41,861 nucleotides of DNA from a virus (taxonomy: Duplodnaviria > Caudoviricetes), in IMG/VR virus record IMGVR_UViG_3300044723_010973, positions 1 through 41,861 of that record. One strand, given 5' to 3'. Under the pieces are notes generated by a model. It saw nothing but the letters and a program-made list of their open reading frames with translations, did not search any database and had not been told where the DNA came from. The translations under genes and the position numbers were made by a program. The first letter of the stretch is position 1, and each line of letters opens with the position of its first letter. Below, piece by piece: positions 1 through 41,861 of this stretch.

Positions 1-304
1 CGTTTAAATGAGCTTTTGTATCATCATACATTTCATAAAATGTATTGTTAGACCATTGATTATGTTTAGCCATATGTATTACATCTGCATAATTAATTTT
101 TTTACCACCAATCATATTTCTATATGATTCATAATGTATATTATTAACTGATTCTTCAAATGCTGGAGTAGTATCACCGTTTGCAAAAGGTGTATGCTTA
201 CCATAATACAGGTATAAAATAGTATTAGCAGGCTCAGTTAATGATTCTCTAAACTGCTCTGCGCTAGAAACTTTAAAATTGTTTGTAATAAAATTGTGTG
301 CCAT
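1..304 (-). CDS. gp8: Baseplate wedge subunit gp8, N-terminal part (runs off the window)
   Basis: Manual translation from ATG at 304: MAHNFITNNFKVSSAEQFRESLTEPANTILYLYYGKHTPF...NMIGGKKI...W...YEMYDD, which resembles T4-like gp8 N-termini; follows gp7 directly. Confidence 0.8.
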   Translation of the reverse strand, partial: MAHNFITNNFKVSSAEQFRESLTEPANTILYLYYGKHTPFANGDTTPAFEESVNNIHYESYRNMIGGKKINYADVIHMAKHNQWSNNTFYEMYDDTKAHLN

Positions 305-305
305 A

Positions 306-3300
306 TTAACTCGTTGTTATTGTTGCATTCGCTGCTGTTAATGCTAGCGTTTCTGATTCCCTTACTTTTACTACTTCCCCAAATAATTTAGTACCTGATA
401 CATGTAATATTTCTTTTAGTTGTTCTTCATATTTAGCTAACGCAATACCAGTTCTTACTACATAAGAGTATTCTTGGTAATAATTACTATCTTGTATTTT
501 AGATATATCTCCTACAAAGCTAGTTCTATCTCTCCATTGCCCAGCTCCAACACCCTGTTTTCCTGTTAAAGCCGACCCTGTTACAATAAATGGTGTATCA
601 TCATTTTGTAATTGAACGGTAGTATTTGCTTCGTAGCCGTAACCTGAATCTATAATTTCTACACCTGAGGCTACACCATTAGCTGTTATTACAGTTGCGT
701 TAACTACAGCATTTAGACCGATAGGCAAAGTAGTATCATCTTGATACGCAAATAATACATTTGCTGTTGCACCAGAAGTTGCACCTGTTAAAGTAGCTCC
801 GGCTACAAATGCTTGACCGAATTTTAATCTTCTAATTTTTATTTGCTCTACATTATTAACAGTAGATGTAGATTTATATCTTCCAGATGCTATTGCACTA
901 ATTGTAGTAGCGGCTACACCAGATGAAGCTGGAGTAATAGCAGCATTAGAAGATAATGTAACAATATCAGTTGCGTCATTAAATGTTCCAATTGGGGTTG
1001 ATATTTTAATATGAGTAGCATTAGATGATTCAACAACACCAGTAGCCCCTGTTGCAGCTTGTGAAACACCTTCACCTATTATAATAGGTGCTCCTCCATC
1101 TAGAGTAACATTACCATTATGGTCGACTAAGAAACCAGCTAATGATAAAGTTTGTGACAAACTTTCATCAGGAATAAATAAACCGTTTCTATTTCCTATA
1201 ACACATACTAAGTCCCTTCTGTTAAAACCTGCAACATAAGGGTTATGAACTAAAGGCACAGGATCTAAATTATAGCCACTTCCTGGGTTAATAAAGTTAA
1301 GTGATTCTATAGTACCAATTGTAAATGTACTAAATGTTAGAGCATTATATAATATAGTTGTTAGATCAGCTTGACCTGATTTAGGTAATCCATAACCGAA
1401 ATCCATATTAACTGATACTGATGCGCCAGTTCCAGTTGATGTATTGATTACTATAGATGCATTTGAGCCATACTCTGTACCAGGCTCATTTAATAATATA
1501 CTATGTACTGAACCAGAGTTAGATGCATTAGCAGAGAATACCCCAGTTGCTGTCACGTTTGGTGAACCGCCACTAAATGTTACTGTATCAGAAGGTTGGT
1601 ATCCAGTTCCTGCCATTAAAGTTGAGTTAGCTACATTAGCAAAAGCATTTACTCCTTCATTAGTAATTGTTCTACTATTAGTAAATGACCCATTAGATAA
1701 ATTTCTAGCTACAATATGAGTAGCATTGATTGATTTAACAGTACCAACAGCTCCAATTGAGTTGCCTGATGCTCTCATTCTTGCTTTTAAGACTGCTCCT
1801 GATCCAGATGATGTTATAGTAACAGCTGGAACGCTTTCGTATTGTATACCATTATTTGATATTTCTATACCTTGAACAGTTCCATTACTATCTGTTACTA
1901 CATTTGCAGCTGCAGTAGTAGCTGGACTTCCACCGGAAAATATTACAGTATCTGAATTACTATATCCTGAACCTACCGTAGTTACTGCAATACTGTTAAC
2001 AACTAAATTAGCTTCAAATATATAATCACCAGCTGAAAAAGTTCCGTTAGCTGCAAAAGGCATTCCTGAATTAGCTATATTATTAATACCTATACTTGTA
2101 TCAATAGTTACTGAATCAACAAAACCTATTCCGGAATTTGATCCGTTAACATGCACATTAGAAGTTGGCACAGGATTTAAAGCTGTATTATTAGCTCCAA
2201 TTATATCTGTAAATAAAGATAATGTTTCTTGAGTACCTAAAGAACCAACTTCAAAATCACCGGCTGTACCTGAACCTGTATTAGCTACATTTGCATAAGT
2301 ATTACTTGTAACCCCAATAACAAAAGTATAATTACCTTTATAGAATGGTTTGTTATTAGCATTTAAACCTATTACGTTAGCTGTTTCTCTTACTTCTCTT
2401 CCTATAAATTCACCAGTTGCGGTAGCATTAACTACTGTATCGATTGCTACATTTGTTGCAACATTATCTGAATATAGTAAATCAGCTTGAGCGAAATCAC
2501 CATTATGAGTAATAATAGTAATAACATTTCCAGTTCCAGTAGCAACCCAATAACCGTTTGCTACCTCACTACCACCTGTATTAATACCTCTAATAATGTT
2601 ACCTGAATTAGCAAAACTAATAAAATCTACGTTACCTGAAGTCCAAGAAACATTGGCAAGAGGTTGCTTTACTGTTTCAAATAGAAAGAAGTCTTCTATT
2701 TCTGAATTAGAATTAGATGTATTAGCTACTACTAAAGTAGCATTTGAAGATAGTGATCTTGTAAAATTATTAGATATAGTATAACCATAACCTCCATTAG
2801 CTAATTCATAATCAACTTTACCTGTTGCATCAACAACGGAAGTAATTCTTGCTCTTCCATCTTTACCTCTTGATGATATAACATTAAACGTATCACCAAC
2901 GCTGAATAATCTTCCCCCATTAGTAATAGTAATATTAGTTAATGAACCAACCATTTTAGGAGCATTCTCTATAAGGCCATCGTCACTAATAAACTCACCT
3001 GTTTGGAAATTACCAACAACGTTAGATAAGAAAGCTAATGTTACTCTTTTACCGTTTATTACTTTAGTAATTACTGACTCAACAAATGCAGTAGCTGCTG
3101 AACTTGAACCTATTACCTCATTACCGATAAAATTTTTAGTTCTTTCTGATGGTGATAGTTCTAAATATGATGGTTTATTAAATGAGCTTTGGGATGGAAT
3201 TAAAACTCTTGAACTCGGTAAAAATACTTCTATCTCTTGTCCAAAAAGCATTCTTATTAATAATTCAATAGAGCGAATACTTCCTTTTGATTGATAAATA

Positions 3301-3578
3301 TCGCTTATGTGCTTTATCATGAATCTTTCATCAGATTCAGAATTTAATTGAGTACCTTGTAAAAAAGTATTTTTAAAATGAATTAAAAAATCAGATATTG
3401 AGGAATCAATATCTCTATTATCTTTTAGCTCTCTTAAAACTTTATTAGTTTGATCGCTTGTTTCTAACCATTCATAATAAGCCAAGATAAATTGTACAAT
3501 CTCACTATTAGATTCTTTGAAAATATCAGGAAATTGATTTTCAATAAAATTTGAAATATACTCAGGCGTGCTGGGCAT
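306..3578 (-). CDS. gp7: Baseplate wedge initiator gp7-like
   Basis: N-terminal QFPDIFKE...FILAYYEWLE, YQSKGS..SIELL.RMLFG; C-terminal KIQDSNYYQEYSYVVR...LHVSGTKLFG; internal GxGY repeats; position after gp6. Confidence 0.85.
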   Translation of the reverse strand: MPSTPEYISNFIENQFPDIFKESNSEIVQFILAYYEWLETSDQTNKVLRELKDNRDIDSSISDFLIHFKNTFLQGTQLNSESDERFMIKHISDIYQSKGSIRSIELLIRMLFGQEIEVFLPSSRVLIPSQSSFNKPSYLELSPSERTKNFIGNEVIGSSSAATAFVESVITKVINGKRVTLAFLSNVVGNFQTGEFISDDGLIENAPKMVGSLTNITITNGGRLFSVGDTFNVISSRGKDGRARITSVVDATGKVDYELANGGYGYTISNNFTRSLSSNATLVVANTSNSNSEIEDFFLFETVKQPLANVSWTSGNVDFISFANSGNIIRGINTGGSEVANGYWVATGTGNVITIITHNGDFAQADLLYSDNVATNVAIDTVVNATATGEFIGREVRETANVIGLNANNKPFYKGNYTFVIGVTSNTYANVANTGSGTAGDFEVGSLGTQETLSLFTDIIGANNTALNPVPTSNVHVNGSNSGIGFVDSVTIDTSIGINNIANSGMPFAANGTFSAGDYIFEANLVVNSIAVTTVGSGYSNSDTVIFSGGSPATTAAANVVTDSNGTVQGIEISNNGIQYESVPAVTITSSGSGAVLKARMRASGNSIGAVGTVKSINATHIVARNLSNGSFTNSRTITNEGVNAFANVANSTLMAGTGYQPSDTVTFSGGSPNVTATGVFSANASNSGSVHSILLNEPGTEYGSNASIVINTSTGTGASVSVNMDFGYGLPKSGQADLTTILYNALTFSTFTIGTIESLNFINPGSGYNLDPVPLVHNPYVAGFNRRDLVCVIGNRNGLFIPDESLSQTLSLAGFLVDHNGNVTLDGGAPIIIGEGVSQAATGATGVVESSNATHIKISTPIGTFNDATDIVTLSSNAAITPASSGVAATTISAIASGRYKSTSTVNNVEQIKIRRLKFGQAFVAGATLTGATSGATANVLFAYQDDTTLPIGLNAVVNATVITANGVASGVEIIDSGYGYEANTTVQLQNDDTPFIVTGSALTGKQGVGAGQWRDRTSFVGDISKIQDSNYYQEYSYVVRTGIALAKYEEQLKEILHVSGTKLFGEVVKVRESETLALTAANATITTS

Positions 3579-5389
3579 TATAATCTCTCTTGATTAACGT
3601 TTAATATAATATCTTCTGAATTAAGCTGTAAAATTGTTGCCTGTTTAGATGTTATATCTTTATTTTTTACTCTGGCAAATACTTTAAGAATACCACCACT
3701 AAATGCTGGAATTAAAATAGAATTTATTTCAACTTTACCAGTTGTATAATTTACTGATCCAGCATCAGATAATAGTTCAACAAATTTATTTGCTGTATCT
3801 AATTTTACAACTTTTAGAATACCGCTACCATTATCAATTAAAAAGGCATTACTATCTGTACCATAAGTAAATAAAGATGATTCAACTGCAGGAAGATATA
3901 ATCTTCTTTCTGAATTAGTATTAAATAAATCATCCGCTTCTAATTCATTATCAAACAATAATTCGTATGATGCTGCTGTTGTTGAACTTGGTGTGAGCTT
4001 TTTAAATATTCTATTTCTAAGTTGAGAAGATATAATACTAGTATCAGAGTTATCAATACCTGCTAAAGCTTTTGAATGTCTATAAGTAGATTCAAAACTA
4101 TTAATATTATTATTAGCATAAGTTAATAAAGCCGATTGTGCTTTTGACTGTATAGTTGCAGCTGTTTGAGTTGTAACAGATATATTATAAGCAATATCTC
4201 CTACTATTTCAATAAAAGTAAACTCGGGTTGAACTACTTCTACATCGATACCTAAAGGTGTTCTTTTACTAAAAAAGTCTGATATAGATTTTTTAGCTGA
4301 TGCTGGTACACCATCTGCATCTTTCATATCAACAGCTAAAATAACTTTACCATATCTTGGTGTTGCTAATTCTTCACCTCCAAAGGCTAAAACGTTTTGA
4401 ATATTAGGAAATTCTCTTTTTGCTAAAATTTCATAGTCATTAGAAGTAACTGCTCTTTCTTGAACTTGAAACGATTTAGGAGCATTTATTCTTATGCTTT
4501 CAATATCTTCTGGTTCAGCACCACCTATAGAATTAGTTACAGTTGTTACAAGTACATTACCGTAGCCATCTATATTTGAAGCAGAACTGAATACTTTACC
4601 ATTATCACCTTCTTTTTTACTTGATACTCTATACTTGGCTTTAATTATATTACCAATTTGAGGTTTCTTACCAAAAACTCCATCACCAAATGAAATTCTA
4701 TAAAGATTATCTTTTGCAGGTTCTATAAAATAACTATTTGAACTTTCAGTTAAACCAAATAATGTATCAGCTTTTGACCATATACTATTAATTGAACTAG
4801 TATTAGAAATTCTTATATTTACTTCTAAATGGTCTATATCAATATCTTGATTTGAAAGATCAGCTACAAAATTATTAGCAGTTGTTACTGTAAAAAATTC
4901 TTCAATAACTTGACCTTCATATAATTCTATATTATTAATAACCCAGGTTGGATCACCATTAGCATCTTCTGATTTTGTAATAATATGATCACTTTGTGTT
5001 GAAAAGGTTTTAGTGGAGCCTGCTATAGTAGTAGTAAATTTATGCCACTTAGGAATTGTAACTGTACCTGGATTATCAGTTGGAATAACTTTTACATTAA
5101 CAGTAGCTTTAGAACTAGAAGCCGACCTTGGAAGATAATTTAATTCTTTAGCATGAGAAATAATACTATCTCTAATTTGAGCTGTATCAAGAAACATTTC
5201 ATTAGCTATCATATTAGCATAAAAATTATTTAAATATGTATTATAAGCTAGAACATCTAAAAGAGTGTTCATATTTGAACCTAAGAAATTATAGTCCTTA
5301 ATATTATTTTGAGAACTTAAATATTTTTGTAAGTTACCTTTTATAGTTTGAAAATCTAAATCTACTACTGAAGTTGCTGTGTTTGCCAT
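3578..5389 (-). CDS. gp6: Baseplate wedge subunit gp6
   Basis: LDFQTIK.NL..YL, DYNFLGSNMNTLLDVLAYNT, FLDTAQIRDSIISHAKELNYLPRS, FGDGVFGKKP, QERAVTSNDY motifs. Confidence 0.95.
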   Translation of the reverse strand: MANTATSVVDLDFQTIKGNLQKYLSSQNNIKDYNFLGSNMNTLLDVLAYNTYLNNFYANMIANEMFLDTAQIRDSIISHAKELNYLPRSASSSKATVNVKVIPTDNPGTVTIPKWHKFTTTIAGSTKTFSTQSDHIITKSEDANGDPTWVINNIELYEGQVIEEFFTVTTANNFVADLSNQDIDIDHLEVNIRISNTSSINSIWSKADTLFGLTESSNSYFIEPAKDNLYRISFGDGVFGKKPQIGNIIKAKYRVSSKKEGDNGKVFSSASNIDGYGNVLVTTVTNSIGGAEPEDIESIRINAPKSFQVQERAVTSNDYEILAKREFPNIQNVLAFGGEELATPRYGKVILAVDMKDADGVPASAKKSISDFFSKRTPLGIDVEVVQPEFTFIEIVGDIAYNISVTTQTAATIQSKAQSALLTYANNNINSFESTYRHSKALAGIDNSDTSIISSQLRNRIFKKLTPSSTTAASYELLFDNELEADDLFNTNSERRLYLPAVESSLFTYGTDSNAFLIDNGSGILKVVKLDTANKFVELLSDAGSVNYTTGKVEINSILIPAFSGGILKVFARVKNKDITSKQATILQLNSEDIILNVNQERL

Positions 5390-5793
5390 TACCTTACCCT
5401 ACTTAATACTGTGTTGAATGATCTTATTCCATCTATGTTAATAGCTCTATATTCTATATAAACATTTAAGCTATGCCTGTCAATATCGTTTTCAACTATA
5501 ACATCTATAATTTGACATCTTGGCTCATAATTTTCTATTACTTCAAAAACTGCTTCTTTTAAATTATAAGAAGTCTGTGGTGTAGCTAATTCAAATAATA
5601 AGCTTCTTATATTACTACCTACAGTTGGCTGAAAGAGTCGTTCGTAAAAATTAGTTTGCAATAAATTTTTTATAGACTGCTCTATTGCTGCCTCGTTAGT
5701 ATTAACCATAACATCATCTGTAGCTGGATTTACAGCAAGATCAGATCTAAGATCCGAATAAAAAACTTTAGTTGTTTTTGTACTTATAGCCAT
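5389..5793 (-). CDS. gp25: Baseplate wedge subunit gp25
   Basis: AIEQSIKNLLQTNFYERLFQPTVGSNIRSLLFE and IENYEPR motifs; precedes gp6. Confidence 0.93.
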   Translation of the reverse strand: MAISTKTTKVFYSDLRSDLAVNPATDDVMVNTNEAAIEQSIKNLLQTNFYERLFQPTVGSNIRSLLFELATPQTSYNLKEAVFEVIENYEPRCQIIDVIVENDIDRHSLNVYIEYRAINIDGIRSFNTVLSRVR

Positions 5794-5819
5794 ATTTTTA
5801 TTTATCTTACTTTATTTAA

Positions 5820-6536
5820 TTAAAATGAAATATAAGGCATTAAGGATTTAATCTTTTCTTTAGCCTCATCTCTTTCTTTTTTTGCTTCATCCCATTTAGC
5901 TTTAATATTAACAATTTTTTCTTGTGATTTTTTTTCTTCTTTAGCTTCAGGTAAATTATTAGCTTCTTCTTGTTCTGCTTCAACAGAAGGAATAACTACA
6001 TCTTTTGTTTCATCTGGAAGAGGCTCTTCTACAGCTGTAATAGGAATACCTTTTTCTAATACTTTGCCATCTTCCTTTACTAAATCTTTTACTTTCTTAC
6101 ATAAATTATCTTTATCTATTTTACCACTTAAAATATCTGCTTTTAACTGCTCTATTTCTTCTAAAGATAAATCAGGAAATTTTTCTTGTAAACTATTTAA
6201 ATTTAATAATGCTTGAGCTTTAACAGCAGGATCGCTACTATTAATTTTATCTAATATAGAAGTAACTTCTAATTGTAAGCTAATTTCTGGTAAGTTTAAT
6301 TCCGGTAATTTTAAATCTGGTAAAGTAAAGTCACCAAAGTCAGGAAGCTCAATTTCTGGAATCATACCTTTTGCACCTTCTATTAATTTAGAAAGTTTAG
6401 CATCCATAGCTGCAGCTGCTCCGTTCAAGTCATCAGCAAAACCTTCTACAGAATCTTTTACATTATCAATTCCCTCTTGAGCTTCAGCTGCAAGTTTCTG
6501 AAGTTTTAATAAACCTTCTCCTGGACCGCAAGCCAT
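5820..6536 (-). CDS. Hypothetical protein, coiled-coil rich, in baseplate operon
   Basis: 238-aa ORF co-oriented between gp5 and gp25; no recognisable motif. Confidence 0.7.
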   Translation of the reverse strand: MACGPGEGLLKLQKLAAEAQEGIDNVKDSVEGFADDLNGAAAAMDAKLSKLIEGAKGMIPEIELPDFGDFTLPDLKLPELNLPEISLQLEVTSILDKINSSDPAVKAQALLNLNSLQEKFPDLSLEEIEQLKADILSGKIDKDNLCKKVKDLVKEDGKVLEKGIPITAVEEPLPDETKDVVIPSVEAEQEEANNLPEAKEEKKSQEKIVNIKAKWDEAKKERDEAKEKIKSLMPYISF

Positions 6537-6539
6537 TTA

Positions 6540-8018
6540 TTAAGTTCCTCCTGTAGGTGGATTAGTCTGCTTATTATCTGGACCGTCTCCATCAGGTGCT
6601 GTACCACCAGTTTGTAAATGAGTATGAGTATGCAGAGTAACATTTGTATCAGTAATATTACCTGAAACAACGTCAATAGATCCTGTATTGTAATCTAATG
6701 TACCTGTAGTTGCATCAATGTCTTGTGTATCAGCTGTAATAGTCTGAGTTACACCAACATTAATTAGCTGATTAGCAGATGTTTGAATTTTTTGATCACC
6801 GGTTGATATAATATTTATTTTCTCATTCGCATTAAGATTAAATGTTTTACTAGTAAATTGAGTAAGTACATCTCTTGATGTAAGAGAGAAAGTTTTAGCA
6901 TAAAAATGTTCTGAGTCACCTAATATATCTCTCTTCTCTATGCCTGTAATATTAACTTCATTATCACCTCTTGTAATAGTAGATGAAAGTTTTGTAGTAT
7001 CAATGTTATGCTTTTCAATTAAAATAGAATTATTACCTTTTACAACTGTTCCTCTATCAGAGGTAATTTCTGTAGTATGATTACCACCAATATAATCCAC
7101 TTTATTTTTCTTTACGTAAGTATAATGGTGCCCTTCAATTCTTTCTATTTTATTACCCTTAACAGATAAATTTACATCACCGTCAACAGTTATATTTAAG
7201 TTACCACCTGATATTAAAACATTCTTACCTTTAGCGCTAATTTCATAATCCTTACCTACTATCTTTTGAACTCTAGTTCCATCAGGCTGTATTTCTTCAA
7301 ATGATCCTGATTTATGATATTTGTGTATTCTCTCACCACCAGGTGTATCGTCTATTTCTAAAACAGTACCCATTTCAGATTCAAATACATGATTAAGAGG
7401 ATATTCAGATGGGTATGGATCAGCATCTTTTTCTATACCTCTTGGATCAGGTTCACTCCATTTTTTATTTTCATAATCAACTCCAGGGGTCCCGTCTGGT
7501 TTATCAAAAGATGTTTTAAAAGGAAATGCAATAGGAACATCTTTAGTTTTTGATGCTCTTTTTTTCTTTAGAGTAACATGCTCTTCTGCTTTCTTACCTC
7601 GTGCTAGATAGCTATTATCAGGATCACCTATTTTATGTAAACCTTCAATGTTACGAGGATAAGTTAAAGTAGGATCATTAAAAGCAGTATTAGCTTGAGG
7701 TTCTTCTCCTGGTATCCCTGGAATAGCTCCTAAAACCATAGGCTTCTGGTAAAACCCTTCATCAATAAAAAATCCTATTACCCAGGCTCCTTCAATTAAA
7801 CCTGAAATAGGTCCGCCGACACCTGAGACACCAGGTGATGAGGGAGGTAATATAACAGTAGCCCAAGGTAACTCTTCAGTAGATATATCTGATAACTTAT
7901 CAGAATGAACACCATAAAATCTTACTTTTACTCTTCCTACTTCTAAAGGATCTTTTCTATCTTCAACTACACCAAAATGCCATTGAAACTTATTATAATT
8001 TATATCTTGCTTAGGCAT
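6540..8018 (-). CDS. gp5: Baseplate hub/central spike gp5 without a lysozyme domain
   Basis: OB-fold WHFGVVEDRKDPLEVGRVKVR, LPWA, WVIGFFID; YPLNHVFESEMG..EIDDTPGGERIHKYHKSGSFEEI; beta-helix repeats; C-terminal HTHTH. Confidence 0.92.
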   Translation of the reverse strand: MPKQDINYNKFQWHFGVVEDRKDPLEVGRVKVRFYGVHSDKLSDISTEELPWATVILPPSSPGVSGVGGPISGLIEGAWVIGFFIDEGFYQKPMVLGAIPGIPGEEPQANTAFNDPTLTYPRNIEGLHKIGDPDNSYLARGKKAEEHVTLKKKRASKTKDVPIAFPFKTSFDKPDGTPGVDYENKKWSEPDPRGIEKDADPYPSEYPLNHVFESEMGTVLEIDDTPGGERIHKYHKSGSFEEIQPDGTRVQKIVGKDYEISAKGKNVLISGGNLNITVDGDVNLSVKGNKIERIEGHHYTYVKKNKVDYIGGNHTTEITSDRGTVVKGNNSILIEKHNIDTTKLSSTITRGDNEVNITGIEKRDILGDSEHFYAKTFSLTSRDVLTQFTSKTFNLNANEKINIISTGDQKIQTSANQLINVGVTQTITADTQDIDATTGTLDYNTGSIDVVSGNITDTNVTLHTHTHLQTGGTAPDGDGPDNKQTNPPTGGT

Positions 8019-9328
8019 TAATAAGGCTCCTTACCAGTTCTACATAATGTTATTATTTGATAGTAAGTATCCGCTTTTAGATCATGAAGTATATCTTTAA
8101 TTAAATAATTACCGTTTATCTCTTTATTTTCTTCGCTTTCTTTACCTGTTGTTGATCCAGTATTAGGGCTATATACGTTTATTCTTAAGACCTGTCCAAT
8201 ATCTAATGAACTATTACCTGGAATAATTATTTGAACTATATTATTAAAAAAAATAGTACCTAAAACTTTTTTCTTTAAATGTGAGTTACTGTTATCAATA
8301 AAATTAGGTAAACCTTTATTAACATAAAGCCAGTCTGTTGAATTACTTTCCTTAGCAAATTTTTCTAAATAATCTTTATCAACAGGATATAGAGTTTGAG
8401 ACGGACCAGGTGTAAGATCATATTTAAGATCAGTTCTTTCTACTGATTTGGCTAAGTAATCTACTGTAGCTACTGAAGTATGTAGATTGCCATCTGATGC
8501 ATGTTTATATGCATTAAATCTACTCACTTGTTTTATTTGAACAATCTCTTCTGCTTTTTTAGGATTAACTATACCCTGTCTTTTTACAATAGGATCATAT
8601 CTATACGTATGATGATCTCTACCAGCAGGATATGTTTCACTCACCAAACTATCTAAATTACGAAAATTATAACCTTCTAAATCTTGATAAAAAAGAAATA
8701 AATTAGTATTGTAATCACCAGTATCTTGAGCCCAACTTTGTAAGTAACTCATAGAATCAAATGGTGTTTCACTCGGTATAGTGAAATCATTAACTCCAGA
8801 TGTATCGTCAACAGTAAGTTTACATTTTTTAGGATAAAAAATCGAAGTGCCTAATTCATCAGCTTTATTTAAAGCTTTATCAAAAATTTTCTTTGCTGCA
8901 TCTGAAATAGTTCCAGAAAAGAAATTATCTACTGAAGCAAACTGTTGTACATAAGCTAATTCATGAACCCCGTTTAAATTATAAGATTGGGTTTTATTAT
9001 TATCTTTTTCAATAGTAATATTATCAATTTTTGTTAATCTAAAACAAGCTAATCTTTGTTTATGAGCTGGCTTTGATTCATCAAAATTAGGAGTTTGCCA
9101 GGTACAAACAATTACCTCTTCTCCAGTAATTTTTAATTGACCAAGAAGATCAACCGGATCATTTATCCTAAGCTGACATGAAATATTTGGTGAGTGTAAA
9201 GATGATTTAATTACTATTCCTTGAAAGTTACTTGTAAGATCTACGAAATTAAGCGCCCCATCAGGAGTAAATAAACCTAATAGTAAAGATGATACACCGT
9301 GGTTTCCTGGAGTAATAGTTAATGGCAT
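8018..9328 (-). CDS. Probable baseplate hub protein (gp27-like)
   Basis: Sits between gp53 and gp5; C-terminal IPGNSSLDIGQ...INGNYLIKDILH pattern of hub proteins. Confidence 0.6.
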   Translation of the reverse strand: MPLTITPGNHGVSSLLLGLFTPDGALNFVDLTSNFQGIVIKSSLHSPNISCQLRINDPVDLLGQLKITGEEVIVCTWQTPNFDESKPAHKQRLACFRLTKIDNITIEKDNNKTQSYNLNGVHELAYVQQFASVDNFFSGTISDAAKKIFDKALNKADELGTSIFYPKKCKLTVDDTSGVNDFTIPSETPFDSMSYLQSWAQDTGDYNTNLFLFYQDLEGYNFRNLDSLVSETYPAGRDHHTYRYDPIVKRQGIVNPKKAEEIVQIKQVSRFNAYKHASDGNLHTSVATVDYLAKSVERTDLKYDLTPGPSQTLYPVDKDYLEKFAKESNSTDWLYVNKGLPNFIDNSNSHLKKKVLGTIFFNNIVQIIIPGNSSLDIGQVLRINVYSPNTGSTTGKESEENKEINGNYLIKDILHDLKADTYYQIITLCRTGKEPY

Positions 9329-9837
9329 TAGTCAAGCAGCTCTTTTAAATTAGTTTCAGCAAGGGATGCTAAATCATATCTTAATAATCTTATATTTCTT
9401 CTATCTTCATTTTTTAAATCTTCATACCTGTAATTAGTTATACCGGTTAAAGAGTTTTTTAAATCTATATCTGCGTATGTATAGGTGTCAACTGAATAAA
9501 TATTTTTATCTGCATCTTCATAGTGATGTATATTTGAAATAGCTAATTCAATTGAATCGTATTTTTTTACAATATAGTTTTCAAAATTTTCTTGATCCAT
9601 ATACCATTCATAATATGGGTCAATAATTTTATTACTCATATATACAAGCCATGTTCTATCAACTGTACCATAATAATCATGCGCGACCGTCCATGGTGTA
9701 TCAAATGTTTTTAAACTATAATTAGCATATGAAAAATAGTCTTCAGATAAAACATCAGTTAATTTAACTTTAGCAATAATATTTCTAGTATTATATTGAT
9801 TATACTGTATTATCGGGAATTGTTCAAAATATCTCAT
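9328..9837 (-). CDS. gp53: Baseplate wedge subunit gp53
   Basis: YFEQFPIIQY, PWTVAHDYYG...WLVYMSNKIIDPYYEW, YEDLKNEDRRNIRLL motifs. Confidence 0.9.
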   Translation of the reverse strand: MRYFEQFPIIQYNQYNTRNIIAKVKLTDVLSEDYFSYANYSLKTFDTPWTVAHDYYGTVDRTWLVYMSNKIIDPYYEWYMDQENFENYIVKKYDSIELAISNIHHYEDADKNIYSVDTYTYADIDLKNSLTGITNYRYEDLKNEDRRNIRLLRYDLASLAETNLKELLD

Positions 9838-10823
9838 TAATCAATTCCTCCATCTATATCATCTCCGAAGTCTTCACGAGTAATATAATCTAGTTCCATA
9901 AATTCTAATTTAATATCATATTGTACTGGTGAGCCTGTTTCTGCAAAGAAATTAGTTTGTTCATTGCCAGAATGATCAACTATAAAATTTTGTATTAGCC
10001 CAGGCTTATAAAAAATATTTTGATTAATATCCGGTGTAATTAAAGCACATTGAAGTATGTCAGGATAGGTTTGAACAAATAAACCATCAGACCCTATACC
10101 TTCTAAAGAAGCATGCATATGCCTCCTAATTTTAGATACTATTGTATTAAGGGCTTTTGTCTCACTAGCATTTCTTGGACTTAATTTCCAATTAAGACTA
10201 TGTTTTCTTAAAGGAGTTCCTTTAAAAGCAGCAATATTAGAAGGGTTGTAGATAGAACCTAATGCTTGTTCAACAGCTGAAAAAGCAGAATCACCAAGAA
10301 TTACTTTACCTGCCGATCTAGCTAACTTACTTCCGGTTAATAAACTGTACGCCGTTTGTATCCCTGGACCTGCTTTAGCAACAGCCCTAGCCATGCCACC
10401 TGCTTTAGCGTTTGCATCTTCCCCTGAACCAAATAAGTCTTTCAATATTTCTTCTGCTGCGGGATCATTTTCATTACCACTAGTATAAGCTGCTAGCGTT
10501 TTAGCGAATGCTTGAACAAACGGACCTGTTTTTGTATCCTCAATAGCTACACTATAATTTTGATTTAAAGGACTTGGTATAGGAAGAATAATTGAATCAT
10601 TAGTTTGTATTCTTGTTGGGCTTAATTCACTATTACCGTCCGCCTGACCAGCGTTAAAAGAAAATTCTTGAAAGTTCATTATAAAACCATATGCTGCTAA
10701 ATCAGAAGGAAATTGTAGTTGATTATAAGAGGCAAGTTGCTTTCTTGATAAATCTACTTTTTCCTCAGGACCCATTACAAACCCAGCTCTTGACGCTCTT
10801 GTTCTTTTATTACTATCTGACAT
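9837..10823 (-). CDS. gp48: Baseplate tail-tube cap gp48
   Basis: I.LPIP..L...Y.V, NP....FKG..LR.HS.NWKLSPRNASE, G.PV...I.L.F.E motifs; synteny with gp53. Confidence 0.8.
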   Translation of the reverse strand: MSDSNKRTRASRAGFVMGPEEKVDLSRKQLASYNQLQFPSDLAAYGFIMNFQEFSFNAGQADGNSELSPTRIQTNDSIILPIPSPLNQNYSVAIEDTKTGPFVQAFAKTLAAYTSGNENDPAAEEILKDLFGSGEDANAKAGGMARAVAKAGPGIQTAYSLLTGSKLARSAGKVILGDSAFSAVEQALGSIYNPSNIAAFKGTPLRKHSLNWKLSPRNASETKALNTIVSKIRRHMHASLEGIGSDGLFVQTYPDILQCALITPDINQNIFYKPGLIQNFIVDHSGNEQTNFFAETGSPVQYDIKLEFMELDYITREDFGDDIDGGID

Positions 10824-10834
10824 TAAATGTATCC

Positions 10835-10842
10835 TATAAATA
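10835..10842 (+). promoter_or_regulatory. T4-type late promoter TATAAATA
   Basis: Exact consensus 5 nt upstream of the gp4 ATG at 10848. Confidence 0.8.
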
Positions 10843-10847
10843 TACTT

Positions 10848-11282
10848 ATGGCTTATAAAGGTAAATTTAAACCTAAAAATTATTACAAGTATTTAGGTAA
10901 CCCTACAAACATTATTTATAGAAGTTTATGGGAATGTAAACTTATGTCTTATTTAGATAGCCATCCTGATGTTATTGGATGGGCTAGTGAAGAGATAGCT
11001 ATACCTTATAAAAGCCCTATTGATAATAGAAGGCATAGATATTATCCAGATTTTTATGTTAAGCGAAAAATAAACGGAAAATTAAAAGAGTCATTAATTG
11101 AGGTTAAGCCTTACAAACAAACTATCCCACCTAAGATGTCCGCTAAACCAAACAAAAAGTATTTAACAGAAGTTAAAGCATATGGTATAAATGAAGCAAA
11201 GTGGATAGCAGCTCAAAGCTATTGTAAAGATAGAGGATGGGATTTTAAAATTATGACTGAAAAAGAATTAGGGATTAAGTAA
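10848..11282 (+). CDS. gp4: Head completion nuclease gp4
   Basis: MAYKGKFKPKN..KY.GNP.NIIYRSLWE, WASEEIAIPY, RYYPDF, IEVKP..QT, NEAKW.AA; start moved to MAYKG behind the late promoter. Confidence 0.93.
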   Translation: MAYKGKFKPKNYYKYLGNPTNIIYRSLWECKLMSYLDSHPDVIGWASEEIAIPYKSPIDNRRHRYYPDFYVKRKINGKLKESLIEVKPYKQTIPPKMSAKPNKKYLTEVKAYGINEAKWIAAQSYCKDRGWDFKIMTEKELGIK

Positions 11283-11932
11283 TGGCATTAAAATTTTTAT
11301 TTCAAAAAGTATTAAAAGACGCTGCTTTACTTAATATAGCTGCAAGTGTTAATAAGCGTTCAAGAGAATATTTTATAAGTAAAGCTAAAGAGATCGAGAA
11401 TCAAAGGCCTAATCGTATTTTAGATAGAAAAGATATAAAGGACAACTTACAATCTGAATTGCCATTTAAACCAGGTGATATTTTTCTTTTTAATTATTAT
11501 CCCAAAAATGCTGAAAATGAAAAAAAGCTTCCTTATTATGATAGGTACCCACTAATACTTTTATTAGATATTCAACCTGAATTTATACTTGGTCTTAATT
11601 TTCATTACTTACCATATCTTGAAAGAGCAATATTATTATCACAATTATACAGGTATTTAAGTGAAGATCAAATAACTGTTGATAATATACCATCAGTATT
11701 AGGAGAAAAAGCATTCGTTGATATAGATTATACTAAAGTGCAAAATTTAAACGTACCTAAGAAATATTGGAAGCCATGTTTTAAAAAGTACCTAAATAAT
11801 AATATAAGGGGTAAAATGCTTAAAGTACATCCACAAGAGTGGGATATATTATTGCAATTACCTTTAGAAAGATTTGTTAGAGCAAACAGACAGACAGTTT
11901 GGAGAGAATCCAACGTTAAATGGAATAAGTAA
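11282..11932 (+). CDS. gp2: DNA end protector gp2
   Basis: LPYYDRYPL, GLNFHYLP..R, PCFKKYL, W.....LP.ERF motifs. Confidence 0.88.
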   Translation: MALKFLFQKVLKDAALLNIAASVNKRSREYFISKAKEIENQRPNRILDRKDIKDNLQSELPFKPGDIFLFNYYPKNAENEKKLPYYDRYPLILLLDIQPEFILGLNFHYLPYLERAILLSQLYRYLSEDQITVDNIPSVLGEKAFVDIDYTKVQNLNVPKKYWKPCFKKYLNNNIRGKMLKVHPQEWDILLQLPLERFVRANRQTVWRESNVKWNK

Positions 11933-12720
11933 TGGCTTTCAATGTAAATGATATAAAAGCAAAAATACATGGTATGAGCGGGCTTCAAGTCCCAAACTTA
12001 TGTCGTTTAAAATTTTCAGCTAAAAATCCAACGCAAATTAATACTTTTGCTGGAACTGAAAATTTAGATGCGTTAAGCCTTTTAGGGTATAAATTTCAAG
12101 TACCTAATCTTACAATAGCTACTACAGAAATAAAAAGACAGGGTTTTGGACCAATAGAAAGAAGAGCTAATAATTACGTTCCAAGTACATTAGCTGTAGA
12201 ATTATTTTTAGACAATAATAATTTAGTGTTAGATTTTCTTAACAACTGGGCATTAGCTCACGTTCAATACCAGCCTGCAGGTCTAGATACAGTAAAAATG
12301 AAACAAGGTACTGAAGCATTTTTTGGACAAGTAGGTTATTTTGATGATTATGCTATGGATTTAGATATAGAAATTTATGATCCTAGAGAGAATATAATAG
12401 TTAATTATAAAGTAATAGATGCTATTATATCTAATCTAGGTACAATTGAACTAGGTTGGCAGCAAAATAATGAGCTAACTACTATATCATTACAATTAAG
12501 CTACAGAGGAATTATACCATCTACTACAAAAGCTCCTTCTGGTAAAGACGGGGATAGAGGTTTAAACTTATTCCAATTTGTATCAAAAATGAAAGGGGCA
12601 GTAGAAGTAGTAAAAAGTTTTGAAAAACCTTCAAACGTTCAAGATGCATTAAACTTATTGAATAATGCAAAAACTCTAGGTTCTGGATTTACGGGTGGTT
12701 CAGAAGCTGATAAATTTTAA
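11932..12720 (+). CDS. Tail tube initiator / tube-fold protein (gp54-like)
   Basis: Tube-like pattern (FLNNW, GYFDDYAMD, LGTIELGW...L.Y); lies between gp2 and gp26. Confidence 0.6.
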   Translation: MAFNVNDIKAKIHGMSGLQVPNLCRLKFSAKNPTQINTFAGTENLDALSLLGYKFQVPNLTIATTEIKRQGFGPIERRANNYVPSTLAVELFLDNNNLVLDFLNNWALAHVQYQPAGLDTVKMKQGTEAFFGQVGYFDDYAMDLDIEIYDPRENIIVNYKVIDAIISNLGTIELGWQQNNELTTISLQLSYRGIIPSTTKAPSGKDGDRGLNLFQFVSKMKGAVEVVKSFEKPSNVQDALNLLNNAKTLGSGFTGGSEADKF

Positions 12721-12734
12721 TATGGAGAAATATT

Positions 12735-13475
12735 ATGTTACCTAAAATTGATGCGCCTCAATTTAATATTGAATTGCCGGTGAGTAAAAAATCTGTTAAG
12801 GTTAGACCTTTTACAGTAAAAGAAGAAAAGATCTTACTTTTTGCACAGCAAGAAGAGAAAGATAAGAGTATTATTGAAGCTATTATACAAGTTATTAATA
12901 ACTGTGTATTAGATAAAACAAAAGTTGAACTTCTTAATACTTTTGAACTAGAGTATTTATTTATTAAGTTAAGAGCAATATCTGTTAATCAAATTATTAC
13001 TTTAAACATAAAAGACGAAGAGTTATCAACAGAAGAAGAGCCAGTATGGGATAAAGCTGAATTTGATTTAGATGATATGGAAATTAAATTCGCTACTAAA
13101 GAGGCTGAAAGTAAAATAGAACTTAATGATACTTATATGATTAAGTTGAGATACCCTTCATATAATACAATAGGTAAATTTAGTAAAGAAGCATTATCAG
13201 ATAAACCAGCAAGTCAAATTGCTGTAGAGCTAGTAGGTAGTGTTATTGAATCAGTTTACTCAAAAGATGGTAAAGAAGTATTTTTACTAGATGATTACAC
13301 TGATGAAGAAAGAGAAGAATTTTATTCAAGTTTGTCGACAGCAAACTTTGCAAAAGTACAAGAATTTATGGCGTCAGCACCATACATTTATGGTGAATTA
13401 AAATATGAAAATAGTAAAGGTGAGACAGTAATTAAAGAGCTGAAAGGGTTGAGTGATTTTTTTATGTTAGCCTAA
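12735..13475 (+). CDS. gp26: Baseplate hub assembly protein gp26
   Basis: MLPKI..P...IELP.SKK.VKVRPFTVKEEKILL, FELEYLFIKLRAISV, C-terminal LKGLSDFF. Confidence 0.92.
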   Translation: MLPKIDAPQFNIELPVSKKSVKVRPFTVKEEKILLFAQQEEKDKSIIEAIIQVINNCVLDKTKVELLNTFELEYLFIKLRAISVNQIITLNIKDEELSTEEEPVWDKAEFDLDDMEIKFATKEAESKIELNDTYMIKLRYPSYNTIGKFSKEALSDKPASQIAVELVGSVIESVYSKDGKEVFLLDDYTDEEREEFYSSLSTANFAKVQEFMASAPYIYGELKYENSKGETVIKELKGLSDFFMLA

Positions 13476-13645
13476 GCCACACGGACTTAGGTTCTCATTA
13501 TCAATTGCAGTTTAACCTTATGCAGCATCATAAATACTCTTTAACGGAGATTGAAAATATGTATCCGTTTGAGCGAGAGTTATATACAGAAATGTTAATG
13601 GATTATTTGAAAGCTCAAGAGGAAGCAAGAAAGAGGAACAAATAA
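13457..13645 (+). CDS. gp51: Baseplate hub assembly catalyst gp51 (no convincing start codon; possibly reached by -1 frameshift from gp26)
   Basis: Not in the ORF track; the -1 frame reads FFYVSLSHTDLGSHYQLQFNLMQHHKYSLTEIENMYPFERELYTEMLMDYLKAQEEARKRNK*, with the gp51 signature LMQHHKYSLTEIENMxPxER. Confidence 0.85.
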   Translation, partial: FFYVSLSHTDLGSHYQLQFNLMQHHKYSLTEIENMYPFERELYTEMLMDYLKAQEEARKRNK

Positions 13646-14013
13646 TGGCAAAAGATAATGACAGAAATGAAGTCGAAATAGATCTTGATAAGTATATGGC
13701 TCTAATCGAAAAGATTGACAGCCAAGAAGATGTAATAAAGGAATTAAAAGATGAAGCAGAAGCAGCAAGAAAGCAGCTTGCTCCACCTAAAAGAAAATTC
13801 ATGGATCTATTTTTAGATGATAATGACGTAAATGAAAAGGCAATAATAGGTTTTATTTCATTTAGTTTAATGACCATATTTGGAATCTGTGATTTAATTA
13901 CAGCTTTCATGGGTCAAGATCTAGTTATATCTGATACTATTTACACATCATTTGTTGTAGTAACACTTGGTGCGTTTGGTATTAGTGAAGCTGGTAAAGC
14001 ATTCGGAAAATAA
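13645..14013 (+). CDS. Small membrane protein: N-terminal coiled coil plus two TM helices
   Basis: Hydrophobic segments AIIGFISFSLMTIFGICDLI and TIYTSFVVVTLGAFGI. Confidence 0.7.
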   Translation: MAKDNDRNEVEIDLDKYMALIEKIDSQEDVIKELKDEAEAARKQLAPPKRKFMDLFLDDNDVNEKAIIGFISFSLMTIFGICDLITAFMGQDLVISDTIYTSFVVVTLGAFGISEAGKAFGK

Positions 14014-14016
14014 TAA

Positions 14017-16404
14017 ATGGCTGAGGACAATAAAGGCGGAGGTACTTTTAACCAACCTAAAATTGGTAAAAAACCTTTGCCTAAAGGTTCTGGTGATTTA
14101 AAAACAAACTCGCAAGTGTTTGGCCTTATTGGTCAGCAAGTAATGCGTATTAATAAGCTTAGTGCAGCTGTTGAAAACAGTAATTATTCCCTTATAGAAG
14201 TATTAAGAGAAGAGTTTGATGCAAGTCATGCAATAGGCGAAAAACAATTAGCTGTTTACAAAGAAGTAAACAAATCTCTACTATCTATCAACGATAGTTT
14301 ATTACCATTTAAACAACTTTCTTTAGAATTAATGGAAGAAGGTGTTGGTGGTTCAAAAACCGGTACTGGTAGCTCAACAGATGCAACTATAGGTGTTAAG
14401 GTTACACCAAGTTCTGGTGCTCAAGTAGAAGCATTAGAAAAGAAATTATTAAAGCTTGAAAAGTCCTTAGAACGTTTAGGAGGTAAAAAAGGTGGCGGTG
14501 GTTTCTTAGGGGGTGCAGCTTTAGGTGGTATTGCAGCCAGAACTGGGGGTGCTATGGCTGGTGGAGCTGCTGGAGGATCTTTAGGCGGTGCTGCTTTAGG
14601 TTTATTAGGTGGTGTCGGGTTAGGGTTAGCCGCTATAACTGGTGCTCTTTATTTAGGAGCAATGGCAGTAGATAAATTTGGTACTGGATTACAAAATGTG
14701 GCTACTGGTTTAGATGCTCTTGATAAACTAGATATAACAGCAGATAACTTTAAAAATCTTAATGAAGCAATTAAAAATTTATCAGATGATGTAAGTGTTA
14801 GAGGTGCTAGAGGTCTTAGAATATTTTCAGGCGCTGCGTTTATTGATATGGCAAGGGGTCTTGAAGCTCTCAATAATACAGAATTGGATGCTGAGAATTT
14901 TAAAGTACTTCAAGAGGCAATATATCGACTATCTACATCTACTACTGGTTTAGGTGCTATAGGATTAAAAATATTCTCTGGCGTAGCATTTGAAGAAATA
15001 GCCAGAGGTATGACAGTTTTAAGTGAAACTGACTTTGATCAACAAGGTTTAAAAGATGCTGCTGATGGTTTAGGTTATTTAATGAAGCAGCTTGATCAAT
15101 TTAAAGCATCAGTTGCAATTCAAATTTTAAGTGGAGCTGATTTAAAAAATCTTTCTGAAGGACTACGTGATTTAGACGGTCTTAGTGATTTAAGCGATCT
15201 TAAAGGTAATCTGTTAAATGCAGGTGATGCAATTGGGAGCTTCTTATTAACATTTGTAGATACTGAAAGATTTTTTGGAAGTGATTTTAAAGACGGTGCT
15301 AAAGTAATTGAAAGATTAGGTAAAGGCAATGCTTTAGGGCATTTAGCAGACGGTATTGTTACATTATCTGAAATAAAGAATCCTGATGATGCATCATTTG
15401 CATTAACTACGTTAGGTGTAGGTTTAAGTAATTTACTTAAGCAAATGAATTATATTAATGTAGGAGCTATGAAGTGGTTAACCTCAGATTCATTTAAAGA
15501 TGTAGCTGACGGTATTAATGAAATAATGATGTTTACTAATGCAACTAGAGAGGTATTAAATCCAGACGGTACTACATCTTTAGTAAGAAATGCTGATTTA
15601 GTAGCTAGTGACTTTGAAGAAGTAGGAAAGGCATTATCAAGTATTAATGATAGTGTTACCTATATGGGCACATATAATTTAAAAGTTTTAGCAAAGGGTA
15701 AAGGCGGCTTTTTTGGTGATAATATCAATGTATTAAATGAAGTAGCTGAGGGCCTTCAAAGCCTTCAAAATATAAAAGATTTTGATGTAGATAAATTTAT
15801 AGGTATAGGTACTGCTCTATATACATTAGTAACAGCTGCAAGGGGAGAAGGCTTAAGTGATGTATTTAGTAGTGAATCTGATATGAGTGCCTTTGACAAA
15901 TATTTAATTTCATGGGATTTTGCAGTAAAATCATTTGCTGGACTATTTAGAAATCCATTACAAGATACTGCAACCGGTTTTCAACTTTTAGGTAAAGCAT
16001 TAGATGAATATAAAAATTTAGATGAAAATAAACTAGCTAATTTTGAAAGAGCTGTCCCTGCACTTAAAAGAGCTATTGTACTTTTACAAGATAAAAATAT
16101 AGGTGAGAACGCTAATTTTGCTGTTCTTTCTAGATTCGGTAAAGCGTTAGATAAAATTAATCCAAATAATCTTAGGGCTATATCAGAATTATCAGAATCA
16201 TTAGGTCTAGCTGTAAGAGGTATGCCTATAACACCTGATCAAGTAAGTGCTTTAAAAAATTCAGTAGTTAGTGAAATATTATATTCTCAACAAGTTAACG
16301 TTATGGAAGGTAGTACATCAGTAATTGATAACACTCAAATAACAACTCCATACCAAGGTCAACTTGGTTCATATCAACCTGCAGTAATTCACGTTTCAAA
16401 ATAA
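14017..16404 (+). CDS. Probable tape measure / gp29-like protein
   Basis: 795 aa, Ala/Gly-rich helical repeats, Gly-rich hydrophobic segment; downstream of gp26/gp51. Confidence 0.65.
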   Translation: MAEDNKGGGTFNQPKIGKKPLPKGSGDLKTNSQVFGLIGQQVMRINKLSAAVENSNYSLIEVLREEFDASHAIGEKQLAVYKEVNKSLLSINDSLLPFKQLSLELMEEGVGGSKTGTGSSTDATIGVKVTPSSGAQVEALEKKLLKLEKSLERLGGKKGGGGFLGGAALGGIAARTGGAMAGGAAGGSLGGAALGLLGGVGLGLAAITGALYLGAMAVDKFGTGLQNVATGLDALDKLDITADNFKNLNEAIKNLSDDVSVRGARGLRIFSGAAFIDMARGLEALNNTELDAENFKVLQEAIYRLSTSTTGLGAIGLKIFSGVAFEEIARGMTVLSETDFDQQGLKDAADGLGYLMKQLDQFKASVAIQILSGADLKNLSEGLRDLDGLSDLSDLKGNLLNAGDAIGSFLLTFVDTERFFGSDFKDGAKVIERLGKGNALGHLADGIVTLSEIKNPDDASFALTTLGVGLSNLLKQMNYINVGAMKWLTSDSFKDVADGINEIMMFTNATREVLNPDGTTSLVRNADLVASDFEEVGKALSSINDSVTYMGTYNLKVLAKGKGGFFGDNINVLNEVAEGLQSLQNIKDFDVDKFIGIGTALYTLVTAARGEGLSDVFSSESDMSAFDKYLISWDFAVKSFAGLFRNPLQDTATGFQLLGKALDEYKNLDENKLANFERAVPALKRAIVLLQDKNIGENANFAVLSRFGKALDKINPNNLRAISELSESLGLAVRGMPITPDQVSALKNSVVSEILYSQQVNVMEGSTSVIDNTQITTPYQGQLGSYQPAVIHVSK

Positions 16405-16405
16405 T

Positions 16406-16482
16406 TGGCGCGCCTACCAGGAGTCGAACCTGGAACCTACAGCTTAGAAGGCTGTTGCTCTATCCAATTGAGCTATAGGCGC
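16406..16482 (-). tRNA. tRNA-Arg (anticodon TCT)
   Basis: Reverse complement GCGCCTATAGCTCAATTGGATAGAGCAACAGCCT-TCT-AAGCTGTAGGTTCCAGGTTCGACTCCTGGTAGGCGCG-CCA forms a cloverleaf with GTTCGA T-loop and encoded CCA. Confidence 0.96.
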
Positions 16483-16488
16483 TCAAAC

Positions 16489-16517
16489 AAAAAAATGGGG
16501 CAGCATGATACCGCCCC
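16489..16517 (-). terminator. Intrinsic terminator after gp32
   Basis: GGGGCGGTA-TCA-TGCTGCCCC stem followed by ATTTTTTT on the - strand. Confidence 0.7.
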
Positions 16518-16531
16518 CAGAAGAGAATTAG

Positions 16532-17434
16532 CTATTCAGCTAATTTTTGAAAAAACGACATTGTGTCGTCATCATCAGAATCAGAAGAAAGAGGAATATC
16601 TTCGTCAGCTGACGTAGTTGGAATCGATGGTGCAACTGCCTCAGGTTGAGGTTGAGGTGCTGATGCAACAGTTCCAGCTGCTTCACCTAAAGCTAAAACT
16701 CTATAGAGCTTAGTCTTTAATTCATCATATGACTTGAAGTTTTCGGTAGTAGTAAACTCATTAAGAGCATGCTCTGATTTCCAAACATTTTCAAGTAAGC
16801 TGTCATCATCGCTCAGCGGCGCTGAACTATCAAATTCCGACTTATCATAATTCCTGTAACCTTCTACATTACGTATTTTAAGCTTGAAGTCAGCTCCAGC
16901 CCAAAGGTCAAACGGGTTAACAGGTTTTTCATCTTCAAATTGTGGATTCATAAGATCATTTAATTTCTCAAAGATCTTTTTACCATATTTGTAGAGGAAT
17001 ACTTTACCTTCATTTTCAGGTCTAGTAGGGTCTTTAACAATATAGATATTAGAATAAAAAGAAAGCCTTCTTTTATATTTTCTAACTAAATCTTTATTAG
17101 CTTCAATACCTGAATTCCAAAGCATAGTATTATACTCTGATACAGGATCTTTCTGACCAATAGTTGTTAAAGATTTTTCGATATACCATTGTCCAGTAGG
17201 GCCTTGAAAACCATGATCCCACACTCTTACGAATGGAACATCTTCGCCTTCTGGTGCTGGTAAAAATCTGATAACTGCATAGCCATTACCTGCTTTATCC
17301 ACATCAGGTTTCCAGATTCTATCGTCTGGTCCGTTCTGCTTCTTAGGACTGCTATCCAGTTTAGTGAGTGCCTCGGTGAGTTTGTTTAGCTCAGAAGCCG
17401 AGTTCTTCTTAAGTGCTTCAAATGATTGCGACAT
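16532..17434 (-). CDS. gp32: Single-stranded DNA-binding protein gp32
   Basis: DDRIWKP..DKAGNGYAVIRFLPAP, HGFQGPTGQWYIE.SLTT, KYGKKIF, GADFKLKIR, acidic tail ending FFQKLAE. Confidence 0.97.
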   Translation of the reverse strand: MSQSFEALKKNSASELNKLTEALTKLDSSPKKQNGPDDRIWKPDVDKAGNGYAVIRFLPAPEGEDVPFVRVWDHGFQGPTGQWYIEKSLTTIGQKDPVSEYNTMLWNSGIEANKDLVRKYKRRLSFYSNIYIVKDPTRPENEGKVFLYKYGKKIFEKLNDLMNPQFEDEKPVNPFDLWAGADFKLKIRNVEGYRNYDKSEFDSSAPLSDDDSLLENVWKSEHALNEFTTTENFKSYDELKTKLYRVLALGEAAGTVASAPQPQPEAVAPSIPTTSADEDIPLSSDSDDDDTMSFFQKLAE

Positions 17435-17481
17435 ATTATTCTCCTTGCGTATTGCGGCATATATTGCGGTTTATTTGCGGT

Positions 17482-18075
17482 TTATCTATCATTAAAATAA
17501 TCCAAAGTAATGGTCTTAAACTTATCTAAATCTATAGATAGAAAAGGCCTATACTTGGTTATTATAGTATATTTATCTTCCCAGATCAAGTCTTTTTGTA
17601 AATATTTGTTCCAAGTTTTACTATAATTCACTAGCATATCAAGTATGCACATTGTTTCAATACAAACTTCATTTCTTAAATATAACCTAAGCAAATGCGG
17701 ATGGCCATACTTTTCGACAGCAAAGTTTTTATCAAAATTATCATCAAGATTACTTAACTCGTTTTTAAAAGTATAAGTTAAAGCTTCTTGTCTTTTTTTC
17801 CAGTTACGATATACATCTTCCGGTGCAGATTCTCTTAATTCACCAATCCAGAAATCTTTATCACCGTCAACTATATTAGCTAACAGAAAATTTTCAACAT
17901 CTTTATGTTTAGATAATTTCATAAAGAAGTATTTGTCTTTTCTAATATTAAAAGCATGCTCAGATGCTCTTACTTTACCATTGTATGTAAAATAATTATA
18001 ATGTTCTGTAGTAAAATGCTGTTTAAGAGCAAGATATTTTATATAGACCTCATAAGGGGATATCGTACTCTTCAT
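17482..18075 (-). CDS. gp59: Helicase loader gp59
   Basis: YEVY.KYLALKQHFT...YNYF.YNGK, RKDKYFF.KLS, HP.LL..YL, KY.PFL; start set at MKSTISP; adjacent to gp32. Confidence 0.9.
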   Translation of the reverse strand: MKSTISPYEVYIKYLALKQHFTTEHYNYFTYNGKVRASEHAFNIRKDKYFFMKLSKHKDVENFLLANIVDGDKDFWIGELRESAPEDVYRNWKKRQEALTYTFKNELSNLDDNFDKNFAVEKYGHPHLLRLYLRNEVCIETMCILDMLVNYSKTWNKYLQKDLIWEDKYTIITKYRPFLSIDLDKFKTITLDYFNDR

Positions 18076-18760
18076 AGTACCTCTTAAATCTATCGAATCC
18101 TTCTGAAGGGACTTGATCGTTTGTGCTCCACCAATCATAAAATTCCTCTAAATCATATAGCCAGAAAATAGCTGAATATCTTATTCCTTCAGTAACAGGA
18201 GTAACTCCATGAAACATTTTTGAATTAAACATAACAGTATCACCTAAATTTAAATCAACGTTATTAGCAACCGATTCATGATGAACAGGTCGATCACCAT
18301 CAGGTTGAATTTTAAAGTCACCTCCATTATAATCGCTTTTATTGTTAAGTGCAATGGTTATTGAAACTTTTCTTTTAGGACGTGAATTAAAAATATAAAA
18401 TTGTTCTGGATCTGTGATACGGTTACCATCACCGTCAACATAGACAGTATAATCAATATCATCCATATGATAATCAAATTTGGCTTTTAATCTTGAATCA
18501 TATTTAAGAATACTAATACTTTCATTAGTATAGAATTTTTTATTAAAAAGCTCGTTAGCTTTTTTGATAACTTTAGCAGCTATTGGTCCAGTACAATTAT
18601 AATTTATACCTGAAACTTCTGTAATTCTAGCCGACTCATAAGTAATAGTACTACCACCTTCATCCAGTGCTGAAGCACGATCCCAACCACTATCTTTAAG
18701 AGAAAATAAGTCACTTATTTCTTCTCTAGAAAGAAGATTTTTAATAATAATACTTTTCAT
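18050..18760 (-). CDS. 2OG-Fe(II) oxygenase
   Basis: HMD, RKVSITIAL...YNGGDF, HGVTPVTEGIRYS. Confidence 0.88.
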   Translation of the reverse strand: MKSIIIKNLLSREEISDLFSLKDSGWDRASALDEGGSTITYESARITEVSGINYNCTGPIAAKVIKKANELFNKKFYTNESISILKYDSRLKAKFDYHMDDIDYTVYVDGDGNRITDPEQFYIFNSRPKRKVSITIALNNKSDYNGGDFKIQPDGDRPVHHESVANNVDLNLGDTVMFNSKMFHGVTPVTEGIRYSAIFWLYDLEEFYDWWSTNDQVPSEGFDRFKRYYEEYDIPL

Positions 18761-19023
18761 TAAATCGGTAGTTTATTACCTGATGCTTTTAAGAGTTTTT
18801 TGCCTTCAGATTCTGCTGCGAGTTTAGCTTTTAAAACATGGCTATTTTTTACTAAAGAAGCGATTGTTTCAATCTCTACGTTATTTTGCTCAGAATAGTG
18901 AGTAAGAGCGTCTAAATAGCCTATTTTCTTATCATTTACAAATGTTTCAATAGATAGAGCAAAGTCTTTTACTGTAATTATTTTTTCATCAATTTGTTGT
19001 TGGATTGTTTTTTTATCCTGCAT
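18760..19023 (-). CDS. gp33: Late transcription coactivator gp33
   Basis: FALSIE..V......YLDAL..Y...N.VEIETIA.L....LKAKL..E...LL....KLPI. Confidence 0.85.
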   Translation of the reverse strand: MQDKKTIQQQIDEKIITVKDFALSIETFVNDKKIGYLDALTHYSEQNNVEIETIASLVKNSHVLKAKLAAESEGKKLLKASGNKLPI

Positions 19024-19459
19024 TTCTCATTCTTTCAACTAACCTTACTGATCTGTTACCAACTTGATTATACCATCTCGAGTCCATCATTTGATTAGCT
19101 GCCTCATTATAATTTTCTTCATTAAGAGCTCCAATAAATTTTTTAAATTTACTTAATCGAGTTCTTCCCATATTAAACATCATATTAATAAGTATCTCTT
19201 GTACTTCATCTAACTTTTCATCAAAGTCAGGAAATAACACTTTACACTCATTAACAGTAACTTCAAGATCATGATCAAATACTTCTAAGCATCTTTCTTC
19301 AGATACAGGAGTACCAACATCTTGGCCATGTTCTGGATCTGTTTCTAAAACTAAGTGACCGATACCAAAGGTTGGATAACCTAGGTGATCAAGATAAATT
19401 TCATGAACAATACCTTCATCTATTTTAAGCTGCTCAATTACTTTTTCTTTGTTATACAT
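19013..19459 (-). CDS. T4-type lysozyme (GH24), probable endolysin
   Basis: LKIDEG...EIYLDHLGYPTFGIGHL, NMMFNMG, MMDSRWYNQVGNRS.RL. Confidence 0.9.
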   Translation of the reverse strand: MYNKEKVIEQLKIDEGIVHEIYLDHLGYPTFGIGHLVLETDPEHGQDVGTPVSEERCLEVFDHDLEVTVNECKVLFPDFDEKLDEVQEILINMMFNMGRTRLSKFKKFIGALNEENYNEAANQMMDSRWYNQVGNRSVRLVERMRNAG

Positions 19460-19515
19460 ATTTACTCCGTATATTATATAATATATTATGTGTTAGTTCA
19501 ACTATTTATTTAACC

Positions 19516-20145
19516 TTAAAGAGTACTTACTTTAGGACATCTCTCCTGATATTTTTTAACTTTATCAATTAATCTATAATTGTGATAAGCAACTAAAGCT
19601 ATCATTCCTGTTGCCCACATAATGTCTTCATTTTGTACAACATATCTATTATAATCTGGATGGTAGATAGGATATAATGTAATTGCTTTATGTGCTATCA
19701 ATCTTTCTAGTGATGGTCTGTTTGGTAATAATGGATTGGCTTCATATGTGCATTCATACTTCATTGCTTGATTCGTATAATGCACATCAGCTATATTTAC
19801 AAGAGTTAAAGCTACCCACCAATACCAATCAGCTGGTTCTAACCAGTCTTTCTTAATTGACAGTGTAAATGGTGACAGGCTCTGTCTTTCCTTTGACAGT
19901 GATGGTATCGACTTTATTGAATTTTCCAGATGTACTTGCTTTATGAGTGAACTCCGATAGCAACAAGTCCACCCCATCGTAATTTCGTGTTTGGCTTTCG
20001 AGTCTAGCTGCAAGGTTGACGGCATCTCCAATGACGGAATAGTCAAATCTAACTTCTGATCCCATGTTTCCGACGATGCAGTCACCTGTATTGACACCAA
20101 TGCCAACATTGATAGGAGGCAAGCCGAGAGGTTTAAGTTCTTCAT
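19516..20145 (-). CDS. Putative exported/membrane protein overlapping the cyclase 3' end (start uncertain: 20166, 20145 or 19977)
   Basis: Signal-peptide-like MKNLNLSACLLSMLALVSIQVTAS; non-overlapping part has ADVHYT...EANPLL and two hydrophobic helices. Confidence 0.6.
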   Translation of the reverse strand: MKNLNLSACLLSMLALVSIQVTASSETWDQKLDLTIPSLEMPSTLQLDSKAKHEITMGWTCCYRSSLIKQVHLENSIKSIPSLSKERQSLSPFTLSIKKDWLEPADWYWWVALTLVNIADVHYTNQAMKYECTYEANPLLPNRPSLERLIAHKAITLYPIYHPDYNRYVVQNEDIMWATGMIALVAYHNYRLIDKVKKYQERCPKVSTL

Positions 20146-21712
20146 TGAGTTTCTTAGTAGCTTCAATTATTTCTACACTTGTTTTGATTGCCATATCGGC
20201 ATGGTTGTCACACGGTAAAGGAGCATTCCAAAAGGCCATAATACAATCGCCCATATACTTGTCTACCGTTCCCCCATTATTTAGTATAATCTTTGTTTGT
20301 AAATCTAAAAACTTATTTACTAACTCTACCAATCCTTCAGGGTCGTCGTTGTTCTTATAATGCTCTGATATAGGAGTGAATCCACATATATCCATGAACA
20401 TAAAACTCATCTCTTTTCTTTCACCACCTAACTTTAATAAAGATGGATCATCCTGTAGTTGCTTTACTAAGTCAGGTGATACATAAGTACCAAATTGTTT
20501 TTTAATTTCTTGCTTTTGTTTATAAGTATTATAAAATTGTACAAATGCGCCATGGCTAAATACTAATACGGTAGAAACAATAATCCAAGTTGGATCAAAT
20601 AAGAGATATTTTGAATAGAAAACTGAAGAAGAAGCTAAACCAACAAACCCAACGAAAACGAGGCTGGCAACACCAGACATCCAAACGGCAGCTCGACTTA
20701 ATAGAACGAGACAAAGAAGACCAAGAAGTGCTTGAGCGATTAGCTCGACAAAAGAAAAATAATTGGGACGTTTAATAACGGTACCATCTATCATTGTCTT
20801 TACTAAATTAGCCTGAATATCATGAGGGTACATTGCACCTACAGGAGTGGGTATAATATTTGTTCCCTCAAATGTAGCTCCTATTATCAAGATACTACCC
20901 TGAGGTATATTCTCTCCCCTTATATCCCCTAAGCTAACACGTTTAAATTTATTCCAGTACGTGTTATATACTGTTCCATCATTTAACGTAGAGATCTTGT
21001 CATACGCAGGGATACGCACCCATTCAATACCAATATCGTTAGTTTTTATCTGATATGAAATATCGCCAACGGCAACCCTTAGAATTTCTAGAGCAAAAGA
21101 AGGATATACCTTTTTATTAGCTGAAACTACAATAGGTACTTTTCTAACTACACCATCTATGTCAGGTACAGCACCTATTGATCCATAACCGTCTGTTGAT
21201 TTAGCTAAAACTTCCCATGGTAATAATATTCCTGGAAAATCTAAAGTATATTCTTGAGCTGGTATTCTACCTAAAGTTGCTGTACCGACGTGTAATTCTC
21301 TCTCAGTTTGAATTTGATTAGTCGGGGCAGTAGCTAATATAGTAGGATAATATTGTAATGTTTCTGCCAGATTCCAATCACCATTAAATCTATCTTTTTC
21401 TGAAAGTATAATAGAAAGCGCAACCAGGTTATTGGGAGGAATATTATTTAACTCAAAGGCAAACTCATCTCTTGGCCATGGCCATTGACCTAATTTTTTT
21501 AGTGACTTTTCATCTATATCAATTAAAATTATTTGATCAGATAATTGCACCTCATGATTACGTTGAAGCATATCAAAATAATTTAATCTTGTTGCTTCTA
21601 ATAAAAAAGGATCAGCTACTCTTAGAGCTAAAAGAGCTAGTAATGTTATTCCGGCGTGCCAGAGTTTCAATTTTGTGTAACCGATATTGAACAGCCACCA
21701 ACTGTGTAGCAA
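19853..21712 (-). CDS. CHASE2-domain class III adenylate cyclase (possible TTG start at 21670)
   Basis: CHASE2 motifs IDIDEKSL..LGQWPWPR and D.DGVVR; three TM helices; catalytic FMDICGFT, DKYMGDCIMAFWNAP, GNMGS..RFDYSVIGDAVNLAARLE (Lys/Asp pair consistent with ATP). Confidence 0.93.
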   Translation of the reverse strand: MLHSWWLFNIGYTKLKLWHAGITLLALLALRVADPFLLEATRLNYFDMLQRNHEVQLSDQIILIDIDEKSLKKLGQWPWPRDEFAFELNNIPPNNLVALSIILSEKDRFNGDWNLAETLQYYPTILATAPTNQIQTERELHVGTATLGRIPAQEYTLDFPGILLPWEVLAKSTDGYGSIGAVPDIDGVVRKVPIVVSANKKVYPSFALEILRVAVGDISYQIKTNDIGIEWVRIPAYDKISTLNDGTVYNTYWNKFKRVSLGDIRGENIPQGSILIIGATFEGTNIIPTPVGAMYPHDIQANLVKTMIDGTVIKRPNYFSFVELIAQALLGLLCLVLLSRAAVWMSGVASLVFVGFVGLASSSVFYSKYLLFDPTWIIVSTVLVFSHGAFVQFYNTYKQKQEIKKQFGTYVSPDLVKQLQDDPSLLKLGGERKEMSFMFMDICGFTPISEHYKNNDDPEGLVELVNKFLDLQTKIILNNGGTVDKYMGDCIMAFWNAPLPCDNHADMAIKTSVEIIEATKKLNEELKPLGLPPINVGIGVNTGDCIVGNMGSEVRFDYSVIGDAVNLAARLESQTRNYDGVDLLLSEFTHKASTSGKFNKVDTITVKGKTEPVTIYTVN

Positions 21713-22413
21713 TAATTTGTAACACTATATGATTGATTTAGATTGCTTGCTTGAGTAGCCCCAATTGTTGTGGGTTCAGTTCCTCTTAGTATAACAGACA
21801 TGTAATGGTCACCACCATTATCTTGAATAAGGTCGACATCATTACCATCATTAAAAATATCTAAATTGATAAATTTACTACTACCACCTTTTTGATCTGT
21901 AAAAATATCATTATCATCTCCTTCAAGATGCAACCAATATTCATGGCCTAAAGAATTGATGTTTGTTTTTTGTGTCATAAGAATAGTATTGTCATTACCC
22001 GTAATGTTTAGATGAGCAAAAGTATCTCCATACTCATCATTATCAATAGTAAAATTTCCACTAGTGTCAACATTATATCCTTGACCAAGTTTTAATGTAT
22101 TTCCATCTCCCCAAACTCTACGAATCTCTATAATATTTTTGTTACCTGAACCACCACTATCATTTGCTTGTTTTATAATAACAGTATTATCAATACCATC
22201 GATTCCTTCTAAAGCTGTCCATTGTTTAATAACATTATTATAACCAATTTGAGTTATATCAAGGTTAAAGTTATCACCATCTTGTAAAATTGTAATTTGG
22301 TTATCATCAGCATGCAGAGGGGCAATAAGTAAAATAAAAGGAGCCCATGGTTTTATCCAATATTTAAATATAAATGCTTTAATTCGAGTAAACATAAATC
22401 GTTTTCTTTCCAT
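21667..22413 (-). CDS. Curlin-repeat secreted protein (CsgA/CsgB-like)
   Basis: Signal peptide, then repeats ILQDGDNFNLDITQIGYNN, ITGNDNTILMTQ, LEGDDNDIFTDQ, FNDGNDVDLIQ. Confidence 0.7.
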   Translation of the reverse strand: MERKRFMFTRIKAFIFKYWIKPWAPFILLIAPLHADDNQITILQDGDNFNLDITQIGYNNVIKQWTALEGIDGIDNTVIIKQANDSGGSGNKNIIEIRRVWGDGNTLKLGQGYNVDTSGNFTIDNDEYGDTFAHLNITGNDNTILMTQKTNINSLGHEYWLHLEGDDNDIFTDQKGGSSKFINLDIFNDGNDVDLIQDNGGDHYMSVILRGTEPTTIGATQASNLNQSYSVTNYCYTVGGCSISVTQN

Positions 22414-22455
22414 CTGTATAAACTGATATTAATAATCTTCTAGTTTTCCAGAATT

Positions 22456-22599
22456 TCATCCTTGTCCTCTATACTTCTTCAAAGATCTCTTTTTATTTTT
22501 ATTCATTGTAGCTCTAGCTACATTATTTCTTCCTTGCGAAGTTTTTTTACCTCTAATTCCAGCAGTAGGTACGTGATTTTTTTGAAATTTAGTAGCCAT
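22456..22599 (-). CDS. Small basic protein (47 aa)
   Basis: Manual translation MATKFQKNHVPTAGIRGKKTSQGRNNVARATMNKNKKRSLKKYRGQG; abuts the stop of the upstream ORF. Confidence 0.65.
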   Translation of the reverse strand: MATKFQKNHVPTAGIRGKKTSQGRNNVARATMNKNKKRSLKKYRGQG

Positions 22600-22800
22600 C
22601 TATTCCCACACTAATTTAACGCCTCTTCGGGCTAATTCATTTCTGCATTTCTGCTTAATTTTAGGTTTCTGACCATTATTTATATAGTCTATAAGTTCCT
22701 TCTTTGGAGTTTGCTTAATATAAAAATGTTCTATTGGAGCAGTATTAGGGTTACCGCCTCTTACGAATTTCTTTGCTGATGGTTTAAATTTTGTTGGCAT
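22600..22800 (-). CDS. Small basic hypothetical protein
   Basis: MPTKFKPS...KIKQKCRNELARRG with GGAG Shine-Dalgarno. Confidence 0.65.
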   Translation of the reverse strand: MPTKFKPSAKKFVRGGNPNTAPIEHFYIKQTPKKELIDYINNGQKPKIKQKCRNELARRGVKLVWE

Positions 22801-22941
22801 TATATACTCCTGCTCTCCTAGCATCTTTTATTTTTGCTTCATCTCTTATCTTTTTGCTTTTATCTGAGATAGGTTTAAGCATCCATAAATATTCTTTTTT
22901 AATATTGCTCATATTATATATCCTTTTATTAATAAAATCAA

Positions 22942-24099
22942 CTAGTTACCTTGTTTAATTAATATAATTATATCATCACCACCATTACCAAGAATAGTAC
23001 CTTGATACCCGTCAACGTTAGTAGATAAACTAAAGCTAGCTCCTGCACCGAATGTTATACTAATAACACCATTAACATTTCTATATACTACTAGTTTACC
23101 ATCTTCTTCAAATACATTATATTGACTATCATTGTTTAAACCAAATTGAGCACCTTTAAGAGTCCATCCTCCAATATTACCTGTACCAGCTTGAGCATCA
23201 CCAAGTTCTTCTGTTGTTCTTAATAACTCTTCTACAGCATCTAATAAGTCAGGTAAAAAGTCACCAGCTAGATAGTCGATATCTATTCTTCCATTTCTTG
23301 CGTCATATTCTGGATCATTAGCGTAATCATCATAATCTTTATCAAGCTCATCATATGCTAAAAAGTCAACATCAAGAATACCTTGATCTTCATTCATATC
23401 TGCCTGAGCATTTTCTTCTATCTGTTCTTTTACTTCAGGAGGAGGATTAACAATAAACATATTATCAATCATATTAGGTGTAATGTTATTAAGCGTTAAA
23501 GTTTGACTAGGGGGTGTATCTAAAGTATTTACCATTGTAGCTTGATATGCTTCATTTAAGGTAATAGTACCACCTAAATTAGTAACTGTTATTTCACCAG
23601 ATGCGTCCCCGTTTTCATCTGGTAATAATATAATTAATGACCTACCTATCTCATCTACTGTTGTAGTAAAATCCGTACCTCTAATTCCAATAGTAGCGGT
23701 AGGTGTTTTTATATCTATATTCTTCTTGTTCATTATAGCAAGTTTACCAGATGCAAATCTTGCGGTACCTTGAACAAATTGCATAGTCATTTTTGATTTG
23801 CTTGGATCGGGATCATAAATTACTTCGTCGATTAAAATTTTTGTATGTTCAGTAAGAGCTAATTCAGCTTTATCTTTAAACTCAATAAGCATTCTGCCAT
23901 TAGCAGTTTCTGCTGTATCGTATAACTCTATTTTTGGAAGGAAATCCTCTGTAAGGATTAGTTGATTGTCATTTCTGACTATTTGACCAGCACCAGTCTG
24001 CTCAATTATGTCACCTATGGGGTCAGCAAAGACCCCATTGATGAGTAACAAATTAAGAATCGCTAGACGAATCTTTTTGATTAATTTGTATTGTTGCAT
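22942..24099 (-). CDS. FecR-domain periplasmic protein
   Basis: Signal peptide; T.NGRM.I.F.D...L.L.E.T and IKTPTATIGIRGTDF FecR motifs. Confidence 0.85.
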   Translation of the reverse strand: MQQYKLIKKIRLAILNLLLINGVFADPIGDIIEQTGAGQIVRNDNQLILTEDFLPKIELYDTAETANGRMLIEFKDKAELALTEHTKILIDEVIYDPDPSKSKMTMQFVQGTARFASGKLAIMNKKNIDIKTPTATIGIRGTDFTTTVDEIGRSLIILLPDENGDASGEITVTNLGGTITLNEAYQATMVNTLDTPPSQTLTLNNITPNMIDNMFIVNPPPEVKEQIEENAQADMNEDQGILDVDFLAYDELDKDYDDYANDPEYDARNGRIDIDYLAGDFLPDLLDAVEELLRTTEELGDAQAGTGNIGGWTLKGAQFGLNNDSQYNVFEEDGKLVVYRNVNGVISITFGAGASFSLSTNVDGYQGTILGNGGDDIIILIKQGN

Positions 24100-24787
24100 T
24101 ATCAGATGTAATATCTAAATCTATAGTTGCATTTGGTGTAGAACAACTAACTCCTGCACTTGTTGCACAAGTACCTGAGATTTGATTAATATCTATGTCA
24201 GCTGAATCACCGTTTAATTGCATTGTTAATGACTGAGAGCCATCATTCTGCAATGTATTAATATTATTACTGTCACCAGTAATATCAAAATTCCATGTTA
24301 TATCATCTGCTTCCCAATCAATATCAAATATATTAGAACTACCTAATAATATAAGGTCTGCATCTAATCTTTCTGCGCTTGCTGTATAACCTTGATCTAA
24401 ATCAAATGTATTACTGTCTCCAGTAACATTAAAATTAATATCGGAGCTATCAGAACTTCCGATATATCCTATATTCCAATCTATTTGATTTGAATCACCA
24501 GTAAAATCTAGCTTGTAAGTTGAACTATCAGCTATAACTGTCCCAAATAATATATTTTGATTTCCTAAAAAATCTAAATCAAAATTAAGGCTAGATCCAG
24601 TTATTACCATATCTGAACCTGTACCTGAAAAATCTGTACCACCTATCTTATTACCAAAACCAAGTTGGTCAATATATAGAGATAAAGTGTCACCTGATTG
24701 TTCGATTAAGATTTCGTTATCATCAGTGGCTTGCGCGAAAACAAAAGAAGTCGACAATAGCAATGCTATACTTATAAGTTTATTCAT
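24053..24787 (-). CDS. Curlin-repeat secreted protein (CsgA/CsgB-like)
   Basis: Signal peptide ending VFA; repeats FTGDSNQIDW, VTGDSNTFDLDQG, LLGSSNIFDIDW, ITGDSNNINTLQ, LNGDSADIDINQ. Confidence 0.72.
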   Translation of the reverse strand: MNKLISIALLLSTSFVFAQATDDNEILIEQSGDTLSLYIDQLGFGNKIGGTDFSGTGSDMVITGSSLNFDLDFLGNQNILFGTVIADSSTYKLDFTGDSNQIDWNIGYIGSSDSSDINFNVTGDSNTFDLDQGYTASAERLDADLILLGSSNIFDIDWEADDITWNFDITGDSNNINTLQNDGSQSLTMQLNGDSADIDINQISGTCATSAGVSCSTPNATIDLDITSDNATIQINQKDSSSDS

Positions 24788-25682
24788 TTTCGTTTACCCT
24801 TTCTTCTATTACCCAGAATCCTCTTTCGTGACCCTGGTAAATTAATTCCAGCACACCAGCTTCAATAGCTGTTCGTACTGCATATGTCACCGACTCATTA
24901 TTCCCCACACCATCTTCAAACTCGACTAATTGAGTTCCTTGCTCGATAAAACGGAAGACGTCTCCTCCTGAGCCATAACTCAGTATAGTCTTTCTCGTTT
25001 GAACATTTAATAATATCTCACCAGTGAGAACCGACACTGCTCTCATTGAAATTGTAACAACATCTTGGCGATATTGTTTACTTAAACCTATTCCTAGAGT
25101 TCGAGCACCTCGTCCTCCTGATTTTATATTAGTATCGTACCCTATTATTCCACCTTCTATTATTATACCAGCGAATAATAATGGTTGAATACCCTTATCA
25201 TCTTGTCCTGTTTTATTTGCCACATCAGTTCTAGCTGATCTGATAATCTGTCTTTCTCTTACTAAATGGTCAATACCACTTCTTTCTACTACTCTAAACC
25301 ATGTACCGCTACCTGCTGTTTTTAGGGCATCGATAACCATTTCTACCCCACCTTGAGTTACAGCAGTGGAGAAATCTGCTATTCCTTCTCTTGCCTTTCT
25401 TTGACCTGTTTTATCAATAAAATTATAAACAGTAACAACAGGTTTTTCTTTCGCTGGGGGTAGTTGTAATAATTCTAAGTAAGATGGTAATTTTACTACT
25501 TCAGGATTTTCAATGCAGATATATTTTCTACTAACTGATTTAGCAACTCCTGTTACAACGTCTTTATTCCAGCCCTCTTCGTACTTACCTGTTTCATACG
25601 CACATTGACCTGGTCCTTCTGACCATTGCGGTACTGATGCGCAGCTTGTAAGTAGTAATGCTGTTAAAATATATTTAACCAT
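24780..25682 (-). CDS. csgG: Curli secretion channel CsgG (lipoprotein)
   Basis: Lipobox LLLTSC; VYNFIDKTGQRK, FSTAVTQG, WFRVVER, LVRERQIIRS, EGGIIGYDTN, QYRQDVVT.SMRAVSV.TGEIL. Confidence 0.93.
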   Translation of the reverse strand: MVKYILTALLLTSCASVPQWSEGPGQCAYETGKYEEGWNKDVVTGVAKSVSRKYICIENPEVVKLPSYLELLQLPPAKEKPVVTVYNFIDKTGQRKAREGIADFSTAVTQGGVEMVIDALKTAGSGTWFRVVERSGIDHLVRERQIIRSARTDVANKTGQDDKGIQPLLFAGIIIEGGIIGYDTNIKSGGRGARTLGIGLSKQYRQDVVTISMRAVSVLTGEILLNVQTRKTILSYGSGGDVFRFIEQGTQLVEFEDGVGNNESVTYAVRTAIEAGVLELIYQGHERGFWVIEERVNENE

Positions 25683-26154
25683 TATCTGGATCTTGCCCAA
25701 AGTTTCCTGTACCTACTGGAATCTCTAATACTGTTTCAGTACCATCTTCTGATACTACCGTTAATCTTATAAACTCTGCACCTGATTCATCTGTAATAAC
25801 TTCCCAAGTAATAATATTACCTTCTAAAGCAAATGATCCGAACCCTGCAGGGTTATCATTAGCAAACATTGATTCAACCAATTGCTTGGCAAATTGTGCG
25901 TAGATTCTAGACTCTAAGTTACGAATGAACTTAGCTAATGTTGTATTTTCTGCTTCTCTTTCAGCCGTTTTTCTAGCTGATTCAAGAGCTTCTTCTATTG
26001 TTTTCTTTCTAGAGTGCTCTTGGTTTTCTATAGTAAGGTAATGCGCACCCTGACCAATTCCACTGAATGAAGGATTTTTAAACTCATGGACTATTTCCTG
26101 AGCAAATACTGATGATGTAATTAAAAATAAGCTACTTACGATTGCCCTTTTCAT
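25675..26154 (-). CDS. csgF: Curli assembly component CsgF
   Basis: Signal peptide, then EIVHEFKNPSFSG (CsgF N-terminal NPxFxG), F...LESRIYAQ, C-terminal TVLEIP; adjacent to csgG. Confidence 0.85.
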   Translation of the reverse strand: MKRAIVSSLFLITSSVFAQEIVHEFKNPSFSGIGQGAHYLTIENQEHSRKKTIEEALESARKTAEREAENTTLAKFIRNLESRIYAQFAKQLVESMFANDNPAGFGSFALEGNIITWEVITDESGAEFIRLTVVSEDGTETVLEIPVGTGNFGQDPDNG

Positions 26155-26416
26155 TGACTTTTTCCTTTAGTTTTTCCACTTCTCTATATTCTAATACTAC
26201 ATTAACTTTTTGTTGAAGTCGAATAAGATCTTGATCAAGCATTCTAGTTTGATCAATCACTCTTATTAATGCCATGTGCATTTCTTCTATTTGAGGTTCA
26301 ATATGTTCTCCTATGAACCACCATACATAATAAATGAAATACCCCATACCTATGGACATAATAACAGGAAAGCCATAATCTTGTATAAGAGATACTAATG
26401 TTGAAACTTCTTCCAT
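26132..26416 (-). CDS. Small membrane protein (one TM plus coiled coil)
   Basis: LIQDYGFPVIMSIGMGYFIYYVW followed by an amphipathic helix. Confidence 0.75.
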   Translation of the reverse strand: MEEVSTLVSLIQDYGFPVIMSIGMGYFIYYVWWFIGEHIEPQIEEMHMALIRVIDQTRMLDQDLIRLQQKVNVVLEYREVEKLKEKVNEKGNRK

Positions 26417-26712
26417 TAATCTCTCCTAACATCTAATTTGTCATCTTCGATAAAATTCTCAGCACGAGCAATTCTTTCGATATCGGGTTTTAATTCTAAA
26501 GCACTACTAACAAGAAGATCTATTTTAATCATCTCATTGCTCATAGTGCGCGCTCTATTTTCAAGCATTTTACAGAAACCTGTTAACGTTTTTATATTGT
26601 CAACAATTCCTTCTAGAATTTGTTTAATAACGGTAAAAATAAAGAAGCCCATTACTAAAGATCCAGCAATGGGGGCTCCGAGTTCGCCGACTAATTCTAA
26701 AAAGGTTTCCAT
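26416..26712 (-). CDS. Small membrane protein, paralog-like of the adjacent gene
   Basis: LVGELGAPIAGSLVMGFFIFTVI followed by an amphipathic helix. Confidence 0.75.
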   Translation of the reverse strand: METFLELVGELGAPIAGSLVMGFFIFTVIKQILEGIVDNIKTLTGFCKMLENRARTMSNEMIKIDLLVSSALELKPDIERIARAENFIEDDKLDVRRD

Positions 26713-26739
26713 ATTGCCTATATTTAGGCAAATTAAGGG

Positions 26740-28179
26740 TTAATAAAAGACTTTAACCCCGTACTTCTCTTCAAACCTATTTGCATCGGAAATATTATTT
26801 ACCATAGGTTCACCTCTTATGTTAAGAGAAGTATTAAGAAGAACTGAACAGCCTGTTCTCTTCTTCCATTCCTCTAGAATTGCTCTAAAGATTGTAGGTT
26901 CGTTTTTAGAAACGGTTTGTATTCTTGATGTGCCATCTTTGTGAGTAACAGCAGGTAGATTAGGATCAATACAATCAACTACCATTTGCATATAAGGTGA
27001 AATATAACCTGGCTTAAAATGCAAGTTAACATCTTCTTCTAATACGGCAGGTGCAAAAGGTCTAAACTTTTGTCTTCGTTTTATAGTATTAACTTGATCT
27101 TGTGCATTAGCTCCTCTCGGGTCAGCAAGTAAAGATCTATTACCAAGTGCTCTAGGGCCAAATTCAGCAGGACCTACAGCCACACCACACATACCATACC
27201 TTTTAATATGAATAACTATATCTTTAGCTAATGCTTTAATGGGTTTAGATGGTTCTATATTAAAACCAAGGTAAGGATGTTCCCAATTTACTTTTTTGCC
27301 GTAGGCTAAAGCGGCAGCGCCAAGCGAGCCCCCTGCGTCTCCAGGATTAGGAAATATCCATAAGTTGCCATTGCATTGTTCATGTAATTTGGTATTAGCA
27401 ACACAGTTAAGAGCTACTCCACCTCCATATACAACATTATTAGAATATGTTAAAGCTTTATCAAATAAAACCTCTAATTTATTCTCTAAAATAATTTGTG
27501 CATTGAAGGCAATATCAGCAGGTTTATATCTATCAAGGCCCATTGCTTTAACCATTGATTTAGGAATACCTTTATGTAAATTATGACTAAACAAACTAAA
27601 AAGTTTAGGTAGTAGATCTTTTTTATACTTACCAAATGCAGCCATACCCATAAAGATGTATTCTTCATCTAAAGGTCTAAGTCCTACAAAGTGAGTTAAT
27701 GCAGTATACCACAGACCTATTGAATTAGGATAGCTTTTAGAAAATACTTTTTTGTATTGAGCGTATCCATTATTATTATATGAACACTTCCATATGGTAG
27801 TCGTATCCCACTCACCAATACTATCAACAACAACAGCTGCTGCTTCATTATAGTCTGATGTTTGGAAAGTTGCAGCTGCATGTGACTTGTGATGATGGAA
27901 TGTTTTATCTGGACTCCATGCAAGTTGTCTCTTTGAAAAAACAGTATTAAATTGACCAGCATATAACTGTCTAGTCTTTTTTAGAAATGGTTTTTCAAAA
28001 AGTGCTGTTGTTTTTATATTAAAATTACTATCAATATAATCTTTAAGCTCTGATGAGATATATTTCTCATGTTTATTACCTGAAAACCTCTCTGAATGAG
28101 AAGCAAATACAATATCACCATTTTTATTAATTACTGATGCTGCTGCATCATGAAAACCTTCACTCCATCCTAAATACAT
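26740..28179 (-). CDS. Carbamoyltransferase (NodU/CmcH/TobZ family)
   Basis: HDAAA, ERFS..KH, HHKSHAA, GGVALNCVAN, PGDAGGSLGAA, EFGPRALGNRSLLADP, RPFAP, DGTSRIQTV, LLNTSLN. Confidence 0.95.
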   Translation of the reverse strand: MYLGWSEGFHDAAASVINKNGDIVFASHSERFSGNKHEKYISSELKDYIDSNFNIKTTALFEKPFLKKTRQLYAGQFNTVFSKRQLAWSPDKTFHHHKSHAAATFQTSDYNEAAAVVVDSIGEWDTTTIWKCSYNNNGYAQYKKVFSKSYPNSIGLWYTALTHFVGLRPLDEEYIFMGMAAFGKYKKDLLPKLFSLFSHNLHKGIPKSMVKAMGLDRYKPADIAFNAQIILENKLEVLFDKALTYSNNVVYGGGVALNCVANTKLHEQCNGNLWIFPNPGDAGGSLGAAALAYGKKVNWEHPYLGFNIEPSKPIKALAKDIVIHIKRYGMCGVAVGPAEFGPRALGNRSLLADPRGANAQDQVNTIKRRQKFRPFAPAVLEEDVNLHFKPGYISPYMQMVVDCIDPNLPAVTHKDGTSRIQTVSKNEPTIFRAILEEWKKRTGCSVLLNTSLNIRGEPMVNNISDANRFEEKYGVKVFY

Positions 28180-28182
28180 AAA

Positions 28183-28983
28183 TCACCTCATAAAATTATC
28201 GTACAAATATTTAGCATACTCCTTATGCGCTTCTGGACCAGGGTGGCCCTCCGGCATTTTATCTAAATTATTGTTTTCAGTAAACTCATTAAAAGACATA
28301 GTGGCTTTATCAAACCCTATACGTTGATTGCCTGTGAGCTTATTAATTATAACATCTACATACTCTTTTACAGGCTCAAGTCTAGTACCCTTTGCGTTAG
28401 TATTAAAGTCGCTAAATGTCTTTTTCATTGTATACGTATTGCCTTGATGAAACCAGCCTTGATAAAAATCAATATTAAGTAATTTGCAAGTTTCCCAGAT
28501 ATCATCTATGTAATTAAACGTCTTACATATTCCTGTTTCACTATTGTAAATATTAGAATAGTAATCTTCATATTGATCTTTTAACATTCTCCATGGCATA
28601 CTTGTTAGCCTTGAAGGAGAGAATTGAAAGAACGGATCATTCATAATAAATTTTTTATCTTTACCATATAGCTTATTATTCATTTGCATTTCTTTAGCAG
28701 CATGTTGAACCATACTTGATTCTAAATGAACATTTTCTACTCTTGCAAAATCACTCCACAATATTAAACATTTTGTAATACTCTTATTATTAAAAAGCTC
28801 TTTTTTAGTCGTGCGCCAGATTCTTTCATTTGAAGATCCAGGCCATGCCTTGTTAATAACATCAAGGTTAAGAAGCTTACCAAGATGAGTAGAATACCTT
28901 TCCTTTTCATGATCAGGTAATTCATCTCCATAACTAAAACTACATCCGTTAACTAATAAGGTCATTTTCTTTAATATATTCAC
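28183..28983 (-). CDS. SGNH/GDSL-like protein
   Basis: NGCSFSYG block I, N.A.PGSSN.RI.R, C-terminal GHPGPEAH. Confidence 0.7.
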   Translation of the reverse strand: MNILKKMTLLVNGCSFSYGDELPDHEKERYSTHLGKLLNLDVINKAWPGSSNERIWRTTKKELFNNKSITKCLILWSDFARVENVHLESSMVQHAAKEMQMNNKLYGKDKKFIMNDPFFQFSPSRLTSMPWRMLKDQYEDYYSNIYNSETGICKTFNYIDDIWETCKLLNIDFYQGWFHQGNTYTMKKTFSDFNTNAKGTRLEPVKEYVDVIINKLTGNQRIGFDKATMSFNEFTENNNLDKMPEGHPGPEAHKEYAKYLYDNFMR

Positions 28984-29704
28984 TTAACCATTTACCCATA
29001 AACTCATGAGCTTCTCTTCCAGGGTGCCCCATACTATATAATGAGTTTGGTAAATGATTTTCTTTTCTAATTGATTCAAATGAAATCATATCTCCTACTT
29101 TATGACCGAATATATGATCTTTACTATCTAAGTAATCACTAAAGTAATTAATTTTTTCTACGAGTAATTTATTATCACGAACATCTTGATCTAAAAAATT
29201 AGCATGTCTAATATATCTTTCAAGATTAGATTTATATTGCATTTGAACAATAGGTATATTTTTAGAATCACATATCTCTTGAACACTAACCATTAAAGAT
29301 AGTGTATCTAATGCAGCTTTAGATTCATTAGCTATAAATCCATAATAACCTTCGACAGCTTCTCTTAAATAAAAATCTTTAATATTATTTGTATTTTGCG
29401 GTGTAATTTGATTAATACCAGTATCGTAATTACTATTATCCCATAAATTAGGTCTAAATACTTCCGTTCTTAAAGCATCTGACCACATTATAACAACCAG
29501 ATTAGGATTATTGGAACTAATATATTTTATAAACTTTCTAAAAATATTAAAATTACATGAAGCGGGTTCAGCTTCGTTAATATGTTTTTGCTTTAGCGTT
29601 TTTGCTGCTACAGTAGGATAACAATATTTACTACATATTTGTAATGTATCATGCTTACCTGTTCCTATACCATAGGTATAACTACAACCATTAAAATAGA
29701 TCAT
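28949..29704 (-). CDS. SGNH/GDSL-like protein (paralog)
   Basis: NGCSYTYG, N.A.PASCN..IFR, C-terminal GHPGREAH. Confidence 0.7.
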   Translation of the reverse strand: MIYFNGCSYTYGIGTGKHDTLQICSKYCYPTVAAKTLKQKHINEAEPASCNFNIFRKFIKYISSNNPNLVVIMWSDALRTEVFRPNLWDNSNYDTGINQITPQNTNNIKDFYLREAVEGYYGFIANESKAALDTLSLMVSVQEICDSKNIPIVQMQYKSNLERYIRHANFLDQDVRDNKLLVEKINYFSDYLDSKDHIFGHKVGDMISFESIRKENHLPNSLYSMGHPGREAHEFMGKWLSEYIKENDLIS

Positions 29705-29832
29705 TCTTCATAAATGAAAGGGTCATTCTTTTTCATTCTCCATAATTTATATTTAACTAATAACTTTCTATATATTCTTTGAATAAAGTTTAGTTTCACT
29801 TTTTTCTTTTTAAACTTTGATAGTTCATCCAT
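29701..29832 (-). CDS. Small basic protein ending DPFIYEE (43 aa)
   Basis: Manual translation MDELSKFKKKKVKLNFIQRIYRKLLVKYKLWRMKKNDPFIYEE; start and stop overlap both neighbours. Confidence 0.65.
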   Translation of the reverse strand: MDELSKFKKKKVKLNFIQRIYRKLLVKYKLWRMKKNDPFIYEE

Positions 29833-30485
29833 TATTTAAGCCTTTTATAATTATCTCCATATAAAGACACAAATGATGTATTTTCTATATCTTCTGGTGC
29901 TACAGTCTTTCTGTCTTCACTTTTAGGAAAACCAAGCGGGTCTTGATAAGCAATTGAAAAGCGTCCATAACCTTCGTGAATTTTAGTAGGTGCTATTCCT
30001 GCATGATCAACATTACCCGGAAAAATAACCAGTCTACCAGGTTTAGGATTAACACAATCAATTACATTATGTTCTTCATCTGCAAATTTAGTTTCACCAC
30101 CCCAATTATGATCCCAACACATATTAGGATAAACCATATATGTTAGGCCATCAGGATTATTAGGTGAGTCTTTATGATACATAGGTGAATCACCAAATTT
30201 AAAGTTATTCATTAAAGCTCTAGAGAATAATGGTGTTTCAATACCAATCTCTAATAACCTTGTTTGCATTATATCATTTATATCTTGAATTATAGCATGA
30301 AAACCTACCCATTGTTCCCACTTAAGCGATTTACATAACGTAGCAGACTTAGCTCCATATTCTTGCATATCATATCCAAGTCCCCAGAAAGGGTAACTTG
30401 CAAAGTAAGCATCCATATGTTCTAATTGAGCATCAGAAAAGATGCCGTCGACAACCGTACATACTTTAGATTTTATCACCTTCAT
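29832..30485 (-). CDS. 2OG-Fe(II) oxygenase
   Basis: HKD, WDHNWGGETKF, PKPGRLVIFPG...H, RFSIA. Confidence 0.88.
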   Translation of the reverse strand: MKVIKSKVCTVVDGIFSDAQLEHMDAYFASYPFWGLGYDMQEYGAKSATLCKSLKWEQWVGFHAIIQDINDIMQTRLLEIGIETPLFSRALMNNFKFGDSPMYHKDSPNNPDGLTYMVYPNMCWDHNWGGETKFADEEHNVIDCVNPKPGRLVIFPGNVDHAGIAPTKIHEGYGRFSIAYQDPLGFPKSEDRKTVAPEDIENTSFVSLYGDNYKRLK

Positions 30486-30490
30486 ATTAT

Positions 30491-30498
30491 TATTTATA
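30491..30498 (-). promoter_or_regulatory. T4-type late promoter TATAAATA
   Basis: Exact consensus on the - strand 5 nt upstream of ATG 30485. Confidence 0.65.
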
Positions 30499-30503
30499 TA
30501 CCT

Positions 30504-30761
30504 CTAAGACCTGCTGTATGCATCTAAAAGTGCATCACCAATTAGTTCATCACCAAAGAATACTATCTCTCCAGTCTCTTTAATTTCTCTTTTTATAACC
30601 CCATTATTGTACTCAATATCTAATACAGAGCCGTCTTCCCCTCTAGTATCATACCACATTGAATTAAAAGCATGAGCATGTATTGATTTAATTGTTGATG
30701 CCCATTTCTCTGCTTCTAATAAAAGCCTCTGTCTTTCTACTCTTTCGTCATATTGTCCCAT
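30504..30761 (-). CDS. Hypothetical protein
   Basis: 85-aa ORF with AGGAG Shine-Dalgarno. Confidence 0.7.
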   Translation of the reverse strand: MGQYDERVERQRLLLEAEKWASTIKSIHAHAFNSMWYDTRGEDGSVLDIEYNNGVIKREIKETGEIVFFGDELIGDALLDAYSRS

Positions 30762-30914
30762 AAACGCTCCTAATTATGTCCTATATGCATTCCTAATAAT
30801 ACACCTAGGCCGAATACTATCCAGTCCATAAAAAAATGAAGAATAAATGACATAGCAAATATCTCTCTCCAATGAACTTTACATATATTTATTTTTTCTT
30901 TGATGTATTCCATA

Positions 30915-31349
30915 TTAAAAATCTCCAGGAGCTACTTGACAGCAAATAAGCCCTCTATCTCTCCACATATTTACAACAGCATCTCTATCATCAAATACTA
31001 ATGTAGGATTATAGCCTAAACTTATTAAATGATCAAGCATACCTGATTTTAAATCCTGATCAGCATCATAGTTATCATCAGGTCTCATAATCATAGTATC
31101 GTAAGGAATATCTTTTAACTGTAAAGCGGTAATATCATGCTGTGCTTGATTCCTGCCAGTTAAAATAACTATTCTATGACCCTGCGCTGCAAGCGCTTTA
31201 GCAACAGAATGAATCTGATCTTTAGGAATATCATCTTTAGTAGCATCTACAAAACCAGACCAATCTTTTCTACCCATAGAACCATCTAGGAATTTTCTCC
31301 TATGATCTAAATCCATTAATGTACCATCTACATCAAAAATTACGTCCAT
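30915..31349 (-). CDS. HAD-family phosphatase (PseT/PNKP 3'-phosphatase domain-like)
   Basis: IFDVDGTL, LTGR, MRPDD, K, VFDDR..VV.MWR..GL.C.QVA.GDF. Confidence 0.88.
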   Translation of the reverse strand: MDVIFDVDGTLMDLDHRRKFLDGSMGRKDWSGFVDATKDDIPKDQIHSVAKALAAQGHRIVILTGRNQAQHDITALQLKDIPYDTMIMRPDDNYDADQDLKSGMLDHLISLGYNPTLVFDDRDAVVNMWRDRGLICCQVAPGDF

Positions 31350-31524
31350 TATCTACTCCTGGTTCATGCATTAGCTTTATTACTATAAATTTACCTTCTT
31401 TTCTACCTTGACTATAAAGCATGTCATACATTTGACCTGCTCCGTCTTTATGCCCTTGCCTATAACCAATATACTGCGCAAGCATACCTGTACCAATTAC
31501 CACTCCTACTAATAATTCATTCAT
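31333..31524 (-). CDS. Small membrane-anchored hypothetical protein
   Basis: N-terminal hydrophobic segment; overlaps both neighbours. Confidence 0.6.
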   Translation of the reverse strand: MNELLVGVVIGTGMLAQYIGYRQGHKDGAGQMYDMLYSQGRKEGKFIVIKLMHEPGVDNGRNF

Positions 31525-32023
31525 ATCTACCTTCCTCTAATCCTATCGAGAAACCAAATCTGGCTCCTTGAGGTTCGGGATCGTGATACACACCGCATGG
31601 TATATAAAGTAAATCACCGTTATATAAATTATAACTGCTTCCGTCATCAAATGCAAATTTAGTTCTACCAGAGCCTTGAATAAAAAACACGTTAGCAGTA
31701 TCTTTATGCCTTCCATGTGAGCCTGATTCTCTTGATAATGAACCATAAAGATGTACTGACATATCACCAGTACGGGATGGGAATGTATTTTGTAATTGTT
31801 CGGCAAGATCTACAATACTTTGAAACTTATCGTTTAAGAAGTGAATAAGAAAACCGCCTGCTTTCATATACCTTGTTAATTGCTTATCCATATTAATAAG
31901 TTCAATAACATCATCCCACTTATAGTTAAGAGTAGAGACAGCATTAGGTATATAAAAAGGGGTGCGGCTGTTAACCGCATCCCTTAGATCTTTTGAGTTT
32001 AACCAATTAGGCAGCTTCTGCAT
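31517..32023 (-). CDS. Cupin/JmjC-like protein
   Basis: HLY.S, HKD..NVFFIQ..G, GDLLYIP.GVYH. Confidence 0.8.
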   Translation of the reverse strand: MQKLPNWLNSKDLRDAVNSRTPFYIPNAVSTLNYKWDDVIELINMDKQLTRYMKAGGFLIHFLNDKFQSIVDLAEQLQNTFPSRTGDMSVHLYGSLSRESGSHGRHKDTANVFFIQGSGRTKFAFDDGSSYNLYNGDLLYIPCGVYHDPEPQGARFGFSIGLEEGRYE

Positions 32024-32942
32024 ACTCTAAAGCCTTTTCTAATGCCTTAATCTTAAGGTTTTTAGATTGACCATACCAAGCACTTTGAAGTCTTGCATCT
32101 GAGTCATTACCTCTCTCATGATCAGTATAGTAAGTAACAGCATTAAAAGCTGACCACCATGACCCTTGAGCGTAGTTAGCTCCAGGTTGAGAGTTAAGTA
32201 ATTCTTCTAACCTTTGACCAGGTCTAGATATTACAAGTTCGTCTGACTCTTTCTTAGAGTAAGTAGGGAATAAATCATTAAAGTATTCTCTAACGTTATC
32301 TAATTTAAACTGCTTAGTACCTAAGAACTGAGCCATCTCTTTATATTGATTCATCTTGAATTCAGCAACACCTAACATTCTTTTAACTTCATCAGCATCA
32401 AACTGCTTCTTATGATTAAGTTTAACAACGTTATTAGCCTCTTGACTAAGAGAAAGAGTAAGAGTGTTATTACAAACTACTCTAATAGGTGTAAATCTTA
32501 CATCAATAGATTGACCGAATCTATGTGGATTAGTAAATAAAAGATATGAATCAACTTTATCACCACCGAATAATTCAAACGAATCATTTACTTTAGCAAG
32601 ACCCCATACAATTTGACCACCTTTAAGTGAGCCAGCTGTATGCATCTGCATATCTCCTGATCTGACGAAGTCATCAAAGAATTCAAAAGCTTCGATATTC
32701 TGAACTGGGTTCCAGTTCTTACCAACTATATCTAATACTTTATTATCAGAAGATCTAACCAATGCTTTCTTTTCAGGTACTTCTGCACCTTCTAAAGTAA
32801 CAAGGGTTTGTTTTTCAACTGACCAATCAAGTTCAGCTGCTTCCATCATTTGCTGGGGCGAAAGATCAGCAGGTACTTCGTGACCGAGTCCGTGCCAAGG
32901 TAATTCTCCAGCGTACGCCATAGTTTCAACTTCATGTGACAT
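32007..32942 (-). CDS. DUF932-family protein
   Basis: MSHEVETMAYAGELPWHGLG, VQN.EAF.FF, TAGSL.GG, FTPIRVVCNNTL, W.AFNAVT.Y.DH; AAGGAG Shine-Dalgarno before 32942. Confidence 0.88.
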   Translation of the reverse strand: MSHEVETMAYAGELPWHGLGHEVPADLSPQQMMEAAELDWSVEKQTLVTLEGAEVPEKKALVRSSDNKVLDIVGKNWNPVQNIEAFEFFDDFVRSGDMQMHTAGSLKGGQIVWGLAKVNDSFELFGGDKVDSYLLFTNPHRFGQSIDVRFTPIRVVCNNTLTLSLSQEANNVVKLNHKKQFDADEVKRMLGVAEFKMNQYKEMAQFLGTKQFKLDNVREYFNDLFPTYSKKESDELVISRPGQRLEELLNSQPGANYAQGSWWSAFNAVTYYTDHERGNDSDARLQSAWYGQSKNLKIKALEKALEYAEAA

Positions 32943-32984
32943 AATATTTCTCCTTTTTATATATATCAATTAATTTATAACTAT

Positions 32985-33013
32985 ATTATAGTCGCTAGAG
33001 CGCAAAAGGTCAA
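32985..33013 (-). promoter_or_regulatory. Sigma70-type early promoter
   Basis: TTGACC-17 nt-TATAAT upstream of DUF932. Confidence 0.8.
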
Positions 33014-33019
33014 CTCCTT

Positions 33020-33550
33020 TTACCAATTTTTTCCACTTTTATGAATGAGTCTTTTTCCATCTTCAGAGAAATATTGTATATTAAAACATATTCGCTCATC
33101 TTTATCTTCTTGATGTTGAGGTTTATGATATAGCCAGAACGGCATTACATATAATTTATTAGGTTTAACCTTTATATGAGTAACCTCATGTTTATTTTTA
33201 CTAGGATCATTTTCTAAAACTAAAAGCTCTCCACCCTTTAAAGGTGTATTTAAATAAAAAACAGTATTAAGTTCAGCTTCTGGGTGATTATGCCAAACAG
33301 ATCGGTTGTTAGAATTATTTTGAATATAAGCCCATATTTGAAATGGCTTTCTAGATTTAGGAATAGATTTAAAGTTATTGTTTAATACATCCAACCATAA
33401 AGGCTTAACAATATTTAGTACTTCAGGAATTGTTATTAGATGACTGTATGCAGTACCGTCACTTTCTTTAACAGATTTATAATAATCACTTATTATTTGA
33501 TCCTTAAATTGATCTAATAAATTGTTGATAGGAAAATCAACACTGAACAT
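33020..33550 (-). CDS. Putative 2OG-Fe(II) oxygenase
   Basis: WHNH, VFYL..P..GGEL, MP.WLYH, RICFN. Confidence 0.75.
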   Translation of the reverse strand: MFSVDFPINNLLDQFKDQIISDYYKSVKESDGTAYSHLITIPEVLNIVKPLWLDVLNNNFKSIPKSRKPFQIWAYIQNNSNNRSVWHNHPEAELNTVFYLNTPLKGGELLVLENDPSKNKHEVTHIKVKPNKLYVMPFWLYHKPQHQEDKDERICFNIQYFSEDGKRLIHKSGKNW

Positions 33551-33933
33551 TAATAAGAACGAGGAACTGGGTGACCTTGTGGGTTAAGAGTGTAATCAAT
33601 ACCGTTAATATATAATTTATTATTTTTCCAGAATCTAATCACCTTGGGATTATCAGAATTATAAGCTTGAGTTAAAACAAGGAGAACGCTAGGATTATCT
33701 AATTCTCCATAATCAGTCATTCTATCTAACTCAGTAAATGCAATATCAATATTAGTATAAAGAAATCTTTCAAAATATTCAACATTAGCTGGTTCTTGAA
33801 AAATATTTTCTGACCATAACAACCACTTTCCAGATTCAGTAACGTCAGTATCAGGTGTTATTCTATATTTTTCTATTGCATAATCGGCAAGAGAAGGATC
33901 ATCTGTAATATAATCATCTATACCATTAACCAT
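33550..33933 (-). CDS. Hypothetical protein
   Basis: 127-aa ORF overlapping its neighbours. Confidence 0.65.
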   Translation of the reverse strand: MVNGIDDYITDDPSLADYAIEKYRITPDTDVTESGKWLLWSENIFQEPANVEYFERFLYTNIDIAFTELDRMTDYGELDNPSVLLVLTQAYNSDNPKVIRFWKNNKLYINGIDYTLNPQGHPVPRSY

Positions 33934-34627
33934 TTATATTCTCCTTAAAAAATTCTTTTTCTTTATCTCTTATATTAGGTAAGTTATTATCTAAAATTAA
34001 TCTATCAATATTTCCAGGCCAATAACTTTGATTGCTTGTATCAAAATACTGAGCAAACGATCCTATTTCAGATTCAACATCTATATAATGAAAATAGTGC
34101 TGGAAAGCATATTCATTATTATATGGTTCTCTATGATGTGGTATTTCACATCCTTTGTAAACCAAAATATCTCCTACTTTAAGATCTACTTTTTGCTTAC
34201 CGTTTTTTGCTTCAAGCCAAACAGGCCAAGGTGGTCCTGAATAAGCAAATGGCATCGTTACAGATACTTCACAAGCAAGTCTATCTACATGCCACTTCAT
34301 ACCCTTAGTATCATTTAAATGTACTCTACCAAAATGAAAAGTAGGAATAAGTCTTAATCCAAACATTTCTTGCATTAAATCAAGTAAAAATGAATGCATC
34401 TTTGCATATGGATTATTTATACCATTGTGGGTTTGTATTTTATTACAAAACCCTGCATTAAAACATTTATATTCTGTTTTAAAAAGTTTATCATCATCAT
34501 CTGTTTCATATTGATCTATATTATCATTTGAAAAATCAATAATATCTTCAATAAGTTCAATAGGTATAATATCTCTTAAGATAACGTACCCATTGTCAGT
34601 TAATCTTTTACGGTTTATGTTAGGCAT
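33926..34627 (-). CDS. 2OG-Fe(II) oxygenase
   Basis: HVDR.ACEVSVT, WP.W, L.VGD.LVYKGCE..H.RE, FHY. Confidence 0.82.
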   Translation of the reverse strand: MPNINRKRLTDNGYVILRDIIPIELIEDIIDFSNDNIDQYETDDDDKLFKTEYKCFNAGFCNKIQTHNGINNPYAKMHSFLLDLMQEMFGLRLIPTFHFGRVHLNDTKGMKWHVDRLACEVSVTMPFAYSGPPWPVWLEAKNGKQKVDLKVGDILVYKGCEIPHHREPYNNEYAFQHYFHYIDVESEIGSFAQYFDTSNQSYWPGNIDRLILDNNLPNIRDKEKEFFKENING

Positions 34628-34796
34628 ATAGTTATTTATGCAGTAAACGCCTCAATAAGCATAATAGTAATACCCATAACAAATGCACCATATAAAAAAT
34701 AGATAGCATTAAATACTCTATTAGCTGATTCATCTACTTTATCAAATGATCTCATTACTCTTTCATAATTTTCTTGAACTTTAGGATTTTCCATAA

Positions 34797-35138
34797 TTAT
34801 TTTTTTCCTATATATTTTAAATCAGATTTAGGTATCACTTGATACGCTCCTTTATTATAGGCTGGAGCTATTGCATAACTAGAAGAAATTTTAAGTTGTT
34901 CTTCTTTAAAAGCCTTTTCCTCTCTAATACGTTTAACCCTTTGCTCTTCACTTTCTAATCTAGCTTTAAGATCTCTTAAATCAGACATATAAGAAGGCTC
35001 AGGAGCCCGGGAGGGCGCCTCATAGTTTCTGGAGGTATTGAAGCTATGAGACTTTTTAGGTTTAGATAAACTATTAGTCTTCCTTTTACGCCCATGCATA
35101 TCATAACGTAAAGAATTAACAGCGTTTATCATACCCAT
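34797..35138 (-). CDS. Hypothetical basic protein
   Basis: LRYDMHGRKRK...IAPAYNKGAYQVI. Confidence 0.7.
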   Translation of the reverse strand: MGMINAVNSLRYDMHGRKRKTNSLSKPKKSHSFNTSRNYEAPSRAPEPSYMSDLRDLKARLESEEQRVKRIREEKAFKEEQLKISSSYAIAPAYNKGAYQVIPKSDLKYIGKK

Positions 35139-35353
35139 TAAACGACCTTCAGTCCTTCACCAGACATTGCATAGTTATATGCAAAAGATAATAATCTTTC
35201 TGGGTTAGTTTCGTTCGCTACTTTTTGCATCGCTTTAGTTTTAGTTTCAGCTTTAGCATGAGACTCTATGATCATAGTAACCATAGCTTCTTTTCTTTCA
35301 CCTAAACTTCCTGCGTCGCGTACATTATTTAAATGTTCAGTTAAGTTTAACAT
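35138..35353 (-). CDS. Hypothetical early protein
   Basis: AGGAG Shine-Dalgarno and its own promoter. Confidence 0.7.
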   Translation of the reverse strand: MLNLTEHLNNVRDAGSLGERKEAMVTMIIESHAKAETKTKAMQKVANETNPERLLSFAYNYAMSGEGLKVV

Positions 35354-35378
35354 AATTTTTCTCCTAATATATTACTAT

Positions 35379-35407
35379 ATTATATACTCAGACGTATTTA
35401 AAATCAA
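35379..35407 (-). promoter_or_regulatory. Sigma70-type early promoter
   Basis: TTGATT-17 nt-TATAAT. Confidence 0.75.
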
Positions 35408-35416
35408 CTGTTTTAT

Positions 35417-35444
35417 AAAAAGAAGGGAGGCTTTTCATCCTCCC
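35417..35444 (-). terminator. Intrinsic terminator
   Basis: GGGAGG-ATGAAAAG-CCTCCC followed by TTCTTTTT. Confidence 0.65.
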
Positions 35445-35497
35445 GTGGGCTTTAAGTAACCACCTTGACATAGTAACGACTATGACGTCGAAAGCAA

Positions 35498-35755
35498 TTA
35501 AGAAGCAGCTCTTAATGCTTTATATCCAGCAGCTACAACAGCTCTGGTTGGTGTACCTACTCTATAGAAAGTTTTAGTTCTTCCTTTAGAATCAGTTTTG
35601 CTATTTGCATATACTGCAACACCATTAGATCTTAAATCTGAGATTCGAGCTCTAATAGTTGCTGTTGAAGTATTATAAAAGTTAGCCATTTGAGCGGCTG
35701 TTCTTTCATTACCTTCTACAACTAATGTATTATATACTTTATCAAAAATAGACAT
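35498..35755 (-). CDS. Winged helix-turn-helix DNA-binding protein
   Basis: TAAQMA....S.ATIRARISDLRS.G..VY...T.YRVG pattern. Confidence 0.7.
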   Translation of the reverse strand: MSIFDKVYNTLVVEGNERTAAQMANFYNTSTATIRARISDLRSNGVAVYANSKTDSKGRTKTFYRVGTPTRAVVAAGYKALRAAS

Positions 35756-35826
35756 ATGTCTTCTCCATAATTAATGTAAATACACCACGTATTTACTTCT
35801 AAGTCCATATTATATGAACTTTTTAC

Positions 35827-36597
35827 CTATAAGTCAACTACTTCTGGGTAATCTTTACAGTTTTTTATGTATTCTTCTTTATTAATCCAAATACCATTTG
35901 CATCTACAAAACCTTTTACTCTATTTTCATGTACGATTTTAAATAACTCATTATATGCAGCACTATCTCTAGGTGCAAAACGTTCACTACCAGGTGATGC
36001 TTGTACAGCTATTTTCTTTAACCTTGTATCAACAGCAAGACATTCACCAGCCATCTGAAGAGGTAATGTGAAATCAGAACCGTAAATCCATGCAAGAGTC
36101 ATATCATAACCGTATGTTTGGTTAAAAGCATCACTACTTATAATAAAACTATTAAGGCATTGATGTTTTCTGCTTGGATCTTCTTCTAAATTTTCATAAA
36201 ATGTACGACCTCCACGAAAAAACTGGAAAGTCATGGGTATTTTAAACATAGGATCGTAATATTTTAGGAATTTACCGCCGACAAGCATGTCTTTACACTT
36301 TTTATTATCTAAATCAATGACTAAATCCATATCCATAAGGGCATTCCAGCGAAACTCCGTCTTTTTCATTAAAACGTTACGACAAACCTCATTTCCCCAC
36401 CCATAATCCTGTTCTACCCGGTATCCCTTCCAATTTTCCGGTAAATTCTCCGAAGTCAAGGGCTCATCTTGAGATCCATCGTCAATTACTGTGAATTGAA
36501 AGTATTTTTCGTATGGTTTATAGTGTTCTACAACTTCCATGAACAAATCATAGTTGTTATAGTACGTATAATTGATGTTAAGCCATTTATTCATCAT
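35827..36597 (-). CDS. Glycosyltransferase family 2-like protein
   Basis: VIDDGS, RN, DMD (DxD), GYD...YG.D; start set near MMNKWL. Confidence 0.75.
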   Translation of the reverse strand: MMNKWLNINYTYYNNYDLFMEVVEHYKPYEKYFQFTVIDDGSQDEPLTSENLPENWKGYRVEQDYGWGNEVCRNVLMKKTEFRWNALMDMDLVIDLDNKKCKDMLVGGKFLKYYDPMFKIPMTFQFFRGGRTFYENLEEDPSRKHQCLNSFIISSDAFNQTYGYDMTLAWIYGSDFTLPLQMAGECLAVDTRLKKIAVQASPGSERFAPRDSAAYNELFKIVHENRVKGFVDANGIWINKEEYIKNCKDYPEVVDL

Positions 36598-37105
36598 AAA
36601 AGAACTGTATTGTACGTCTTTTCTTGTCTTGAAACACCGGAAGTGTAAAATGTACACAAGGTGCTATAACTAAGACACCGGTTCCATAAGAAGGTGCGGT
36701 TATTATACTATCGCCGTAGGCGCCGGCGCCGCCGCTATCTGGATTTCTCATACAAACGTTATGGCCACCCCAATCTTCATCCCATACTTCATTAAGAAAG
36801 ATAGTTAACCCTGCAATATGATTAACATCTGAGTGAGGTGGTATGGCTTGACCGTGACCAACCTCATGAAAACCACGACGTATAGTACATGAACTATCTA
36901 ACTCATCGACATTTTTAAATAAAAACTCATGTATAGATGTATCGTCAAACTGATTAGACCACTTATACTGACCTAATACCCAATGATTATGCATATCAGG
37001 AAAGTTAAAGTCCATTACATGATCATTAAAACAATCGTTATGATCAACATCTTTAATAAGATCTTTAAATATATAACAATTGGAATAGCGTTTAACTATT
37101 TCCAC
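36587..37105 (-). CDS. 2OG-Fe(II) oxygenase
   Basis: PPHSD, TIFLN..WDEDWGG, H...V, RRTIQFF. Confidence 0.8.
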   Translation of the reverse strand: MEIVKRYSNCYIFKDLIKDVDHNDCFNDHVMDFNFPDMHNHWVLGQYKWSNQFDDTSIHEFLFKNVDELDSSCTIRRGFHEVGHGQAIPPHSDVNHIAGLTIFLNEVWDEDWGGHNVCMRNPDSGGAGAYGDSIITAPSYGTGVLVIAPCVHFTLPVFQDKKRRTIQFFYDE

Positions 37106-37306
37106 TATCTATCGTCTACAATTTCTTCTAAGATACCGAGTGCTTCGGCAGCTATTAATAATATACCGCAGGTAACCAAAGATCCGAAACAGAGATAAGC
37201 CCCTGCTGCGATACGTAAGGCTGATTTAACGAGTGATACGTTAAGGTGATTAAGATTCATAATATTCTCCAATTATATAAGGAGAGGGACTAGCCCTCTC
37301 ACAAAG

Positions 37307-37444
37307 TTACGGGTAAAAAGGATTGTCGCGTGTGTACTGAGGTAAACTCACTACATTGACCTTCTTTTTTTCCGATTTAGTACTTCTTACGTTATTAGCC
37401 CTAACAGCTCTTCTAACCTGAAGTACTTGTTCGTACTTAGTCAT
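37307..37444 (-). CDS. Small basic peptide downstream of the glutamine riboswitch (45 aa)
   Basis: MTKYEQVLQVRRAVRANNVRSTKSEKKKVNVVSLPQYTRDNPFYP with GGAGG Shine-Dalgarno; downstream hairpin GAGAGGG/CCCTCTC at 37282-37300. Confidence 0.75.
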   Translation of the reverse strand: MTKYEQVLQVRRAVRANNVRSTKSEKKKVNVVSLPQYTRDNPFYP

Positions 37445-37471
37445 GACGCCTCCTACCTTGCGGTAATAGAC

Positions 37472-37522
37472 GCGTTCCTTCGGCTTAATTGCCTACTTCC
37501 GTCACAATAAGTGATGAACGAT
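37472..37522 (-). ncRNA. Glutamine-I riboswitch (glnA RNA motif)
   Basis: ATCGTTC-ATCACTTATTGTGAC-GGAAGTA-GGC-AATTAA-GCC-GAAG-GAACGC: P1 CGTTC/GAACG, P2 hairpin, GGAAGUA/GAA E-loop, P3. Confidence 0.88.
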
Positions 37523-37528
37523 ATCATT

Positions 37529-37557
37529 ATTATAGTCTCAAGTAAGGCCGATAGCAA
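37529..37557 (-). promoter_or_regulatory. Sigma70-type promoter of the riboswitch transcript
   Basis: TTGCTA-17 nt-TATAAT; predicted start site at the riboswitch 5' end. Confidence 0.8.
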
Positions 37558-37609
37558 CCACAATGGTATATGGAGCCGGCGGCCTAAAGACATAAATATG
37601 TAGCTGTTC

Positions 37610-37864
37610 TTAGTCTTTGAAAGTCCAATCAGCTTTAATCTCTTCAAATAAAGCATTCACAGTAGGTTCCATTATAAAGTCCTCATGCCAACTAGGCATC
37701 TCTTTATATGTAATGGGATGACCTATTAGTGTATCAATAAACTCAAAGACAGTGGTAGACCATTCACCATTAATAAAGCATGTACCTTCTATAGGTCCAT
37801 CTTTAATACCAACACCCTTATCAAGTCTAAGTGCTTCAACCTTCTTCTCTATATCTTTTTTCAT
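37610..37864 (-). CDS. Hypothetical early protein
   Basis: Start at MKKDIEK with AGGAG Shine-Dalgarno and TGTTATAAT extended -10. Confidence 0.65.
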   Translation of the reverse strand: MKKDIEKKVEALRLDKGVGIKDGPIEGTCFINGEWSTTVFEFIDTLIGHPITYKEMPSWHEDFIMEPTVNALFEEIKADWTFKD

Positions 37865-37903
37865 ATTATTCTCCTGTATGCCAATATTATAACATACTTC
37901 TCT

Positions 37904-37911
37904 TATAAATA
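37904..37911 (+). promoter_or_regulatory. T4-type late promoter TATAAATA
   Basis: Exact consensus 5 nt before ATG 37917. Confidence 0.75.
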
Positions 37912-37916
37912 CTACT

Positions 37917-38168
37917 ATGAAGTCATTTAAAACATTCATCTTAGAAGATTATAAAGAAAACTCTCATATAAAGAAGTTCAATGATACTATGGAAAAGAAG
38001 ACTGGTATTAAGAACTATCATCACCATATGACTCGTAAAGGTTTAAAGATGGCCGGTCACTCTGATAAAGCTATTGATAGAAAGGTAGGAAAGAGTCGTC
38101 CATTAGGTAATAAACAATATAACCTAGGCAAACCTAAAACCGAGCTCAAAGGTATCAACCAAGACTAA
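37917..38168 (+). CDS. Probable internal head protein with a capsid-targeting leader
   Basis: MKSFKTFILE leader resembles the T4 internal-protein capsid-targeting sequence; late promoter; basic mature part. Confidence 0.65.
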   Translation: MKSFKTFILEDYKENSHIKKFNDTMEKKTGIKNYHHHMTRKGLKMAGHSDKAIDRKVGKSRPLGNKQYNLGKPKTELKGINQD

Positions 38169-38244
38169 CTAACCCCCCCTCTAGCGTTTTTTTAGCGCGC
38201 AAAAATTTTTCATATACGAATTCTCAGAAAAGTTTCAACCCTTT

Positions 38245-38375
38245 GTGAGCCCGCTCACTGAACGCTGTTATCCAGATCCCCTATATCTGGAAAAAATCCT
38301 GCCCCGAATCTGAGTGGGTCGCAGCTCGTTTAGAAAGTCTCCGAGCTGCAAGAGACTGTAGTAGGGGGGTACTAC
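38245..38375 (-). ncRNA. Structured intergenic element with an H-type pseudoknot (function unknown)
   Basis: GTAGTA/TACTAC hairpin; AGTCTC-TT-GCAGCTCG-GAGACT-TTCTAAA-CGAGCTGC pseudoknot; further stems. Confidence 0.5.
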
Positions 38376-38741
38376 TTATATAAGATCCTCCATTACAGGG
38401 AACTGTACAGACTTAACTACGTTGTCTAAGTCAGATACACATCCGGATAAGTCCCCTTCTTCTGTTGTAGCTAACAAAAGACCCTTTCCGGCATAAGCTT
38501 GTCCACCTATCTTGAAAAACTCCTGCCCTTCTTTAAGCAGTCCTTCCTCATCTACAATAAGTGTATCTCTCCAATCAACGAACGTTGAGTTCGGATTGGC
38601 CATCTCTATTAAGTCGCACTCTAGTAGTTTGTATAACTCTTTTAGGGAGACTTTTTCGGAGACTTCTACAAGCTTTATACTCCTAGATGTGGGGTCAATT
38701 AAGACCCCATGTTGTTGCATATTAATAGTTACTTGATTCAT
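38376..38741 (-). CDS. DUF3846-like protein
   Basis: LIDP, L.ELY.LL.CDLIE, LIVDEEGLLK, AGKGLL. Confidence 0.7.
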   Translation of the reverse strand: MNQVTINMQQHGVLIDPTSRSIKLVEVSEKVSLKELYKLLECDLIEMANPNSTFVDWRDTLIVDEEGLLKEGQEFFKIGGQAYAGKGLLLATTEEGDLSGCVSDLDNVVKSVQFPVMEDLI

Positions 38742-39016
38742 TATGCAGCACCCCCACCAAAGTTAGCTTTGAATGTTTCCATTCTGATGTAAGATAAAAC
38801 TTCATCTTTACCCCATTCAGGTTTAGTGAAGTTAATCATCGCTTCCATATGACTACAACTTTCACAAGTTGGACCTTCTAAGTATCTAGATCTAGTAAAA
38901 CTAGCCTCACATACAACGTTTGGAAGAAGACATACAACGCAATCTTTTGCTTTGCAGTTATCTTCGTTATTACAATAATGTCTCATTTTTACCTCCTTTG
39001 TTGTTAAATTTGACAT
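38741..39016 (-). CDS. Small Cys-rich hypothetical protein
   Basis: CxxC motifs (CVVC, CESC); promoter TTGAAT-16 nt-TATAAT at 39023-39050. Confidence 0.6.
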   Translation of the reverse strand: MSNLTTKEVKMRHYCNNEDNCKAKDCVVCLLPNVVCEASFTRSRYLEGPTCESCSHMEAMINFTKPEWGKDEVLSYIRMETFKANFGGGAA

Positions 39017-39046
39017 AATATAATTATAAGCTCATTAGAATAAAAT

Positions 39047-39259
39047 TCAACTAATTTCGCCTTGTGAAAGCAGACCGGATTGGTAGTCCTGCATCCATTC
39101 ACCTAAGATGATTCGTGATTGATATTTGGTAAGTCCAAACTCATCCATCAAGTATGGGCCTGCACCAAACATATTCGTCTCACCTGAATCACGCAGCTCA
39201 TCTAAAAATGTATAAACGAGCGATCTTGTTTCATCACATATACCTGCTTCTGTTCTCAT
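39047..39259 (-). CDS. Hypothetical phage protein
   Basis: FLDELRDSGETNMFGAGPYL; GGAGG Shine-Dalgarno before MRTE. Confidence 0.7.
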   Translation of the reverse strand: MRTEAGICDETRSLVYTFLDELRDSGETNMFGAGPYLMDEFGLTKYQSRIILGEWMQDYQSGLLSQGEIS

Positions 39260-39501
39260 GCCAGCCTCCAACATCTGTATTCACCTTCAGTTTTACGCAC
39301 AGTATAAATGGCAGTATTGCCTTCCTTCTTCCAATAGTTAATACAATTACGCACATTAATCGAATCAGGATAAGTATTGATCGAAAACGATTCACCTACC
39401 CCCATCTTATTAATCACCTCATCATACGCTGCCACTTTAGTAGCGCGAGGGCGCCTGTACTTTCGTCCAGGCAACCCAACTTTTTCTAGTTTTATTTTCA
39501 T
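39256..39501 (-). CDS. Small basic, putative DNA-binding protein
   Basis: LEKVGLP...Y...M.VGESF...VRK....RCWR. Confidence 0.65.
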   Translation of the reverse strand: MKIKLEKVGLPGRKYRRPRATKVAAYDEVINKMGVGESFSINTYPDSINVRNCINYWKKEGNTAIYTVRKTEGEYRCWRLA

Positions 39502-39893
39502 TAAGCCCTCCCGGCTCTATAGTTATTAATCGCAAGCTCATCAACACGCTCCCAACCCATGGAAGCGCATATCCATAACTCACCACAATCAGTTTTGATA
39601 TGGTCACCAACTGAAGTTGATCTCATACCGTACTGACGTCCCTTATGAGTCTTGAGAGGTACAATGCATACCACTCTTTCATCATAATCTTCATTCTCAA
39701 TCCAGCTACCATCACGCAACTGAATCTGTTTACCCATACTCCAGCTTCCATCAAGATTTTGAGTCTTGATGAAAACCGTTTCTAGATCTTGCATTCTGGA
39801 TTGACCAGTCTGCTCAATATCCATAACAGCTACTTCTCGAGCTTGTTCACCTTCTTCTAAAAAGGTTGAGTGAATTAAAGTATATCTTTTCAT
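39501..39893 (-). CDS. YodL-like hypothetical protein
   Basis: LE.VF..TQN and RSTSVGD...C...GW motifs; AAGGAG Shine-Dalgarno; promoter TTGAAT-16 nt-TACAAT at 39927-39954. Confidence 0.6.
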   Translation of the reverse strand: MKRYTLIHSTFLEEGEQAREVAVMDIEQTGQSRMQDLETVFIKTQNLDGSWSMGKQIQLRDGSWIENEDYDERVVCIVPLKTHKGRQYGMRSTSVGDHIKTDCGELWICASMGWERVDELAINNYRAGRA

Positions 39894-39950
39894 GTTATTC
39901 TCCTTATTATTTAAAAACATAATATAATTGTATACTCCTCAGAATAAAAT

Positions 39951-40127
39951 TCAACTCTTTTTGGTTAAATAATCAAAATGATGACCGCCCTTCTGCAAGT
40001 AATTAAACTCACGATCAAAAGCGCATGCTCTCATCCATTCTTCTTTTGTCTTAAAACCATTCTGCTCCCATTCAGACGTCTCTTCATTACCAGACATCAT
40101 CTCAAAATCAAACTCTAATTGTCTCAT
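39951..40127 (-). CDS. Small hypothetical protein (58 aa)
   Basis: MRQLEFDFEMMSGNEETSEWEQNGFKTKEEW...; GGGAG Shine-Dalgarno; ATGA overlap with the upstream stop. Confidence 0.55.
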   Translation of the reverse strand: MRQLEFDFEMMSGNEETSEWEQNGFKTKEEWMRACAFDREFNYLQKGGHHFDYLTKKS

Positions 40128-40285
40128 TTTCTTCTCCCTTTTGATTCACCAACAATAATTGCTGATCCGATCGCAAATCCAGCACTGCCTATTACAACAA
40201 GTACTACAAATGGATCTATGTTAAATATAATTGCACCAATCGCAAAGATTAATGCTGCAAGTAAAAACATATCTACTCTACTCAT
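40124..40285 (-). CDS. Small membrane protein
   Basis: MSRVDMFLLAALIFAIGAIIF...; two hydrophobic segments. Confidence 0.6.
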   Translation of the reverse strand: MSRVDMFLLAALIFAIGAIIFNIDPFVVLVVIGSAGFAIGSAIIVGESKGRRK

Positions 40286-40422
40286 ATCACCCCTCCTGCA
40301 ATTGCTGGTACTATCATAGCTACCAACACACCAAATGCTATTATTATAATCAGCCAATCTATAAGGCTCTCTTTATCAAAAGGCCCCCAAATAGCTTCTA
40401 AATACTTATTACGTTCTTTCAT
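40282..40422 (-). CDS. Small membrane protein (46 aa)
   Basis: MKERNKYLEAIWGPFDKESLIDWLIIIAFGVLVAMIVPAIAGGVI; GAGGAG Shine-Dalgarno; promoter TTGTAA-17 nt-TACAAT at 40456-40484. Confidence 0.6.
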   Translation of the reverse strand: MKERNKYLEAIWGPFDKESLIDWLIIIIAFGVLVAMIVPAIAGGVI

Positions 40423-40731
40423 GTTCTCCTCCTATAATTAATTGAACATAATATTATTGTAATTACATTTCAACTTTATTACAACTTTTTATTGTTTTGT
40501 ATGGTAATCGATTTAAAAGGCGTTATAATAAACGAAAGGTTATTGTTACTGCAGACACAAGAAGCCACATTTCAATCAATCAGGAGTGAATTAAGTGGAA
40601 TGGGTACGAGAAAAATTAAAGGCAATAATAGACACAATTAATATTATAATCTGGTTCATAGGACTAGCTACAATAATAGGATTTATCTGAGAGTTGCATT
40701 TTTGTAAAAAGGGTCTATAATACTCTGTATT

Positions 40732-40866
40732 ATGGATATTTTAATTATAGGTTCAGGTTTTTGGATAGCGATGAGGGTACTTACTCTCATGGAAGTTCTA
40801 TTCGGTGTTAAACCTAAACGAACATACAACAGACCATCTAAGAAAGATCCTTTTAGGTGGACCTAG
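40732..40866 (+). CDS. Small hydrophobic peptide with a basic tail (44 aa)
   Basis: MDILIIGSGFWIAMRVLTLMEVLFGVKPKRTYNRPSKKDPFRWT; promoter TTGCAT-16 nt-TATAAT at 40694-40721. Confidence 0.55.
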   Translation: MDILIIGSGFWIAMRVLTLMEVLFGVKPKRTYNRPSKKDPFRWT

Positions 40867-40910
40867 TCATCAACTTTTAGTATACCACTCCTTACTAAAG
40901 TTGGGCCAAA

Positions 40911-40936
40911 GGGGCAGCGACAGCTGCCCTTTTTTT
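40911..40936 (+). terminator. Intrinsic terminator
   Basis: GGGCAGC-GACA-GCTGCCC followed by a T7 run. Confidence 0.8.
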
Positions 40937-41000
40937 GTGTGTATTAAAAAAGCCCCAATATTATAATCTTTCACAACAAAAATCAACTAGTATTTAAAAC

Positions 41001-41026
41001 AAAAAAAAGCAGCTCTTGCGAGCTGC
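41001..41026 (-). terminator. Intrinsic terminator
   Basis: GCAGCTC-GCAA-GAGCTGC followed by T8 on the - strand. Confidence 0.85.
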
Positions 41027-41282
41027 TCTTCCCATCAATTAACTAATAAGGAGGTAATATGATGTTTAAACTTAGGTGGCAGGATGCTTTTAACCCCTGC
41101 CGTATTTCAATTACTCGCTAAAGTAATTCAGGATCCAGGTCCGCGCGAAGGTAGGATTGTTTATCAGTTATCTATAGTTCTGATATCACCGAATGCCGAA
41201 GCAATACTCAACGCTTATAATTTGCTGTCCTGTTAACAGGATAATCTCTTTTCTCGCTAAAGTCAAGAGGGTCCTGCTAAGT
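41001..41282 (-). ncRNA. Candidate ~280-nt structured non-coding RNA
   Basis: Promoter-like TGGCCT-17 nt-TATAAT (41289-41317), closing helix ACTTAG/CTAAGT, multiple stems, strong terminator, no ORF of 60 aa or more in the track. Confidence 0.6.
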
Positions 41283-41333
41283 GTTTGTATTATAGCAGCC
41301 TTCAATTAAGAAGGCCACTATTTTCTTAAAGAA

Positions 41334-41510
41334 TTAATCCTTTAATGATTGCTTTGGTGTCGTATGCATCTCAAATAATCCCATTAAATTGATTTCTGCG
41401 GGGGACATCGTCTTTCTTTTCTCATCCCATTCTTCATCGCTCATCATAATGCCATTAGCATTTGTAACAAATTTCCAATCATCTTCGGTCATTCTATTAT
41501 CCTTCTTCAT
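41334..41510 (-). CDS. Small hypothetical early protein (58 aa)
   Basis: MKKDNRMTEDDWKFVTNANG...; TAAGGAG Shine-Dalgarno; promoter TTGCAA-17 nt-TATAAT at 41540-41568. Confidence 0.65.
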   Translation of the reverse strand: MKKDNRMTEDDWKFVTNANGIMMSDEEWDEKRKTMSPAEINLMGLFEMHTTPKQSLKD

Positions 41511-41589
41511 ATTACGTCTCCTTACGTTATTAAAATTATATTATAATATCATTCCAATTAAATTGCAATTAAATATAATTAAAAAAAAG

Positions 41590-41668
41590 CTTGCACTTCT
41601 CTTGAAGATAATATAATATTGGGGCCCCGTGAGCTGCAATATTATTATATTTTTTATAAAAGTGCAAG
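41590..41668. promoter_or_regulatory. Inverted pair of convergent sigma70-type promoters
   Basis: TTGCAC-17 nt-TAATAT on each strand flanking a GC-rich core GGGGCCCCGTGAGCTGC. Confidence 0.6.
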
Positions 41669-41773
41669 TGAAAGTTATATATTTTTTTTAATTAAATTAA
41701 TTTACAAGGAGAAGAGAATAGATTATAATTTAATTATATTAAATTTAATTAAATATAAAGGAGGTAATTTAAT

Positions 41774-41861
41774 ATGAGTAATTTAAAATTAAGTAATTAT
41801 AAAATTAATTTAATTTGGGATAATAATAAAAATAAAATTTATAATTTATATATTAATAAAT
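41774..41861 (+). CDS. Very AT-rich ORF, truncated by the window end
   Basis: TTTACA-17 nt-TATAAT promoter (41701-41729), AAGGAGGT Shine-Dalgarno, open frame MSNLKLSNYKINLIWD... Confidence 0.55.
   Translation, partial: MSNLKLSNYKINLIWDNNKNKIYNLYINK

Follow-up and report, generated by a model that had tools for sequence, protein, structure and literature searches.

What is the element on the minus strand near the end of this viral DNA, and is it whole? The window, that is the entire stretch of 41,861 nucleotides analysed, is a virus record, 24% complete, that carries T4-like genes (gp32, helicase loader, late-transcription coactivator) together with curli csgF/csgG, a CHASE2 cyclase, a tRNA-Arg and a glutamine riboswitch. 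A sequence-only reading had proposed a stand-alone structured minus-strand noncoding RNA of about 280 nt and of a kind it did not recognise. The proposal is borne out by covariation among homologs, by the lack of an Rfam family and by contigs in RNA libraries, and we are highly confident that the RNA family is real. The size is right for the window; yet, judged by alignment, this RNA is a naturally shortened (~280 nt) form of an ORF-free phage RNA of 577-621 nt, made up of the 3' domain and the first ten bases of the latter. Its core has 42% G+C, as against 32% and 23% in the flanks. The elements of the locus are as follows.

41001..41283, minus strand: short RNA, ~280 nt, from predicted start to terminator U-tract (both ends predicted)
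41289..41317, minus strand: putative sigma-70-type promoter, from its sequence and from the matching position and spacing in L196, L206 and L264
41317-41312, minus strand: -35 TGGCCT, with a 17-nt spacer to TATAAT
41297-41289, minus strand: extended -10 TG-C-TATAAT
41273..41283, minus strand: retained 5' end of the long RNA, ACTTAGCAGG, from alignment with three full-length homologs
41275-41273, minus strand: deletion junction, AGG triplet, from alignment with three full-length homologs
41233..41280, minus strand: domain A, hairpin 1 enclosed by a 9-bp helix (41280-41272 with 41233-41241)
41259-41256, minus strand: hairpin 1 loop, U(UAGC)G, inside domain A
41129..41232, minus strand: domain B, a CAGGA/UCCUG closing helix with nested helices and a palindrome-loop hairpin
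41177-41172, minus strand: palindrome CUAUAG in the hairpin loop of domain B
41109..41128, minus strand: hairpin 2, U(UAGC)G loop at 41120-41117, 8/8 pairs kept in 4/4 sequences
41078..41101, minus strand: hairpin 3, invariant loop GGUUAAAAGC
41034..41069, minus strand: lineage-specific tail, complement of a strong translation start (anti-AUG plus anti-SD, 41061-41047)
41001..41033, minus strand: intrinsic terminator-like hairpin (41033-41002) with GCAA loop and U8 tract
41048..41121, plus strand: SD and ORF of 19-20 codons, on the strand opposite the RNA
40960..40986, minus strand: downstream promoter-like element TTGATT ... TATAAT, which travels with the RNA cassette

All motifs that the sequence-only reading had listed were found in place. 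The promoter-like TGGCCT-17-TATAAT occupies 41317-41289 on the minus strand with an extended -10 TG; a promoter-consensus scan of the window does not have it among its listed sites. Its layout is repeated in three related viruses, which carry TTGACT, TTGCCT or TTGACC with TACAAT or GACAAT at an identical distance to an identical 5' end, and all four RNAs start, 6-7 bases past the -10 box, with ACTTAGCAGG. The doubled 11-mer ACTTTAGCGAG has exact copies at 41114-41124 and 41253-41263; when the RNA is shuffled 2000 times, 9 of the shuffled sequences contain an exact repeat of that length. Exact copies of AAGGAGGTAAT lie at 41048 and 41758. The downstream promoter-like element gives a 75% match to L196 1583-1634, and promoter-like sites occur at the equivalent downstream place in L196 and L206 also. 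Promoter regions of these viruses repeatedly contain an AT-rich 9-1-9 palindrome or near-palindrome (L250 3244-3262, L196 ~1673, L206 ~1672 and L264), which resembles a Fur box.

The family as known comprises four records plus pieces derived from sequencing reads (X19, X20, X23). L196, L206 and L264 are related marine T4-like viruses that share with the window a DUF932 gene (~68% nucleotide identity) and a tRNA-Arg, and their long RNAs of 586, 621 and 577 nt run from promoter to U-tract with no ORF of more than 39 codons on either strand (3/3). L196 and L206 were the two true homologs among 17 stretches returned by a pattern built on one invariant block, and L264 came through a neighbouring ORF common to the three viruses (3 loci, two of them already known). 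A metagenome pattern scan yielded one homolog among 54 stretches, L250, a separate assembly of the window's virus that is 99.9% identical to it. X19 is a diverged DNA-read piece with the invariant blocks, found among four low-share DNA runs. Other patterns returned no homolog: the doubled 10-mer gave five stretches, all simple repeats, the combination of 5' end, loop and TCCTG gave 0/6, hairpin 2 gave 0/33 and hairpin 3 with the window's stem 0/61. In the full-length homologs the loop of hairpin 3 is invariant, while its stem is wholly replaced and followed directly by the U-tract. An exact 22-base pattern had no occurrence in GTDB genomes, and blastn gave no significant match in cultured phages or plasmids. 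Among virus records related by DUF932 or gp32, most of them less than 50% complete, the RNA of the window gave 14-19-base chance matches in 6 of 50, a model of the middle domain gave 0/49, and a model of the 3' domain gave 2/49, which are the positive control and one 15-bit match judged to be chance; in a set of 41 such records, again mostly less than 50% complete, the single match of the 3'-domain model was the positive control. Relatives of gp32 in GTDB were found in bins of unrelated taxa, and a relative search with the neighbouring gene ORF 39501-39920 returned none.

The long forms are mutually 76-78% identical. Their 5' domain is the most variable part (58-67%), and the middle and 3' domains reach 80-89%; over the 3' domain the three homologs are 83-89% identical to each other, and the window is 64-76% identical to them. 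One-base indels and short ORFs among the homologs led us to reject a coding role. Over ~80 nt the window (41141-41220) and L196 (~1440-1518) are identical, although L196 is otherwise nearer to L264 in the 3' domain; on the alignment, this patch looks like the recent exchange of one module between copies of the RNA. An optional branch with a GAAA-capped hairpin (L206 ~1410-1465; a loose end in X19) replaces the UUCG hairpin of the window at 41194-41205, and L264 is without both.

Is the structure conserved? Folding of single sequences alone proves neither structure nor strand, because the core without the terminator gives nearly equal z values on both strands (-1.8 on the minus, -2.0 on the plus); for the whole unit the minus strand has z = -3.4 and the plus strand -1.75, and L196 by itself folds no better than shuffles (z +0.35). 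Across the long form, 34 of 158 predicted pairs are changed on both sides. In the middle domain 98.7% of cells are paired and 14/53 pairs changed on both sides, and in the 3' domain, window included, the figures are 92.9% and 9/39, a count that leaves out three short out-of-register helices and in which two helices of L206 are shifted by one alignment column. For neither domain did any of 500 shuffles reach the observed values. The comparison does not amount to a significance test, since each covariation count comes from three to four sequences, of which two hardly differ in the 3' domain, and the alignments used for scoring had also supplied the structures. Slid registers of the two domain alignments drop to 31-42% paired. 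The consensus folds better than column shuffles in three alignments (z -5.5, -5.3 and -3.3). By consensus energy the annotated strand is the better one for the long RNA as well as for the middle domain, while the 3' domain shows no preference; it is the G-U/G-C exchanges and the promoter that fix the minus strand.

The homologs also correct the fold. The minimum-energy fold nests the two CAGGA/TCCTG stems, whereas the homologs pair each CAGGA with the next TCCTG, giving two side-by-side domains, and the closing helix of domain B reads CAGGA/UCCUG, CCGGA/UCCGG and CUGGA/UCCAG among them. The nested minimum-energy pairing, with 47.5% of cells paired and zero covariation, was rejected; the comparative fold of the short form lies 2.9 kcal/mol above the minimum-energy fold and takes up ~10% of the predicted ensemble. 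As to the doubled loop motif, what survives comparison is the Y(UAGC)G tetraloop, placed on covarying stems in 4/4 aligned sequences, whereas the full 11-mer is not conserved. X19 keeps the stem of hairpin 2 and has its UAGC loop replaced; the CUAUAG-palindrome loop, invariant in 4/4 aligned sequences, is likewise changed in X19. Candidate loop-loop pairs hold in 3/3 long forms and are near-invariant, hence they carry no covariation.

How did the short form arise? The window joins the first ten bases to the 3' domain at AGG, and ~370 nt between two AGG triplets are gone. Two near relatives in the reads, X20 (DNA) and X23 (RNA), are at least 95% identical to the window over the 3' domain; they depart from it exactly at 41275 and continue into the GGCCCC linker of the long form. 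The short junction is no assembly error, since it recurs in L250 and a single DNA contig from another study (run X18, depth 2.3) spans it. The missing middle domain is nowhere else in the window or in L250; with the genome 24% complete, a separate 5' piece is possible. In the short form the junction helix has nine contiguous pairs (41280-41272 with 41233-41241). Long-form relatives have other letters at 41235-41237, which fit their own U-rich 5' side, and at 41276/41237 the short form pairs C-G where two long-form relatives pair U-A. We infer that the altered letters compensate for the deletion, although a template switch at the deletion would give identical letters. Of the variants scored elsewhere, four kinds preserve a pair or make it better, two affect unpaired positions, and for that of X19 at 41137 the partner is uncovered. 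The short form is probably maintained rather than decaying, given that its junction helix is re-paired with the altered 5' end. A rearrangement is visible besides: in comparison with L196, L206 and L264, the RNA with its downstream promoter-like element (window 40955-41283) is inverted relative to the flanking genes. X20 combines the cassette orientation of the window with the long form, therefore the inversion preceded the deletion.

Does the RNA occur in RNA libraries? Among four RNA runs, selected for holding some part of the stretch 40400-41861, three contain a contig on the RNA core (41116-41271, 41140-41269 and 41129-41275); contigs from such libraries show no strand, ends or level, and DNA may be present. 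The contigs 41116-41271 and 41140-41269 are identical to the window, short-form marker letters included, and in these two runs the rest of the stretch is uncovered. The contig of the third run is a 442-nt long form at a depth of 230, and the relative of the neighbouring gene in that run stands at 5.2. The fourth run, X24, covers only 40578-40756, not the RNA. That RNA contigs stop at 41269-41271 in two studies, with the DNA continuing, is a weak hint of the 5' end. The 24 sequencing runs listed as containing the 1.46-kb stretch, whole or in part, are all of marine or estuarine origin, and half or more of its words are present in 13 of the 24.

What could such an RNA do? Its own promoter and terminator, the absence of an ORF, deep nested helices and invariant complementary loops are the anatomy of a trans-acting structural RNA. 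The explanation we prefer, and hold at about even confidence, is that this is a shortened member of an Rfam-unmatched phage RNA family that may act in trans as a self-assembling scaffold like GOLLD and ROOL, an analogy of size, complexity and habitat only, with zero similarity of sequence or model. Host RNA polymerase would transcribe the RNA from its sigma-70-type promoter to the intrinsic terminator, and the 3' domain would fold autonomously, an ability that, we propose, made the loss of the 5' and middle domains tolerable. Tertiary contacts, or contacts between molecules, may involve the unpaired loops that are invariant, namely two Y-UAGC-G, CUAUAG and GGUUAAAAG; UUAG could meet CUAA, for example, and the CUAUAG palindrome could pair with itself. 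The RNA particle might hold or shield a partner during infection. The same loops could serve a monomer, if two Y-UAGC-G, GGUUAAAAG and AACUAUAGAUAA titrate a regulator, a defence nuclease or another protein of the host and the short form keeps the sites. Such a decoy agrees with the conservation of both UAGC loops over covarying stems in the four aligned sequences, with the retention of exactly the two-loop domain in the short form and with a promoter of host-polymerase type; yet one UAGC loop is replaced in X19, no partner gene is consistently attached except a small hydrophobic ORF, and a plain sponge needs no middle domain as intricate as that of the long form, and we regard the decoy as unlikely. 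A decaying remnant of the long RNA, transcribed since its promoter survived, would account for the fact that ~63% of the long RNA has been lost and that several predicted long-range pairs have thereby lost a partner, while the near relatives X20 and X23 keep the long form. Decay is nevertheless quite improbable, given a junction helix re-paired at three neighbouring positions, a short form present also in L250 and bridged by a contig of another study, and a stretch at least half of whose words are held by 13 of the 24 listed runs.

Of the functions guessed from the letters (repressor, decoy, scaffold), it is the scaffold that fits best, and the translation-initiation repressor is weakened. In the latter, the tail would block SD-plus-AUG regions of phage or host mRNAs, the folded part being a stabilising carrier. 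The tail directly precedes the terminator, is predicted open at 41051-41045, resembles the complement of the virus's typical start region and pairs with many phage starts; at -15 kcal/mol or below it pairs with 13 of 47 SD-bearing starts, compared with a mean of 5.2 for shuffles that kept the CCUCCU core, one in 100 of which yields as many targets. The particular target that had been named, the ribosome-binding site of ORF 41774, ranks only 7th of the 47, however, and the best duplex (-21.6) is equalled by 18/100 shuffles. The tail is also absent from L196, L206 and L264, whose RNAs end right after hairpin 3; it differs in X19, is kept in the near relative X20, and lies beyond all three RNA contigs, which as contigs are no guide to transcript ends. 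Compared with the homologs, the window has the cassette turned round, and the tail is therefore explained equally well by targeting and by a gene start left behind on the plus strand; the plus-strand SD and ORF (41048..41121), which are not conserved, probably represent such a start. Repression by the tail is accordingly a doubtful proposition, one to which we give little credence. ORF 41774 itself, a putative gene (window 41774-end; L250 2690-3085, plus strand), would encode 131 aa, extremely rich in Asn, Leu and Lys, in very AT-rich DNA, and has no Pfam match. The other function suggested earlier, in which the RNA silences a plus-strand peptide of 19-20 aa as in type I toxin-antitoxin loci, has in its favour an ATG at 41062 with a perfect SD seven bases before it. 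The ORF does exist, but the three homologs have no such SD or start, no plus-strand promoter is listed ahead of it, the peptide is not hydrophobic and matches no Pfam or PHROG family, and conservation tracks the pairing of the minus strand; cis-antisense action is very improbable. Lower still we place a retron-like template RNA of a reverse transcriptase: the 5' UUAG with its complement near the 3' end presumably resembles such a template, and in 4/4 sequences a CUAAG able to pair with the 5' end sits close to the 3' end, but RVT_1 (PF00078) matched in none of the four records (16-24% complete), while the controls matched. The preferred scaffold reading also has a bolder version, which we consider a long shot, in which this would be a third unrelated cage-forming phage RNA family, the 200-nt 3' domain its minimal assembling unit, and tails on the multimer would sequester mRNAs. 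If so, the virus would have trimmed the RNA to the assembling unit and added a start-complementary tail, the multimer displaying many.

Next to the RNA, all four viruses have a small transcription unit (window 40692-40940, plus strand; L196 640-900; L206 597-865; L264 2900-2640). It consists of promoter-like DNA that is similar among them, an ATG ~10 bases past the -10, a hydrophobic ORF of 41-44 aa without Pfam match (two tested), a CU-rich stretch with ACTCCT and a terminator, a layout that we take to recall type I toxin mRNAs. Judged against the 20-aa ORF that it overlaps, which is neither hydrophobic nor conserved, the RNA itself does not fit a type I antitoxin. In the window the CHASE2 adenylate/guanylate cyclase gene forms a single block with FecR-domain and curli csgG/csgF genes (19853-26154, minus strand), and the glutamine riboswitch lies at 37469-37522 (minus strand, 61.9 bits). 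ARAGORN reports a tRNA-like sequence with an irregular anticodon at L266 3877-3952 (minus strand).

How does this RNA compare with known ones? In the Rfam scan of the window RNA nothing reached the gathering score, and the sub-threshold matches were weak and terminator-driven; lacking an Rfam match, identity with group I or group II introns, RNase P, SRP, 6S or tmRNA was rejected. We found no description of this RNA in the literature. PMC10690425 predicted 8495 short motifs of 29-151 nt from IMG/VR, and the searched part of its supplements (three motifs, three contig names) gave no match; a fragment may be listed there. The top cultured match of the window's DUF932 gene is Methylophilales phage Melnitz (58%), and with Melnitz-like myophages, which have a two-piece tmRNA, the present viruses have a broad virus group in common (csgF/csgG, glutamine riboswitch, DUF932); glutamine riboswitch and curli genes are reported for such phages in PMC9004378. 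ARAGORN and Rfam found no tmRNA in the window or the homolog loci, however, and the Melnitz genome matches neither the middle-domain nor the 3'-domain model.

Among large RNAs, ROOL and GOLLD are described as phage-borne RNA-only multimers or cages held by kissing loops, palindromic ones included, and the 3' domain of GOLLD alone as forming a decamer (10.1101/2024.12.08.627333; PMC12990946), whereas raiA, another large RNA, is a monomer (10.1101/2024.12.08.627333). ROOL, of ~580 nt (average 581 nt, PMC5737381), is similarly ORF-free and phage-borne with a multi-junction fold, the long form here having 577-621 nt and 158 predicted pairs; yet the 5' and 3' halves of ROOL are intertwined (10.1101/2024.12.08.627333), whereas the 3' domain of this phage RNA stands alone. 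The ROOL model (RF03087, cut-off 99.1 bits) matched none of the three homolog records at E <= 10, the L196 record included, while the positive control, L. salivarius pMP118, scored 130.4 bits; conversely, the models of the middle and 3' domains do not match this real ROOL copy. GOLLD shares with the present family a conserved 3' and a variable 5' domain and its marine and phage occurrence, but is longer, both overall (700-830 nt; here 580-620) and in its 3' domain (~375-416 nt; here ~210). Its 416-position 3'-domain model (RF02032, cut-off 150 bits), in a search run without a positive-control genome, matched 0/3 records, the best score being 11.6 bits and the weak matches lying away from the RNA; scans with all Rfam families gave no GOLLD match either. 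Both GOLLD and ROOL usually sit beside tRNA genes, whereas here the nearest tRNA-Arg is 4-5 kb away in the three homolog loci and 24.5 kb away in the window. OLE, ~600 nt and ornate, invites comparison through the small hydrophobic ORF that adjoins the RNA in all four viruses; it differs in being a cellular RNA of Gram-positive extremophiles that binds the membrane protein OapA (10.1101/2024.12.08.627333), and no Rfam match links it to the RNA described here.

The long and short forms together amount to a natural deletion experiment, with 370 nt removed, the junction re-paired, the product in RNA libraries and near relatives keeping the full RNA. The pair makes the autonomy of the 3' domain and the importance of the loops directly testable, and the sizes suit cryo-EM and chemical probing. 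Few large ornate bacterial or phage RNA families have been described (GOLLD, ROOL, OLE), and their functions are poorly understood (10.1101/2024.12.08.627333); to these the T4-like marine phages add a large-RNA family that is unrelated to GOLLD, ROOL and OLE.
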